Below the pieces are notes generated by a model that saw nothing but the letters and a program-made list of their open reading frames with translations, did not search any database and was not told the origin of the DNA. From Paramoeba atlantica (lineage: Eukaryota; Protista; Discosea), in the NCBI GenBank assembly GCA_977017575.1, contig CDRNVI010000041.1, positions 1 through 64,000 on the forward strand: a stretch of DNA of 64,000 nucleotides. Reading direction: 5' to 3'. This document shows positions 1 to 64,000 of this stretch, one piece after another (positions within the stretch are counted from its first letter, which is position 1; each line of letters opens with the position of its first letter). A program made the position numbers and the translations under genes.

Positions 1-285
1 CCAGGGTGGGCGGTGACGCTGGCGACGACGACCGGGGCGTCGGCGATTGTGAGCAAGATGGAAAAGGCGGTGGAGAGGTACCCGGAGTGGGTACGAAAGA
101 GGTATGGGGGAAAAGAGGGGGGTGGGGGTGAGGAGTATGTCAGGTACTGGGCGACGGAGCCGGAGGTGTGGAGTGAGAGGAGGAGGAGGAGGAGGAGGAG
201 GAGGAGGGGGAGGTGGGAAAGGAGGGAGAGAGAGAAATTGAAGATCGCCCAGGGGTGGAAAAGAAGGTACAGTAAAATAGGGTAG
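1..285 (+). CDS. 3' end of an unidentified CDS, truncated by the window start
   Basis: Frame open from base 1 to TAG at 283-285; lies in a G-rich island; no recognisable motif. Confidence 0.35.
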   Translation, partial: PGWAVTLATTTGASAIVSKMEKAVERYPEWVRKRYGGKEGGGGEEYVRYWATEPEVWSERRRRRRRRRRGRWERREREKLKIAQGWKRRYSKIG

Positions 286-567
286 AGGAAGGTGATGGAA
301 GGGGTGGGGTGGAGGAGAAGGAGCGAGAGAGTCACTCGCACTCTTTCCGACAGTAATTTATTAGAAATTACGCGGGAAGGAATTCACCTTGTTACGTGAA
401 TAATGTAGCAAAAATAGTACACGTATAGCTGTACATAAAGGACTTCAGAACTTTTTTGGACGCTCGCATCGAATGTATTTCGAGAAGACTAAACTGTGAT
501 CTCATGCAATTATTATTATTTTGAGTCTTCCCTTATTGTCACATAGAAAATATTCTGCTCCGAATAT

Positions 568-1125
568 ATGGAATCTGAAAAGGCTGACACCGAAACAGGG
601 AACGACAGGCTGTCTCTCAGCTCCTTACATGGCAAAGTGCTTGAATTTCTTTCTTCTAGAGACGACACATCATCCTTAGCTGAAAAACTTCCCACCAAGA
701 TCTCTAAGATAGCGCGAAGCTACTTGAAGAATGAAGGTGCACTGCCGTGGCTTTATGAGCTCAATACTCTTTTGGAAACCGGTAACAATGAAAAAATGCC
801 TCAAGGTGAGTTAATCGCACAATGTGAGCGCGATCCAAGTCGACCACCCAAGAGCAAGAGTGTTGTGGTTAAATGTACAGGGAATTCGGAGGAAAATGAG
901 CTTGTTGCAAGAAAGAATACGGCCCCTAGGAGCGTAGAAGAAACGGTCTCAGAAATTCCCAAATCGAGGCAAAGGCAATCTAGAGAACGTTCCTTGTCGT
1001 TATCCTCTATTGACGAAGCGCATCAAATGGAATCCTTGAAAAAATCGCACAGGAAAAAGCTGGTTAAAACCCAGGAAGCAGAATTTAGTGATCCATTCAT
1101 AGATTCTAGTGAAAACGATGGATAG
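568..1125 (+). CDS. hypothetical protein, 185 aa
   Basis: ATG ORF on the coding strand of the cluster; no motif recognised. Confidence 0.45.
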   Translation: MESEKADTETGNDRLSLSSLHGKVLEFLSSRDDTSSLAEKLPTKISKIARSYLKNEGALPWLYELNTLLETGNNEKMPQGELIAQCERDPSRPPKSKSVVVKCTGNSEENELVARKNTAPRSVEETVSEIPKSRQRQSRERSLSLSSIDEAHQMESLKKSHRKKLVKTQEAEFSDPFIDSSENDG

Positions 1126-1499
1126 GTGAACCGTCCCCGAAACATTACCTCAGAGCTAATAGTATAGTATTGTCACTATGTGCGCTAAAGTGCTGCGTTA
1201 TATTTGGGCGATTAGGTTCGAAAGTAATTTAAATAATATTTTTCTTTAACATTTAAGTAATGGTCACGTGTAAAGAGTTCCGCAGTAGTGTATTTGTGTG
1301 TTCGACCTTTCAATGTTTTTTTCGTTCAATGAAATATTTCTTGCCTTTTATGGTGTTTGGAGTGTCCAATGCGATGCTTTTGCGCAGCGTGTAATAAAGA
1401 ATATCAAGTTCATCACTTGTCCTCCGAATTATGCTCCACATGTTATACACATTTCATAATTGGTGTATTCGTATTGATCTGTTTTTATAACTTTGCAAC

Positions 1500-2948
1500 A
1501 TGGTGTCTGCCCGCGATCGCGCTCAACAGATAGAGGAGAGGCGAAAGTCGAGGTGTGCTTTGTCTAACATTGACATTGACGATGATTTCGAAAATTCCGC
1601 GGTCTTGGTACCACATGGCTCTGCCCGCGCAAGTATGCCTGATGAATCTTCATACCAAAGAGAAGCGGAAGCGGGAGCGAAGTCACTTCCTATGCGCGCC
1701 CACAACTCATTTGACGATATGCTACGTCAGAACAGTAAGTATGACATGATTGGCGAAGGTCGTGAGATAACTATAAGACATTCGAAAGATGTCTCGGGTG
1801 AAGAAGACAGTGTGAATTACCAGCCTAAAGATCTCGCTAAGATAGAACGCGGCATTGATTCCATATTTCAACTTCTTGGTGACGAGCAGGAGGATGTACC
1901 TGAGAGAAATTCTGAAAGGATGAAAAAACGGATGAAATCGTCATCAAAGGTATCACGCTCAGACACCATCTCCCATGAAAAATGTGAATCGATGCACCCC
2001 AAATCTAGATCAGAATCGGAGAAAATATCCTTATCATCGAGAGTACAGGCTCTAGCACGGGAGCAAGCGGATTCTGATAAGCAGAGTGGGCTTTCGTCTG
2101 AATATGACACCCAAACTTCGTCCGATGCAAAGGTAGAAAAACCCTTATGGATATTAGCCGCACAGATCAGAATTCGCATGCAGCCTCCGCTCGCCGTCTT
2201 AGCTTCACTTCCGCTTGTGCAAAACGCCTTGCTGTCTGGAGGTATCGTCCCAACGCATCAAGACAAATTAGATGATATGAGAAATTGCATTGGAGATCAA
2301 TTTACTTTTTATGAACAACAAGTGATCTCATCGTTTCTGAAGATGAAGCACTGTGCAGTGAGACTAGATGCTCTATTCCAGAATTTTATTACTGAGCAGT
2401 GCACCACGACTTTGATAAATTCTGAAAAAAGCGTCGGACACAAGTCCTTAGATTGCGTTGAAGCTACACTGCGAAAGTTATACGTTGATCAAGGCTTAGT
2501 GCTTCCTGCCTTTGAACCGTCGTTTTGGGTGCAAAAGACTCAAAGAAATCGTGCGCTCATTCCTTTTTATGGTGCTTCCCATATACCGACGTCCAGTACA
2601 ACTCTCTACAATGATGACGACTTTTACACACTTCTTGCAATGCAGCACACGAGAGACCATTTAAGAGAAAGTGGGCATCAACATTGGGCAGTATGTTCCC
2701 TAGTTGCTCGGCAGCAGCTACCACATACGACCTCGAAGAACTCACAGGAAACCACTGTATCAGCATTAAAAAAGAAGAAGACTCGCGTAGTTGAAAAAAC
2801 TGCGAAAACTAAAGAAATGCATCGCCACTCACTTAAACTTTTGTCGCGTACGTCGTGGGAGGTGAATCCAAAGCTTGTTAATTTTTATCCCGCTCCTTTG
2901 ACGGTATCTCAGACATCGACGGAACTCCTCAATTCTTTGTTTCAGTAG
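1500..2948 (+). CDS. hypothetical protein, 482 aa (low-complexity N-half, helical C-half)
   Basis: Long ATG ORF on the coding strand, preceded by a T-rich tract. Confidence 0.6.
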   Translation: MVSARDRAQQIEERRKSRCALSNIDIDDDFENSAVLVPHGSARASMPDESSYQREAEAGAKSLPMRAHNSFDDMLRQNSKYDMIGEGREITIRHSKDVSGEEDSVNYQPKDLAKIERGIDSIFQLLGDEQEDVPERNSERMKKRMKSSSKVSRSDTISHEKCESMHPKSRSESEKISLSSRVQALAREQADSDKQSGLSSEYDTQTSSDAKVEKPLWILAAQIRIRMQPPLAVLASLPLVQNALLSGGIVPTHQDKLDDMRNCIGDQFTFYEQQVISSFLKMKHCAVRLDALFQNFITEQCTTTLINSEKSVGHKSLDCVEATLRKLYVDQGLVLPAFEPSFWVQKTQRNRALIPFYGASHIPTSSTTLYNDDDFYTLLAMQHTRDHLRESGHQHWAVCSLVARQQLPHTTSKNSQETTVSALKKKKTRVVEKTAKTKEMHRHSLKLLSRTSWEVNPKLVNFYPAPLTVSQTSTELLNSLFQ

Positions 2949-3201
2949 GCACCAGACAACTCTTAGGATTCCATTAGAGTTTAGTTTTTGTTTTTTTTCT
3001 TTTACACATAAAGTTATGCAAGTCAATGCAACCACAGGATATTATGGGATAATTCGGGCCTCCATACTACACCATAGAATAGATTACACAAGAAAATTGT
3101 GTGTATACAAAGGAAACCCACCTTTTCGACTCCATTTTTCCCATTCATCCTCACTTTCCTTTCTTTTTCCTTACCCTACTCGATTTCTTTCCCTTCCTAC
3201 C

Positions 3202-3984
3202 ATGCACCGTTTCTTCACGGCTCGCTCTCGAGCCGCCGTCGCCTCATCCGTTCTCCCCCTCGTCTCCGCGCCCCGTCGCGCCTACACCCCCCTGGACGCC
3301 AGTGACGTACAGCGGGACGTGGCCCCCTGCATTGACATTGTCGAGGTCAGCGACGACCCCGCCCACGGCTCCATGGTACGTATGGTCTACCACAGCCGGA
3401 GTGTGGAGTTCATGCACTACCCCCAGATGGGTCCTCGAAAGACGGACCCGATGGACCCCATGCCCCAGTTTGACTTCCAAAACCGCATCTTCTTCCGCGC
3501 CGGGCGCAAGAGTATTGCGGAGATGCTCGCGGTTGTGGAGGGGAAGCAAAGCGAGATGAACTATCAATCCCCTTATGGTGCCTCGGTGAATTTCGGAAAA
3601 ATCCCGGAAGGTTTTTTGATGAAATTATCCTCTCCGGATTACAAAAACAAGACCGAGGTACGCAGTTGTGAGATCTCGTACAAGGGCCACCACGCGGCCT
3701 CGTTGAAACATTTTTTGAGTGGGGCCTTGTGTAAAGGGTTTGGTTTTGAGGACATGTCCTCTTCCGAGGCCCTGGCCGTGGTGCTTGCCAGTGGTAATGC
3801 CCAGCGAAACAACTATAATAATCGGCGAAACAGAAGCCGACAAGGTGGAAAGGAGGGAACAGAAGGGGGTTCGAAGGCGAACGAGGCACCTGCGCGAAAG
3901 AGCTTTGATCAGGTTGGACCTGGCATGGATTCCGCTTCAGCTCCGGTCAAACCGAAAACGGTGGATGATCTAGATGACTGGTAA
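3202..3984 (+). CDS. MRP1: mitochondrial guide-RNA-binding protein MRP1 (gBP21)
   Basis: IVEVSDDPAHGSMVR, HYPQMGPRKTDPMDPMPQFD and LKHFLSGALCKGFGF match trypanosomatid MRP1 (DVRDDPALGTMTR, QYPQLGPRKVDPNDLSPQFD, LEHFLESALDESFGF); ATG 3202 follows a polypyrimidine tract and opens an Arg/Ser-rich presequence. Confidence 0.85.
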   Translation: MHRFFTARSRAAVASSVLPLVSAPRRAYTPLDASDVQRDVAPCIDIVEVSDDPAHGSMVRMVYHSRSVEFMHYPQMGPRKTDPMDPMPQFDFQNRIFFRAGRKSIAEMLAVVEGKQSEMNYQSPYGASVNFGKIPEGFLMKLSSPDYKNKTEVRSCEISYKGHHAASLKHFLSGALCKGFGFEDMSSSEALAVVLASGNAQRNNYNNRRNRSRQGGKEGTEGGSKANEAPARKSFDQVGPGMDSASAPVKPKTVDDLDDW

Positions 3985-4467
3985 TCATGGTATGCTGCCG
4001 CTGACTCAACAGGTTGTGGATGACGTTTTAGCTCCTAAATATGATTTACTCGACAGATTTTCTTATTTTAAGTTATTTTAAATCGTGTATCTTATTCCAA
4101 TTTTAAAGATGTATGCACTATAGATATGAAGACATTTCAATACCAAGAACCAGAATTGAGGTGACAAGGTCGAAGCATTGCGATCAAAATTTTATTGTTG
4201 GTCAAGAGTACATTTGGTGAAGGCCATAGTACATTCTGTATATTGTGTGATATTTAGGCACTTTTGTCGCAGCACTTTTTAAGTAGAAAGCGTTGAGACA
4301 TCATCGAGAATATTTGTTCTTTTATTTCATGTTAATTTAATCAGAGGCGATATTATTTTCCGTGTAACGGCCGGTCATTCACTTTGAAGACCAATACTTC
4401 TCTAAGAAAATGCATTTTATTAATAGACAATCGTTTGAACAATTTTTCTAATTTTTTCTGACTCCTG

Positions 4468-5244
4468 ATGAAATCTACCCCCGCTCTACATCTTCGTATC
4501 CTGCTTCCTAAGCCCACATTACGGTATTACTACCACGGCAACCGGCAGCGTCAACTGGCCCAGATGCGTAGCCAGAGAATTTTTGCCGGTCGTCATCTTC
4601 CCTATCGAGCGCTCTTTGGACGTATCGACCATCTACTGGTGCAGCGTGCAGCGTTCTACCCCGGAAGTGGGCGGTTTAATCCAGCAGCATACGAACGACT
4701 TCGCTGGTGTCCGTTTACGCCCTACGTGCCGAGTTACTGGACGGACCAGAGAGTGTGGAGAGGCGCTGCAGAATACCCCGACGACGAGGAAAGCCGCGTC
4801 GCAATTGCACGCAAACTTTTTGAAGAGGGTGATTTAACGGAGTGGCAGGCGCGGATACAGAGAAGCACCTGCGCGCAGGTAGTGGATTTGTATTTAAAAT
4901 TATTCCCACAAAATGGGGAAAAGAAACCTTTGTGGCAAACTGGAACAGGCGGGACGGAGAATCTGCGCCCCTCTACGATGGCATTCCACGCGAAGACTGC
5001 TCTTGTTCGAGCGCGGGGCTTGGAAACGTTTTCGCAAAAGTTTTGTGTGGTAAGGAAACTATTGGAAAGTCGGTTGCTGGAGGTATGGGGAGGAATGCGT
5101 CCATCTACTTTTGAGCAGATAATACAGGCAGTGAGCGCTGAGTGTGCCACGGATCTTAACGAAGCGCTGGAGAGACGAAAGAGACTGCATGCTCTTCCGC
5201 GATATTTTAAAGCAGCAGAGTCGAGAGCCCTGAATGGCACTTAG
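4468..5244 (+). CDS. hypothetical protein, possibly mitochondrial (alternative start 4564)
   Basis: 258-aa ATG ORF, Arg-rich N-terminus, globular composition. Confidence 0.55.
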   Translation: MKSTPALHLRILLPKPTLRYYYHGNRQRQLAQMRSQRIFAGRHLPYRALFGRIDHLLVQRAAFYPGSGRFNPAAYERLRWCPFTPYVPSYWTDQRVWRGAAEYPDDEESRVAIARKLFEEGDLTEWQARIQRSTCAQVVDLYLKLFPQNGEKKPLWQTGTGGTENLRPSTMAFHAKTALVRARGLETFSQKFCVVRKLLESRLLEVWGGMRPSTFEQIIQAVSAECATDLNEALERRKRLHALPRYFKAAESRALNGT

Positions 5245-5289
5245 GATCGTAGTTTTAATCTGTTATTTACCATGTGAATAATTACCATG

Positions 5290-5528
5290 TAATTATCGCT
5301 TCGCTGGCCGGCGGATTCCCCAGATCTTAATCCAATGAGAACTTGTGGAACCAAACAAAGCAATTCAAGAACCGTAAATGCCCCATTTCTGCAGGTGAAA
5401 TTAAGCGCGTATGTGAATCATAGTTGGACTCCGTAGAAGCGAAGGAGTCGATAAAGAAGCTGTATGTCTCCTTCAAAAAAAGACTCGAGTTGTGCATATT
5501 ATATAAAGGAAAGAAGATTCCTTACTAA
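5290..5528 (+). mobile_element. Tc1/IS630-type transposase C-terminal relic (frameshifted)
   Basis: Translates RWPADSPDLNP-[1-nt deletion]-ENLWN...IKKLYVSFKKRLELCILYKGKKIPY*, the catalytic-E region and C-terminus of Tc1 transposases. Confidence 0.75.
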
Positions 5529-5951
5529 ATACTGTATGTGTACTAATGTTAAAATAAGTGATTTCTGGGAAAGGGGAGAAACTCAGTACTAAAAACTAAA
5601 GTTTATCGAAAAATAATGATAAAATACTTGGTCAATTTTGCCTGAGATTGCCTTTTTGGACCGTTGCATTTTTTGGTTACAGGGGCCCATGTGCGTAGAA
5701 AATATTTTTCCCTATCTGCTTGTGTTCTAAACTAACGCTTTTCGCACATTTTATTTGAATTCGACATCATGTGCAACCTGTGGAATTGTTCAACTTTGAC
5801 ATAAACGGCCCTGTATTAACGATGTGAATAATTTATAACAAAATGAATATGACGGAGAAATAGTTTGTTAGAAATCATCATTTTGCACTGACTTTCTCTG
5901 TCTTCATGATCTTTATTTTTTCCAACACCATGCCCCCCCAGTAATACTATT

Positions 5952-6097
5952 CCCCCCCTATCCTAGCGTTGCCTCGATACCCCCCTTCATTAGCGTTGCT
6001 TTTTGGACTGTCTCTTGCCGCGAAGCGGCGATTTTTTTGATCCCCACCTCCTAGCGTTGCTTTTTCCCAAAACCAGGCAACGCTAGGATAGGGGGGG
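5952..6097. mobile_element. MITE with 23-bp terminal inverted repeats
   Basis: CCCCCCCTATCCTAGCGTTGCCT (5952-5974) and its exact reverse complement (6075-6097); internal direct copies of TAGCGTTGC. Confidence 0.7.
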
Positions 6098-6151
6098 TAG
6101 TAAGTCATCACTCTCTTCTGATGATTTAACTCCGGAATCTCTAGGAAGTCA

Positions 6152-6211
6152 TACACCTTTTTTGTGGAAGTAGTACACCTTTTTTGTGGAAGTAGTACAC
6201 CTTTTTTGTGG
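6152..6211. repeat. 22-bp tandem repeat, about 2.7 copies
   Basis: Unit TACACCTTTTTTGTGGAAGTAG. Confidence 0.8.
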
Positions 6212-6369
6212 GTAGGTCCCCCCCCCAGTATTTGATATCTTGCGTTTGTTGGCAATATTCTTACCGTTACTCTTGGGATGATATATTTCTCGCATTTGTG
6301 AAGGGATTACGAGCTCCGTGGTATGGCTATTCAAGGTCTTTTTCCTATTTGTTTCCGTGGAGGATGTAG

Positions 6370-6830
6370 CAAGTTTGCGAGAGCCAGCAAGTGCTAGCGC
6401 ATCGACTTTCTCGTTATGAACATTGCCATTGTGTGACTTCTCAAAATATTTTGAGATTGAAGAGAACGGACTTATAAATCTATGTCTTCCATCAACTTTC
6501 CGTTTGGCACACTACCATATCGAATCACCCGACGCCTGAGACGCATGTGATGGAAAAAGTTCCAAACGTACAAGAAAGAATCCGTATGTACAATGATGGC
6601 ATCAATTCCTGGGGAGATTCTCTTGATTGACTCATAAAAAGCTTCTTCTTCAGCTCTCTCGGCGGAAGGAGCCTCAAGTAGTAATGATAGAAACTTGTCT
6701 TGTGTCCACTTTTGTCGGATTACTATGCCCGTCCCGCTTCTGTATTCTTGTTAAGTTTTAAGCAAGCGGACCCATCAATGTAAATGTGTATCTCTTTATC
6801 TTCAATGGGGAATGGTTCACTATCTTCTTC
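6370..6830 (-). pseudogene. degenerate RNase H (type I / retroelement) domain
   Basis: Minus strand gives, in order, IYIDGS (6768-6785), SAERAEEEA, IVHTDS (6577-6591), PNGKLM and SHNGNVHNEKVDALA (to 6392); two frameshifts and one stop. Confidence 0.7.
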
Positions 6831-7106
6831 TAAAAACTGTAAATCGTACAAGCTTTCTTTTCCGATCGCGTCTTTGTACAGGCTTTACCATTTTTTAATG
6901 TTTTAACGCAAAAGTAATCAGGGAGTGGTCCTAATGTTTGGTGTAAATTTTCACAGCATTATTGCCAATGAAGGGGGTCTTTTACATTCTTTTTACATCT
7001 TTTTACATACATCTTTTTAGTAAGTCAAAAACTATACACTATGCAAAATTCTTTGAGTTTTGACATTACTAATAGCACTCTTTTATTCCTTACATAGTTT
7101 TTCAGT

Positions 7107-8951
7107 ATGCTAGAGTGGAACTGGCCTTCCGACTGGGAGCCCTTCCAAGATACAATACGCGTGAAGCTGCAGGAAGATATACAAGAAGCAATGAAAAGCA
7201 ACACCAACCCTCTTCTCCGCGGCAACATCGAAATCGAAGAGCTTAATTTTGGTACTATTCCACCTACTGTGTGTCTAAAACGGATTCACGAACTTAGTGC
7301 TTCGTTCCTTAAAATTGAGCTCTATGTCAAGTATACCGGGGATGGAAGCATCAAAATTCGTGGACTCGAAATCAATTTAGACGGATGTGCAGTGACACCC
7401 CCTTTCTTTTGCCCTTTTGAAATGAGCTTGGGCGAGCTTCACATTGAGGATACCATTACTCTTACCCTCAGCCGCGCAACCGCGGGAGAGGCCACACTTT
7501 CTCGTGGCACTCGAATCGGGAGAATGAGTGTCCCATGTTCACCCCGCACGTCTTCTTTTGCATTTCCTACGTCTCCTTCTACCCCTTGGGCCCTGAGGGA
7601 TTCCAGTTCAAGACGTGCACAACCCATTGGAGCTGCGTGTGCTACTGCAGCTTCTATTTTTTCTTCCATTGGTGATAAATCTACGGAACAAAGACGTTTA
7701 AGAACAGACACAAAGAAACCTTTGCAACAAATGGATCGTACTTCGGACATGTCCACCAAAGTTTCTTCTAGTGCAGGTAACCCTCGATCGAGACCCGACT
7801 CGACACTGGGCAGTCTTCAAAGGAGAAATTCTTTCGCAAGCGCAGACACCCCGAACGAACCTCATAGAGGACGGTATTCCATATCTAGCACGCGCCATGT
7901 TCCCGGAGCAGCTTTTTCGGTTGCCTCCACATTCCCTCCAGACTCACTTCACACAGCTCCTTCCTTTCGTGACTACGCCTTACGCAAGTACAAACCCCTT
8001 GACAGATCCCCTTCCTCCAGTCTAGTGTCACCTCCTATTTCACTGACGGAGACCGACCGCGAAGTGAGATCCCCTCCAAGCTCCAATGACTCCTCCAAGC
8101 CACCTCTGCCCGGTCTCTCCGACGACTCCGAACTCTCCGGTGGTCTCCCGCAACACCACCACCTCACCTCCTCCACCTCCACCGAAAAAGAAAAAGCCTC
8201 CAAAAAAGTCACCCACCACAGCCGTCTCCCTCGGCGAAGTACCACCCGTGAGTTCTCCCTCCCACCGTCGCGTCACACACACTCCTCCCCCCTTTCTCCA
8301 AAAACAGCTACCCGGGAGCCCCCACGAAGAACACCCCTCACCCCCACCCCTTCCCTCTCCCCTGGAACCTCAATCACTCCCCACCCCCGCTCCCCCCTCT
8401 CCCCCCCACTCACGTCCCCCTCCCCCTCTTCGCTCTCCCCACAGGAGAATCTCTTCTCCAGTCTCTCTTCGAGTCTCTCTTCGAGTCTCTCCTCACAAAC
8501 CACAAACCACAGTTTGGGTTTGAGCCCCAGAGACCACGGGGCCACAACCCCCTCCCCTCTAAGCCTCCGGGTCCCTCCCTCCCCTCGAGGGCTACAACTG
8601 CCCTCTCCGGTTCCCGTAGACCCGTTACTGGGGGAGCAGGAGGGGGAGGGGGGGGTGCTATGGGGGAATGGAGCCGCGGGGGCATGGGGGAGAGCCACCT
8701 ACCCGTTGTCCCCGGGTCCTGGCACCCCGGGAGGGTATGGCACCCCTCCAAAAGGGTCGGCTCCCAGTCATGTGGTGACGACCGTGACAATTCGATTCAC
8801 CGAGAACCCGTTACGGGATTTTAAGGTGAAGTCGAATTTTAGTTCCGTGCAAGGCGCCGATAAGAAGGTGGAGGGGACGTTACGTGCACTGGTGAATCCG
8901 GTGTTGGAGGGGTTGAGGGTGAGGGGGTTTAGTTTTACGTTTGGGGAGTAG
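7107..8951 (+). CDS. SMP-domain protein, Mdm34/Mdm12-like (ERMES-related), with a long Ser/Pro-rich insertion
   Basis: N-terminal MLEWNW...IEIEELNFGTIPPTVCL...KYTGDG...CPFEMSLGELHI and C-terminal TIRFTENPLRDFKVKSNFSSV...VEGTLRALV resemble the two parts of the Mdm34 SMP domain. Confidence 0.65.
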   Translation: MLEWNWPSDWEPFQDTIRVKLQEDIQEAMKSNTNPLLRGNIEIEELNFGTIPPTVCLKRIHELSASFLKIELYVKYTGDGSIKIRGLEINLDGCAVTPPFFCPFEMSLGELHIEDTITLTLSRATAGEATLSRGTRIGRMSVPCSPRTSSFAFPTSPSTPWALRDSSSRRAQPIGAACATAASIFSSIGDKSTEQRRLRTDTKKPLQQMDRTSDMSTKVSSSAGNPRSRPDSTLGSLQRRNSFASADTPNEPHRGRYSISSTRHVPGAAFSVASTFPPDSLHTAPSFRDYALRKYKPLDRSPSSSLVSPPISLTETDREVRSPPSSNDSSKPPLPGLSDDSELSGGLPQHHHLTSSTSTEKEKASKKVTHHSRLPRRSTTREFSLPPSRHTHSSPLSPKTATREPPRRTPLTPTPSLSPGTSITPHPRSPLSPPLTSPSPSSLSPQENLFSSLSSSLSSSLSSQTTNHSLGLSPRDHGATTPSPLSLRVPPSPRGLQLPSPVPVDPLLGEQEGEGGVLWGNGAAGAWGRATYPLSPGPGTPGGYGTPPKGSAPSHVVTTVTIRFTENPLRDFKVKSNFSSVQGADKKVEGTLRALVNPVLEGLRVRGFSFTFGE

Positions 8952-9190
8952 AAGAGAAGGGGGAAGGGCAGTGAGTGGATGAAAAGGGTAGAGGTGTCGA
9001 GTTCGGGAGTTGCAAATAATAATATTGTCGAACGTATGTGAATAAGGCCTCGAAAATAAGTTTTGCAATCAAGAGTTTACCTGCAGGGTTTTAAGTTAGA
9101 TTCTTTGGGTACCATTAGAGTTCAGTTTTATGGCAGCACAGTCTATTCTAGTTAAGTTTTTGCCTTTGTTACTTATTTTGGGTCGGTGGA

Positions 9191-10204
9191 ATGGGACGGA
9201 TCCAAAACACTATACTGAGTCGTAGCCGCGACTCTCGTCTGGCTTTAAGCGCCTTGCGTGAGAAACTTCAACGCGTTACCGGTTCATCCACAATACTGGA
9301 AAACGAAGCAAGACGACTACCTAATAAATACAGTAGACGTAATTCAGCCTTTATAATTGATAAATCGGATCCAAGTTCCTTAGCTTGCGTGCCACTATCA
9401 AATTCAGCAAGCTGCAATGCTATTTTTCCTTTAGATTACCTTATCGGTGTCGATGAGTGCGGGGTTGGTGCACTTGCGGGTCCAATAGTTGCTGTGGCCT
9501 GTCAAATGCCTCCGAACAGCTTCGGAGTAGAGATGGACGCGAAATCCCCCTTGTTACGTGATTCGAAGTCTTTATCGAATAAATTGAGATCTTTTTGGTA
9601 CAACCAATTGACGAATATTCATTCTCCAGTGCTGTGGTCGTACGCCATGTGTGATGCGCGTGATTTGGATGAAAGCAAAGTACTATCCACGAGGCTACGC
9701 GTAATATCTACTGCAGTAAAACAGTTAATAGAAAAGATGCAAAATAACAACTTGTTATCACCGGATCAGTATAGGAGTTTACTTTCGCGGACATTCGCGT
9801 ATCCTCGAACTTTGGGTGAGGACAAAAATACAAATTCGTTTCCAAGTGGTTCATGTTGGCACGTTCAACCAATAGTTATTGTCGACGGGGTCGAGGGCCC
9901 CACGGTTGACTCTTGTCTACCCGATACGAGCTTTCGATGTAGGGCATATTCATGCACATCGAAGAGGGCTCCCTCGGGAATTATACCTGTTCGCAAGGCA
10001 GATGAAACATACTTCACTGTCGCTGCGGCGTCTATCATAGGAAAACAGCTACGTGATGAATTAATGACAGATGTGTATCACAAGTTGCATCCGAGTTATG
10101 GCTTTGACCAACATAAAGGTTACGCAACCGATCTCCATGTGCACAGATTACGTAGTTTTGGACCCACATCCATACACCGTTCGTCATACTCCCGAAAAGA
10201 ATGA
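9191..10204 (+). CDS. rnhB: ribonuclease HII, bacterial-type, with N-terminal extension
   Basis: IGVDECGVGALAGP, RDSK, VDG, KAD..VAAASIIGKQLRD, YGFDQHKGYAT, GPTSIHR. Confidence 0.9.
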   Translation: MGRIQNTILSRSRDSRLALSALREKLQRVTGSSTILENEARRLPNKYSRRNSAFIIDKSDPSSLACVPLSNSASCNAIFPLDYLIGVDECGVGALAGPIVAVACQMPPNSFGVEMDAKSPLLRDSKSLSNKLRSFWYNQLTNIHSPVLWSYAMCDARDLDESKVLSTRLRVISTAVKQLIEKMQNNNLLSPDQYRSLLSRTFAYPRTLGEDKNTNSFPSGSCWHVQPIVIVDGVEGPTVDSCLPDTSFRCRAYSCTSKRAPSGIIPVRKADETYFTVAAASIIGKQLRDELMTDVYHKLHPSYGFDQHKGYATDLHVHRLRSFGPTSIHRSSYSRKE

Positions 10205-10539
10205 CCCATGCTCTGCGTTTGCATCATTAAATTGAACTCCGTAGAAAATGTTATATTCTTTTTCATGGTAGGAGATTCCTTTTTTTTACCTTCTTTTTTT
10301 TGGTTTATATCGCTTGCTCCCGACTTTTTGGTAGAGTTTCGTAACTATTCCTTTGCAACTATATTTCTACCATATTTTCCATGTTTTTTAAAAGGCTGTT
10401 TAAGCAAACACCCTTTCCCAAAGGAATAGATGCTTTTGCTTTATAAGTATACCAAAAAAGATCTCTTTCGCCAAAGATTTACTTGCGCCTTGGGCTACTT
10501 GCTGGCTTGGGCTATACTGAAGCAAATTTCGGTTTTTTT

Positions 10540-10920
10540 TATTTTTTTCATAAATCTGTTCAAAAATTCCCCAAAATCTATTGAAAAACTTGAACTGACA
10601 AATTAGGCTTAAAGTGGACACTATACATACACGCAAGCGCAATGCTCTTCTAATTTTCAAGCGTTACACTTCAAACTTCCACTTTTGTGCTCCGCTGAGG
10701 CCTGCACCCGATTATCTCTCCGGCCGGCTTTCCGGCCCAACATGCCACCTTCACGATTTGAGCGCTTCTTGGCGATTGAGTCGTGCACCTCACATTGTTT
10801 GTGTGTACACCTTCCTCAGTGACCCACTACCGACGGTGGTTCACGCTTTCCCACTTGTAGTCCCCTCGGGGACGAATATTGTGACGAGCGCATTCTGTCC
10901 CAATTCTGGTACGTTTTCCT
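10540..10920 (-). mobile_element. Merlin (IS1595-like) transposase relic, family 2, copy A
   Basis: Minus strand reads DYKWESVNHRR*WVTEEGVHTNNV (VNH...GVHTN motif); homologous to 41375-41760 in the opposite orientation. Confidence 0.65.
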
Positions 10921-10962
10921 GCGGCTAAATTTGATTGAAAAAAAATAGAAAAAAACCGAAAT

Positions 10963-11832
10963 ATGCTTCAGTTTCACCTTGAAATACGTATCGAAAAGGT
11001 GTCCAATGTTTCCATTCACTCTACCACACTGAAGATAGTTTTGCTTTTGATCTTTTTTCTTTGGATGACGATAATTCACGGAATCTGCGGATCGGATGTG
11101 CCATCAAACTCACGTTGTGCAAAGGTTAGTTCACGTCTTTTACCTCAGGAAATGCTATTCGAACGTTTTGCCGAATCGTTGAACATGGCACATCCATCAC
11201 ACCCACTCGAAATACTTTCCGCCTGGTCTTCAGAGGAGATTGTTTATAACGATCGAGGAGAAATCATACAGCTTTTGTGGTCACACAAGGGCATGAATGG
11301 TTCAATTCTTTGGGGATACATTCCTGCCACAGTGGAATTCATTGATTTTGGTTGGAATGAGTTTAATGGCAGGATCGATGCCAAGAATCTTCCCCACGGA
11401 ATTCGGGTGTTAGATATTCAACAAAACTGTTTTGACAAAGAAATTGACTGGGGCGACTTTCCACCTTCTTTGGAAGTGCTAGATATATCGTGCAATCAGT
11501 TCGAGGGATGCATCATGTGTGACAAACTTCCTGTCTCATTGAAAAGATTTAACATTCACGCGAATCAGTTTCATGGGAGCGTTGATCTGGCATTTCTTCC
11601 TTCCCATCTAGAGCACATCAATCTCTCGTATAATGCGATAGATGGACGATTTTGTGCTAGTCAGCTCCCGCGTAAGCTCATTAGCCTTAATATTGCCGTA
11701 ACGAAATTTGAAGGGACACTTGAGTGCGCAGACTTACCACCCCGCCTACGCCATATGGACGCGACATATAGTCGGATTACAGGTCACGTGCCAGAAAAAT
11801 ATGAAAGGTCAATCTTCTTGTCCCAGGAATAA
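10963..11832 (+). CDS. LRR family protein 1 (possible start 11065)
   Basis: 22-aa repeats LPxxLxxLxLxxNxFxGxL; KVSSRLLPQE N-terminal motif. Confidence 0.8.
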   Translation: MLQFHLEIRIEKVSNVSIHSTTLKIVLLLIFFLWMTIIHGICGSDVPSNSRCAKVSSRLLPQEMLFERFAESLNMAHPSHPLEILSAWSSEEIVYNDRGEIIQLLWSHKGMNGSILWGYIPATVEFIDFGWNEFNGRIDAKNLPHGIRVLDIQQNCFDKEIDWGDFPPSLEVLDISCNQFEGCIMCDKLPVSLKRFNIHANQFHGSVDLAFLPSHLEHINLSYNAIDGRFCASQLPRKLISLNIAVTKFEGTLECADLPPRLRHMDATYSRITGHVPEKYERSIFLSQE

Positions 11833-12362
11833 ATTGGTACTAATAAGCCAGCTGGCTTAGACCGCATTGTTTTTAATAACAATTTTCTACACTTGTTTGT
11901 ATTGAAATTTTGAGATGTGTTTATCGCTAGATAAATTAATTGAGGGAGAAACTACTCCGTGGCTATCCTATATTAATAAAATTGGCCCGAAATTTCGCCC
12001 CAAATTTGGCCCGACAAAAAATTTTCCGGAAAAAGTTTTTTTCGCAAAGAACCAAAGGCAGCACCATAAATAGATAGTTTTAGTAAAAAAACACACCTTT
12101 TGGACCACTCGAGACACCCTTCTTCGGAAGCGATTTGCAAACCCCAATTTGCCACATATGCTTTTTTCAACTTGAAATGTGTGCCACGCAAGGCCGTAGA
12201 GGAAGGAGGAGGCGCAAGGCGAAAAACAGAAGGCGGATTTCAGATTTCAAGATAACCGGATATTTTTCATCACCATGAAGTTCCTTCATCGAAACAAAAT
12301 AAATGTTCTTGCATCTGTTCCCTCTACGGTCGTCTGGACACGTACATTGAGTTCCCGCAGTG

Positions 12363-12387
12363 CCAGATGGAAGTTTTCACCCCTGTA
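12363..12387 (-). mobile_element. solo end of a CAGGGGTG-type Tc1 element
   Basis: CCAGATGGAAGTTTTCACCCCTG followed by TA; its reverse complement resembles the terminus at 29723. Confidence 0.35.
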
Positions 12388-13261
12388 CACTGTAACGGCG
12401 ATCTGTGGTTTTGTAAGTTTAAGAACTTTTTTATACTCGTGGGAGAGAAATTTCGTTGATTTGCTTTGGTACAACATGCCCTTTTCAAAAATTTCAAAAC
12501 CAAAAAACAAAAACCAAAAGTCACAAAGGAATAGCAAAAACTTTGAGTACCTGTAGATTTCTGTGAATCGCTGTGAGTATTTTTTTGCGACGAAAAATGG
12601 CGATCTAGAGACTCACCAATGGCGAGAGCCGGGGAGAGAGATAGAGAGTAAGAAAGGAAAAGAGGAAGAAACGTTTGCCCTTGTGTAAGATTGTTGGTGC
12701 ACTGCATGTATCCAAAGTTGTTATTATCAAAAGAGTTTTGATGCTAAGTACGTAATATTGTGCCAATGCTACAAGTTTTTAGATGAAACTACAGTCGCGT
12801 TGCCCCCCTCTTAGCCCGGAAGGTATGTAACACCCAGAGCGAGCTGTCTGTGAAGTAAATAAATTATGACCTTCACTGTGTTAGTTTTCTAATACCAGCG
12901 ATTTAAATTGACACTTGAGGCTGACCATCCAAGTGGGTCCGGGGGTCCCGGACCTGGGTCCATGGACCCACATGGGTCCGGACCCGTCAGACCCGCAAAG
13001 GTATGTATATAGTGTTTATAGTACTATAAATTTTCTTGAAACACTATAAACTATCTATAAATAGTTTTAGGGACTTCTAGAAAAAATCAGTTTCTGTGAC
13101 TTAATGATCAATTCAAATGTAGTAAATTAAGCATCATTGATCCATGCCGAATAAATTGCTCGGAGCTAAGTCCAGGGTATGCAAATATTGTGCCCTGCAT
13201 GATTGGAGAAATGTTTTGAAAACATTGATGTTTTCAAAAACTTTTTTTCCGCGTATCTTTC

Positions 13262-13331
13262 GAAAAATCAGACCCCCCTTTGTACTTCCGAAAGTACCGA
13301 AACCGGCGGAAATTTAAAGGTGGGGTGACAG
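13262..13331. mobile_element. right end of TIR family C (CTGTCACCCCCC)
   Basis: Matches 28395-28491 (ACTTCCGAAAGTACCGAAACCGGCGGAA...GGGGTGACAG, then TA). Confidence 0.7.
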
Positions 13332-13370
13332 TATCTTCTCTTGACAGTATCAAATACCTGTTTCGTAATA

Positions 13371-14249
13371 CTCCCTCTCTCATTAATTTTTATAAATGGA
13401 TTTCGAGTTATAAAAATTTAGTTTATGCGGGATCATTAATTTTTATAAATCAAAAATTTATCGAACGCTATTTCTTAATGTTTTTCTAAACCAGAGATTT
13501 TTTTCTGTTATTCTACTTAAGATGGATTATTTTGTGAACGTGGATGGACGCGCTTCGAAGAAATTTCTTACAGAAAAGCGCAAATGGTTGACTTCTATGC
13601 TGGAGGCATAGAAGGCATGTAATATCACTTACTTTCTTAAAGAAATGTTTCTTTTATGCGTTTTTAGATGTACAGTCACCCCCCCTCCCTTGACTTAGCC
13701 TGCCAAAAAGTCGAAAAAATAGGAAAAAGCGGATAAGTCGCCCAGCCGACTGCGGGCCTAATTTGTCCGAAGGAGCGTCTTCGTTGCTCGGTCGCAATCC
13801 TATGTCGTAATGCATATTGCACTGCCGGATCCAAGGAGTTCTTCTAGAACTCGCGTTTTCTTCCACGTAAATTCAACCAGGACAGGTGGGATCGGTCAGG
13901 ATCGTAAATCTCTAGTTTCAACCCTCTCAGCTTCAGATATTAGATTGATTCGTGAAAAAATGCTCATGTAGGGGAAAAGACAATCTTTTTGGGGGGGATT
14001 TTCTTTCTGAGATGAAGATACTGATTTTTGTAAAACGCGATTCACTGAAAAAATTCAGCATGGGGAAGCATGGTCGGGACCTACTCGCGGTCTTCCCTGG
14101 CACTACCATCTTACAGATCGTACTAACGCCAACCTTTTTTTGGAATAGCGGTCATTTATACGGGATCATTAATTTTTATAATTATAATTATAATTATAAC
14201 TCACTTTTTGTTATAATTTATAATTTATAAAAATTAATGAGAGGGAGAG
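13371..14249. mobile_element. Stowaway-like MITE, TA-flanked
   Basis: TA|CTCCCTCTCTCATTAATTTTTATAAAT ... ATTTATAAAAATTAATGAGAGGGAGAG|TA; CTCCC terminus; subterminal CGGGATCATTAATTTTTATAA repeated. Confidence 0.75.
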
Positions 14250-14418
14250 TATTCATTTATTCGATACCGCTATCTTTTTCTAACAGCACCCTATAACTTT
14301 GGTAACGCATTTTTTCATCAAACCCCATCTCAACCTACTTTCTTTCCACTAGCCTTCTTTCTTTTCTCCTCCTCCTTTACCCCTTCTCCCCCTTCCCTTT
14401 CTCCCCTACCCCACGGGG

Positions 14419-15054
14419 ATGTCTTCCCTTCTCTCTGCCACCGAACCCCCACACCCCCGTCCCCACCCCCCATCGCGTACGCCCTCCAAAGTCCAACACG
14501 TCTCCCTCCCCCCGGAGTTCTCCCTTTCCCTTTTCCTTCGTAACATCCAACACGCCGTCCCCTCCTGGAACACCCACAACCCCGCATGTTCCTGGGAGGG
14601 GGTGCGGTGCGATGACACGGGCCAGGTGTCCTTCCTGGAGTGGGCCGGGTACTCGCTTCGCGGCGCCCCCGCCTGGGGCTCCCTGCCCCCGACGGTTCGC
14701 GCGCTCGATCTCGCCATGCGTGTGGTCGGGGACCAGTTCCGGTTTAACCAACTGGGCGGGGAGATCGACACCGGGGCCTTACCCCCACAGCTACGGTGGT
14801 TGGTTCTCGGGGATAACCAGTTTGAGGGAACACTGTCGCTGGAGGCGCTGCCACGCTCGGTGGTGTGGGTGGATGTGAGTGCGAACAAGCTATGTGGTTC
14901 ACTGCGGTTTGCATTGCTGCCACCCCAGCTGCGGTCGCTGCAGTTGAATTTGAATCCGGAGCTGGGAGGGGTGCTATACTTAAGTGACTTGCCCCCGACG
15001 GTGACCTCGATTAACATTGAGGGAACCAGAATTGTGGGGGTGGAAGCGGGGTGA
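14419..15054 (+). CDS. LRR family protein 2
   Basis: KVQHVSLPPE motif, SW..PACSWEGVRC cap, 22-aa LRRs. Confidence 0.8.
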   Translation: MSSLLSATEPPHPRPHPPSRTPSKVQHVSLPPEFSLSLFLRNIQHAVPSWNTHNPACSWEGVRCDDTGQVSFLEWAGYSLRGAPAWGSLPPTVRALDLAMRVVGDQFRFNQLGGEIDTGALPPQLRWLVLGDNQFEGTLSLEALPRSVVWVDVSANKLCGSLRFALLPPQLRSLQLNLNPELGGVLYLSDLPPTVTSINIEGTRIVGVEAG

Positions 15055-15510
15055 AGTGAGGCCTAAATTTTGATTCTATTCATTTTGATTCTATTGTGAA
15101 ATAAACTTACTAGCATGTCACTGTATTAAAAATTGGAATGACTAATAACTTTCTATCCATTGAAATTCTGTTCTGCTCTTTAATGCAGGCGCTTTACGAT
15201 AAGGGTTGATACATACTTTATTTTGCATCCGTTTCTAATATGTTACAAATTTCGCTTTGAATTTTAACTCGACAGAAGTATCAACGAATAAAAAATGGCA
15301 CATTGCAGCATGTCCATATTGATTTAAAATATGTTTTCAGAGGAATTTATTGTTTATAAAATGAATAAACGTGAAATATTCGGTCGCGGTGTTTATAGGC
15401 TTGTGCAATACTTTTTACACAGGAAGAAAGGGTTCGATCAGGTGCCTTTTTTTTCTTTATGCTAAACAACTAGTTTAATATTCTTGCCTGACGCTTGCTA
15501 GAAATATATT

Positions 15511-16434
15511 ATGTTTTTTCACTTGAAAATCTTGTACTCTCGTCGTTTTTTCACACTCATTTTGGTTTCAATAGTTATGATTTTATTTGAAATGCTACAC
15601 GTTATCTTACGGCTGCATAGTGCGGAGTCCTTACCTTTACGACCAAGTCGAGTGCGAGGCGCACAACTACCCCCGGAAATGCAGCTTAGCAAATTTGTAC
15701 GCAATCTAACAAAAAAACATCCGACTTGGAGTGAAGAATTCCCAATCGCGTCATGGGAAGGAGTGCAGTGCTCATCGCCACGTCAAATACATACTGTAAG
15801 GTGGTGCAACATGGCCCTTTCTGGAGTTTTAAACTGGGATTATCTTCCGGATTCTCTCGTGCTCTTTGATATTTCTAGCGACTCTGTGACAACATATCCT
15901 AACATGTTAGCGGGCGAAGTACCGTTCTCACGATTTCCACCTAGCACGGAAGTCATTTTCCTTCATCGAAACTGCTTTGCTGGAAAGTTGGAGTTCTTCA
16001 CATTTCCGCGCAACCTTAGAAGTCTAAACCTAGCTCGGAATCAATTCACGGGAACAGGTTCCTTCCAAGAATTACCCCCTACATTGGATCATCTAAATAT
16101 TTCTCATAATTTGCTTAAAGGCGAGCTTCTCCTTGATACACTGCCATTGAACCTTCAGACGCTTCAGCTTGCGGGCAACTTTTTCACTGGAGAAGTTCGC
16201 TGGCACACTCTACCACGCTCCTTGATATCCGTGAGCGTGGGAGAAAATATGTTAACAGGGGAAATTGACTTTGGAGCAATGCCAGAAAATTTGAAGACCT
16301 TGAGTATACAAGCGAATGGGTTTTCCGGTCATTTTGACCACACAACTTGTCACCCAGCATTAAAAAGTGTCAATGCTCTCCGGAATCATTTCGTAAATAT
16401 ATCTCCCTATTTACCTCTTGGATTTACCGTATGA
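15511..16434 (+). CDS. LRR family protein 3
   Basis: RVRGAQLPPE motif, cap, about 7 LRRs; hydrophobic N-terminal stretch if ATG 15511 is used. Confidence 0.85.
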   Translation: MFFHLKILYSRRFFTLILVSIVMILFEMLHVILRLHSAESLPLRPSRVRGAQLPPEMQLSKFVRNLTKKHPTWSEEFPIASWEGVQCSSPRQIHTVRWCNMALSGVLNWDYLPDSLVLFDISSDSVTTYPNMLAGEVPFSRFPPSTEVIFLHRNCFAGKLEFFTFPRNLRSLNLARNQFTGTGSFQELPPTLDHLNISHNLLKGELLLDTLPLNLQTLQLAGNFFTGEVRWHTLPRSLISVSVGENMLTGEIDFGAMPENLKTLSIQANGFSGHFDHTTCHPALKSVNALRNHFVNISPYLPLGFTV

Positions 16435-16594
16435 CTAGCTGAGAATATTCAGTGAATTTGTTTTTACGATTGCGTGCATCTATTGCCCGTGCAACAATTT
16501 TTAGCTCATAAACATGTTCTTAGATAAATCTCGAGGAAAAACTAGTTCTATTTTTTGGAAGAAAAGATTTGCACCAAAGAATTTAGTATTTTAA

Positions 16595-16815
16595 TATCCC
16601 CCTACTTATAGGGCTCCGTTTTTGGGCAAAACGCCCTGTTAAGGGGAGTACAAATAAAATTATTTAGAAAGAGCAATCGGCGCCCCTTCGCAACGATTTT
16701 TATCGTTGCTAAACAAGGTCCTCCCTTTTGACATACATTAGGATGCTTGGGCTCTAGACAAAATGGCCCTATTAAGGTGGGGGTTGCGCGTAACCGTATT
16801 AAATAGTGGGGATAG
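16595..16815. mobile_element. degenerate MITE-like segment
   Basis: Imperfect inverted ends TATCCCCCTACTTA / TAGTGGGGATAG followed by TA. Confidence 0.3.
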
Positions 16816-16899
16816 TAATTTACAATTAATGCAAAAGTTGCATCGCAGGATTCAAGGTGTGATTCTGAATTCACTGTATGTTTTTAAATTTCACGAAAA

Positions 16900-17769
16900 A
16901 TGTTTCCGCTACTTTTCTACTTCGCGTGCATTCGTTTTTCGTCTGGATTTCTTGTAGACAGTAACCCTTCAAAACGGCGCAAACTTGGTCGAGTTAGCCC
17001 CAGCATCCTACCACAGGAAATGCAATTTCCTCAGTTCGTGCGGCACTTACAAAATCCCCCTCCCTCTTGGTCACTTACTACCCCTACATGCGAGTGGGAA
17101 CGTGTGACATGTGACGCGGAAGGACGGCTTCGGTCGGTGTCATGGGATGCGATGGATCTCCGAGGCAATCTAAGCTGGAGCTATCTTCCACCAACGTGCC
17201 AATGCGTCTCGGCTGTGACAAATTTCTTATCCGGGGAACTTCTCCTAGGGGATCTTCCCTATGCCTTACGTGCTCTGAGCCTCACGGACAATGACTTAGT
17301 TGGTCCGCTGTACTTAGCAGACGTCCCAGGTACGATGGAAATGCTCAATTTGAGCACAAACGCACACACAGGCGAAATTCATCTTGAATCTCTTCCAAGG
17401 AAGGTGAATTATCTTTCGCTTTCTGGAAACCGACTTACCGGACCATTAAATCTGACAAGCCTACCCCCGGCAATGGAATTATTATTTCTATCCTCGAATC
17501 GGTTTGAGGGCGCTGTAGATTTGAGGCAGCTGCCCCTCTCGCTCCGCGAACTGCACTTAGGAGAAAATTCTCTCTCCGGTTGCATCGTGCTTTCCGCTCT
17601 ACCAGATAGCTTAGAAGTTCTTGCCATGAATTCCAACTCTATAAAGGGAAATGTTGAATTTGACAATATTTCCACATCTTTGCACACTTTAGATCTTACT
17701 GATACCGAAGTCTCCGGAACGGTACCACCCCACCTAGAATTTGTTGTCTGGATAGGGGAATCGCTGTAG
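16900..17769 (+). CDS. LRR family protein 4
   Basis: RVSPSILPQE motif, cap, about 7 LRRs. Confidence 0.85.
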   Translation: MFPLLFYFACIRFSSGFLVDSNPSKRRKLGRVSPSILPQEMQFPQFVRHLQNPPPSWSLTTPTCEWERVTCDAEGRLRSVSWDAMDLRGNLSWSYLPPTCQCVSAVTNFLSGELLLGDLPYALRALSLTDNDLVGPLYLADVPGTMEMLNLSTNAHTGEIHLESLPRKVNYLSLSGNRLTGPLNLTSLPPAMELLFLSSNRFEGAVDLRQLPLSLRELHLGENSLSGCIVLSALPDSLEVLAMNSNSIKGNVEFDNISTSLHTLDLTDTEVSGTVPPHLEFVVWIGESL

Positions 17770-18129
17770 TATCGTATGGATTTTCGATTAAAGAACACTG
17801 ATGCGGGGCATTCACTAACTCAGTTGAAAGGCATAGCTGTTTCTGTAGGATGCCAGGCACCCACACTGCTCATGCATGTTCTTGGGACAATTAATAAACA
17901 AAATATCTTTTTTTCGACTGTTGTTAAAATTTTGAACCGCCTACAAATCCTAGGAAATGTTCCTTTACATATTATTGAAAACATTGAAACGATGTTAAAC
18001 ATGAAAGTACGAAGACACAGGGTGGTAAAAACACAGTATGAGCCAAGTTACGTGATTTTCTTTTTAGCCTTTCTTTTTTTGCATATTCGCACGTAATTTA
18101 CATGTACATTCTGTATATTCTGCATCGGA

Positions 18130-19513
18130 ATGAGTTTTAATTTATTTTCCTCACAGGAAAGCACTGGGATGCGTCGCGCAGGTAAAGTACGCGGATCTTT
18201 CTTACCGGAGGAATATGACTTGTCTCTTTTCATTCAGAACATTCCGAAGCGTCATCGATCGTGGAGTACAAACGTACCCGCCTGTGAGTGGAGTGGTGTT
18301 AAGTGTGATCCAACCATGCGTACTGTAACAGACCTGAACTGGAATCGTATGAAGCTCACAGGGTCTGTTGTTTGGTCACGACTTCCCCGACGGGTTGAAA
18401 TATTAGATTTATCAGAAAATATCTTGAGTGGACCTCTATTTTTAGATCAACTCCCTACAACGCTTCACACTCTACATATTTTTCATAACATTCTCACCGG
18501 AGGACTAGAATGTCAGACATTGCATGGAGGGGCGCGCAATATTTATCTTGGTGACAACCAGTTTGAAGGAGAGGTAGATCTTACCTCTCTTCCTGTCACT
18601 TTACTTCGATTTAGATAAAGATACAGTTTCTGTACCTTGTTGGTACATTTTCCCTTTAGTTCATCTTTTCTTTCCCCGGCAACGGGCATAATCTTACTGT
18701 TTTATATGCCCGTTGCCGGCCGGCACTAAGGCCGAAACTGTCCCTCTTTCTCGGAGAAGTAGGGGACGCGCTTCCACCCCATCACCCCTCCCCGGCTCAC
18801 TCCTTGAGTGGGTTTTCTTCCCTCCCCGGCTTTCTTCCCTTCGCGCCCTTTTCTCCCCGGGGAGCCATGCGCCATGGTGGCCTCCCTTGAGGACCACTGG
18901 GCGTGGCTCTGCCTCGTCTTATCGCGAGGCAGCGGTCGGTTGCAGTGCGCCCCTCCGGCTGCGTAAAGAGGTGGTGAGTTGCCTGGACCACCTCTACCGA
19001 CTGGGACCGAGTCGGTTGCAGTGCGCCCCTCCGGCTGCGTAAAGAGAGGGCGAGTTGCCTGGACCCCCTCTACCGACAGAGTCCGAGCTAAACCCCCTTG
19101 GTGCGACATCCGTCAATACGGATTGTGCCGATGATATCGGCTGCGCATTAAGGGCTGTATCTCTGCGCCAACGAGCGCATGAACATCAAAAATTAAGTAA
19201 TAATGACTTTTCTGGCGAAGTAAAATTGCATCTCTTGCCTCCATCTATGATTTCGCTCTCTTTGGGGCATAATCATTTCACTGGGCGCATTTATCTGTAC
19301 TCCCTTCCAATTCAATTGGAATTTCTCTATTTACAAAGCAATGAATTTTATGGGAATGTCGATTTAAGCACTCTCCCTGTTGCTTTAAGAGGGCTTAATT
19401 TAGATGACAACCGTTTCGATGGTTTTGAGTGGGGCACACTGGTAGCTCAAGAATCTACTCAAGTTGTTGTTGGAACGCAGCGAGGAAAAGAATTAAAAAT
19501 GACCACTGCATAA
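18130..19513 (+). pseudogene. LRR family protein 5, interrupted by the SL-headed element
   Basis: Removing 18616-19192 joins TTT AGA to TTA AGT AAT AAT and restores a 268-aa ORF (LPVTLLRFR-LSNNDFSG). Confidence 0.85.
18616..19192 (+). mobile_element. spliced-leader-headed structured non-coding element, copy 1 (577 bp)
   Basis: Starts TAAAGATACAGTTTCTGTACCTTGTTG|GTA (SL exon nt 13-39 plus donor) and ends CATCAAAAA; near-identical copy at 47447-48022. Confidence 0.9.
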
Positions 19514-19751
19514 TAAAGGACATGTAGACACATTAAAAAAAACGAAACATGCACATTATGTATAGTACGTAGAGTATGTCATGTATTGCTGATACATGTA
19601 GTATATTGGAACTGCACTGCATATTGTAAATGATGCTTTCTAAGTGATGCTAATGATTCGGCAATTGGTTTCTCAAACGTAATATTAAGCTTCAGTAAAG
19701 TACATCAGGTCAGTTGTGTAGTGCATTTCTTTCTTGGCTTATATCACATTC

Positions 19752-20591
19752 ATGACTATGAAACGTTATTGCTCGAATTTTCCGGCTCGCATTTACTCGA
19801 GCGCGGACAGCGGATCTGTGAGACAGCCTCAAAAACTTGGAAAGGTCCATTCTGCCGTGCTTCCCCTGGAAGTCCAATTTACGCAGTTCCTATCTAATGT
19901 AAGCAATTGGCATTCGACGTGGAAAGCCGAAAACCATTTCCTGGAGTGGAGTGGGGTATCTGTTTTCGAAGGTGATATGCCCGATACGGGCATGCAGAGC
20001 CTCCCTGCGCCACATCTACGAGTTATATGGTGCTTGAAATCTTTATCTGGATCGCCACGATGGGAGCTTATACCTTCCGAGGTATTTCATCTGGACCTGT
20101 CGCAGAACAATTTAAAAGGTGGTCTACCTTTTTCGAGATTTCCAGAAACGCTGCTTTGGCTTAATTTCAATGAAAACTATTTTTCGGGAGAGATTGATTG
20201 GAGCAGTCTTCCATCATATTTGAGCTTTATAAATATTTCGTTTAACGATCTCCGTGGAGCCGTGGATCTTACGAACCTCCCCGATACCCTTCAGTCACTC
20301 AGTCTTTCCGGGAATAGATTTACAGGAAATGTGCAGCTGGGACATCTGCCGAAACGACTGATCACGTTGGAGCTTTCTCACAATAAGTTTGCAGGTGAGT
20401 TGGATCTTGGTGACTTACCAGAGTCGTTGAGTTACGTCAGTTTGAACAACAATAAGTTCAATGCTTTAAAAGGAACACGATATCTGCCCATTACAATGAG
20501 TCGACTGTATCTCATGGAAAATTGCTTTAAAGAGAAACCGAAGGATCATCTTCCTGCTTACGTGCGTTGGTCGCCTCAATTAGTGGGTTAA
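19752..20591 (+). CDS. LRR family protein 6
   Basis: KVHSAVLPLE motif, about 7 LRRs; first ATG in the ORF is 19752. Confidence 0.85.
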   Translation: MTMKRYCSNFPARIYSSADSGSVRQPQKLGKVHSAVLPLEVQFTQFLSNVSNWHSTWKAENHFLEWSGVSVFEGDMPDTGMQSLPAPHLRVIWCLKSLSGSPRWELIPSEVFHLDLSQNNLKGGLPFSRFPETLLWLNFNENYFSGEIDWSSLPSYLSFINISFNDLRGAVDLTNLPDTLQSLSLSGNRFTGNVQLGHLPKRLITLELSHNKFAGELDLGDLPESLSYVSLNNNKFNALKGTRYLPITMSRLYLMENCFKEKPKDHLPAYVRWSPQLVG

Positions 20592-21107
20592 TGCCTTATT
20601 TTGTGAGTTAAGGAAAAGTTAAATCGTAACTATTGTTTTGAGTAGTAACTGTTGTTTTGATAGCAAGATTTTGTAGGGGGGTGTAGATATAGATATGGAT
20701 ATGGACGTAGTACTTTTTTACAGCGGTTTTACGTTTCTTCTACTGAATCACTTTCCTTACTCCTTAGCGAAAAATATCGCCAAAAAAGGAAGAAAAATGT
20801 ACTTACAAGAAAAGGTTGTACTAAAGGTACTAAAAAGTTACTTTCCAGAAAAACTACTTATCACAGTGTAATAGGTGTAATAAGCGTAATAAGTACAGTG
20901 TACTATTGGAACTATCCTTTCACGTTCTTGATCATTTCTAACCATAAAATTCGATACTTCAATAAAAATCCGTACATTGCTCATCATGATTACTCGTTTC
21001 CGCTATGATCTTACGCTAAACTGTCTCCTTAGCACTGCACTTTTTCCGCAATTCTTAAGCTGCAAGGAACGATTTCCATGAGCTTTCGATAAAGCCAATC
21101 CCCCATC

Positions 21108-21689
21108 ATGCTACAAAGAACCTGGCGTGCACTCGCTACTCCTCTCTTTCACGTAGATCTCACCGATTTGCAACAAAGTACGGTTGATGTCAACGAGCGT
21201 ATTGACCAGCTCATCAACCGTGGTCTCACCGGCAGTACCAAGTGGTGTCTTGCCTTGCTCAATCGATCCGTTGTGTACTACGCATTAAAAGATTATGTGA
21301 AATCTCGTGAAGACGCGATTGACGCTCATGAGGCATTAATTGAGCGCTGCACAAACACTTCTACTCATTTATTTCTCTCGTCAACGTTAGCAGCAAAGGC
21401 GTGTCGTGCTCTGAGCGATGAGATCGATCTTGCAGAGAAGGAATACGCCGTGGCGAGTCACTCACACGTGATACGAACGCGAGTAAAGCCGCGGACCGTA
21501 CGCGATATGATGCGCGACCGACGTCGAAGTCTTAGCCAATATTTGCGGCAAGAGGCAGAGGAATTCGAGCGGTGTGCAAAGCGCATCTCCCAGCTCCCGG
21601 AGAAAGCATTTATGCGCGACAAGTCTCAGAGAGTGTACACGCAGGATGACCCGGATTATGATAAGTCACGGTACCCATCCGAGGAATAG
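21108..21689 (+). CDS. hypothetical protein with a TPR-like segment, probably mitochondrial
   Basis: MLQRTWRAL presequence-like start; ALLNRSVVYYALKDYVKSREDAIDA resembles a TPR helix pair. Confidence 0.55.
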   Translation: MLQRTWRALATPLFHVDLTDLQQSTVDVNERIDQLINRGLTGSTKWCLALLNRSVVYYALKDYVKSREDAIDAHEALIERCTNTSTHLFLSSTLAAKACRALSDEIDLAEKEYAVASHSHVIRTRVKPRTVRDMMRDRRRSLSQYLRQEAEEFERCAKRISQLPEKAFMRDKSQRVYTQDDPDYDKSRYPSEE

Positions 21690-22564
21690 GAAGCCTAATG
21701 AGGAAAACATGCATAGGTATATTGGAAGCAAAACGGTAAAACCGTGTAGAGGGGTTTCAATTTAACTTGGGTAGGACAATGAGACACACGACATTGGTCA
21801 AATCTCCCTTTTTTCCCCCAATCGTTTTTGAAGTTTTGAAGGGCACTCCAAATACTAAAATTAGTTACTTGTATTTCATCTGCTCATCTTCTGAGGCTGA
21901 AATAAAGGCCATTCGTGCTTTAAATTTCCCATTTCGCTCGTTCATGTATTGCCCATACAGTATCGATACTCCACCGAACTCTATAAGTGTGTCACACCTT
22001 TTGCCAACCTGTTGTGCCATAATTTGAGCCCTAGAGCTCTTATTTTCTATAAATGTCCCCGAATGTCTTGGTGTAAATAAGTCAAAGTATTCTCTTTCGT
22101 CAATACCAATCTAGAAGGATTGTAAAATCGCTGAACTCGAAAAAAACATTGAAGTATTTTTGAAAAAAAATTTGGGGGAAAAAAAGGGAGATTCCACCCA
22201 CCACATTAGTACATAACGTCGTGACTGGTAAATATCGGTAACAGTGTCTGGGTCTATAGCACACTCCTGAAGGCTTCTAATCTATTTTTAGAACTTTGAG
22301 ACATGTCATGATAAATTTATGAAGTTAATACGAAGTGCTGTAGCCCGCCCAGTAAGATAGGTATTGGGTCAATGTTGCCTAATCTCTCTTACTGGGGGTA
22401 TGCTTCTCCTTCTCTTTTCTCCCAACACTTTTGATAAGTTTCCTTATTTCTGAAAACGTGTTAAAACGCTTATTTAGGTTACCCCCGAGGCCCCCGGCAC
22501 GCGGACATCCACTCTCTACTCCCTGTACGCTCTCCCGACCCAATTATCTCTAACTGGGGAGTAT

Positions 22565-22622
22565 TCTACTGCGGGGTCTTTTACTGGGGTATCTTTTACT
22601 GGGGTGTCTTTTACTGGGGGAG
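22565..22622. repeat. degenerate 15-bp tandem repeat (CTTTTACTGGGGTRT), about 4 copies
   Basis: Visible in the sequence upstream of the thioredoxin reductase gene. Confidence 0.7.
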
Positions 22623-22787
22623 TCTACGGTAATGAACCGATCACCGACAATGCTTTTGTTATTGATCCTACTCTGACCGGTATCGAAACGACACGATCTT
22701 TTTATCCTTCCTCTATACCTTCCTTTTTTACCTCTTTTACCTCCCGCGCTCGGTTTCTCCCCCCCACCACGCTCACCCCACCACCCC

Positions 22788-24365
22788 ATGACCTCACCCG
22801 ACACCCCACCGACTTCCTACGACCTCCTGGTCATCGGCGGCGGCTCCGGGGGCATTGCCTGCGCCCGGAGGGCAGCCGCCCTGGGCGCCCACGTCGGCCT
22901 CTGTGACTTCGTCGCCCCCTCCCCCACCCTTGGCACCTCCTGGGGTCTCGGCGGGACCTGTGTGAATGTGGGCTGTATCCCAAAGAAACTCATGCACAAT
23001 GCCGCACGGCTGGGAGGGGAGGCCCACCACGCGGCCTGCGCATTCGGCTGGGGCAACGACGCCTCCCCCCCGACCCCCCAGGCCCACACCTGGGACGTGC
23101 TGCGGCAAAATGTACTCCTGCACATCAAATCGTTAAATTTTGGGTATAATGTCGAGCTGCGAAAAGCGGGGGTGAAATATCACAACGCGCTGGCCTCCAT
23201 ACGAAATGTAAAAAGCGGCGCCCCCTACGAGATTGCGTTACGGAGTAAAGCCGGGGAGGCCTCGACGGTGTGGGCGGCTCGGGTTGTGCTGGCGATGGGG
23301 GGACGTCCGACGCTCCCCGCGGAGTGTCCTGGGGCGCGGGCGTATGGTATCACCTCGGATGATTTGTTTCGGCTAGCGCGGGACCCCGGGAGGTGCTGCG
23401 TGGTGGGGGCGTCCTATGTGGCGCTGGAGTGTGCGGGATTCCTGCGGGGGTTGGGGAAGGAAGTGGTGGTGCTGATCCGGTCGATTCCGCTACGGGGGTA
23501 TGACCAGCAGATGGCGCAAAAGATCGTGGAGTTTATGGAGACCGTTGAGGGGGTGCGATTTGTACGTCAAGCGGTGCCGGTGTCGGTAGAAGTGGTGAAA
23601 CCGGAAGCGGGAAATTCTACTCCAGATGAGATTGCTGGTCCTGAACGTCGAAAAGTAACTTGGCGTCATGCCGATGGTACCACCGGAGCTGAGATATTTG
23701 ATACGGTCTTGTTCGCCATTGGACGCACCCCGGAGACAACTAAGGTAGGATTGCCCCTGGAGGCCGTAGACGTAAAAAATGGAAAAGTACTCGTTGATTC
23801 TGTAGATCAAGTCGTGGGAGTCCATAACGTGTACGCAATTGGAGATATCGCGCAAGGGGGGCTGGAGCTCACTCCGGTCGCCATACGTCAAGGACAGCTT
23901 CTCGCAGATCGTCTTTTTGGAGGCCGTACGGAAGCGCTTTGTTTTGAGAAGGTCCCCACAACAGTCTTTACCCCCTTGGAATATGGTTGTGTTGGGCTAA
24001 GTGAGGAACGGGCAACGGAAATCTACGGCGAAGATGCTATAGAAGTCTATCACAGCTCATTTACCCCCCTGGAGTGGACATTGGTACATTCCTACCCGGC
24101 TAACACGTGTTACATTAAAATAATCACTACGCGCCCCCTTCGGGGCACTGGTGACCACGGTGAACGTGTAGTTGGGTTTCATATTCTGTCCCCCAACGCA
24201 GGTGAGATCACACAAGGAGTAGCGGTGGCCTTGTGTGCTAATGCAACGAAACAGCATTTTGACACTGCTTTAGGTATTCATCCCACGGTGGCTGAGGAAA
24301 TGATTGGCTTGCATGTTACGAAGCGTTCCGGGAAGGATCCGGAAAAATCGGGTTGCTGAGGTTAA
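22788..24365 (+). CDS. TXNRD: high-Mr (animal-type) thioredoxin reductase, selenoprotein ending Gly-Cys-Sec-Gly
   Basis: GGGSGG FAD motif, GGTCVNVGCIPKK, GASYVALECAGF, GIHPT; end reads GGT TGC TGA(24357-24359) GGT TAA, paralleling mammalian TKRSG...GCUG. Confidence 0.92.
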
Positions 24366-24932
24366 TGGAGACAAAGTTGGTAGCTATTCGTGGTGCTTCT
24401 GGGGCGTGCGCAAGTAAGGTACTTTTTAAGACCATACACCACACCCTTAAGCGACCACGCTGAGATCGCTATCCCCAATTTTGTCTCCCGATTTTTTCTT
24501 CTTTGGTTGCGTCTACAGATGACGCACTTCTCTGTGAAGAAGTCGGAGGAAAGGGCATCCCGCTCTCTCCGGTTTCGGATATCAACTTTAACTTAAATTT
24601 CTGAACTTTGGAGATTTAACTTATTTTTTAATTCTATAGGTATTCTAGTGCATCTCTATCTGAAGAGATGGCATTTTATGTTGACGTGTGATAATAGCTA
24701 AGGCATATACAATATGCTCGGTGTTTCTTTTGTGATCTAATCATTTACTTGCAAGAGTAGGCACTTACGTATGCATGTCATCGATTGATCTTTATTCTAC
24801 GCTTTGAATGAGCCAGGGTGCAAACCCGACAGTTGGTTTAACTATTGTATCGTTTCGTTTAAGAAGTAAAAAGTATACAGCAAATTACTTATACATTTAG
24901 TTACTTGTACATTTAGATATTGCATCAAGAAT

Positions 24933-25709
24933 ATGCTACTTTCCCTTTTAGCACCGGCTGAAATACTTGCACAGGATTATCGTCCCTCAAAGGTTCGCGG
25001 TGCTCTGCTTCCGGAGGAAAACGATCTGCTTCGCGTGCTACAGAATACATCTTTTATTATGCCGTCCTGGACAAATGAAGTCCCTGCATGCGATTGGCGT
25101 CGCGTGTCTTGTGACGACAAGAGACGTGTTTCGCGTATCTCTTGGTATGAGCTCCATTTGATCGGTGAGCTGCATTGGTCATTTTTTCCAATGCACTTAA
25201 AGTCTATTGATCTCAGTTCTAACTTACTACATGGACAGGTACCTTTTGATGTGCTACCTGTGGAACTTGAAACACTTAATTTAAGCGGCAATAAATTTTA
25301 TGGAAAGCTTGACTTCACCTGCTTGCCACCCACCCTTCGTGCTCTTCTTCTGAGACAGAACGAATTTGACGGGGCCGTCGCATTACCGACAATGCCGAAG
25401 AGCCTACAAAAATTATCACTGTCGATGAATAAGTTCACTGGGACGCTTGATTTTTCAAACCTCCCACCGAATCTTACGATGCTTAGTCTCGATGCAAATG
25501 CCTTTACAGGTTCTGTTTCATTTCCCAATTTGCCTAAGACACTTCGATGGCTGAATTTGACAGGAAATTGTCTTAGTGGAACCGTTGATCTGCGTTCATA
25601 TTTGGGACGCCAGATAACGATTAAGTTATCCTATAATGCATTCGATGAAATTTTGCCGTCAGATCTGCCCGTGAATTTTTATGTTCGTGGACAACAAGTG
25701 CGTATATGA
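24933..25709 (+). CDS. LRR family protein 7
   Basis: KVRGALLPEE motif, PACDW cap, about 6 LRRs. Confidence 0.85.
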   Translation: MLLSLLAPAEILAQDYRPSKVRGALLPEENDLLRVLQNTSFIMPSWTNEVPACDWRRVSCDDKRRVSRISWYELHLIGELHWSFFPMHLKSIDLSSNLLHGQVPFDVLPVELETLNLSGNKFYGKLDFTCLPPTLRALLLRQNEFDGAVALPTMPKSLQKLSLSMNKFTGTLDFSNLPPNLTMLSLDANAFTGSVSFPNLPKTLRWLNLTGNCLSGTVDLRSYLGRQITIKLSYNAFDEILPSDLPVNFYVRGQQVRI

Positions 25710-26056
25710 TGGTGAGAAGGGGGACTGCCAAAAGGGCGATTACAAAGGGGGAGAAAAAAATACAATGTACATACAAATAACAAGGGTGCGTAGTGAAGAC
25801 AGCAAGAGAAACCAGAGGGTGCAATAACACGAATAATTTTAAAGGCACGTAAGACAGCGGCGACGAGGGGGCAACATCACAGAGGGGAACAACAGGGGGG
25901 GGGGGAGAGAACAAGGCGAAGAGAGCGAGTGGTGAAGAGGGTGGGGGGAATAGTATGGGAAAGTGAGCTGAAAGAGCTGGTGTATGAATTATTTTGCCAC
26001 CCTCATAGTGCTGCCTATAGTATCTATTGCTTCCTATAGTACCTGTGTATAAAGTG

Positions 26057-26421
26057 AACCCTGTTCCGGGTTATTGTGCCCCCCTGCACAATAACTGGCT
26101 CTAGGCACAATAACTGGCTCTAGGCACAATAAATAAATATTGGAAAACCAAAAAAGGGTAAAGCAAAATTTGGCGCCGCTTCGCGGCGCCTTTTTTATGG
26201 ACAAACACGTTCATGTGCAGAATAAGTTCTATTTAAGGGATGCGTTGTTGAACAAACTACGTTATTTTCAAGAAAATGGAATAAAAAACAACCAAAAAAT
26301 TACGGCACCGCCTGGCGGCGCCATATTTTGGAGGGGGGGCACAATAATAGTGGTTGTTTCCACTTATTGTGCCCCCCCTACACAATAAGCAGCTCTAGGC
26401 ACAATAACCCGGAACAGGGTT
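26057..26421. mobile_element. MITE with perfect 24-bp TIRs and GCACAATAA subterminal repeats
   Basis: AACCCTGTTCCGGGTTATTGTGCC (26057-26080) and its reverse complement (26398-26421). Confidence 0.8.
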
Positions 26422-26576
26422 TATATAGAAAAAACATATTCATGAAAAAAGAATTGAATCCTAATAAGCTTTGGAACATTGAGAAAACATAGTCGTTGAA
26501 AATTTGGGTGAAATGAAAGCAAATATAGCCTTTTTTTCGACTTCTGTAAAGGCAATGTTTCTTTTGTGTTGAAATA

Positions 26577-28491
26577 CTGTCACCCCCCTTTATATTTCAG
26601 GGGGGTGAACCCCGCCGTTATACTTCCGTTTTCATTCAGACGAAGAATCAGCACGCCCCTTTATACTTCCGTTTTTCTTGAACAATTTTCTACATGTTTT
26701 TGTAACCCAGGGTGCGGGTCAATATCCTCATACGGCTTTGGATATTAAAGCGCCAAAATTTCTGTTTGAATATTAAAGTGCATGCACTTTATATCAGTTT
26801 ATCTCAACACAAGATCTAATTCACTCCCGGAGTAAGTTTTCTTCCCCCTCGGCTTAATAAAAGCGCGCGTACCTCTTCGAGCGACCTAGGCAACACGTTA
26901 GTGAGGTGGCGACAAAAGGAAAGCAACATTTCAAAAACTCAAGAAACACTCAGACCATATGGACAGGTGTTGAAACATTCTCCAAGTATTTTCGCCCGTT
27001 GACACAGCTTAGCTTCAGCGGGTGCGCCCGGGTTGACTAATGTAACAAGCCCCTATTGACAAACGTAACAAGAATCAGTATAAAAAATGCATGAGAGTAT
27101 TCTTTCTGGAATTTTTGAAGCAGTTTCGCGAAATGCTAATAATTCGTCCCTCTCACTTGTTCCCACCTGCAACGGAACTCTAATTTTCAAGAAAACTAAA
27201 TCCCATAGGGATGTGTGAGCTGCCTTGTAATGGAAAGCATACAGTGGTGATCAGCGTCTTTTACCCCCCCCCTACAGGTTTTATAACCCGTACAGGTCTA
27301 ATTTTGTTCGATTTTCAAAGAATTTTGTATGGGATAGGCCTTATAATCCCTACAGGTCTTATTTTGTTCGATTTTCGAAGAATTTTGTATGGGACCCAAT
27401 CGTTCCTAATCCGAGGTCCTTTTCACTCGTGGACACCTGTATCATTCCTAAACTGAAAAGAACGGATGCAAAAAACTCGATAATTGTTTTACAGAGTACA
27501 CCTTTTTCAAAATCGATATATTTTTTGGTGATTCATGACGAAGGAACACCGCCCCCCGTGTTACCTTACTCTCGCGTGTGCCCCGAGGTGCGCACGTCAC
27601 TCGTGATCGAATACGATGGACTTAAGTGCTATAAGGCTGTCGCAAAACTTCATAAATTTGATCCCGGTCCATCATTGAAACTTTTCGTGTTTTTTTCTGA
27701 AGATCAACCGAAAACGTTTAAGAATATCTTCCAGGACTATCGCAAGCGTTTACTCTTGCACTCCTTTTCCGAGTCTTCTGACTCACTTTACTACTGTTCT
27801 TCATCCGAAACATTCGAAAAAGTACGCCGAAAAAAGTTGTAATTAGCTTTTTTGACCCCTACCTGCCTAGGGGGGGTAGGGGGTCGCTCAAGTGAAAAGG
27901 ACCTCGGATTCGGAACGATTGGGTCGAAAAACGGTGGTATACCAAAAAGGGGTGGTATTTCCAAAATCGGACAAAATACAAGACCTGTAGGGGGGGGGTA
28001 AAAGACGCTGATCATCGCTGTAGTAAACGTCAACCCATTACAGCCAACGTGCATCCACCAGGGAGAACAGCCGCATGAGATTGTAACTTTTTTCCCAAGT
28101 GGTTTCTTGGCATTTCCATTCTTCCGAATGGCGCTTCAAACATTCGGATGCGACAGTTTCCATGATGTGATTCGCAACTTATTCGAAAGTTAACCTTCTT
28201 TTGGACAAGTGAAAAAACCTTTTGGATATTAAAGTGCCTATTTGTATATTTAACCCCTCCCCGAATTAATAATATTTAGAGATGTGTGTAGAGATATTGC
28301 TACAGATGCATATTATTTCCGGTGTATGTAGAAAAAAGTGGCGCAAGTTTTCTTTTGCCCCTTTTAAAAACATTTTTTTCGCGCTTTTTCCAAAACTTCA
28401 GACCCCCCTTTTATATTTCCGAAAGTCAGGTACCTCCCTTTATACTTCCAAAAGTACCGAAACCGGCGGAAGTATAAAGGGGGGGTGACAG
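26577..28491. mobile_element. non-autonomous TA-flanked TIR element, family C (~1.9 kb)
   Basis: TA|CTGTCACCCCCCTTTATATTTC ... GAAGTATAAAGGGGGGGTGACAG|TA; subterminal TTTATACTTCC repeats. Confidence 0.8.
27242..28020. mobile_element. Tc1-type MITE nested in family C, ~37-bp TIRs
   Basis: TA|CAGTGGTGATCAGCGTCTTTTACCCCCCCCTACAGGT ... ACCTGTAGGGGGGGGGTAAAAGACGCTGATCATCGCTG|TA; ~44-bp internal direct repeat near the left end. Confidence 0.85.
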
Positions 28492-28714
28492 TACCTTGTA
28501 TTGCTTCAAATATTTTCGGTGCTTTGTTTTACCTTTTCACTTTTTTTGAATTTTTTTTAAAAAGGAGAAGTGATTTCCAATACAGGTACAATGAAAACGT
28601 ATGCACGTGTATGTATTTTCTGCACAAAATTCTCTTTTCTCAACATTACATGCCCAGTAATACACAACCAGTAGTGTCATTACATACTCCTTTACTTGTA
28701 AAATTATTAGTAAA

Positions 28715-29455
28715 ATGAAGCACGCTTATTTATTCAGTTGTCACGATTCAAGATCGTCCGAACAAAGTTCTAATTCTCGTGCCAGCAGAGTCGGAAGAGC
28801 AAATTTACCACCTGAATATGAACTTGTGCAACTTATTGAGGATATCGGAAAAAAACATTCCACGTGGAATCCATCAGTCCCTGCTTGTGAGTGGAAAGGT
28901 GTCAAGTGTGAGGGCAGTTGTATTACTAAGATAGATTGGATAGGACAAAGTCTTTTCGGGTCCATTCGATGGCCCTCGCTTCCGCAGTCACTGCAGATCT
29001 TTCTAGTAAGTACGAACCAGCTTATGGGGACTGTCGAACTCGATGCCCTGCCCTCGGGTATTCACCATTTCAATGTGATGGACAATGCTTTCAGTGGGAA
29101 ATTGGAGCTTCAACACTTACCCCAGACGGTAAAGCGGCTTAACTTTAGTTACAACCAATTTGAAGGAGAGGTTGACCTAAGTCACCTTCCCGCAGATCTT
29201 GTGATGCTCCATTTAGGCTACAACCACTTGTCTGGTCCTATAAATTTGACTAACCTTCCACCTAATCTAGTCGACTTATCTTTGCCTAAGAATCAGTTTT
29301 CGGGTACCGCAATCATGAATAACTTGCCAAAAAGCTTACAGGCACTAGATGTACATGACAATGAACAATTATGTGGTGAAGTGGACGCCTCAACGTTGCC
29401 AACCATTTTAAACAGCTTTCTTTATTGTGATACTAAAATAATTCTTCAAGAATGA
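28715..29455 (+). CDS. LRR family protein 8
   Basis: RVGRANLPPE motif, PACEWKGVKC cap, about 6 LRRs. Confidence 0.85.
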   Translation: MKHAYLFSCHDSRSSEQSSNSRASRVGRANLPPEYELVQLIEDIGKKHSTWNPSVPACEWKGVKCEGSCITKIDWIGQSLFGSIRWPSLPQSLQIFLVSTNQLMGTVELDALPSGIHHFNVMDNAFSGKLELQHLPQTVKRLNFSYNQFEGEVDLSHLPADLVMLHLGYNHLSGPINLTNLPPNLVDLSLPKNQFSGTAIMNNLPKSLQALDVHDNEQLCGEVDASTLPTILNSFLYCDTKIILQE

Positions 29456-29605
29456 GTTCTTAAAGCGTTGAACAAAAGTTCTTAAACCGTTTAAAAGGAA
29501 AGTGAAGGAAAGAAAGTGAAGGAAAGAAAGGGAAGTAAGAGGCAGGCAGGAAGGAAGGAAGATGTGGAAAAAATAAGGCAAGGGAAAGGTAAGTGAAAGC
29601 GTCGA

Positions 29606-29678
<73 letters not shown>

Positions 29679-29679
29679 T
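29606..29679. repeat. (TAC)n microsatellite, about 24 units
   Basis: Visible in the sequence; followed by TACATA-like repeats up to the Tc1 terminus. Confidence 0.95.
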
Positions 29680-29722
29680 ACATATACATATACATTATAC
29701 ATATATGTATGTATTGTACATA

Positions 29723-31118
29723 CAGGGGTGCAAATTAGATGCTGGGGGGGTCTAAAATTAGCAATGTTTGCGCAATTTTGGAAAATAATAGCGCATTCGA
29801 GAGCTCTCGCAGAGATCTATGTTTTGGCGCTATTATCACGTTAAAAGAAAACAAATTTGAAAAAGATATCTTTTTAAAAGGTTTTTTACCCCCCTAAAAG
29901 TTGCAGATTTTTCAATTTTTGCAGTTTTTTCCGTGTTTTTTTGTTTTTCAGCTCACTATTATACCGCAAAAGCGATCCCTCTCTAAGCAAAACAGTAAAA
30001 GCTTATCTGATGGATCACATGAACCCACGGGGCACACAAAATATTCACACAGGATGCTTCTCGTTAAAGATTACGAGAATACAAACTCCTACAGTGCCAC
30101 TTGCCAAAGACAAGGCGTCCACGACAGCACTGTTAAGTTGTGGGTTAAGCGATTTGAGGAAACCGGGGATGTTGAACGTGCTACGCCTCCTCGCGAACGC
30201 ACTGTGACAACGCCGGAGCTTCTTGAGGCATGCCGCGAAATTATTGACGCGTCCAACGCGACAAGTGCGCGAGGTTGTCCCTCGTGGAGTTTTATTCTTC
30301 GAGAGGTTAGGAAAAGGGGTTTCACCTGCAGCAGGCCGACCCTAGTAAATTTTTTAAAGGACGAAGGGATGATCCAACGATCTTTTTCTAAAGGCCTGTT
30401 CTTAACTGAAGTTCACAAGGCCAAGCGACTAACATTTGCACTGAAAATGCAGAAGTGGTCCGTCGCACAGCTTCGTCACATTATTTGGTGTGACGAAAAA
30501 AAGTTTACTTGTCAACTTGGGCGTGAAAGCCGTTCTTACATTTGCCGAGCGAGTGACCCCCCCAAGCCACCCCTAAAAGCTGCGCAAAAATGTTTTGGGG
30601 GGGATGGAGTAAACGTTTGGATGGGTATAAGCCTTATTTATGGAGTTTTTTATCACGTCTTTCCCGACAGGGACAGAAATGGGAAACTTACGATTACTTC
30701 AAATGTTTTTAAAGCAGCTATGACAAAAAGGGGGGGTTTCTAAAGTTACTTGAAGCGTCATAGCGGTACTAGAGTTGCAATGGATAATGCTCCTTGTCAC
30801 AATGGCACCTTTAAAACCTTTCGAGAAAACCAAGTCTTTGTTTTAGACTTTCTCCCAAAATCCCCAGATCTTAACCCTATTGAAAACATTTGGGACATCA
30901 TGGACACCTTTATTAAAGATGGTACAAACCCAGAAAATAGGACTGAACTTTTGTATTCTATTGAAAAGGCGGTTGATTACATTAAAACAGATGGTCATGA
31001 CATGCTCATAAACACTTTAAACAGCATGCCGCGGCGTTTCGACATAGTAGTAGAAAAAAAGGGGAAAGTTGTAATTATTGAACGTACAAAACTTTTTAAT
31101 TCATTTTTTGCATTTTGA
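29723..31118 (+). mobile_element. Tc1/IS630-like transposon with near-complete transposase (one in-frame stop)
   Basis: TA|CAGGGGTG left end; HTH (SYSATCQRQGVHDSTVKLWVKRFEETG), WCDEKKF, VWMGIS, TAA at 30741-30743, MDNAPCH, PKSPDLNPIENIW; right TIR not clearly found. Confidence 0.88.
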
Positions 31119-31164
31119 CGTTTTTGGGCTTCTCAGTTGACCATCCCCCTACACCCCGTGAAAC

Positions 31165-31469
31165 ATAAATCTGTGTTAATTCGTAACATTAACACAGATT
31201 AACGTTACACAGACAAATGTCCCCTCGGTATGCCGGAGCTATGATCTTTTTTCATAAATTTGTCAATTTTTGCAAATAGAAATCAAGAACAAAGAAATTT
31301 TCAGAGAAAAAGACGTAAAAATGTACTAAAAAATTTCGCTTGTGCACATTTTTTTGTTTTTTTAACACAGATTTCTGTCCGGCCAAATATTTTCGAGTTA
31401 ACACAGATTAATATCACACAGATTAATGTTCTCCAGATTAGTATTACACAGACAAATGTCCCACTCGTA
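31165..31469. repeat. cluster of AACACAGATT repeats with two mariner-like right ends
   Basis: TTACACAGACAAATGTCCC(A)CTCG at 31205-31227 and 31444-31467. Confidence 0.55.
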
Positions 31470-31869
31470 TTTAGAAAAACAAAATGTACAAGAAAACGGT
31501 GCTGTGGACGAGAGCTTGGGGGGTGGGGGTCGCTAGGCCCCAACATTGCGTAACAACGACTGTGGCCATTAGCGTGACCTTCAAAGTATGTACAGAAAGA
31601 TAGTTAATTTTCGGGTTATTCAATTTGGTCTTTTTCCATTGATTGTTCAATAGTTTCTGGTATCCTCCTGCTATTTCTTCGGCTTTTGTCGATGATATAT
31701 CAGGATCATCAGAGGAGTGGCTGGAGTGACTATCGCTCACATCTTCGAATTTGTCGCGTGCCTCCCATCCGTAGTGATGCCGGATGCACTCCAAGATGTT
31801 CATGAAACGCACCTGCCATGCTTCTCTGCGTTTCGTGTTACTGTACCCATACTGTTACTGTATTTCACG

Positions 31870-32800
31870 CATTGCAGCGCTTCGTTTCGTCGTCAGTCCA
31901 TCGATATCATTCCATAGTTGTGGCGCTGCTGCCTTGTCCAATACTTTATCGTATGGTGGGCAGCTTCTGCGTGGTTCGTATGATACCCTCTTAACGCCAC
32001 GAACTCTTTACTATGATTAACCGTGAAATGGTGACAATATTCTCCGAAGTTGTAGTACACTCATCCGTTACGACAACCGAACGCGCACTCGTAAGATGAG
32101 GAATATTGAAGTTCAGCAGAGTAGCCTGATCTCTCCGCTTCACAGGTTTCCGATGTGTGCGCCCCATCTTTCGGTCCGTTATTTCAGTAGCTGTTAGAAA
32201 CCACCAACCCACCTTCCGGACACGCTTGCCCTGATTATATTTTCTTTTGCCAATGAATGTTTCATCGACTTGAAGTCTTGAAAAGTCGAAGTCCGTGTCC
32301 TCTTGGGAATGATAAGCTACGTTACCAAGCATGTGTAGCATTTTCGTAACTGTACCCTGGCGCACTCCGCGGCTCCGACTAATTTTCCCGATTGTAAGAT
32401 TATATTTAAAATTTCCACAAATCAGTAGCAGAGTACCAAGATTCACTGCAGACTCATTATTAAGATAAGGCGCGTGCGCGTGAACACGGTTCCTACACAT
32501 TCCCCTGCATCGATCATGGTGTGTGTATTCGTGCATATTTGGACGCCCCCTCAAATCACGCATGAATTTCAATCCATGCTTATGATAAACATTGTGTGAT
32601 TAATTATCACACTGTGGGAGGCCGAGCAATTGGTGGTTATTCATCCATTCTTCGGGACTTTTTCTTTACGGCACCTGTGTGAGGTTTCGCCAGTTTGTAC
32701 ACAAGCAAAACCATTGCACCCTGGACACACCCTTCTTGCAACTTGGGTCGCAGGCCACGCCGTGTCATCCTCATTTTCGTCGCCTGCATAGGTACAGTGT
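31870..32800 (-). mobile_element. Merlin (IS1595/ISXO2-like) transposase pseudogene, family 1
   Basis: VCPGC zinc ribbon near 32720; QVDETFIGKRKYNQGKRVRKVGWW; VVTDE; after a frameshift HFTVNHSKEFV...GYHTNHAE. Confidence 0.88.
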
Positions 32801-32927
32801 ATTTCGCATCGACGATTCCCACAGGGTGATAAATCGACGAAGTCTCTCTCCGCTTCACAATTAAGAAGTTCTAAGTCGTTTCATTTGTGATTTTGCGAAA
32901 TTGATGAAAATAGATCAATGTGCTATA

Positions 32928-33022
32928 GGCTCTTCGTTAAACACGGTGGTTGTTTTCAACTTAGAAGTCACTCGTGCTGCGCGCTTCGCGTTGAAAGCTA
33001 CCACCGCGTTTAACGAAGAGCC
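32928..33022. mobile_element. 95-bp mini element with 33-bp TIRs, TA-flanked
   Basis: GGCTCTTCGTTAAACACGGTGGTTGTTTTCAAC / GTTGAAAGCTACCACCGCGTTTAACGAAGAGCC. Confidence 0.65.
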
Positions 33023-33628
33023 TAAAAAAGGAAAATTGGTCATGGACGCTGAAGAAAACGTAAGGAATTGAGCCAAAAATAGCTGATTTTTCGGTAAAAA
33101 TGAGGTGATTTTTGCATATTTTTGGTCTCAGAGCACTAAATTCGACTTTTACGTACGGGAAATCTCTCGTAGGCATGTATTCGAGGCTACAGAACGTATT
33201 GAGTATAAAAGGCGATTCCAACCACACCATTCTTCCGAACCAAAAAGACTCCTTTGGGTCCGAAAATTACTTTTTCGCATATTTCATTCAAAAATGGGTC
33301 ATTTTGGGAGACGTACCACGGCTTCAAGAAGCAACATCTCGCGAAGGCAATGTCGTAGAAAGCTAGAATAGGTCCCAAACTCTCAGAATACAATAGGAGA
33401 AACGATTTTAGAAAAATATTTTTTTTGCCATTTTTTTCGCCAAGTTGAATCCTTTTTTTCAAAAAAAACCCTTCCTCACGTTTTATTGCGGCACAGTAAT
33501 ACCCCACGGGAACGAGATTTCTCGAATGAAACAAGAATGTGTAAAATCGTAAATTTCTGAGACGGAATGATCATGACACGGGCTCGAATCGCAATATTAG
33601 AAACGATTTCCAAACCCTCCCCTCCCCC

Positions 33629-34807
33629 ATGTCCCTTTCGACCCCCCCTCCCCCCTCCCTCCCCAATCTCCCCGATTCCGACGCCCTTCTACGCTCTCTC
33701 CTCACCCCCCCTCCTCACCCCTCCTCCTCACCCCCCTCTCCTCCCCTCCCCCACCCCCCTCTCTTCTCCCTCTCCCCCACCCCCTCCCCCCCCGCCCCCC
33801 CTCCCGCCGTCCAATCCTTCACCGCCGCCATCACCCACGCCCTCGCCTCCACCCCCTGCCACGACCTCCTGCTCCCCTCCCGCCGCGTCGTGGTCCTCGA
33901 CGTCGAGCTCCCGCTCAAGCTCGCCTTCCAGGCCGCCATGGAGAGCCGCACCTCCTACTGCGTCCTCTGGGACCACCACCGGGAAAGACCCGAGGGGATC
34001 ATGACCGCCACGGACTACATCAAAGTCCTCTGCTACTGCCACGAGCGCTGCGACGACGAGGGCGCCGTGGAGGGGCTGCGCGGGATGAGCCTGCGCGCCT
34101 GGCGAAGGGCCCCGGGGCTGCACAACCCCGCGCGCAGCCCCGGGAGCTGCATCACGGTCTACGCCTTCGAGAGCAGCGCCGCGGAGGCGATCGAGCGGCT
34201 GGTGCGGCACCGGATCCACCGCGTGCCGGTGGTGCACAGCCGCGGGGACGCGACACTGTGCGGCGTGGTGAGCTACGCCCCCGTGTTGGCGTACCTGGTC
34301 GAGGCGTTTGGGTTGGAGGAGGGGGAGGGGGAGGGGGAGAGCGTGGGGGGGGACGTCGGGGAGGCGGAGAGTGTGTTGGGCTGCCCGGTGGTGCGGCTTG
34401 GGCTGGGACATTATGGGTACCAGGGTGTGGTGTACACCGTGACATTGGATACCTCCCTGGCGGAGGTGTTTCAGTTGTTTCTGACGCACAAGATTTATAT
34501 GCTTCCGATTGTTGAAGCGGGGTCGAATCGGTTGCTGAATGTGGTGTCCCGTACGGACGTGCTCACGTTAGGTTCCTCGCATGGTGTATTTGATCTCTCC
34601 ATTACGCTCGCAGAGGTGCTAGAAGAAAGAAAGGTGTCCCCCAACGCGGTGATCTACGTCTTCTCTCCATTGGACACACTACGATCCGTGATTCTACAGT
34701 TTGCGAGGAGTGGGGTACGCTCTTTGGTTGCTGTGGATGCACATCGCAGGGTGTGTGGCTTCTGTAGTATGATTGATTTGTTTCATTTCCTTACGAACTT
34801 TCAGTGA
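33629..34807 (+). CDS. SNF4: AMP-activated protein kinase gamma subunit (SNF4-like, CBS domains)
   Basis: PCHDLLLPSRRVVVLDVELPLKLAF...VLWD...GIMTATDYIKVL, IHRVPVV, LLNVVSRTDV. Confidence 0.85.
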   Translation: MSLSTPPPPSLPNLPDSDALLRSLLTPPPHPSSSPPSPPLPHPPLFSLSPTPSPPAPPPAVQSFTAAITHALASTPCHDLLLPSRRVVVLDVELPLKLAFQAAMESRTSYCVLWDHHRERPEGIMTATDYIKVLCYCHERCDDEGAVEGLRGMSLRAWRRAPGLHNPARSPGSCITVYAFESSAAEAIERLVRHRIHRVPVVHSRGDATLCGVVSYAPVLAYLVEAFGLEEGEGEGESVGGDVGEAESVLGCPVVRLGLGHYGYQGVVYTVTLDTSLAEVFQLFLTHKIYMLPIVEAGSNRLLNVVSRTDVLTLGSSHGVFDLSITLAEVLEERKVSPNAVIYVFSPLDTLRSVILQFARSGVRSLVAVDAHRRVCGFCSMIDLFHFLTNFQ

Positions 34808-35158
34808 GTAGAATACTACAATGTACAAATGCATGGAAGCACTGTAGGATATAACGGGTTTCACACTACTATCTACAAGGCGTTCTGCAATGCAATATAC
34901 CCTGTACGTTTTCATAATTTTCTGACGAGGAGTTGCTTTGCTTTTCATGACTTTGATTTCTTGCCTTTTCTACGTGATACTGGACATTCCTTTCCCTATT
35001 TTGGTACAACACATTCCTTTATGATCATAAGCGATATTATGGTGCGACAATTCATTGCCCCCTTTGTTCCGAAGAACATTGTTCATAAGACTCGCTCCCG
35101 CTATTCAAATTTCTAGGCAACCCACGATATGTAAGACTTTTCAGGTAGCTGCATTGCT

Positions 35159-37207
35159 ATGTTGAAGCGTTCTGTACGTTTCTTTTGCAACGCAGGCGTA
35201 TCTGATCTTACCTCCGCCTTGAGTTCTCTGAACAGATCTTCGCCGGATTCAAACAAATTGCTCCCGCTCCTCGAAGCGATGCGCGAGAAATCTCACAGCA
35301 TTCCCACTTGGGCTATGTCTCAAGCCGCACAGCTCGGACGCCAAGCGCACCTGAGCGAAGCTGTGGTGAAGCTATTTCTGGCCGGCTACAATTCACCCTC
35401 ACTTCGAAAGCTATGTCTTTTTGACAATGCAGTGGACTGTGCATACGATACGGGATCCTCAAGTCATATTCTCGCCCTGGTGAGGGGCGCTATGAGCAAA
35501 CTTACTTCGGATCAGGATGATATAGTTTCTCAACTAGCATTGTGTCGCGCTCTGTGGCGAGCAGTGCTTTTATCTGTGAAAAATCCAAAGGAGACGTTCG
35601 AGCACCGCAAAGCTGCCTTCTATCTGCTCAGCATTGTACGAAATGTGGTTCCTTTCGTGCTTTCCTCGACGAACGAGCAAAGTGATTCGTCGAACATACC
35701 AACCAAGGATTGTAAAGAATCTTTTCTGGGAAATAGGCTCGCTTCAACTCTGCCAAATGATGATGAAGTAGTAGTTTCCTCGATTTCTCGATTCTGTAGG
35801 TATGGTACGATCGACGAAGGGGAATGTTCCTTTTACCACTATCTTTATTCCCATTTTCTTATCTTTTGTCCTGTGTCTCCTGCACTTTCGCATGTGACGC
35901 TTACTTTGCTGCGAAGCTGTGAGCGCCTTCGTAACTCCACTCTTGCAACTGAGTATTACACTGCGTATTGCAGGAAACGCTCGATCAATGATGAAGAAGT
36001 GGATGAGGCAATATGGGTCTCCTGGGGACATACTCTGAATGCGGATGGAAAGAGCGAGACCGTCTTGGACACTGCAGCCCGAATCTTAAGCCGGAGACCC
36101 GAGTATGTTCCCTCCCAGGGAGTGGTTTCTACAATATCACGTGCTACGCATCAAACGCGAAACGTATCGCTTATCCGGGTCGTGCTTGAGCGCTTAACTA
36201 CGGTCGATTTGTTGAAAGAAACTGTGGAAGTGAAAGCGTTACGGCAGACTGTGAGGCAGAGTACCCACATATGTTTGCAAATGCTAGCCCGGTTTGGGGT
36301 TCTTGATTTTGAGACAATTCTGAACGAGTGCGTAGAAAAGGGTATGATAGATTCCGACGCTAATAGTTTGCTAGCAAGACTTCTAACGTGGACAATGAAT
36401 ACTGTGAATCCGTCGGAACAATTATCGAAGTTTGAACCTTTATTGGAAGATTTACGAAGCATAAATGAGGATGTGGCAGGAGCCTTATTGCAGGTATACT
36501 CTCGAGTTCAGCATGACCGTCTGTACAATTTTTATTGTACTTTGCAAGAGCGGAACATGAGAAAGCTTCCCTGGTTTATATCACTCTTGGAATGGGCAGA
36601 GGCTCGGAGGTACAGCATAGAATCATCTATGGTAAGGTTCATCAGCGAAGAAGCGAAAAACTTTGATGTTCAAAAAATTCAAATATATCGCAATGTCAAC
36701 TCGGAGTCCGTATTACGAGGCCTGGAAGAACGAATAACTGAGACTCAGGCTCATACGAATACAATTTTGACGCGTTCGAAGCAAAATGTACAAACAGTGG
36801 AAAAAGAATTTGAAGATAAAATTAGAACTGACCTCGGAAATGAGCATTGTGTTCGTTTCGAAAGGTTGCGTCATGCGTCCCTACATGATCCGAAGCGTAT
36901 ATCTCGATATGAGTATAATGAATATTACGTAAAGATGCCGTACCTGAGGGACGAATCTGCAAGGAATAGAGAAACTAGTGCACCATACGATAGTCTACAA
37001 TTTCGAGATATCTTCTTAAGAAATTTTGATGCTTGTATGCAAATTTCTTATTTGAGAAGCCTGCTACACGAATCAGTGCGACGCATGCAATATAAGAAGC
37101 TGCGACTTGACGCTGAAGCTTTAAGTTTGATACTAGACACAGGTATCAGCATGAAACCAAGCACAGAAGCACAACTTGGTTTCCGTTTACCTGCTATTTC
37201 CTCGTAA
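35159..37207 (+). CDS. hypothetical mitochondrial helical protein, 682 aa
   Basis: MLKRSVRFF presequence-like start; long ORF; family not recognised. Confidence 0.65.
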   Translation: MLKRSVRFFCNAGVSDLTSALSSLNRSSPDSNKLLPLLEAMREKSHSIPTWAMSQAAQLGRQAHLSEAVVKLFLAGYNSPSLRKLCLFDNAVDCAYDTGSSSHILALVRGAMSKLTSDQDDIVSQLALCRALWRAVLLSVKNPKETFEHRKAAFYLLSIVRNVVPFVLSSTNEQSDSSNIPTKDCKESFLGNRLASTLPNDDEVVVSSISRFCRYGTIDEGECSFYHYLYSHFLIFCPVSPALSHVTLTLLRSCERLRNSTLATEYYTAYCRKRSINDEEVDEAIWVSWGHTLNADGKSETVLDTAARILSRRPEYVPSQGVVSTISRATHQTRNVSLIRVVLERLTTVDLLKETVEVKALRQTVRQSTHICLQMLARFGVLDFETILNECVEKGMIDSDANSLLARLLTWTMNTVNPSEQLSKFEPLLEDLRSINEDVAGALLQVYSRVQHDRLYNFYCTLQERNMRKLPWFISLLEWAEARRYSIESSMVRFISEEAKNFDVQKIQIYRNVNSESVLRGLEERITETQAHTNTILTRSKQNVQTVEKEFEDKIRTDLGNEHCVRFERLRHASLHDPKRISRYEYNEYYVKMPYLRDESARNRETSAPYDSLQFRDIFLRNFDACMQISYLRSLLHESVRRMQYKKLRLDAEALSLILDTGISMKPSTEAQLGFRLPAISS

Positions 37208-37471
37208 AACTTAATGCACTTGAACTAAGGTGGAGTAAACTTCGGTTTTTGTCAACTGTAACATACAGTGTAGAGGGTTGAAAAGTACCTCTATTTTTTT
37301 CCACCGTGCGTGTAGAAATTCATTTTGTAAAGTATTTGACAGTAGTACTAGGTAAGTAAAGGTAAGTAAAGGTTTGTAAGAGGGGTCACAACAAGTGATT
37401 TTACACATTCAGGTGGTCCCATAAGGTTGATACCTTAGAAAATCTTTCATTCCTCTGGTCCTACCAAACAA

Positions 37472-37771
37472 ATGTTGAGTATCGACGTTACTAACCCACC
37501 CCCACCTGCTTCACATGAGACAACTTCTGAGAGCACACCGATTGAAAAATTGCCTTCATTTTTTCCGTTAGTGGTGCCACGTTGCAAAGCGCCGGCGGAA
37601 GATTTTTTTAAATGTTTTTCTCATTCAAGCCAAGCACTTGATGACAGAAATAGACCTGTTGAAGAGTCGATTTATGAATGCCAAGAGTCACTTGCGGCAT
37701 ACGAATCATGCATGAAATTACACTATGAGCATACCGAGAAGAAACGGAAGAGATTTTTAGGGATATTTTAA
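37472..37771 (+). CDS. twin CX9C (CHCH) protein
   Basis: C-KAPAEDFFK-C and C-QESLAAYES-C, both exact CX9C. Confidence 0.65.
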   Translation: MLSIDVTNPPPPASHETTSESTPIEKLPSFFPLVVPRCKAPAEDFFKCFSHSSQALDDRNRPVEESIYECQESLAAYESCMKLHYEHTEKKRKRFLGIF

Positions 37772-38045
37772 TCAAGGCAACGTTTTTTCCATAAAAAGTT
37801 TGCCATTTCTCGTGCCTTCATGCGTATAAACAAGAACGATCTAGTCTTGCGACTCAAGATTTGCGTGAATAAGACACCATTGTCCATCTTTTACGACATT
37901 CTCTTGGACTGGAGTAGTAAACGTTTCGATCCGTCTCAGTAGTATTTTCATCGTGATGTTTCCACATAGCAAATGTACATGTAAACGATTATTTCTTTAA
38001 TGTCAGTAAATCCTTACTGATTCGTTCCTTATTTTATCGTCTTGC

Positions 38046-38875
38046 ATGAACGTGTTACAGACTTCTAAGTCACGCCCCGCAAAAGTGAGCGCCGCGAATT
38101 TGCCACAAGAATACGAGCTCTCAGAACTGGTACAAGATATCGCAAACCCACACAAATCTTGGAATACGGAAGTAACAGCGTGCGATTGGGAGTATGTGAC
38201 GTGCGATGAACAAGGTAACGTCTCTGAGCTTAAGTGGAACATCAATGTGATTGGTGGATTTGGCTATGATCCAGCGTATGACGAGGAAATTTGGGACATT
38301 CGAAATTTGCGTGGTACATTGCATTTCGCATGTCTCCCGCGAACAGTCGCAATTTTTGATGTCTCGTTTCCGAAATCAGAGGGGCTGATTGGAAATGTAT
38401 CCCTCAGTAATCTTCCATCAAATCTGTATCGTTTATCTTTAAGTGGAATAGGTTTTCAGGATCATTGGATTTGACATCGCTGCCAAATACAATGTATAGA
38501 TTGGATCTCGGACACAACCGATTCACAGGCAGTGTGTGTTTTACTAAGCTTCCGGCATATATGTGTGGCCTGCATCTTGAAAGTAACCTTTTCACCGGAG
38601 CTATTGATTTAACAGCACTGCCCGCTTCGATACTCGACTTGAGCGTTGCAAATAATAAGTTTTCGGGTGCCGTTATGCTGCAGCATCATTTGCCATCATC
38701 TTTGGGGTCTCGTACACAGGGGCAGAAGTTAGAAAGCCTCTGGGGGTTATCTGGGAGCGTAAAGAAATCATTTCTTCCAAAGTTCACGAATGTAAAGCAC
38801 ACAAGTATCCATATCACAATAATTTTTTTCATTAACCTTGAAGTTCTGGCATGTGATGTACCAATGTTTTTGTAG
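38046..38875 (+). pseudogene. LRR family protein 9, frameshifted
   Basis: KVSAANLPQE motif; adding one A at about 38447 restores LSGNRFSGSLDLTSLP and joins ORFs 38046-38474 and 38465-38875. Confidence 0.75.
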
Positions 38876-39348
38876 GCGCGATTGCATAGTTCTTTGTAGA
38901 TTCTACTAGAAACGATTTGTTACTATTACTCACACAGTTTAGTACAATAAGCGGAGGATTAGTACCTAAATTGCACAACACTACCCACTAGCTATACTGT
39001 TAGTTAGAGAATAAGAACGTTTTTTTATTGAACTATTGGAATATACACTTGTAGGCAAGTTAGCTAACCATGTTATTAATCTGTATGATTGAGCCCAGTG
39101 CATTTGTGAAGAATGGATGTAAACGGGTGGAAATTTCATCCTAAGCGGAGAGGCGCTTAAAAGTAAGTATTATCCAGGGGTCTGAAAATCTACAATATCT
39201 ATAATTATAGTACTACATACAGTAGTACTATAATGTAGTATTATAATACTATTATCCCTGTTAAAGTACTTTATCTCTGTCAGTATATTGGTGCAGTAGA
39301 GTGTGCCGGCTCAGTAGCTGCTTAATTTATGTATCAGGATATTTATCT

Positions 39349-40953
39349 ATGCGTGAACAAATGAACCTTTCTACATCTTCGGATTTTCGCGGGAACAAAG
39401 TGGGTGCACCGAAATCGTTTCGTTCCCCTTCAAGGAGGTCGCCGCGCGCCCACGACGTGTCACGTCGCATCGTTCAAAAACTAATTCCTCCAGGAGAAAG
39501 TCTGTCAAACTTTTGCAGAAGTGGAATTGAAACTTCATTCTTCTTCAAAGGCTCAACCATTAGAAAGTTATTCGGAACAAAGAACATGATGTTTGCCGTC
39601 AATAATGGTTCGTTGCAGCCCGGACATGATCTTGACATTGTGCGCTATGATAGCGATGAGCACACAAGATTAAGTTTTCCGAACATTCCGAATCCGATTC
39701 CAGGGAAAAGGTTTCTTCGAAATGCAATGGGACAGGGATGGAGTGTGCGTTTCTTGCATCCACAGAGCTACAGTGCTCGCATGCGTCGCCTACTCCGGTC
39801 CATGGAGGATGTGTTGGGCTGCTACTGTGGTGCCAACACTTATTACACTCCAGCAGGCGCTCAAGGATTCGCCCCTCATTTTGATGATGTTGACGTATTT
39901 ATCATACAGACTGAAGGCAGAAAAAAGTGGTCTGTGTATTCTTACGACGGAATCCGTCCTCGGTATCCCAGTGAAGACTTCTTTGAGGATGACATAGGAC
40001 CCCCTGACTTCCAATACGAACTCGAGGTTGGTGATATTTTGTATCTACCGCGGGGAACTATACACTACGCACAGTCGTTTCCTGACATACACTCTCTTCA
40101 CGTCACATTGAGTGCAAATCAACGAAATACCTACATCGATTACTTACATAGTCTTTTTCATATGGCGGTTGAAAAAATTGCTGAAAATAACTCGAATGCT
40201 CGTCGTACAATTTCTTATGAGATTCCTTTTGCCTTTGGCACTGCGTTCGACCCTACAACAAGATTACCCAGAAAAATATATGATGGTAATGAATTGTGTC
40301 ATGACTGCGATGAGACAGGGTTTTCTGCTTGTATTGCAAATTTTGTTGAAGATGTATTCGACGTTTTAAGCGCATCGTTGCCTGGAAGTATTGAAGATAC
40401 AGCAAACGAAGCGCAAACAAATGCAATCAAATGTAAGCGAAGGGAGTTCGCGCCCTTAGTAATGAAGAAAGATGTCCTATCTCTTGCAATGGATCAATAT
40501 ATGAAGAGCAATCTCACCCATACGCATCCAATTCTTAGGCTTAAAGAACAGAATGTCAATACGTACATGTATGAGGATTCTAACTTTAGACGTCCAGAAA
40601 AGGTGATTCGTCTTTTGGCTAGACAGTCCGTACGAGTATGTCTGGAAGCCGGAGAGTGTCGCATGTATTACGTCTCTCCTATAGAAAACGTACCTGAAAC
40701 GGAGGGAAATAGAAAACGTACACACTGCCCTAGGACTGTGCGCAGAGGATCCAGCCACGAGCCCGTTGGAATGCTACGGTTTGAAATCACTTTCGCCAAT
40801 GCTCTTTCACAGATCCTTTGCGCCTATCCGGACCCTATGCCAATAGATGAGTTGAGTTTTGACACACGACATTTCTCTAAAAATGACGTGCGCGACAATC
40901 GCGGTTTACTATGCAAAAGCTTGGTTGAAACGGGTCTATTTCTCGTTTTATGA
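39349..40953 (+). CDS. RIOX1: JmjC ribosomal oxygenase, NO66/MINA family
   Basis: CGANTYYTPAGAQGFAPHFDDVDVFIIQTEGRKKW, LEVGDILYLPRGTIH, SLHVTLS. Confidence 0.88.
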   Translation: MREQMNLSTSSDFRGNKVGAPKSFRSPSRRSPRAHDVSRRIVQKLIPPGESLSNFCRSGIETSFFFKGSTIRKLFGTKNMMFAVNNGSLQPGHDLDIVRYDSDEHTRLSFPNIPNPIPGKRFLRNAMGQGWSVRFLHPQSYSARMRRLLRSMEDVLGCYCGANTYYTPAGAQGFAPHFDDVDVFIIQTEGRKKWSVYSYDGIRPRYPSEDFFEDDIGPPDFQYELEVGDILYLPRGTIHYAQSFPDIHSLHVTLSANQRNTYIDYLHSLFHMAVEKIAENNSNARRTISYEIPFAFGTAFDPTTRLPRKIYDGNELCHDCDETGFSACIANFVEDVFDVLSASLPGSIEDTANEAQTNAIKCKRREFAPLVMKKDVLSLAMDQYMKSNLTHTHPILRLKEQNVNTYMYEDSNFRRPEKVIRLLARQSVRVCLEAGECRMYYVSPIENVPETEGNRKRTHCPRTVRRGSSHEPVGMLRFEITFANALSQILCAYPDPMPIDELSFDTRHFSKNDVRDNRGLLCKSLVETGLFLVL

Positions 40954-41109
40954 GCTGAAATGTCAATAATGGATTTGGTCAAATGTCCCTGTTTTTCCGC
41001 CAAATTTTTAAATGTTTTCTCCAAATACTGATTTTTTTTTTCGCTATTCGTTTCGTCATTTTCAGTTGCTTGGTCTATCTTTACATGCCTTGCACGGGGT
41101 GTGTTTGAT

Positions 41110-41760
41110 TTTCTTGTCGACGAAAGCTAACAATAAGTAAGATTTCAACTTGGACCGAAAAGCAATGCGTGGCGTGGCTACAAAACCATATGTTGGTGGT
41201 TCAAAAGGTCATACAAGGGTGAAAACCTTATGGTGGGGGGAAATTTTCTACGAATTTTATACCCCCCACCATGGGATTTTAACCCCTGTGTGTTGCAAGA
41301 AAAAAGCAAATTAATCGAAATTTTGATGCAAATAGTTCCAGGTCGCACTTCCGCTTCTCTTGTACACGGAATTACGGAATTTACCAGAATTTGGATGGAC
41401 GGCGCTCGTCACAATATTCGTCTCCGGGGGGACTACTAGTGGGAAAGCGTGAACCACCGTCGGCAGTGGGTCACTGAGGAAGGTGTATACAAAAACACTG
41501 TGGGGTGCGCGACTCAATCGTCAAGAAGCGCTCGAAGCGTGAAGGTGGCATGTTGGACCGGAAAGCCGCCCGGAGAGAAGATCGGGTGCAAGCCTATGCA
41601 GAGCAAGGAAGCGGAAGTTGGAAGTGCAATGGCGGGGAATGCATTGCTGCACGTGCTTTAAAATTTAAAAGAGCTTTGCGCTTGCGTGTATGTATAGTGT
41701 CTGCTTTTTAAGCATAAGTTGTCAGTTCAAGTTGTTCAACAGATTTTGAGCAATTTGTTA
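41110..41760 (+). mobile_element. Merlin transposase relic, family 2, copy B
   Basis: VDES (41116), IWMDG, DY*WESVNHRRQWVTEEGVYKN; homologous to 10540-10920. Confidence 0.65.
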
Positions 41761-41981
41761 ACATATTTATGGAAAACACGAATTTTGCTCAGCCGTTACC
41801 CTCATCACATAATTTCGCAACAGTACTCAAATGCTCGAGGCAGACCAAACACTTCCTTGAGTAATCGGGAGAGTGACAATAAACAAAAATATCTCCGTAA
41901 AACACATTAAACAAGAAGACACCAGTACCATTGCAATCACAAAATCTAAAGATACTTCATTTCTTTTTACATCCGACTCTT

Positions 41982-43337
41982 ATGCCGACATTCACACACC
42001 TCCCCGTGACCTTGACATCCGATGAACCACGACGCGGGCGCGTTCGCGGTGCCGTCATGCCCGCCGAGTACTACCTGGAGCGTTTTATCCAGCACCTTAA
42101 CAACCCGCACCGCTCCTGGCACTCCCGTCGTGCGGCGTGTCGTTGGGACGGCATCACGTGCTCCGATGCGGGAGTCCTGGAGGACATGGCATGGAACGAA
42201 CGTGAGCTCTCCGGGAACCTCTCCTGGAGCTACATCCCCAACACCCTGCTCTATCTCGACCTCAAAGGGAATGAACTCGACGGGGGCCTTTCCCTCCCCG
42301 AGCTCCCCCCCACCCTGGAAACCCTTTACGGGGACCATAACCAATTTACGGGGTGCCTTGATTTACGCTCTCTCCCCGGCAACCTCTCCGATATCCGTCT
42401 CGGGAACAATCATCTCCACGGGGAGCTCGAGCTCACCTCGCTGCCCCCTCCGCTTACCTATCTCGGGTTAAACCGTAACCGTTTCGAGGGGGGGATCTCC
42501 CTCGAGGCCCTTCCCCCGTTGTTGGAGTACATCCGACTGGATCATAATCAATTCACCGGACCCGTGGAGCTGCGGAATTTGCCCAAGACCCTGCAGGATT
42601 TGTATCTGGACCACAACGCGCTGAGCGGTCACCTGTGCCTCAGTGCGCTCCCCCCGTCGCTGGAGTATGTCCGGCTGGAGCATAACGCGTTCGAGGGAGC
42701 GGTGGATTTCACCCGACTCCCGGAGGCGCTGAGTGATATCTACGTGGACCATAACCGGTTAAGCGGGGCGTTGGATTTGACCCATCTCCCGCCTCGATTG
42801 GCGTATGCGCACCTGGAGAAGAATGAGTTTAGTGGAGGGTTGGGGCTGGATAACCTTCCGCCGGGTTTATCTTTTCTTCGGGTCGATCATAATAATTTGA
42901 CCGGGGGGCTGGGTTTGCGACATCTGCCACTGGAGATGGAGACGCTTTATGTGAACCATAACGAGTTCGAGGGGGGCGTGGATCTAACCGGGCTACCTGG
43001 CCAACTTCTGGATCTGCGGGTGGACCACAATAGGCTGAGTGGGCCGGTGCAATTCGAGATACTTCCCGGTGGGCTGCAGATGCTTCGACTGGACCATAAT
43101 CGGCTCACAGGGCCGGTGAATTTGGCGAACCTGCCGCCCGCCCTTACATCGCTTCGGTTAGAGTATAATCAACTCGACGGGATCGCGGATCTGCGACATT
43201 TGCCCAACGGAATGCTAGAGGTGAACTTGCGAAATAATGACTTCGTGGCGTTTGAGAAACCAGAGATTCCCCCTTTGCTGTGCGTATTCCGATTGGGATC
43301 ATCACACTCCAAAAAAAAGAGGACTGTGAAGCGATGA
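41982..43337 (+). CDS. LRR family protein 10 (about 15 repeats)
   Basis: RGRVRGAVMPAE motif, cap, 15 x 22-aa LRRs, many with DHN. Confidence 0.9.
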   Translation: MPTFTHLPVTLTSDEPRRGRVRGAVMPAEYYLERFIQHLNNPHRSWHSRRAACRWDGITCSDAGVLEDMAWNERELSGNLSWSYIPNTLLYLDLKGNELDGGLSLPELPPTLETLYGDHNQFTGCLDLRSLPGNLSDIRLGNNHLHGELELTSLPPPLTYLGLNRNRFEGGISLEALPPLLEYIRLDHNQFTGPVELRNLPKTLQDLYLDHNALSGHLCLSALPPSLEYVRLEHNAFEGAVDFTRLPEALSDIYVDHNRLSGALDLTHLPPRLAYAHLEKNEFSGGLGLDNLPPGLSFLRVDHNNLTGGLGLRHLPLEMETLYVNHNEFEGGVDLTGLPGQLLDLRVDHNRLSGPVQFEILPGGLQMLRLDHNRLTGPVNLANLPPALTSLRLEYNQLDGIADLRHLPNGMLEVNLRNNDFVAFEKPEIPPLLCVFRLGSSHSKKKRTVKR

Positions 43338-43574
43338 GGTGCATAGGGGTACGACTGCGCATAGGGGTACAACCCTAATTTTGTAGAGTACGTTGTTTAA
43401 GAATAATGGATACAGGTTTACAGAAACGGAGTGAGAAATGGGGATTTTGGTATTGTGTCAACAAGTTTCATTGTTTGTGTAATTGATTCTCTTTGTATTA
43501 TCTTGCTCATGGTTTTCGGTTTGTCCTTTTACAAACCATAGACTTCTGCCTACTTGCATTGCTTCGCTAGGACA

Positions 43575-44189
43575 ATGCCGACCTTGGAGCCTGTCTTGGA
43601 ATATCTTTTCGGTCCCGCTCCTGGACATGAGTACGATGACGATGGACAGACGTGTTCTGTTTGCATTGACTTTTGCGCCGCCGAAACCGACCGTTTCGAG
43701 AGAGAGCTGGGTGTTGTCCCCTGGGGAAGTGCTTTCTCTCGCCAACGTGAGGCCACGCGAGGGAGGCTGCGCGAAGTTGAGCGCTGTCGTCGCTATTGTC
43801 AGCAATATCTTACACTCTGTAAAACACAAAATGTAGAGCGAAACGAGCTGCAGAACTCCAAAAATGAAGAAAAAACGTCACTGGAGACTACCAGCGAATG
43901 TGCTTCTTCATACCGCTTGTGGAAAAATTATCTTTTTGTCCTGCGTAACCGACCCACGACTATGGAGATTTATGCTCCTACCAATTTGTCGCCCAACATG
44001 CGTGGACGCGATGCATTGCCAAATCAGAAACCCACTCAAGAACAGCAACCGAGGCCTGACTTTGCAAAGAGCTTAGCAGAATTAAAGCAAAAACATTTTC
44101 GAGCCATTGGAGAGAATGATACTTCACCTATCACTCTGGCAGATCAACACGCCACAATACCCATTGAAGCGAGGGATCTTACAAAATAA
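43575..44189 (+). CDS. hypothetical protein with CxxC
   Basis: ATG ORF on the coding strand; CSVC motif. Confidence 0.5.
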   Translation: MPTLEPVLEYLFGPAPGHEYDDDGQTCSVCIDFCAAETDRFERELGVVPWGSAFSRQREATRGRLREVERCRRYCQQYLTLCKTQNVERNELQNSKNEEKTSLETTSECASSYRLWKNYLFVLRNRPTTMEIYAPTNLSPNMRGRDALPNQKPTQEQQPRPDFAKSLAELKQKHFRAIGENDTSPITLADQHATIPIEARDLTK

Positions 44190-44534
44190 TGTGCGAGAAA
44201 CGTGTTTCGCTGTGCAGATTGAAAGCACTTTATTCATCATGAATCACAGCGAGATCCACATCCCTTCAATTATTCTTCCGAAATGCTGCACGGAGGTAGT
44301 ACATTGTATCGTGTTCCAATGATGTTTTACATACAGGAAACATACCGTCCCCTCACTATTTTCTTTTTCGTATCTGCACCCCTACTTTAAACCAGGGTCC
44401 GAAAAACTCCAAAAACTATTTTCTTTCATTTCAACTCGATATTCAATTACATTGAAGGTTACGCATTGGCTCTTCTCTTATCGAAGTATCGAGCAAAATG
44501 ACTCTAAGATGGATCTTTTAGGTCTTTTTTCGAA

Positions 44535-44679
44535 GCGGCGCAAGTTTTCTTTTGTCCCCTTTTTCTTCGCGTAGTTTTCGAAAAATCGGACCCCCCTGTT
44601 TGTACTTCCAAAAGTCAGGTTCCCCCTTTGTACTTCCAAAAGTACAGAAACCGGCGGAAGTATAAAGGGGGGGTAACAG
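44535..44679. mobile_element. right end of TIR family C
   Basis: Matches 28340-28491. Confidence 0.7.
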
Positions 44680-44841
44680 CAATTAGATCTAGTACCTTAA
44701 TTTATTTACCTTAATATCTGTTTCGACGGTAAGCGACGAAAAATGAAAATTTATTTCTATAGTATCTAATAATAGGGCGGCGGTAATTTCAGTTTTTAGA
44801 ATCATTTTCTCCATTTTGAAAACTTTGCGTCTTCCGATTTC

Positions 44842-45807
44842 ATGCCTGAATTCAACGCCCCTCAATCATGTCCTCCCGATGTGGAGACCAAATATTTTGC
44901 CCAACGATATGAACTCTGGTCGAAATACGACAGCGGTGTAGCGATTGACACCGAGAGTTGGTACAGCGCCACCCCGGAATCCATTGCGACACACATAGCA
45001 TCGCGATGTTGGAAATGGTATGGCAGTCGGTGCACTGAAAGCACAACGCAAGAGTCACGGATAGCGGCACAACCATCTTCCCTAGCACTGGGAAATGAAA
45101 AAAATGGACCTCAGCTCACATTTGTTGACGGAATGTGCGGATGTGGCTCCAACGCTATACAGCTTGCCTTGTTTTTTGACAAGATAATAGCAGTAGACAT
45201 TGACCCACGAAAGATAGAGATGGCGCAACACAATGCAAAAATTTATGGGGTAGCCAAAAAAATTGAGTTTCATACGTCGGACGTATTCGAACTCCTCGAG
45301 AACGAACTCTTGCCAAGGTTTCAGAAATCTAATGAAGAAACCCAACAGGGTGGGCAGGAAGAACTCTGTGGAGTATTTTTATCCCCACCCTGGGGTGGCC
45401 CGTTGTATTCTTTGACTGCGTATTATGATTTGCGAGATACCAACCCTAGCACGCTTGACTTGGTGGCAGCGTGCAGAGGACTCACCCCGAATGTCGTATT
45501 ATACCTTCCACGCAACATTCGTGCCGAACAAGCCACCTTGTTGGCCCACCCTCCTACTCAGTTACCTCTGTGTTGCATTGAACATTGTATGATACGTCCC
45601 CCGAAAGCAAAGGCTACCGTGGTGTATTATTTTGACGCTCATTTGCCTACGGAAAGACTCGTACGCAGTGTTCCGACGCCCAGCGACGCCTCCCAGTGGC
45701 CCTCGGGTGTCCTTCCTAGCCCGATTCGTGGAGATGAACTTGAAAAATCCATGCGAGACTATGTTGGTCAGCTGATCCAGAATGTACGGATCAAGACCAA
45801 CAAATAG
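44842..45807 (+). CDS. TGS1: trimethylguanosine synthase
   Basis: KYFAQRYELWSKYD, ESWYSATPESIA, VDGMCGCGSNAIQ, VFLSPPWGGP. Confidence 0.9.
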   Translation: MPEFNAPQSCPPDVETKYFAQRYELWSKYDSGVAIDTESWYSATPESIATHIASRCWKWYGSRCTESTTQESRIAAQPSSLALGNEKNGPQLTFVDGMCGCGSNAIQLALFFDKIIAVDIDPRKIEMAQHNAKIYGVAKKIEFHTSDVFELLENELLPRFQKSNEETQQGGQEELCGVFLSPPWGGPLYSLTAYYDLRDTNPSTLDLVAACRGLTPNVVLYLPRNIRAEQATLLAHPPTQLPLCCIEHCMIRPPKAKATVVYYFDAHLPTERLVRSVPTPSDASQWPSGVLPSPIRGDELEKSMRDYVGQLIQNVRIKTNK

Positions 45808-46121
45808 AGATGACACGTTGCGGTATCGCACTCTGTTTTTCATCACTTTCGGTTACTGGGGATATGACCCGCATACCGTGAGACTGTCTCTTTGATTGTG
45901 ATGTGTCAACACTTGCATTACGGCTTCGCTTGTCCCTTTTCGGTCATCCACATAGGAGAACCAGTATGATGCTTTCTCCACACTTCAACTACTGTAGAGA
46001 GGTGGTTTTTCAAGAAAGTGAAGTGCGGCCGTTTCGCGTCGAATACGGTGGCGTTCAGCGGCATTTCCCAGTACAGCGTTCGTGCCATCTGCCTTATTCA
46101 TTTTGACATACACATTGTATA

Positions 46122-46829
46122 CAGTCCAGGTATTGGTTTCCCCCCCAGGCTCCAGAGCGCGCCGTAAGAGCTTTTGACCTGATTCCTTCGGCATTCAACA
46201 GATCTCGAAAAACTAGAGCGTTTCCCACAGTTGCTTTGCCCATCACCCCCCCTGGGTCCTAGGTGGGCGTGGTGAAAGTTGGCAAATTTCAAAAAAAAAT
46301 ATTTTCGAGGGGGGGTAAAAAATGAAAAAAATGTGTATAGATTCCTATATATTAATACCTACAATGGTCTCCTTGAACGCTCCGCACAATTCGCAAGCGT
46401 TTAGGAACTGAATTTACACAAATTAAGAATTGGCGTCGATAAGGATGACGCTTAAGCATCACAAATGGCTTTCTTTATCGCCCTCCGGAGCTGTTTTTCG
46501 GTCCCTGGTTTCAAATTTTCTTTTACAATTCGGTCAAGGCGCTCTGGGAGTGCATTTCGTGACGTTTTATGGGTAATAGGGGGTATCTTGCTTTTCGGCG
46601 AGTTGTACTGGCCTTTAGTACTGGTCTTTAGTAGATTTGATGGGAGTATCCCTCGAATTCATAGAATGAGAAACCATATTTGAATGAAAAACTCCCAGTA
46701 GGTCTGATAGGCAAACAAACGGCGGGAAACGCTCTAGTTTTTCAAGATCTGTTGAATGCCGAAGGAATTAGGTCAAAAGCTCTTACGGTGTGTTCTGGAG
46801 CCTGGGGGGGAAAACCAGTACCTGGACTG
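46122..46829. mobile_element. MITE with ~105-bp TIRs, TA-flanked
   Basis: TA|CAGTCCAGGTATTGG...GAGCGTTTCCC and GGGAAACGCTC...CCAGTACCTGGACTG|TA. Confidence 0.85.
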
Positions 46830-47011
46830 TATATACATTGTATCCCTGTCAGATAATCTGGTATAATCACTGTTAGATAGGGGAAACCGAAGCTAATTTT
46901 CAACGGGCAATTTACTTGTACTACGGTTTGATTCTGCAATTCTCTTGGTTCTACGGCTTACTGCAATAGACATTTTCTCATTTTTCTCATACGCGTGAAA
47001 AAAGTAGGTTG

Positions 47012-48247
47012 ATGGATGAGTGCGAGGAGCTGCCAACTCGACGGGGGCGCGTCACGGGTAATCTCCCACAAGAAATTACACTCATGCGGGTGATAGCAGA
47101 AATAGAAAACCCTCACTACAGCTGGTCCGCAGAAACTCCGGCAAGTAAATGGGACGGAGTGTCTTGTGAATCGACGGGTGAAATTTACAAAATCTCGTGG
47201 AAAGGATTCGCGTTTCGTGGCAAACTGCGCTGGGAACTTTTGGCCGAGAAAGCTTGTATCGTAGAGGTTACCGCTGGGTGGCGGTGTAGCCGATACTTTT
47301 CCAGCAACTTCCTGACTGGAGTTTTACCCACGGCGAGCCTTCCGAATAGGTTACATACCTTGGACGCTAGTTATGGTACAGTGATGGGACACGTCGACCT
47401 ATGTACTCTCCCTCCTGAACTGTTGTCTCTGAGGAACTGTTGTCTCTAAAGATACAGTTTCTGTACCTTGTTGGTACATTTTCCCTTTAGTTCATCTTTT
47501 CTTTCCCCGGCAACGGGCATAATCTTACTGTTTTATATGCCCGTTGCCGGCCGGCACTAAGGCCGAAACTGTCCCTCTTTCTCGGCGAAGTAGGGGACGC
47601 GCTTCCACCCCATCACCCCTCCCCGGCTCACTCCTTGAGTGGGTTTTCTTCCCTCCCCGGCTTTCTTCCCTTCGCGCCCTTTTCTTCCCGGGGAGCCATG
47701 CGCCATGGTGGCCTCCCTTGAGGACCACTGGGCGTGGCTCTGCCTCGCAATATCGCGAGGCAGCGGTCGGTTGCAGTGCGCCCCTCCGGCTGCGTAAAGA
47801 GGTGGTGAGTTGCCTGGACCACCTCTACCGACTAGGACCGAGTCGGTTGCAGTGCGCCCCTCCGGCTGCGTAAAGAGAGGGCGAGTTGCCTGGACCCCCT
47901 CTACCGACAGAGTCCGAGCTAAACCCCCTTGGTGCGACATCCGTCAATACGGATTGTGCCGATGATATCGGCTGTCGCATCAAGGGCTGTATCTCTGCGC
48001 CAACGAGCGCATGAACATCAAAATGAATGAAAATTACCTCGAAGGGCCCCTCGATTTTACAAAATTGCCAGCGAGCTTACTTTTTTTGTCACTTACAAGC
48101 TTCTCCTGTAAGGTAAACTATGGAGTAGTTGACTTTACTGCTTTGCCGAAAAAATTAACAAGTATACTCTTAATTGGTTCCAAGGTCATACCGAAGGACG
48201 GCATTATACCCGATATTGTCAAAATGAGCTCAGGATATTCACTTTGA
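47012..48247 (+). pseudogene. LRR family protein 11, interrupted by the SL-headed element
   Basis: Removing 47435-48022 joins CTG AGG to ATG AAT GAA AAT (LPPELLSLR-MNENYLEG); RGRVTGNLPQE motif. Confidence 0.85.
47447..48022 (+). mobile_element. spliced-leader-headed structured non-coding element, copy 2 (576 bp)
   Basis: Same first nucleotide as copy 1; about 8 differences plus A-tract length; preceded by a 12-nt copy of upstream target sequence. Confidence 0.9.
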
Positions 48248-48507
48248 AGAAGTGTTAGTTGGAGAACAATACATGCATGTATAAAAGAAGAGTACATGTA
48301 TGTACATGTACATGTACATGTGTTACATGCTGTATAGATACTATGTAGTGTAGTAGATACCAAGGTTTAAATTGTTGCAATGCTGTACTGTGTGTACTGT
48401 ACGTACAACTGTACTGTTACTGTTTGTATACAGTAGTGTTTGTATTATTGTATATTATTCCACAATATCATTGTGTGTCATATCCTGCGTATTTAACTAT
48501 TTTCTAT

Positions 48508-50028
48508 ATGGACTCACGTGGATTTCTTCTGTCACCCTCGGTCCCACCTGTTTCATGGTCTTACGAGCTTTCCCCCTCCCCATCGCTTTCCCCGCACGCC
48601 GATATTCCCTTATGTCACACGATCTCCTCTACGATGCCTCACTATCCATGTGTCCCGACAACCTCATTCGATGCCCCGAACATGAGCTCAGACCCTTTCC
48701 AAGAAGGGTATCCGTGCATAGTAACTCCCATACGTGATTTGTCGCTGTCACCTCCGGTCCCTGTGCAACCGGACCCTGTTCCTCTTGTCGCACTAGCTGG
48801 CCGCATCGTCTCGTTGAGCAAAGAAGAGTCCGGCTCTCGTCTACTTCTTCGTATTCTCCAAGACGCCACTAGGGGGGATATTGAAACCGTTTACTCGGAG
48901 TTTCAGGTGCTAACGGAAACACAATTAAGCGATCTACTAACCCGGCGACACGCGGCTTCCGTTTTCCAACGTATTTTTGAGTTGTGCGATTGTACACAAC
49001 GATCCAAATTGATTGAACTGCTCGCACCTTCCATACGGATGTTAGGATGCAATGAGCGCGGTACTTATCCAATTCGGAAAGTCGTAGAAAGTCTCGAATC
49101 TGTTGATCAAGCATCAGTTTTTTTGAAGTACCTGTGTGCGACGAACGAAAACCACACCACTGAGTTTCCTTTACTAAGAACATTACGGGACAGAAATGGA
49201 GCCCACGTAATTCGTAGACTTCTCCAACGGATAAAACATAAGGGTTGGCTCTGTGAGTTTCCTGACCTACTCGACCCCTTTCTGCATCAAATTGTGTCTG
49301 CATTAGTGTATTTGGCTAAATCTGCAGAGGGTTGCAGTTTACTCGAATATCTGTTTTCTATGCTCCCATCCCAGAGCAAAGCTTTTCTTGTGGGACACGT
49401 ACTCGAGAATACGGGAGAATTTTTAACTGATCCTTACGGCATCACTCTGCTTAGTTACATTTTAGATTTCTCTTCAGAGTACGTTACTGCTCACATTTCC
49501 CGTACTCTATTAAAATTTGCGGACGACAAGAGTGCTTTGTCTTCGTTCATATCGCGTGATCACAGTGCTCAGTTCGTCATTAAATTATTCGCGTCTGCTT
49601 CTACTGATATTCGGGACTTGATAATACTTTGGTTCGTTGAGCACGCGTCGGAAAGTCATTCTAGCATGGATTTAATGTACTTTGTGCAGAGTATAGCAAA
49701 CCACTGTACTGATCGACAAAAAGGCGTCCTCTATTTGAGCATTTCTTCTGTTCGCGAACATGGAACCTCAGAAGGCCAGACAGGAGTGGTTGAGAATGCT
49801 GGCATCCTTGACAGAAAAAGTAGGGAAGAACATAACTACACTAACGTTCCTCACTCCATTGAACTTCGATACCCTGCGCCCACACTCGATTCCGAAAAGC
49901 AGACATCGCACAGTTTTCCATACTTTGAAGCCAGTACCGAGGAAACATTAAAACCATATTACGTAACATTTTTACCTCCAGAATTTAATAAACGAGCTTT
50001 TGCAAGTAACCTTGCTTTCCAATCATAA
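48508..50028 (+). CDS. divergent Pumilio/PUF repeat protein
   Basis: ~36-aa repeats LSKEESGSRLL, LGCNERGTYPIRK, LRDRNGAHVIRR, LAKSAEGCSLLE, FLTDPYGITLL; start uncertain. Confidence 0.7.
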   Translation: MDSRGFLLSPSVPPVSWSYELSPSPSLSPHADIPLCHTISSTMPHYPCVPTTSFDAPNMSSDPFQEGYPCIVTPIRDLSLSPPVPVQPDPVPLVALAGRIVSLSKEESGSRLLLRILQDATRGDIETVYSEFQVLTETQLSDLLTRRHAASVFQRIFELCDCTQRSKLIELLAPSIRMLGCNERGTYPIRKVVESLESVDQASVFLKYLCATNENHTTEFPLLRTLRDRNGAHVIRRLLQRIKHKGWLCEFPDLLDPFLHQIVSALVYLAKSAEGCSLLEYLFSMLPSQSKAFLVGHVLENTGEFLTDPYGITLLSYILDFSSEYVTAHISRTLLKFADDKSALSSFISRDHSAQFVIKLFASASTDIRDLIILWFVEHASESHSSMDLMYFVQSIANHCTDRQKGVLYLSISSVREHGTSEGQTGVVENAGILDRKSREEHNYTNVPHSIELRYPAPTLDSEKQTSHSFPYFEASTEETLKPYYVTFLPPEFNKRAFASNLAFQS

Positions 50029-50497
50029 AGTCTGTCCCAGAGTCACGCATGAGCATTCAAGGAGAAGTTTATCCGCAACGAAGGGGTCGGATGTCCATGA
50101 GCGGGGATAGAGCTGAGATCACAAGAGATCACACAAACAAACAGCACGAAAAAAAAATGTGCTCTACAGCACAAAAAATGGCGCATAATCTTTCCCATTG
50201 TCTCTCTCCCATTATGCGCTCCAGATAAAACTCAAACTGAGATACCGTGAGATCACATGAATTTACACCCCTTGCCTAAATGTAATGCAGTTTTCTTAAC
50301 TTCATGTACCATGTGTAGTCATAAGTAGGGTCAAATTAGATTTATTTTTAGATGGTAAGAAAAGGAATCGCAACCCTTCTACTAGAAGTGTTCAAATGGG
50401 AACAGAAACAAATGTATTTAGAAGCATTTTTAATTTCTTCAGAAGACTGTCAATGAAACCCAAGCAATGCACGCCAAAGAAATCAATGCTTTAAAGA

Positions 50498-52351
50498 ATG
50501 CCTCGAACAAGAAATAAGAAACGGAGACTGTCAGAAACTGAGAACCATGTAAAAGGAAATGTTCTTCTTCGCAGATTGCCTACATTGCAGGAAAGTGACC
50601 TCAAAGTTGCTGCAGATGATGTGCTCTTCGTTACGTGGGAACAGCTTCCTTTACACCCGGATCTTCGTCGAGCACTTCAACGCGCGATTCACCTTTCACA
50701 TGCGACGCATTGCCAGGCTTTGTCTTTTTTTGCCCTCCAAGTGATCGGAAGCTCTGCGGTTGTAGAAGCTCACACGGGGTGTGGAAAAACTCTGGGGTTT
50801 CTTATTCCCGTTTTGCACCGCTTGCTGTCGTATAACCTCAACTATGAACGCGCACACGATGGCCAGCCATATCGCCGTAATCAGACCCACGCTGTTGTTG
50901 TTTCTCCGTGCACGTTTCTTGTGGAACAATCCTACCTCGTGGCAAAGCAACTAACGTCAAGCTTGCCATACGATATTACCCCTGTGCTTCGCACTGGGCA
51001 TTCAGAAGGTAAAACGAAGGCATCGACAACAAAAAACGAACTAGGACAGAAGACCCGGGGAGGTGGTGTGATTCTTTTTACTACACCAGCTGAGTTAGAA
51101 AAGTGTATGCGATGTTACGACGAGCATGGCGCTAAGACAGACGAAATATTTTCCCGCAGCCACGAAGGGGGGGAGCGTACGCTGTTACTAATCCTTGATG
51201 AAGCAGATGTATTGCTAGAAGATAAACAGCGAATGTCTGATATTCTTAGGAATATTGATATCTTTACAAATGATGGCACAACCGGGGCGACACTCATTGA
51301 TAATACGAAGCATTCGCAACGAATCGATTTTGGGCTTTTTGGTGCCACGTGCCTCCACTCAAACGCCGTGGCTGATTTTCTTAGTTTACGAGGCCTCGAT
51401 ATGTCTGAGCAGAACCGCAACATCTTTGTGTCTGATCGAATACTTTCGAATCAAGGAGATAAACCTGAAAACGAAAAAGGCATTTACAGTATCTCACAGA
51501 GTTCAAATTTATGCAGAAATTCAGATATTAATGGTGAAGATCCTGTATTCGAGAGTCTTTGTGAGGTTGTGGACACTATTTTTACTCATAAATTGGACCA
51601 GAAAGATCCATCCATGCCTCTTGTACGTATCTTAAAACACCCTCCCTGGTCCGTAATACAGCTCCAAAATGAGACAGCGCTGGAAGCCCGTCTATCAAAT
51701 CGGTACGTGCTGTTTTCTGCTCCTACGTTTTCTTATGACATGAGTTATCTGGTCCATGTTTTAAATTTGCACCCCTCACAAAAGCACATTGTCTTTTGTG
51801 CCAATGGACGGCGCGCAGAGCTTGTCGGACGAAGGCTTCAGCTGGCGAGTGAGCATAAATGGCTGGCATTTTCAGGAGCTGCAATCATAACCTTTCATGA
51901 ACAGTTGAAATCAACCGTACGGCAGGAGAGATATCTGAATTTTCTTAATCATGAGGTGCACGTTTCAGCGAGGTTCAATAGAGTTAATTTATTTCCTACA
52001 ACTGATGCAAAACACGGTGCTGTTTTAGTTACAACGGATCTAGCTGCTCACGGTCTCGATATTCGCGATGTAAGCTACGTGATTCATTTTGATATCCCTA
52101 CTTCAGCAAAGTCCTATGCCCACCGAGTCGGTCGAGTGGCTCGCATGGGCCTGAGTGGCACAAACATTGTGATGCTTTCACATGGGAGAGTGGGTTACAC
52201 TTCCAATGAATCAAATAACATCCGTACATTAGATGCATGTAAAAATCTTGTGGAAGACATGCGTAAGGTCATTGAAATTTGCCCATGGGAGCTTAAGGAT
52301 GTCATGCAGTTCGATTTTCGTGATACTGAAACGAAGATATCCAACAAATGA
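50498..52351 (+). CDS. DEAD-box RNA helicase, SPB4/DDX55-like
   Basis: AHTGCGKT, LILDEAD, GLFGAT, TDLAAHGLDI, YAHRVGRVARMG. Confidence 0.85.
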   Translation: MPRTRNKKRRLSETENHVKGNVLLRRLPTLQESDLKVAADDVLFVTWEQLPLHPDLRRALQRAIHLSHATHCQALSFFALQVIGSSAVVEAHTGCGKTLGFLIPVLHRLLSYNLNYERAHDGQPYRRNQTHAVVVSPCTFLVEQSYLVAKQLTSSLPYDITPVLRTGHSEGKTKASTTKNELGQKTRGGGVILFTTPAELEKCMRCYDEHGAKTDEIFSRSHEGGERTLLLILDEADVLLEDKQRMSDILRNIDIFTNDGTTGATLIDNTKHSQRIDFGLFGATCLHSNAVADFLSLRGLDMSEQNRNIFVSDRILSNQGDKPENEKGIYSISQSSNLCRNSDINGEDPVFESLCEVVDTIFTHKLDQKDPSMPLVRILKHPPWSVIQLQNETALEARLSNRYVLFSAPTFSYDMSYLVHVLNLHPSQKHIVFCANGRRAELVGRRLQLASEHKWLAFSGAAIITFHEQLKSTVRQERYLNFLNHEVHVSARFNRVNLFPTTDAKHGAVLVTTDLAAHGLDIRDVSYVIHFDIPTSAKSYAHRVGRVARMGLSGTNIVMLSHGRVGYTSNESNNIRTLDACKNLVEDMRKVIEICPWELKDVMQFDFRDTETKISNK

Positions 52352-52549
52352 GATACATCAATTGTCCATGTAAGCGTGATTTATATCCTCGAAGAGCCCA
52401 ATTTCGATATGACGTATCCATTCAGATTATCGTAAATCTACTCAAATTATCGTTGATTTACGATTTATAAACACCAAAGGAGCAAACCTTTTAAAGCTTT
52501 AATTAAAACTCTTTCAGATTTCTTTGCATTATTTACCTCTACCTTCACT

Positions 52550-55501
52550 ATGAATAGTTTCTGCGCACAGAGTGAGAGCGATATTCTTGACGACTTTTTG
52601 CTTTCTTTACGTTCATCTTTCGGCACCTCCTGGTGTGAGGCGTTATCCAACCAAATTAATGACAGAAACAGCATTCTTGATGTAACAAACGAACAAAACT
52701 CAGATTCTTTTGCCACGTTACCGTGTACTGTTGTAGCAGAACTAAGCCTTGTATCAGTTTTGGATACTCTGTTGGAAAATGAGGATAAAACGGAACAGCA
52801 AATCGATATCGGGTTATGTTTTTCTAGGCTTCATTCCAGAATTAAGTCAAAGTTAGATCAGATGACTTGTTCAGGGTCAAAAAGAAAAACCTATGACGAA
52901 CTTTTGCATCTGATCGAGCGGTACTTTATACTGCAATGGACCGAAGATATGTTTGGCGAAAATACCATTCCGCGGTCCATAAGGCATGGAACAACACCTT
53001 TCATTGTGAAAACGTTGTCTTTACTCGCGCCACATGAATCACAAAATCGCATCAATTCGAAGCTTCATACTGAAACCCTTCAAATTGAGCATTCCTTTTT
53101 ACGCTCAGCCTGCACGGCTGCCATGAAGCAACAGCGGATGTCGAAAGACTTGGCATTGTTAGTTGACTTTTTGTTTCACGGAATAGACTCAACAAGCGTA
53201 CACAGCAGCCGTTGCGTACACATTGTACAGCAAATAATTAATGCAGAACCACAACTCGTATTGCAACACGGGATATTTCGAAACAACGGCTCCGAAATAG
53301 TGACACATATTGACAACGGTGTAAAATTGTCGAAACTTCCACTAGGACGTTTGCTAAATTTCACGATTGCACCCAAAGAATTCCTGCCTTCCGATGAATC
53401 CATATGGAGTGAGTTGCACGAAATATTACCACAGCTAAATCCGAAGGTCCATGTTCGATTTAATGCGAGCAACCAAATCGTTTTTACTTTGTTCCAGAGT
53501 GCATTGCGGTACGGCGATCGAAATCTCGCCATGCGATCCCTTGACAGAATATATTTCGTCAACGAAATATGGAACCGTGAGCGTGTCGATTATCTTAAAG
53601 TATCAACGCCTCATTGCCTCCTCAACGTGGCAAGCACAATTTTTCAGCTACTAGAACCCATCCAATCCGATGACGCCAAGCACTTTCCTCGCTTGGATCC
53701 AAACTTGTGGGCACACTCCGATTGTCCGATAAGAGCCATGCACCTCGAAAGCAAGTCAGACGACGAGAACGTGGTCATTCCTGCCATCAGTAATCTATTT
53801 TTTATGGGACTCAACTATTTTCATTTGACAGCAGGTTTGATTCGACACCAAGAGACCGTTACCCCCATGCTTCAAAGACAGTATGAACTGGTACGGAACC
53901 GCCACACTCCATCCGATAAAAGCCAAAAGCTTTACATTTCCCACATTCAACGCATGCTCCTCATTCTGATGAGCGTTCTCCACGAAACCACCTTCCTTCG
54001 CCATCTCCAGAATTTCGCACACTACCTCACACGCTGGCTCTTCTACCTCGCCACCGGCCAACCCAACACCTTCACCCTCCCCCCCACCCCCCACGCCCCC
54101 ACCACCTGGTCCCTCCTCCCCCAAGACCTCTTCACCGACCTCGCGGACACCCTCACCCATCTCATCCGCCTCCCCTCCCTCCCTACAGGCGCCCCACAAC
54201 CCCTCCACCTGCTCCGTTTCGTCGCGGCCTTTATTGCCCACCCCGCCTACATGACCAACAAGCACCACCGCGGGCGCTATGCCTTTCTCCTGCGCGCGTT
54301 GCTGATCCCCGTGACAACCACAGCAACCGTAACAACGGCAACTCCTCCTCCTCCTACGAACGCTTCTCCCTCTGCCTTACCCCCCGATCTCCTCGAGTCC
54401 CTTCTCTCCACAGCCCTACGGCTCTATGTCGATGTGGAGTCCTTAGGGGAAGACAAGCTCCCGCCCCGGCACCATCTCAACTGTGTGCTGCGATTCCTCT
54501 GGCAGGCCTACCCGGGGGCCAGAGCCACGCTGGCGCAAGAGGCCGCGGAGAGGGGCATGGACTTTACGAAATTCATAAGTTATGTATTGTCCGATGCGAA
54601 TAAGATGCTGGAGGTGGCGCTGGTGAGGCTGCGGGAGATGAATGGTCAGGGGATAGAGGGGACGCGGGATGCAGAGGGGAGTTCGGCTGTCGGGAGTGAA
54701 CAGAATCCAGAGGAGAGGACCGATGATGAAGATGGCGAATGGGGAGGTGCGACGGGTGTGGAACGACTGCGGGGGTTGGAGAGTTCGGCGTTGTTTGCGC
54801 AGGAGGTGCTGTCGTTTGTGGCGCTGCTGTGTGGGGAGATTCCGGAGGCGTTGTTGCAGGGTCTGGTTACGGATCAGGTCGCGAGTATGCTGGATTATTT
54901 TTTGCTTCACCTCGCGGGACCGCGGATGAGGGAGATTCAACGTGTTCCGGAATATGTGATGAAACAGGCGGGGTTTCCGCACAGGCAACTGGTGGAGCAG
55001 TTGGTCCACTGCTTTGTCGGGCTCGCCCGCAGTCCGTGTCGTGAGACGTTTGCGGAGGCCATGTGTGCGGATGTACGGAGTTACTCCCCAGAGGGGTTTG
55101 ATCAGATTTTATCGTTTCTGCGTGCTAAGGCGGTACTTTCGGATCGACTGCCTGAATTAGAATCGTTTTTTGCGTACGTTCGTACCGTACACGGGAATCG
55201 ACAAGATCAGGAGGCGCTGTGGGGAGACCCACCCGAGCGGTTTATGTGTCAAATTACCTATGCAGTGTTGCTGCATCCTGTGGCGTTGCCAGAGATGCCG
55301 GAGGACGTTGTGGTTGAGCGTGACGCGATCTACCGCCATTTACTTTTTGACGAGCATAATCCATTTAACCGACAGCCGCTTACGCCCGCCGAACTCACTG
55401 ACTTTAATGCTAGAGACGAGGTGAGGGAAAAATGCGAACGTCTGAAGCATGAAATTGAAGAGTGGAAAGGTGAGAGATTAAGGGAAGGGCCTCGAAAATA
55501 G
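52550..55501 (+). CDS. UFD2: U-box E4 ubiquitin ligase (UFD2/UBE4)
   Basis: Ufd2 core (YMTNKHHRG, LLHLAGP) and U-box PERFMCQITYAVLLHPV...ERDAIYRHLLFDEHNPFNRQPLT. Confidence 0.9.
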   Translation: MNSFCAQSESDILDDFLLSLRSSFGTSWCEALSNQINDRNSILDVTNEQNSDSFATLPCTVVAELSLVSVLDTLLENEDKTEQQIDIGLCFSRLHSRIKSKLDQMTCSGSKRKTYDELLHLIERYFILQWTEDMFGENTIPRSIRHGTTPFIVKTLSLLAPHESQNRINSKLHTETLQIEHSFLRSACTAAMKQQRMSKDLALLVDFLFHGIDSTSVHSSRCVHIVQQIINAEPQLVLQHGIFRNNGSEIVTHIDNGVKLSKLPLGRLLNFTIAPKEFLPSDESIWSELHEILPQLNPKVHVRFNASNQIVFTLFQSALRYGDRNLAMRSLDRIYFVNEIWNRERVDYLKVSTPHCLLNVASTIFQLLEPIQSDDAKHFPRLDPNLWAHSDCPIRAMHLESKSDDENVVIPAISNLFFMGLNYFHLTAGLIRHQETVTPMLQRQYELVRNRHTPSDKSQKLYISHIQRMLLILMSVLHETTFLRHLQNFAHYLTRWLFYLATGQPNTFTLPPTPHAPTTWSLLPQDLFTDLADTLTHLIRLPSLPTGAPQPLHLLRFVAAFIAHPAYMTNKHHRGRYAFLLRALLIPVTTTATVTTATPPPPTNASPSALPPDLLESLLSTALRLYVDVESLGEDKLPPRHHLNCVLRFLWQAYPGARATLAQEAAERGMDFTKFISYVLSDANKMLEVALVRLREMNGQGIEGTRDAEGSSAVGSEQNPEERTDDEDGEWGGATGVERLRGLESSALFAQEVLSFVALLCGEIPEALLQGLVTDQVASMLDYFLLHLAGPRMREIQRVPEYVMKQAGFPHRQLVEQLVHCFVGLARSPCRETFAEAMCADVRSYSPEGFDQILSFLRAKAVLSDRLPELESFFAYVRTVHGNRQDQEALWGDPPERFMCQITYAVLLHPVALPEMPEDVVVERDAIYRHLLFDEHNPFNRQPLTPAELTDFNARDEVREKCERLKHEIEEWKGERLREGPRK

Positions 55502-55824
55502 TGCAGAGCCCCGAGATGAAGTCGGATTCTTGTTTAGCACGAAAGTATTCTTAAAGAACTTGTGATTGTTTGGTTACACTGTTAATTTCGTACGGGGTAT
55601 AAAGTTTATGCTTTTTTTACAGTTACTATTTGATCTTAATGTCGAAGCAGCGTTCTTTTCAAGCGCCTTCCAAGCATCGAGTAGTAAAGCCTAACCTATA
55701 CTCGAGAGATACGCCTCAAAGAAAGTGGCTGACTACCGAATTTTATGTTAATTTTTGGGCTCGATTCACTCAGCAAATTCAAACGTATCGCGTAGTCCAG
55801 TTTGCTCTTTATCTTGCTGCCCCG

Positions 55825-56220
55825 ATGTCTATCTCTTCACAGATACAGGCGGAGAGGTTCGTATCTCGGTTTATTCCTGCTGTCGGATTTCTCGCTTTCT
55901 GGTTAGCATTTTACTATGACACGTACTTTCTTGCTGTACAGCTCCTGTTTCTCGCTGCGCTCTTGTGTCTAGCACTCATTGTGCCATGCTGGCGTATTTT
56001 ATGGACAGTTGCTGATTCTGAGACAGATTTTATTCCCGAAGAATGGGTTCGATGCTATGAAGAAAAAGTAACCGAGGAAAAAGAGTACCAGCGAAATAAG
56101 GCACTAGCGGAGGGTAAGCCCGAGATCGATCTCTCACCCGGAGCATTGGCACAATCAGCGTTCCGACAGGTTATTCGCTTCGTTCAGTCGTGGAGGAAAC
56201 CCCATAATAAAGCTGACTGA
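55825..56220 (+). CDS. SPCS1: signal peptidase complex subunit 1-like (ORF open from 55630)
   Basis: SQIQAER...GFLAFWLAFYY...LIVPCWR aligns with SPCS1 GQKLAE...GFIYGY...LPPWP; two hydrophobic helices. Confidence 0.6.
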   Translation: MSISSQIQAERFVSRFIPAVGFLAFWLAFYYDTYFLAVQLLFLAALLCLALIVPCWRILWTVADSETDFIPEEWVRCYEEKVTEEKEYQRNKALAEGKPEIDLSPGALAQSAFRQVIRFVQSWRKPHNKAD

Positions 56221-56521
56221 GCGTAGAATACACCGCACTTTTCTTATTTGAAGTTAAAAGTATCACCGACAGTATCACCGACACGTACGTTAGTTTGCAG
56301 GAAAGATTACTTTTGACTTAAAAAGACAATGAATTCTAGTGTACTACTATTGACTACTGTATGTATATGTTGCCATTTACTAATTATTGGAGTGTAGTTC
56401 TGAAGTTTTTAAATTTACTCTTCTTAGAAGTCCTACTACGATCTTTCTAGTATCTACTTCGATGTGAGAACCAATTTTCCCTTGTCGATTATGAAAATCA
56501 ATAAGCGCGCGTTGAAATAAC

Positions 56522-57868
56522 ATGTCCGACGAAAATTTGGTCAGCATTGCAGACATGTATGGAAGGATTCGGTCCGAACAAGCTATTGAGCTGTTAACCA
56601 CAGAAGGCAGGGCACAAAAAATTATTCTTCACAGCCTCGTGCGAGACGTTTTTAGAGGTACTATTCCAAGTAGCTCCCCAGTGAGATTGCTCCTTATTGA
56701 CCTAGACTATTCTTTTGATTCGGAAAATTTCTCCAGACAATTATTTCCTTTGCAAGACCATGTAACGGACCTTGGACAAATTCTGAAATCTTGTTTTCAT
56801 CTCGTTCATCCCAGCACTTTTTCTGAGATAATTCAAACATTGCGTCGAGGCTGGTGCCGATCCGATGATGTGAAAGTTGAAGACGAAAGGACGGAAGTAG
56901 AGTGTAGTGTTCACACAGATAGGATTCAGCACCAAACGACGGTGCCCCCACAATCTGTTAAGCCATATACTGTGATTATTCTGAACGGTACCCTATCAGC
57001 GGCATATCTCCCCTACTCGACGTCGTATCCAAACGGTGCGCCTATGAAAGGGAGGCAAACACACTGTTCCCCAAGCATTGGATCTCTGTTTGATGAATGT
57101 CAGAGACGCGCAAGGCGACGTAAGTGTGGCGTGATTTGTGTTACGAGACTCTATGCGCATCGTCTCTCGGCTCTCTGGCCTCCTGCATACACAGAGAATC
57201 TCACAAGTCCACCGCAGCGTTACGAAAGTGTGGCCTCTTCTCTTGCTCATCAAATTCAAGAAACGACAGCGAGTATACATACCTCCCGATTTGGATCTCT
57301 ACACGGAAAACTTCCATCTTACTGCTTCGTATATTCTGCGCTGTATTACCCTTGGTGGTATAGAATCAGGTCAGAAAACTGGCTTTCGCATCGGATCTAC
57401 GTAAGGTTGAAACCAAATGTGGCAGAATCCGCACAAGGTCCAACCATGGAGAAATATGACCTCATTGAACTAAAGGGCGAGCGAGAACTTAGCACCCGAA
57501 AAAGCGAGACAGCAAAAGAATTTTTTCATAGTCTTCGTTCTGCAATGAAAGAGCCCGATCAGTTTGTTAATGCGAACATTCAATCAAATCACAGTTCAAA
57601 TTTTCCTTTGATTATAGACACTGTTGCTGGAACAGAATTCCAGTCCTTACACCGTAAGTTGCTTGCGTCGAAAAATATTTTGCGGTGCGATTCGGAAAAT
57701 AGTTCTCAAGGACATGTGTCCGAAAGTCACATTGCGAGACTGAACGATGAAACTCAACTTTCTTTACCCTATACCAAAGGTAATCAAAATGCAAATATTT
57801 CTACCTCTCCTACTTTCATAGCTTGGGAGGATGTTATGAAAGGCATCGGAGGTATTCCATCGGTTTAA
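56522..57868 (+). CDS. RAD51 paralogue, XRCC2-like, with degenerate P-loop
   Basis: IELLTTEGRAQKIILHSL...LLLIDLDYSFD parallels XRCC2 LEFHGPEGTGKTEMLYHL...VLFIDTDYHFD. Confidence 0.5.
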   Translation: MSDENLVSIADMYGRIRSEQAIELLTTEGRAQKIILHSLVRDVFRGTIPSSSPVRLLLIDLDYSFDSENFSRQLFPLQDHVTDLGQILKSCFHLVHPSTFSEIIQTLRRGWCRSDDVKVEDERTEVECSVHTDRIQHQTTVPPQSVKPYTVIILNGTLSAAYLPYSTSYPNGAPMKGRQTHCSPSIGSLFDECQRRARRRKCGVICVTRLYAHRLSALWPPAYTENLTSPPQRYESVASSLAHQIQETTASIHTSRFGSLHGKLPSYCFVYSALYYPWWYRIRSENWLSHRIYVRLKPNVAESAQGPTMEKYDLIELKGERELSTRKSETAKEFFHSLRSAMKEPDQFVNANIQSNHSSNFPLIIDTVAGTEFQSLHRKLLASKNILRCDSENSSQGHVSESHIARLNDETQLSLPYTKGNQNANISTSPTFIAWEDVMKGIGGIPSV

Positions 57869-57926
57869 ATTGTGCATACTCCTATTTCCTCCGATTTAGC
57901 TCAGTATACTCCCCCTGTCATTAATA

Positions 57927-59519
57927 CTGTCCCCCCCCCTACTTAAGCGCAACCGGGTTTTGGCCGAAAATTGCGCTTAAGTAGCCGGGTCAAAAATATC
58001 TCAAGGGGAAAAGATACACCCATGGACAGAAGTGTGCCCCCGGCCTGGCAAATGTCATTTTTTTCACCCGTTTTTTCTCATTTTTTCAGCATTCGAAAGA
58101 TCTCGTTCCCCTAGCGAAGAGCTTTGCCGCCTTTGCTTCATAGGGACCCCCTGGTACCCCCTGTTTCCAAAAAACATGGTTTTATTGCCCGTTTTTTTGG
58201 AACACAGTCAATTTCTCTAGTATATTATCTTTTTTTCTCCCTGTTTTTCTTCATGAGGACCCCGCCTCGTATAAATCATAAACGATTTGTCGATTTCGGA
58301 GCGAATAGAGATAGTCAAACAGCATAAATCCACACAACTTTGTAGTTTTAAGCCACACAACTCTGTAACCCTGACAAAGGCCACAGAAAAGGCGTTTAAT
58401 GCTCTAAAACGTGCACCACATAGATAGAAAGTGTTGAATTCCATCAAATCTGTTCCTAAACGTATGCAAATAGTTATTCAGACCAATGGGGAGCATTGCG
58501 GATATTGATACTTCTTCCTTTTTTCTCATTTTCTCATTGAAAGGGTGATTTTTTTCTAGATGTCTAATGTACCATTTTTTGTTTTTGGTCTACTTTGGGG
58601 TCACCACCAGAGCACCAGGGGGTCCCTATAAAAAAAAGGCGGCAAAGCTCTTCGCTAGGGGAACGAGATCGCTCGAATGCTGCAAAAATGAGAAAAAACG
58701 GATAAAAAAAATGGCATTTGCCAGGCCGGGGGCACACTTCTGTCCATGGGTGCATTTCGGACAAAAAAAGGCATTGAAAAAAAGTCGCGCCGCTTCGCGG
58801 CGCGGATAGCATCTGTACTTCTTAGTATTTATGTTGTGTACTTATGTTTCGTGAGCCATCTTCTAATCGGTGCCGTCTTCAAACTGTTCCTCACCTTCGT
58901 GTCCTCGGTAAGTGCGGGGGGGGATGGGATGCAACGTGTTTGACGATTCTGTGCATTTGCATATTGTAGCTACGATTCGTTAAAAGAAACAGAAAATAAC
59001 TAAAAGCGAAGTTGCTTTAAAAAGGAGACTGCTTGTAAATTATATTTTAACAACTTTTGTAGGCGCAGTAATAAATTTATACATGTATAACCATGTAAAT
59101 TTATATATGATGCAGTAGAAGGCTGTAGTAGTACACATCGATACGGGGATGGGGCTCCTGTATCCGTACCCAGTCAGTCAATTTTCTAGTTTGTGCTGAG
59201 GATTGAGCTGAAGGTGGGGAGAGCAATGAAGGGGGTTGAATAGGGGGGGGGTGACATTCTATGCTGAGGATTGAGCTGAAGGTGGAGAGAGAACTATAAT
59301 GGAAAAAAACAAAGAAATATAAAAAAGCTAGCCAGAGTGTAATGAGTCGATGAACAAAAAATCGTACATGCCATAAAAAATATATAAAGCCATATTAACA
59401 ATAAAAAAATCATCTAAAAAAAAATCGCGCCGCGTCGCGGCGCCGTGTTCGTCGTGCCTCAATATTGCGCTTAAGTAGCCGTGTCAAACGGTTGCGCATA
59501 AGTGGGGGGGGGAGGGCAG
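57927..59519. mobile_element. TA-flanked TIR element, family D (~1.6 kb)
   Basis: TA|CTGTCCCCCCCCCTACTTAAGCGCAACC ... GGTTGCGCATAAGTGGGGGGGGGAGGGCAG|TA; subterminal TTGCGCTTAAGTAGCCG at both ends. Confidence 0.75.
58017..58752. repeat. fold-back element with 139-bp inverted arms
   Basis: 58017-58155 and 58614-58752 are near-complementary (also visible as the mirrored ORFs 58032+ and 58564-). Confidence 0.85.
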
Positions 59520-59980
59520 TAATGATGATCTTAAAAAAGTTATTGTTCGAGGTGGTGAAAACTCTTAAAAAATTATGAACTTATTTTCATGCACGCAGGA
59601 TTTTCTTACAAAAAATTTTGTGTCTTAAAAAAAACGTTTTTTGAACTAAAAAACTACTCGTAAGGTTTCAAAAACTTCCCAATCGTGTTTTTTGTCGAAA
59701 ACGATGTACTCGCCCTGCCAGAAATAATGATAATGATAATAATAATCTCAAAAAAATTATCAATCTTGAGGATTATCATTATCATTATTAATGACAGGAG
59801 GAGTAGCTTGTTTTAGCAACGTTTTGCTTAATTTCCTGATTTGGACCCATTGTACGATTTTGTTACAGCTGAGCACATGTTCTTTAATTTCCTTGACCTT
59901 CCTTTCCATTTTTTTAACACAGTTTTTTACCTTGCAAAATAATAAACTTTTGCCTTACTGTATCTTGCTCGAATTGACAG

Positions 59981-62620
59981 ATGCTTCTTGAGGTTCGTTC
60001 GCATAGAACATGGAGACCTCCGTCCGCGGGCGGGTCACAAATTGAGGTAAGTTCTGAAACACCCGAAGCCTCTGCCTACAGAATGTTGATCACTCAATCC
60101 GTTCCTCTTTCTATTCAACTTACACGAGGCAGTCTTCTTTTTAGTAATTGTCTAGAGAACCGTTTCTTAGCACATGCATGCGGTCGCCCGAATGTGTGTG
60201 AGCGCATTCGTTTATCAGATTTCGATATAAAACAAGTGAATTCATCAGCATGCAAAGAACAGGGATATCAAAGTATTGGCACATTTACGGATAACCGTTC
60301 TGCCCCTATTCCACTCTGCATAACAGGAGTTCCCGGCACGCAGTCGTGCGCGTATCTGGTAGGCACCTTAAATGGGCTTCACGAAATACAAAAAGGGGTT
60401 CCGTATTCCACATTGAAATACACGCTCTCCGATGAAGTACATGCCATACAATGTGTTAGTGCCACACACGCAGTGCTGGGACTAGGAGACGGAAGTCTTG
60501 CGCTGTACTCTTTTAAAACTGGAATTACAGACACAACCCGCTCGCTTGTCCCTGGGATACAGAAAATACCCATACGTCAGCTTTTGCACCACAGCCGAAA
60601 TGAAATGATCTTTGCACTTCATGGAGATTTTTTCATTGGGCTTCAGTATGATTTAACCTCCGAACGGTTTCGAACACAGGAGAGCGATGCTGTACTTTGC
60701 CACACATTACTTCATGCGCCCCGACTGGGTTCATTTTGTGTTTTAGCTCATTTTAAGATACCCACGTTGACCTTTCTCACATGGGTGGATAAAACGAATC
60801 TGCTACAATTTGAGTGGAATCCAGAGCAGCCCGAGGCGCTTCGAGAAACGAATGTGGCCTGGTTGGAGACGTTCACATCTAGAGATACCTGCAGTGATGT
60901 CACCAGCACACTTGCCTCTGAGGATGCAGTACTGCTCGGAGATGATAGTGGAACACAAAGCTTTAGTAGAATGGGCACAATACAGGGATTATGCACTTCA
61001 AAGGAAAGTGATAAAGGAGTAGCCGTTATTATCCTGTCCAACACGCATATACTCGTACAAAACTATACAGTCGGACGCTGTTTACTTGTGTGTTCGGGTA
61101 GCTTGCAAATAATACCATTACATCATCCGTTTGAGGATTCGGTTCTTATGTCGCTGGATCGTGAGAATTACTTTCTGTGGTGCGCCGGATATCATTCCAC
61201 AGGTCATTTAGCACTATGTGCACAAAATCAGAGCACTGGAGCTGTACATTCTTGGCATATTGCACCAAAGGAAGCAATTGCGTTTTCAGGCGACGAAAGT
61301 GCATTTGAGATCGAGGAAAAAATATCCGACTTTAGGAAGCATGATAGAACCATTGGGTCCGCACTAGGGGTCCGCTCTCAAATAGAAACTTGGCGGCGAA
61401 TAGAAATCATGAACATGTTAAAAATGCGAGAATTTCCATTTCAGGAATGGACCGTTTTTGCGGAACAAATACGCTCATCTAGTAACTTGATTTTGCGCCA
61501 ATCTCATGTGTTAGATAAAACAGTTGAAGAGCTTCGCATTTGTATTATCGGGGGACATTTAGGCCCGAATTTGCCGATATTCGACTTTGTTTCCAGAACA
61601 GTCGAGGAATCAATTTCGGCCACACAGGAAACTCATGAAAACAATATTGTAGGGGCATATCAGAGATTGATCCAAAGCTTCCCCGTATTGAAGCCTTATG
61701 AAGTGAGGTTAAAGAAATGCTTATCTGATGATTTTTCGGATTGGGTTCGCCTTGAACTTAGCTCGGAAATGATGAGTTCAATGCGTTCCTCATTAACATC
61801 GACAGATTCTTTGACGTACTCATTGTGTGCGCTTCGACACGTGCAATTTCTGGTTGATCGCTCTCTATCCCTTCGTATTCAAGTCTTATACGTCTTCTGT
61901 GAAACTTATACATCCAGGACTGAGATGTGCAGAAATTTGGGTTGGAATGTCGACGAAGCGCTACTATGCACATTTCTTAGACAGGTGGACCACGATCCTA
62001 GTAAAATGGACCCATTCACTTTCGATTCAGCTTACGGTTTGCCAATGAGTATATTTCCGCTTTCTTTGCGACGGCTGTGTTTTGGTTTAGTTTGGAACGC
62101 GTGCATGCAATGTGATGGTGAACTGAAACATTTGTCGAAACATGCCCCAACTTTAAATACAAGACCTTACGATACTCAAGCAACTTGGACACATTCTTCT
62201 CATCACGCGCATGCCGTCCAAGACTTTGGAAGCTCTCGAAATAAACAACCTGATTGGTTGATTTTTAGATCCCATTCCACGACGATATTGAGCCCTACGG
62301 AATTTCACTCTCCTTCTACCTTTTTTGTTGCTTTGGCTGGAATAGTAGACAAAGATATACGAATTATGCTTTTCGCGTTGTTTGCATCGTGTCTTGAAAA
62401 GAATTCTACAGTGTTGTTCCACACTTGGATTCCACACTTTGGCACTGATGAACTATTGCTTTGCCTAGGAAATGATTCACTGATGAAAGTACTTATACTT
62501 TTAGGTCGTGGAGATGACAAACGTGCATACGAAATCGCTAAAAGGGACGACAATGCCACACAATCCGAAGCTGTATGTTTGCGTAAGGTGGTAGAGGAAT
62601 TGGGGAAGAGATTCTCTTAA
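59981..62620 (+). CDS. hypothetical protein, 879 aa (beta-rich N-half, helical C-half; nucleoporin-like architecture possible)
   Basis: Long ATG ORF; family not recognised. Confidence 0.65.
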   Translation: MLLEVRSHRTWRPPSAGGSQIEVSSETPEASAYRMLITQSVPLSIQLTRGSLLFSNCLENRFLAHACGRPNVCERIRLSDFDIKQVNSSACKEQGYQSIGTFTDNRSAPIPLCITGVPGTQSCAYLVGTLNGLHEIQKGVPYSTLKYTLSDEVHAIQCVSATHAVLGLGDGSLALYSFKTGITDTTRSLVPGIQKIPIRQLLHHSRNEMIFALHGDFFIGLQYDLTSERFRTQESDAVLCHTLLHAPRLGSFCVLAHFKIPTLTFLTWVDKTNLLQFEWNPEQPEALRETNVAWLETFTSRDTCSDVTSTLASEDAVLLGDDSGTQSFSRMGTIQGLCTSKESDKGVAVIILSNTHILVQNYTVGRCLLVCSGSLQIIPLHHPFEDSVLMSLDRENYFLWCAGYHSTGHLALCAQNQSTGAVHSWHIAPKEAIAFSGDESAFEIEEKISDFRKHDRTIGSALGVRSQIETWRRIEIMNMLKMREFPFQEWTVFAEQIRSSSNLILRQSHVLDKTVEELRICIIGGHLGPNLPIFDFVSRTVEESISATQETHENNIVGAYQRLIQSFPVLKPYEVRLKKCLSDDFSDWVRLELSSEMMSSMRSSLTSTDSLTYSLCALRHVQFLVDRSLSLRIQVLYVFCETYTSRTEMCRNLGWNVDEALLCTFLRQVDHDPSKMDPFTFDSAYGLPMSIFPLSLRRLCFGLVWNACMQCDGELKHLSKHAPTLNTRPYDTQATWTHSSHHAHAVQDFGSSRNKQPDWLIFRSHSTTILSPTEFHSPSTFFVALAGIVDKDIRIMLFALFASCLEKNSTVLFHTWIPHFGTDELLLCLGNDSLMKVLILLGRGDDKRAYEIAKRDDNATQSEAVCLRKVVEELGKRFS

Positions 62621-62855
62621 AGACTTTGTGTCGAATGTGTATTTCGGAGTGTGCAATACGTGCACTGTTTTAGTTTTTTACTCATTTTTCCTTCGTGCTT
62701 GTATGGGTTCATTACATGTGTAGATTCTAGAATTAATTCAACGGATGAGGATTTACATTTTATTCCTGGGCGATAATGAAAATTACAGAAATTTAGATAA
62801 TCAAAGTTTATCTCATATTTCTATTCTTAATTTTCAGTAATCGCAGGGTAGAAGG

Positions 62856-64000
62856 ATGATGACGTTGCGCCTAATCACGAACGCTGCCACATACCACAGC
62901 TTTCGCTGTTTGTTAGTCGCGCTGGAGACGAACTGCCAACTCAGCGTATCAGTGTTGTCCCATGAACAAAGCTTTCATTACTTGCTTAGATTGAATTTAC
63001 CAACATCATTCCCCTTGGAGGAAGTGTGGCCTGTCCTTGAGGAGGGTGAGGAAGACGTTCGTACGATAGGTTCAAAAAATGTATATCACCGACTCGCAGA
63101 ATTGAACAGATATTCGGGCAATGAAAATTTACGTCGTTTTCTGGAGTGGGATTCTGAAACCTTTCGAAATACGACTGACGAGGAGTCACAATATGGGAAA
63201 TTAGATTCTAATAATGCGGCGACGATAATTAAAGACCTAGCGGTGAAGTTTCCGTCTGTTTTACAGGATGACACAACCGTTATGAAGTGCTTGCTGTTCG
63301 CCTCCGTGATTCCTCTTGTACCTACACTAGAACACACGAATGCATTGCAGAATGAGGAAGGACACTTTGGTGGGAATCTTCATTCTTGGTTTGAGGCCTT
63401 TTTCAAGACGAATCAAGCATCAATTCGGTCCGGGTTATCTCTTCTGGGAGTGCCAGAGCTTTCCAAACTGGAGTTTTCGCAAAAAGTCCCTCGCTCCCTA
63501 TCCGTGGCAAACTATCCCTTCTACGTCACAACACCCATCTACTATGTTAATGCTGCGCCCCACATCGGTCACATTTACTCTACCTTAGTAGCCGACTGCC
63601 TTGCGCGTTACCATTCTTTAATAGGTGAGGAAAGTTTTTTGTCTACCGGAACGGACGAGCACGGGCAGAAAATTGCAAAAGCTGCCGCAGATAAAAATCA
63701 AACGCCGCAAACGTTTACCGACGACGTCGCGCGCTCCTTCCGGGACTGCTTCGATGAGTGGGATTTTAAATACAACCACTTTGTCCGCACAACCGATCTC
63801 GAGCACGTTTCCCTCGTAGAGAAGCTATGGGAGAGGCTGGTCGACCAAGACGACATTTATCTAGGCACCTATGAGGGCTGGTACTGCGTCTCCGACGAGT
63901 CATTTCTAACTGCCACACAGGTGCGTGAGGAGGCATTACCCGAGGGGACGGGTACGCGCTATCTCTCTGTAGAATCCGGTCACCCCGTACATCGTGTCTC
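62856..64000 (+). CDS. MetRS: methionyl-tRNA synthetase with N-terminal extension, truncated by the window end
   Basis: Frame open from ATG 62856; [18 protein letters not shown] (HIGH), [28 protein letters not shown]; absent from the ORF track because it has no stop in the window. Confidence 0.92.

What the first reader, a model, noticed from the sequence alone, without database searches (positions are those of the whole stretch)
18616..19192. Spliced-leader-headed mobile non-coding element (candidate new SINE-like family)
Seen: a 577-bp insert present twice (second copy 47447-48022, about 8 differences). Both begin at the same base with TAAAGATACAGTTTCTGTACCTTGTTG|GTAC and end in CATC plus 3-5 A. 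There is no credible ORF, no TIR and no regular TSD. Known: the kinetoplastid 39-nt SL exon has the core ACAGTTTCTGTAC at nt 20-32 and ends TTG before a GTA donor; the insert matches this spacing, giving nt 13-39. Its TGTACC/GGTACA hairpin is the exon-donor pairing of SL RNA stem-loop I. CRE/SLACS/CZAR retrotransposons insert at SL nt 11/12. Inference: a recently mobile SL-gene-derived retroposon, or a non-autonomous partner of a CRE-type element, that has escaped the SL array. I know of no described kinetoplastid SINE of this type.
Basis: partly seen in the sequence, partly recalled or inferred. Interest (0 to 1): 0.92.

Follow-up and report, generated by a model that had tools for sequence, protein, structure and literature searches.

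The report
Spliced-leader-headed retroposon targeting LRR genes
This is a young, non-coding jumping element of a kinetoplastid-type protist that starts with the last 27-28 letters of the cell's own spliced leader, is most likely copied by R2-like retrotransposons, and lands at one fixed position of leucine-rich-repeat coding sequence; it is not a runaway spliced-leader gene.

Summary
The 577/578-bp element sits at 18615-19192 and 47447-48022, about 99% identical. It is a dispersed family: at least 40 near-identical copies, and 120 exact head matches genome-wide.

The organism's real SL gene lies in 2.56-kb repeats with 5S rRNA. Its 38-nt exon matches the element's head at nt 11/12-38. After the exon, the element shares only GTA with the SL intron, so it is not derived from the SL gene. 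No SL gene is interrupted after nt 11.

The element is a non-autonomous partner of R2-like LINEs with a restriction-like endonuclease. These LINEs carry the same truncated SL head and the same 3' module (AUCUCU, a 4-bp stem with compensatory changes, then AUGAUAA). They also use the same target.

About a third of copies lie in LRR genes, always in sense. The 3' junction is 8-9 nt before the conserved Asn codon.

Public reads hold the exact empty site of copy 1: 578 nt replaced one C, with no duplication. The insertion is therefore recent and polymorphic.

Why heads start at SL nt 10-12 is unexplained.

This scan already found the same system on other pieces of this genome.

The parts
18615..19192 (+). 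Copy 1 of the non-coding retroposon (subfamily A), 578 nt, inserted in sense into an LRR gene
   Evidence: Boundaries come from the empty-site contig, which joins 18614 to 19193 with a single C between them.
18615..18642 (+). SL relic: nt 11-38 of the 38-nt spliced-leader exon
   Evidence: Identical to the exon of the SL RNA genes in the 2.56-kb SL/5S repeats. The next bases, GTAC at 18643-18646, share only GTA with the SL intron.
18676..18719 (+). 14-bp perfect hairpin of the conserved 5' module (about 290 nt shared by subfamilies A-D)
   Evidence: RNAalifold on 12 copies extends it to 16 pairs, two of which carry compensatory changes: C-G to A-U in 5 sequences and C-G to U-A in 4.
18935..19077 (+). 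Two tandem 67-nt modules (18935-19001 and 19011-19077), each a predicted hairpin; present in subfamilies A and B only
   Evidence: Read from the sequence and from the BLAST self-hits at element nt 320-396 and 396-472. The whole element folds with z = -7.4.
19159..19192 (+). 3' terminal module: AUCUCU, a 4-bp stem-loop, AUGAACA, then UCAAAAA
   Evidence: Shared with the 3' ends of R2-like LINEs. All cells pair and 3 of 4 pairs show compensatory changes. The covariance model hits only SINE and R2-like LINE 3' ends in 189 kb.
18130..18614 (+). 5' part of the host LRR gene, cut off by a TAA inside the SL relic
   Evidence: ORF 18130-18618. Pfam LRRNT_2.
19193..19513 (+). 3' part of the host LRR gene. 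With the empty-site C restored it reads ..RFSLSNNDFSGEV.. in frame
   Evidence: LRR_1.
47447..48022 (+). Copy 2 of the retroposon (subfamily A). Its SL relic at 47447-47473 covers SL nt 12-38
   Evidence: The 3' module is hit by model R1 at 47991-48017.
47434..47446 (+). 13-nt filler at the 5' junction of copy 2; it repeats the upstream target sequence at 47417-47429
   Evidence: Read from the sequence. Similar complex 5' junctions occur in L005, L013, L022, L023, L028, L075 and L100.
47009..47433 (+). 5' part of the second host LRR gene
   Evidence: ORF 47009-47449, ending ..DLCTLPPELLSLRNCCL*.
48023..48247 (+). 3' part of the second host LRR gene (..MNENYLEGPLDFTKLPASL..). The Asn codon lies 8-9 nt after the junction

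Best explanation
The element is a non-autonomous, non-coding retroposon that is mobilised in trans by R2-like LINEs. These LINEs encode a reverse transcriptase, a zinc knuckle and a restriction-like endonuclease.

Proposed mechanism (the mechanism itself is inferred; only the features below are shown):
1. The LINE protein recognises LRR coding DNA, probably through the conserved Asn-x-Phe/Leu-x-Gly codons downstream.
2. It nicks about 9 nt upstream of the Asn codon.
3. It reverse-transcribes an RNA that it recognises by a 3' terminal module (AUCUCU, short stem-loop, AUGAUAA).
4. It joins the 5' end by imprecise, microhomology-prone template switching.

Shown here: LINE and element share the truncated SL head, the 3' module and the target register, and there is no target duplication.

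The 27-28 nt SL head came from the SL exon at the RNA level. An ancestral or current RNA intermediate was trans-spliced. The head was not copied from an SL gene.

It is not settled whether the head is renewed in each cycle or inherited as a selected 5' signal. It is also not explained why this LINE clade and its partner stop at SL nt 10-12.
For: SL exon, not SL gene:
- SL genes read AACTTTAACGATAAAGATACAGTTTCTGTACCTTGTTG|GTATGAGAAGC. The element follows the exon to its last base and then diverges.
- The variant subfamily (L028, L029) has the SL fused 17 nt further in. It skips exactly GTACATTTTCCCTTTAG, which is a pyrimidine tract plus AG. That is what re-trans-splicing of a genomic copy would give.
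- The genome holds 811 dispersed SL cores. In the about 20 non-element loci sampled, the core heads diverse 5'-UTR-like or LINE sequences, often preceded by an A-run.

LINE partner:
- LINE-A (L073, L074), LINE-B (L075, L080, L081) and LINE-C (L045) start at SL nt 9-12 in five of six heads (nt 17 in L081), like the element.
- L080:690-5276 is an intact 1528-aa ORF. It has RVT_1, and its zinc knuckle and PD..E..K nuclease align to solved R2 proteins. Its named relatives are R2-type.
- The 3' module is shared. In alignment A2 all 36 cells pair, 3 of 4 pairs have double changes, and 0 of 500 shuffles reach this.
- Model R1 finds the module only at SINE and R2-like LINE 3' ends. These include a fourth LINE family that was not used to build the model and has a further compensatory stem, ACAG/CTGT.

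Target:
- 11 of 32 independent sites lie in LRR ORFs, all in sense and none antisense. The background rate in the window is 2.9% (P about 1e-9).
- In 9 of those 11, the 3' junction is 8-9 nt before the Asn codon.
- LINE-A in L074 has the same offset. In L073 the element lies exactly between the LINE-A 3' end and the LRR half-site.

Recent insertion:
- An empty allele with identical flanks exists, with a 1-nt target loss and no TSD.
- 27 copies are at least 97% identical.
Against: - No RNA data exist. The one possible RNA run had no coverage, so no transcript, 5' end or cap has been seen.
- No SL-less source locus with AG in front of GTACATTTTCC exists in the assembly. Genomic copies have TTG, not AG, at the SL/body junction, so they cannot be re-spliced at the same point.
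- None of about 50 copies carries a complete SL. Poly(A)-type LINEs in the same genome do, so renewal by trans-splicing in every cycle is not shown.
- Outside the roughly 30-nt terminal module, the element's 3' region is not significantly similar to the LINE-A or LINE-B 3' UTRs.
- About two thirds of sites are not in LRR genes, so the specificity is a preference, not absolute.
Confidence: 0.75

Rival explanations
1. The SL relic was captured once, long ago, and has since been inherited through DNA as a selected 5' cis-signal of this LINE/SINE lineage. It might serve protein binding, translation or 5'-end definition. It is not renewed by trans-splicing in each cycle. Heads shorten slightly at each integration.
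For: No copy has a complete SL. Starts cluster at nt 10-12 in all subfamilies and in three LINE families. The genomic junction is TTG, not AG, and no SL-less master locus exists. The relic is identical to the present SL in LINE families whose nuclease domains are only 48-57% identical, which implies constraint. Sequences downstream of the relic are complementary to it: 11 nt in LINE-B (p<0.002) and 8 nt in LINE-C and SINE-A.
Against: Some copies have longer heads than most others: from nt 6 in L003 and nt 8 in L083, and at least 6 loci carry AACGATAAAG. The L028/L029 variant looks freshly re-spliced. No function for the relic has been shown.
Confidence: 0.35
2. One reading: a retroposon derived from the SL RNA gene itself (exon plus intron start), or a partner of a CRE/SLACS/CZAR-type element, that escaped from the SL array.
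For: The head equals SL exon nt 11/12-38 and is followed by GTA, as in the gene. [quoted passage not shown]
Against: The intron (GTATGAGAAGCTTCG...) and the element (GTACATTTTCCC...) share nothing beyond GTA. LINE-A and LINE-B have AATT or TTTT after the relic, not GT. No SL gene is interrupted after nt 11. The LINE partners resemble R2 more than any named CRE or SLACS protein in the search.
Confidence: 0.03
3. An intron-like element (an 'introner') that is spliced out of LRR mRNAs and is therefore tolerated in coding sequence.
For: It lies in sense orientation at a fixed codon register inside ORFs. The relic ends in a 5' splice-site-like TTG|GTA.
Against: The ends are AT..AA, not GT..AG. An in-frame TAA lies in the relic of copy 1. 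Two thirds of copies lie outside genes, in microsatellites or in other elements. An intact empty allele coexists with the insertion.
Confidence: 0.03
4. Assembly artefact or segmental duplication rather than transposition.
For: Logan contigs do not span the filled junctions.
Against: All but one pair of the sampled copies have unrelated flanks on many contigs. Summed contig depth over the element is 35-120 times that of the flanks in three runs. An exact empty site exists.
Confidence: 0.01

Closest known systems
R2 SIDEs: short internally deleted, non-autonomous R2 derivatives of Drosophila (from my own knowledge, Eickbush and Eickbush 2012)
   Same: Non-coding; mobilised by a site-specific RLE LINE; shares the partner's 3' RT-recognition end, its 5' end and its target site; no poly(A) requirement; no regular TSD.
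   Different: Here the body is not an internal deletion of the LINE, because only the SL relic and the roughly 30-nt 3' module are shared. The target is a protein-coding repeat, not rDNA. The 5' end is an SL relic, not a self-cleaving ribozyme; none was detected by Rfam.
CRE clade (CRE1/2, SLACS, CZAR) of kinetoplastids
   Same: RLE-type LINEs of kinetoplastids that are linked with the spliced leader (PMC12278014).
   Different: CRE elements sit inside SL RNA genes and usually carry poly(A). These elements carry the SL at their own 5' end, insert in LRR genes, end in AUGAUAA, and leave SL genes intact after nt 11. No non-autonomous CRE partner is mentioned in that survey.
RIME/NARTc/SIDER: non-autonomous partners of ingi/L1Tc
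   Same: Short non-coding retroposons of kinetoplastids that share their ends with an autonomous LINE.
   Different: Those depend on APE-type LINEs, carry the Pr77 5' signature and poly(A) tails, and make TSDs (PMC12278014). None of these features is present here.
SL-relic retrogenes of dinoflagellates (from my own knowledge, Slamovits and Keeling 2008)
   Same: A DNA copy of the SL exon at the 5' end shows passage through a trans-spliced RNA.
   Different: Those are retrocopies of host mRNAs, often carrying stacked relics. Here the SL is a constant, truncated head of a transposon family and its LINE partners.

Membership tests
SL RNA gene-derived retroposon | SL exon followed by SL intron sequence | tested here: not met
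   The gene intron reads GTATGAGAAGCTTCGAACTC and the element reads GTACATTTTCCCTTTAG; only GTA is shared.
SL RNA gene-derived retroposon | Head identical to the organism's own SL exon | tested here: met
   Exon nt 11/12-38 match exactly.
CRE/SLACS/CZAR system | Insertion inside SL RNA genes at a fixed position (nt 11/12) | tested here: not met
   Copies lie in LRR genes, microsatellites and other elements. There are 0 SL genes with a non-SL base after nt 11.
CRE/SLACS/CZAR system | Autonomous partner with RT and restriction-like endonuclease | tested here: met
   The L080 ORF has RVT_1 plus a CCHC knuckle and a PD..E..K motif aligned to R2 structures. Its closest named relatives are R2-type, not CRE.
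R2-type non-autonomous element (SIDE-like) | No conserved ORF | tested here: met
   Frames are not conserved between subfamilies and have no Pfam match.
R2-type non-autonomous element (SIDE-like) | 3' end shared with the autonomous LINE | tested here: met
   Alignment A2 and model R1.
R2-type non-autonomous element (SIDE-like) | Same target site as the LINE | tested here: met
   Same LRR register: 8-9 nt before the Asn codon for the element and 9 nt for LINE-A in L074. The LINE-B copies L079 and L080 also lie in LRR ORFs, about 7-10 nt before an Asn codon.
R2-type non-autonomous element (SIDE-like) | No TSD, or a small target deletion | tested here: met
   The empty site shows that 1 nt was lost and none duplicated. 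This rests on one copy only.
R2-type non-autonomous element (SIDE-like) | Derived from the LINE by internal deletion | tested here: not met
   No significant similarity to LINE-A or LINE-B outside the SL relic and the terminal module.
R2-type non-autonomous element (SIDE-like) | Mobilised by the LINE protein | not testable with these tools
   Needs a biochemical or genetic assay.
Classical SINE (Pol III; tRNA, 7SL or 5S head) | Head related to a small Pol III RNA | tested here: not met
   No Rfam family reaches its gathering score, and only chance-level hits appear at E up to 10.
Processed retrocopy of a trans-spliced mRNA | SL joined exactly at the exon end | tested here: met
   also the alternative junction after an AG in L028 and L029.
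Processed retrocopy of a trans-spliced mRNA | Long poly(A) tail, TSD and an identifiable source gene | tested here: not met
   Tails are A2-10, mostly A4. There is no TSD and no source locus.

The most novel reading that the evidence does not exclude
An R2-like LINE/SINE system whose endonuclease is aimed at a codon register of a protein repeat (the LxxLxLxxNxFxG unit of a large LRR gene family) rather than at rDNA or SL genes. In this reading the truncated SL relic is a required 5' signal, trimmed at SL nt 10-12. By recollection, that is where CRE/SLACS/CZAR elements enter SL genes. If so, 'carrying the SL' and 'targeting the SL gene' would be two states of one ancestral protein-SL interaction.
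Probability: 0.15. Interest if true: 0.85.

Novelty: new variant of a known kind. Interest (0 to 1): 0.62.

Why it matters
- It gives a DNA record that retroelement RNAs of a kinetoplastid pass through, or once passed through, trans-splicing.
- In the trypanosomatid mobilome survey I read, non-autonomous partners are described only for ingi-type LINEs; this element would be one for an RLE-type LINE in a kinetoplastid.
- It shows a site preference, precise to the nucleotide, for a protein-coding repeat. Insertions break LRR genes while an intact allele persists, so the system may shape a large surface or receptor-like gene family.
- The shared 3' module and the fixed head limit at SL nt 10-12 give concrete handles for R2-type biochemistry in a new lineage.

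Tried and rejected
- Rfam on the window and on the element: no SL, tRNA, 5S, 7SL or ribozyme family. An HDV-like 5' ribozyme was considered but has no support.
- Search for an unspliced master locus (AG before GTACATTTTCC): the single hit is unrelated.
- Search for SL genes interrupted after nt 11: none.
- RNA evidence: no run on record as RNA holds the element, and the one possible RNA run laid nothing. Expression is therefore untested.
- Primary similarity of the element's last 130 nt to the LINE 3' UTRs: not above shuffled controls. Only the terminal module is shared.
- The idea that SL nt 11/12 mimics the LRR target: a comparison by eye showed only weak resemblance, so I did not pursue it.
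- Paper searches for an SL-headed SINE or for this SL sequence: nothing found.
Target statistics therefore rest on 32 sites.
- The species was not identified. The SL/5S linkage fits bodonid-type arrays, which I know of only through a cited title (Santana et al. 2001, in the reference list of PMC2621209).

Full report
**Observation**

The two inserts are real. Copy 1 is at 18616-19192 and copy 2 at 47447-48022/3. Both start with TAAAGATACAGTTTCTGTACCTTGTTG followed by GTAC and end with CATC plus A4-5. They differ at about 8 positions. The SL core occurs nowhere else in the window, where 0.08 matches are expected by chance.

The window is contig 41 of a 45.7-Mb assembly. All long ORFs lie on the + strand, as in a kinetoplastid polycistron. 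The element is a dispersed family:
- at least 40 full-length copies at 93-100% identity, out of 524 first-look candidates;
- 120 exact matches of the head 24-mer.

**The real spliced leader**

The SL core occurs 811 times in the genome. Tandem 2.56-kb repeats on contigs 97, 107, 11 and 74 carry a full leader followed by a GT intron, and each repeat also holds a 5S rRNA gene.

The exon is AACTTTAACGATAAAGATACAGTTTCTGTACCTTGTTG, 38 nt. I infer its first base from retrocopies that reach A2 or C3. The intron starts GTATGAGAAGCTTCG.

The element therefore matches exon nt 11/12-38 exactly and shares only GTA with the intron. It is not a copy of the SL gene. No SL gene is interrupted after nt 11.

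In the about 20 non-element SL-core loci I sampled, the core heads diverse sequences. These include LINEs that carry a complete SL directly behind an A-run. SL-headed retro-copies are thus a general feature of this genome.

**Anatomy and subfamilies**

Fifty copies were examined. Four subfamilies, A to D, share the following:
- the SL relic;
- a 5' module of about 290 nt that contains a hairpin of 14 perfect base pairs, extended to 16 pairs in the consensus fold, with compensatory changes;
- a 3' end.

Their middles differ. The window copies belong to subfamily A, whose RNA is predicted to be highly structured (z = -7.4).

Open frames are not conserved between subfamilies and have no Pfam match. 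Tails are short, mostly A4.

**The autonomous partner**

A clade of LINEs also begins with a truncated SL relic, at nt 9-12 in five of the six heads examined. I call the families LINE-A (L073, L074), LINE-B (L075, L080, L081) and LINE-C (L045).

L080 carries an intact 1528-aa ORF. It has a reverse transcriptase domain. Its C-terminal zinc knuckle and PD..E..K nuclease align to solved R2 proteins, and its named homologues are R2-type. Near-identical copies exist elsewhere in the genome, some with long open frames.

A different LINE lineage (L076, L078) has the complete SL and poly(A). It shares only 27% identity with L080 in the RT core.

The element and the R2-like LINEs end in the same module: AUCUCU, a 4-bp stem, a loop, then AUGAUAA. 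The stem changes in a compensatory way between families: GCGC/GCGC, GCAC/GUGC, GUAG/CUAC, CCUU/AAGG.
- All 36 cells pair, and 3 of 4 pairs show double changes.
- No shuffle out of 500 reaches this.
- The structure was chosen from these same sequences, which inflates such counts.

As an independent check, a covariance model of the module was run over 189 kb. It hit only the 3' ends of element copies and of R2-like LINEs. Among the hits was a fourth LINE family that was not used to build the model and has yet another paired stem, ACAG/CUGU. That LINE also shares an upstream hairpin, with loop UCGUAUG, with subfamilies C and D.

**Target**

Both window copies split LRR genes that carry LRRNT_2 and LRR_1 domains.
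- Of 32 independent subfamily-A sites, 11 have an LRR ORF on the right flank in sense, and none in antisense. The background rate is 2.9% even in this LRR-rich window (P about 1e-9).
- In 9 of those 11, the 3' junction lies 8-9 nt before the Asn codon of LxxLxLxxNxFxG.
- LINE-A in L074 has the same offset. The LINE-B copies L079 and L080 also lie in LRR ORFs, about 7-10 nt before an Asn codon.
- In L073 the element lies exactly between the LINE-A 3' end and the LRR half-site.
- Tandem element-element arrays, and 12-nt abortive copies right after a full copy, also occur.

This pattern fits recognition of sequence downstream of the nick, with repeated use of the same site.

**Empty site**

In runs X1 and X3 a contig joins 18614 to 19193 with a single C between them. 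Its flanks carry 0-2 mismatches. This allele reads ..cga ttt agC tta agt aat aat.., an intact LRR frame. So 578 nt replaced one base, with no duplication, and the insertion is hemizygous or polymorphic.

The first inserted base is SL nt 11. The target G before it can pair with nt 10, a 1-nt microhomology.

**The 5' end**

Heads start at nt 10-12 in most copies, with a range of 6-17. Among the subfamily-A copies, 19 of the 27 that begin at or before nt 12 extend at least one matching base beyond nt 12. About 30% would be expected from chance flank matches. The template therefore reaches at least nt 10.

Junctions are often complex. They carry short repeats of upstream target DNA and extra pieces that again start near nt 11 (copy 2 at 47434-47446; L005, L013, L023, L075, L100).

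None of about 50 copies has a complete SL, although poly(A)-type LINEs in the same genome do.

Genomic copies have TTG, not AG, at the SL/body junction, and no SL-less source locus exists. On the other hand, the L028/L029 variant has the SL fused just behind an internal pyrimidine tract plus AG, which looks like re-trans-splicing.

I therefore hold that the head came from trans-spliced RNA. I cannot decide whether it is renewed in each cycle or inherited under selection. The limit at nt 10-12 remains unexplained.

**Comparison and verdict**

The element works like an R2 SIDE or a RIME/NARTc-type partner. It is not an internal deletion of its LINE, it is not in SL genes, and it is not a Pol III SINE.

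The SL-gene origin and the escape from the SL array do not.

Earlier agents of this scan reached the same LINE/SINE picture on other pieces of this genome. Here I tested these independently, and showed the register statistics, the empty site, the SL gene comparison and the covariance-model check.

Noticed in passing
L052:690-1030 (G000 contig 107; the same in L051, L053, L056): Every 2.56-kb SL RNA/5S rRNA repeat unit holds an antisense, headless, diverged relative of the element next to a (GA)n run. It lacks the duplicated 67-nt modules and ends ..GCGTATGATAAACAA. It is probably an old insertion spread through the array by concerted evolution.
   Followed up: partly
G000 contig 1, e.g. L031/L077 (C1:9700-15000), L076, L078: Another LINE lineage has a complete SL directly behind poly(A) tails. 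There is also a 5.09-kb tandem array in which an SL copy sits between two copies of the same 5' UTR segment. The genome has 811 SL cores and 1851 first-look RT candidates in 45.7 Mb.
   Followed up: partly
L045 (C2:374400-374800) and L016 (C12:565268-568842): A third R2-like LINE family starts and ends inside (GT)n/(TG)n microsatellite. A subfamily-A element copy lies in the same (TG)n run, 169 nt after that LINE's ORF. This suggests a second target class.
   Followed up: no
L075, L080, L081 5' UTRs; window 18619-18626 with 19153-19160: Sequence after the SL relic is complementary to the relic. LINE-B has a perfect 11-nt complement of SL nt 15-25 (p<0.002). LINE-C and the element have 8 nt. 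In the element, AGAUACAG can also pair with CUGUAUCU just before the 3' module, giving a 5'-3' panhandle in the minimum-energy fold.
   Followed up: partly
L047 (C2:552850-553300): A near-perfect palindrome is made of an inverted SL copy joined to a direct SL copy. It looks like a snap-back product of reverse transcription.
   Followed up: no
L080:690-5276, ORF residues about 215-235, 315-335 and 490-510: The N-terminal third of the LINE-B protein has three repeats of a Cys/His motif (PC.H.C..K..C.H.CCK) with no Pfam match. It is a candidate DNA- or RNA-binding module for target or SL recognition.
   Followed up: no
window 18255-18546: Public runs show two haplotype contigs at similar depth that differ at 4-6 positions per 120-140 nt in the LRR gene next to the insert. 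This indicates high heterozygosity or very close paralogues.
   Followed up: no
window 22788-24359: A 523-aa pyridine nucleotide-disulphide oxidoreductase is far closer to animal thioredoxin/thioredoxin-glutathione reductases (E about 1e-143) than to trypanothione reductases (E about 1e-52).
   Followed up: no

What the first reader, a model, noticed from the sequence alone, without database searches (positions are those of the whole stretch)
22788..24365. Selenocysteine-containing thioredoxin reductase in a kinetoplastid
Seen: complete high-Mr TrxR whose apparent stop is TGA in GGT-TGC-TGA-GGT-TAA, giving the GCUG tail. Known: trypanosomatids lack TrxR and glutathione reductase and rely on trypanothione reductase; their described selenoproteins are SelK, SelT and SelTryp. 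Inference: either an ancestral enzyme lost in trypanosomatids or a lateral acquisition (for example from an amoeba host). Automated annotation would truncate it by two residues. I could not identify a canonical SECIS by eye in 24366-24930.
Basis: partly seen in the sequence, partly recalled or inferred. Interest (0 to 1): 0.78.

Follow-up and report, generated by a model that had tools for sequence, protein, structure and literature searches.

The report
Selenocysteine thioredoxin reductase, Perkinsela-like kinetoplastid
This gene encodes a thioredoxin reductase whose apparent stop codon almost certainly specifies selenocysteine, guided by an RNA hairpin 178 bases downstream, but early-branching relatives of trypanosomes were already reported to keep this enzyme, so it is an annotation fix and not a surprise.

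Summary
Window 22788-24356 is an intact high-molecular-weight thioredoxin reductase (E about 1e-143 to solved TrxR/TGR structures). It ends GGT-TGC-TGA-GGT-TAA, which reads Gly-Cys-Sec-Gly-stop.

I found one at 24534-24580. It has a GUGA / GA kink-turn core, a perfect 10-bp helix II, an unpaired AAA and a GGG/CCC mini-stem (type II). It is the only perfect match to my SECIS pattern in 128 kb. It is also the top hit of a covariance model built only from unrelated protist TrxR SECIS elements. The same layout, with different helix letters, follows the TrxR genes of Perkinsela CCAP 1560/4 and a second Perkinsela-like assembly.

The protein groups with Perkinsela and prokinetoplastid PhM-4 (support 100/98). 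The upstream neighbour gene is the same as in Perkinsela. A grouping with the one named amoebozoan TrxR is rejected (p-AU 3e-11). The gene is therefore inherited, not taken from the host and not contamination.

Butenko et al. 2020 already reported TrxR in all non-trypanosomatid kinetoplastids. I found no paper that states it uses selenocysteine.

The scan had already flagged two other Sec-TrxR findings on other pieces of this genome. Sec machinery and selenium incorporation were not tested here.

The parts
22788..24356 (+). TrxR coding sequence up to the Cys before the recoded codon (523 codons). It has FAD and NADPH binding domains, the CVNVGC redox centre (residues 58-63), the dimerisation domain and the HPTxAE His-Glu dyad (residues 498-503).
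24357..24359 (+). In-frame UGA, read as selenocysteine (penultimate residue).
   Evidence: The same TGC-TGA-GGN-stop tail is in L001, L002 and L005 and in 75 of 82 related loci. TGA is otherwise an ordinary stop in this window, ending 11 of 29 ORFs.
24360..24365 (+). GGT (the final Gly) and TAA, the true stop.
24534..24538 (+). SECIS core, 5' side: G-UGA-A (a GUGA variant of the AUGA quartet).
   Evidence: GUGA cores occur in 3 of 20 control TrxR SECIS elements.
24539..24548 (+). SECIS helix II, 5' strand (GAAGUCGGAG).
   Evidence: It forms 10 standard pairs with 24567-24576 (2 are G-U).
24549..24566 (+). Apical region: unpaired G-AAA (AAA at 24550-24552), then the mini-stem GGG (24553-55) / CCC (24559-61). 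This is the type II form.
24567..24576 (+). SECIS helix II, 3' strand (CUCCGGUUUC).
24577..24580 (+). SECIS core, 3' side: G-GA-U. It gives the tandem G.A/A.G pairs with 24536-37 and a U.U pair with 24535.
   Evidence: The same GGAU is in L002 and L005.
21108..21689 (+). Upstream neighbour (193 aa). It is the ortholog of the gene directly upstream of TrxR in Perkinsela, so the gene pair is conserved.
   Evidence: 39% identity, E 6e-35 to L002 4402-4956, and E 3e-34 to L005 4135-4695.

Best explanation
Window 22788-24365 encodes a cytosolic-type, high-Mr, NADPH-dependent thioredoxin reductase of a Perkinsela-related (prokinetoplastid) kinetoplastid. Electrons pass from NADPH through FAD to the CVNVGC disulfide of one subunit. 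They then pass to the C-terminal Gly-Cys-Sec-Gly selenenylsulfide of the partner subunit, which reduces thioredoxin. This mechanism is inferred from family membership. The UGA at 24357 is decoded as selenocysteine because the 3' UTR carries a type II SECIS at 24534-24580, 178 nt downstream. That element would recruit SBP2, eEFSec and Sec-tRNA. The SECIS structure is shown here; its function is inferred. The gene was inherited vertically from the kinetoplastid ancestor and lost only in trypanosomatids.
For: Identity: searches show the domains, about 480 bits to TrxR/TGR structures, and invariant CVNVGC and HPTxAE motifs.

Tail: one search shows it in the window. Searches show TGC-TGA-GGN-TAA/TAG in all three kinetoplastid relatives for which DNA was available. 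One search shows it in 75 of 82 related loci. One search shows that TGA is a normal stop here, so recoding must be local.

SECIS, five lines of evidence:
- The hairpin is in the minimum-free-energy fold.
- It is the only zero-mismatch match to my SECIS pattern on both strands of the 64-kb window, with only 3 weaker sites elsewhere.
- The same pattern picks single 3'-UTR sites in 20 control TrxR loci.
- Covariance model R1, built from 7 unrelated protist TrxR SECIS elements, ranks 24525-24589 first in the window (12.6 bits). It also finds the matching sites in L005 and L002.
- Window, L002 and L005 share the layout xGA-A / 9-10 bp / AAA / mini-stem / GGAU. Seven of 10 helix II pairs are changed on both sides between the window and L005, and all remain paired.

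Descent: the clade with Perkinsela, PhM-4 and a Logan contig has support 99 and 100/98. The upstream gene is conserved. Butenko 2020 found TrxR absent only from trypanosomatids.
Against: No Rfam SECIS family matched, even at E 10. However, Rfam SECIS_1 found only 3 of 6 clear control elements, and all of those scored below its gathering threshold.

The R1 E-value over the whole window is only 2. It becomes meaningful only because the hit lies in the 567-nt 3' UTR.

Helix I is weak. It is a 5-bp stem closing a three-way junction.

The poly(A) site is unknown, so inclusion of the SECIS in the mRNA is not shown. The one run that may be RNA (X1) has contigs across the UGA up to 24572, but its type is only a guess.

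tRNA-Sec and the Sec factors are not in this window. They are known to me only from unchecked scan notes. No selenium incorporation data exist.
Confidence: 0.88

Rival explanations
1. The UGA is a plain stop. The enzyme ends at Cys523, lacks the selenolthiol centre and has lost thioredoxin-reducing activity, or keeps only side activities.
For: TGA ends 11 of 29 ORFs in the window. Rfam finds no SECIS. Sec machinery was not checked here.
Against: A Gly codon followed at once by a second stop is conserved after the UGA in every kinetoplastid relative with DNA and in 75 of 82 related loci. A SECIS of the expected form lies in the 3' UTR, here and in the Perkinsela orthologs.
Confidence: 0.06
2. 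The gene is foreign to the kinetoplastid. It was either acquired laterally from the amoeba host or sits on a host contig in a mixed assembly.
For: Scan notes suggest the assembly also holds amoeba contigs. The TrxR clade is not sister to the diplonemid TrxRs in my tree.
Against: The gene sits in a 64-kb unidirectional gene array. The gene pair with its upstream neighbour is conserved in Perkinsela. The protein is in a 100/98-supported clade that includes the free-living prokinetoplastid PhM-4. A clade with the amoebozoan Balamuthia is rejected at p-AU 3e-11. No Paramoeba sequence was available for the tree.
Confidence: 0.04
3. The gene is a decaying pseudogene that is no longer expressed.
For: It has the longest terminal branch in its clade (0.51). 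It has lineage-specific inserts. A mutational GC island covers its 5' half.
Against: The 523-codon frame is uninterrupted. All catalytic motifs are invariant. The SECIS is intact. Contigs from a run that may be RNA cover part of it.
Confidence: 0.02

Closest known systems
Thioredoxin reductase of Perkinsela sp. CCAP 1560/4 (P0002; loci L002 and L004) and of a second Perkinsela-like assembly (P0004; L005)
   Same: They belong to the same clade (100/98) and share 55-56% identity. The upstream neighbour gene is the same. All have Cys-UGA-Gly-stop tails and a type II SECIS with a GGAU 3' core.
   Different: The Perkinsela tails read Asn-Cys-Sec-Gly, not Gly-Cys-Sec-Gly. Their SECIS lies about 80 nt after the UGA, against 178 nt here. 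The L005 core is GGGA. The window protein has two inserts (near residues 274-284 and 449-458). The downstream neighbour differs: an LRR gene here, a cyclin in Perkinsela.
Animal TrxR1/TrxR2 and the TrxR module of platyhelminth thioredoxin-glutathione reductase (for example PDB 1h6v, 1zdl, 2x8c, 4la1)
   Same: They have the same fold, the CVNVGC centre, the His-Glu dyad and the GCUG tail. Scores are E 1e-139 to 1e-143 over the full length.
   Different: There is no N-terminal glutaredoxin domain, so this is not a TGR. Identity is about 50%. The SECIS core is GUGA, not the usual AUGA.
Trypanothione reductase of trypanosomatids
   Same: Both are class I pyridine nucleotide-disulfide oxidoreductases, and both occur in kinetoplastids.
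   Different: The match is far weaker, about 180 bits against 480. Trypanothione reductase has no C-terminal Cys-Sec extension. According to Butenko 2020 it coexists with TrxR in non-trypanosomatid kinetoplastids.
Trypanosomatid selenoprotein genes SelK, SelT and SelTryp (Lobanov 2006, PMC1557815)
   Same: These are kinetoplastid genes with an in-frame UGA and a 3'-UTR SECIS that has a non-Watson-Crick quartet and an unpaired AA.
   Different: They are different protein families. TrxR is not among the selenoproteins described for kinetoplastids in that paper or in the 2025 mBio survey.

Membership tests
High-Mr (animal-type) selenocysteine thioredoxin reductase | Pyr_redox_2 FAD/NAD(P)-binding domain plus the Pyr_redox_dim interface domain | tested here: met
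   (E 1.8e-46 and 2.6e-23)
High-Mr (animal-type) selenocysteine thioredoxin reductase | N-terminal redox-active CVNVGC disulfide | tested here: met
   C58-V-N-V-G-C63 is invariant in the clade.
High-Mr (animal-type) selenocysteine thioredoxin reductase | C-terminal Gly-Cys-Sec-Gly encoded as GGN-TGY-TGA-GGN-stop | tested here: met
   (24351-24365). The same tail is in 75 of 82 related loci.
High-Mr (animal-type) selenocysteine thioredoxin reductase | His-Glu catalytic dyad in the interface domain (HPTxxE) | tested here: met
   H498, P499, T500 and E503 are invariant.
High-Mr (animal-type) selenocysteine thioredoxin reductase | Closer to TrxR than to glutathione reductase or trypanothione reductase | tested here: met
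   about 480 bits against about 230 and about 180.
High-Mr (animal-type) selenocysteine thioredoxin reductase | Selenium actually incorporated; NADPH-dependent thioredoxin reduction | not testable with these tools
   This needs 75Se labelling, mass spectrometry or an enzyme assay.
Eukaryotic SECIS element (type II) | Kink-turn core with tandem G.A/A.G pairs (UGA on the 5' side, GA on the 3' side) | tested here: met
   UGA at 24535-37 and GA at 24578-79.
Eukaryotic SECIS element (type II) | A before the UGA (canonical AUGA) | tested here: not met
   The base at 24534 is G. GUGA also occurs in L002 and in 3 of 20 control TrxR SECIS elements, so this is a known variant and does not exclude membership.
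Eukaryotic SECIS element (type II) | Helix II of about 9-12 bp between the core and an unpaired AA(R) | tested here: met
   10 bp with no mismatch, and AAA at 24550-52.
Eukaryotic SECIS element (type II) | Mini-stem beyond the AAR bulge | tested here: met
   GGG/CCC. The equivalent stems are present in L002 and L005.
Eukaryotic SECIS element (type II) | Helix I below the core | tested here: inconclusive
   the window has only a 5-bp stem closing a three-way junction. L002 and L005 have clear long stems.
Eukaryotic SECIS element (type II) | Located in the 3' UTR, downstream of the UGA on the same strand | tested here: met
   It lies 178 nt after the UGA and before the next ORF at 24933. The poly(A) site was not mapped.
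Eukaryotic SECIS element (type II) | Match to the curated Rfam SECIS models | tested here: not met
   Searches gave no hit. The control shows that Rfam misses half of clear protist TrxR SECIS elements.
Eukaryotic SECIS element (type II) | Recognised by an independent model of TrxR SECIS elements | tested here: met
   top hit of R1 in 128 kb at 12.6 bits. It is significant only within the UTR.
Thioredoxin-glutathione reductase (TGR) | N-terminal glutaredoxin domain | tested here: not met
   One search gives no PF00462 hit, and only 9 residues precede the FAD motif.

The most novel reading that the evidence does not exclude
Prokinetoplastids (Perkinsela and its relatives) run a selenium-dependent thioredoxin system alongside trypanothione, with non-AUGA SECIS cores (GUGA or GGGA) on their TrxR genes. 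On this reading the kinetoplastid ancestor had a larger selenoproteome than the SelK/SelT/SelTryp set described so far, and the selenocysteine nature of kinetoplastid TrxR has not yet been stated in the literature.
Probability: 0.5. Interest if true: 0.4.

Novelty: new member of a known kind. Interest (0 to 1): 0.3.

Why it matters
The finding corrects an annotation. Gene callers cut the enzyme at the UGA, as they did in the public Perkinsela record, and so remove its catalytic selenocysteine. It also adds a fourth selenoprotein family to those described in kinetoplastids. The loss of TrxR in trypanosomatids was therefore also the loss of a selenoenzyme. Finally, it supplies three GUGA/GGGA-core SECIS examples that standard models miss. 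It does not change the published picture that non-trypanosomatid kinetoplastids keep TrxR.

Tried and rejected
- Rfam scans of the 3' UTR (E up to 10) and of the whole window found no SECIS. The only hits were chance matches to snR40 and others. A control showed that Rfam is insensitive to this kind of element.
- ARAGORN found no tRNA, and so no tRNA-Sec, in the window.
- I considered the AUGA at 24519-24522 as a canonical core. No helix, AA or GA arrangement follows it.
- MAFFT alignment of all 20 control SECIS elements was too ragged to model. I used the 7 of equal geometry instead.
- The metagenome scan for close relatives returned only hits of 57% identity or less, so there was no near relative to test 3'-UTR drift.
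- The profile search did not bring up a Bodo saltans TrxR among the 120 hits listed, so I could not check whether eubodonid TrxR is Sec-type.
- Literature searches for Sec-TrxR in Bodo, Perkinsela or Euglenozoa found nothing explicit. A search for the GGGA-type SECIS paper found nothing in the library.
- The findings look-up by sequence was blank.
- The run data are contigs only, so transcript ends and expression could not be read.

Full report
**Observation.** An ATG at 22788 opens a 523-codon frame that ends GGT TGC TGA GGT TAA at 24351-24365. Pfam assigns Pyr_redox_2, Pyr_redox and Pyr_redox_dim and finds no glutaredoxin domain. Against solved structures, the best matches are thioredoxin-glutathione reductases and mammalian TrxR1/TrxR2 over the full length (E 1e-139 to 1e-143, about 480 bits). 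Glutathione reductases score about 230 bits and trypanothione reductases about 180 bits. The CVNVGC redox centre (residues 58-63) and the HPTxAE dyad (498-503) are invariant in an alignment with the nearest relatives. This is a high-Mr TrxR. It is not a TGR and not a trypanothione reductase.

**Is the UGA a selenocysteine codon?**
- All 120 best database hits end in Cys, so they are gene models cut at the same UGA.
- In the DNA of the three closest relatives I could fetch, the Cys codon is followed by TGA, a Gly codon and a true stop. This holds for L001 (a Logan contig), L002 (Perkinsela sp. CCAP 1560/4) and L005 (a second Perkinsela-like assembly).
- Among 82 related loci, 75 carry TGC-TGA-GGN-stop.
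- TGA is an ordinary stop in this window, ending 11 of 29 ORFs. The code is therefore not reassigned, and any recoding must be local.

**The SECIS.** Rfam gave nothing, even at E 10. The minimum-free-energy fold of 24505-24620 contains a strong hairpin. Read as a SECIS, it has these parts:
- G24534, then UGA 24535-37 and A24538.
- Helix II, 24539-48 paired with 24567-76: 10 standard pairs, 2 of them G-U.
- G, then AAA at 24550-52, unpaired.
- Mini-stem GGG/CCC (24553-55 / 24559-61).
- G-GA-U at 24577-80.

This is a type II SECIS with a GUGA core.

I wrote a strict ungapped pattern: UGA-N, 9-12 bp with at most 1 mismatch, AA within 2 nt, then N-GA. On both strands of the 64-kb window it matches four sites, and only this one has no mismatch. 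As a positive control, the same pattern picks one site in the 3' UTR of 20 of the 75 related TrxR loci. All are textbook type II elements, and three have GUGA cores. The pattern is therefore specific but not sensitive.

I then built covariance model R1 from seven of those control elements. None comes from the window or its clade. R1 ranks 24525-24589 first in the whole window (12.6 bits). The E-value of 2 over 128 kb corresponds to roughly 0.01 for the 567-nt UTR. R1 also recovers the corresponding sites in L005 (11.7 bits) and L002 (8.6 bits).

The three kinetoplastid elements share one layout: a G, then UGA or GGA, then A; 9-10 bp; one or two bases and AAA; a mini-stem; and GGAU. Between the window and L005, seven of the ten helix II pairs differ on both sides and all remain standard pairs.

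The Rfam blank carries little weight. SECIS_1 finds only 3 of 6 clear control elements, none reaching its gathering score, and it misses the GUGA one.

The weak points are helix I, which in the window is only a 5-bp stem closing a three-way junction, and the unmapped poly(A) site.

**Whose gene is it?**
- Nearly all ORFs of 200 aa or more lie on the + strand, with no sign of introns.
- The neighbours are small LRR proteins.
- The gene directly upstream of TrxR (21108-21689) is the ortholog of the gene directly upstream of TrxR in both Perkinsela assemblies (39% identity, E 6e-35).
- In maximum-likelihood trees the protein sits inside a clade with Perkinsela, the Logan contig and the free-living prokinetoplastid PhM-4. 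Support is SH-aLRT 99 in the quick tree and UFboot/SH-aLRT 100/98 in the careful tree.
- Forcing it together with the only named amoebozoan TrxR (Balamuthia) costs 110 log-likelihood units (p-AU 3e-11).
- Identity to Perkinsela is only 55-56%, and the exact protein is absent from the protein collection. The organism is therefore an unsampled relative, not Perkinsela CCAP 1560/4 itself.

Vertical descent is well supported. Host transfer and contamination are not, although no Paramoeba TrxR was available for the tree.

**Literature.** Butenko et al. 2020 (PMC7052976) searched Euglenozoa for trypanothione reductase, glutathione reductase and TrxR. They state that TrxRs were absent only from trypanosomatids and that TrxR was lost in the trypanosomatid ancestor. 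That paper never mentions selenocysteine. Lobanov et al. 2006 (PMC1557815) and a 2025 survey (PMC12153298) list SelK, SelT and SelTryp as the kinetoplastid selenoproteins. My searches found no open paper stating that bodonid or prokinetoplastid TrxR is a selenoprotein. From my own memory, not checked here, GGGA-type SECIS cores were described in Toxoplasma (Novoselov et al. 2007). The library search did not find that paper.

**Earlier notes of this scan.** Two other findings on other pieces of the same genome (s1-396054 and s1-403546) already reported a Sec-type TrxR with a GUGA-core SECIS. Their follow-ups reached the same verdict as mine. Other notes report tRNA-Sec, a Sec-type SPS2 and SelK elsewhere in the genome. 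I could not test these. They matter because the window itself holds no tRNA.

**Expression.** Four public runs of the same organism hold the stretch. All are served as contigs. One small 2015 run, guessed to be RNA, has contigs over 23589-23771 and 24258-24572, so they cross the UGA and reach into the SECIS. This is compatible with a transcript that includes the element but does not prove it.

**Verdict.** The missing SECIS has been found. The result is a correct annotation fix and a modest addition: the selenocysteine nature and GUGA/GGGA SECIS of prokinetoplastid TrxR. The presence of TrxR in this group was already published.

Noticed in passing
window 22700-23600: The 5' half of the TrxR gene is a GC island. 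GC is 0.60-0.69 against about 0.43 around it. GC skew flips from -0.40 (C-rich, 22700-22900) to +0.47 (G-rich, 23400-23600). It is the same kind of skew-flip island that earlier notes report across this genome.
   Followed up: partly
window 22448-22507: A stretch of about 60 nt upstream of TrxR is multi-copy in the organism's sequencing runs. Depth there is 20-60 times that of the flanks, and many contigs have different flanks. It occurs only once in this window.
   Followed up: partly
window 22555-22620: Four or five loosely tandem copies of a unit of about 14 nt (TCTTTTACTGGGG) lie just upstream of the TrxR start.
   Followed up: no
L002 6540-6555; L005 6552-6567: The Perkinsela TrxR tails read Asn-Cys-Sec-Gly (AAT/AAC TGC TGA GGA stop), not the near-universal Gly-Cys-Sec-Gly.
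   Followed up: no
L005 6639-6683: The SECIS of the second Perkinsela-like TrxR has a GGGA core: a G where the quartet U normally sits. Otherwise it has a perfect 10-bp GC-rich helix II.
   Followed up: partly
window 15511-16434, 16900-17769, 19734-20591, 24933-25709, 28715-29455, 41931-43337: Many small leucine-rich-repeat-only ORFs, all on the + strand, surround the TrxR gene.
   Followed up: no
window 29901-30743: An ORF with Tc3-type transposase helix-turn-helix domains (HTH_Tnp_Tc3_2, E 2e-8).
   Followed up: no
window 61699-61740: A weak SECIS-pattern match (AUGA core, 9 bp with 1 mismatch and 4 G-U pairs) lies inside ORF 59981-62620. A nearby site at 61719-61782 is the third hit of R1. 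It is probably chance.
   Followed up: no
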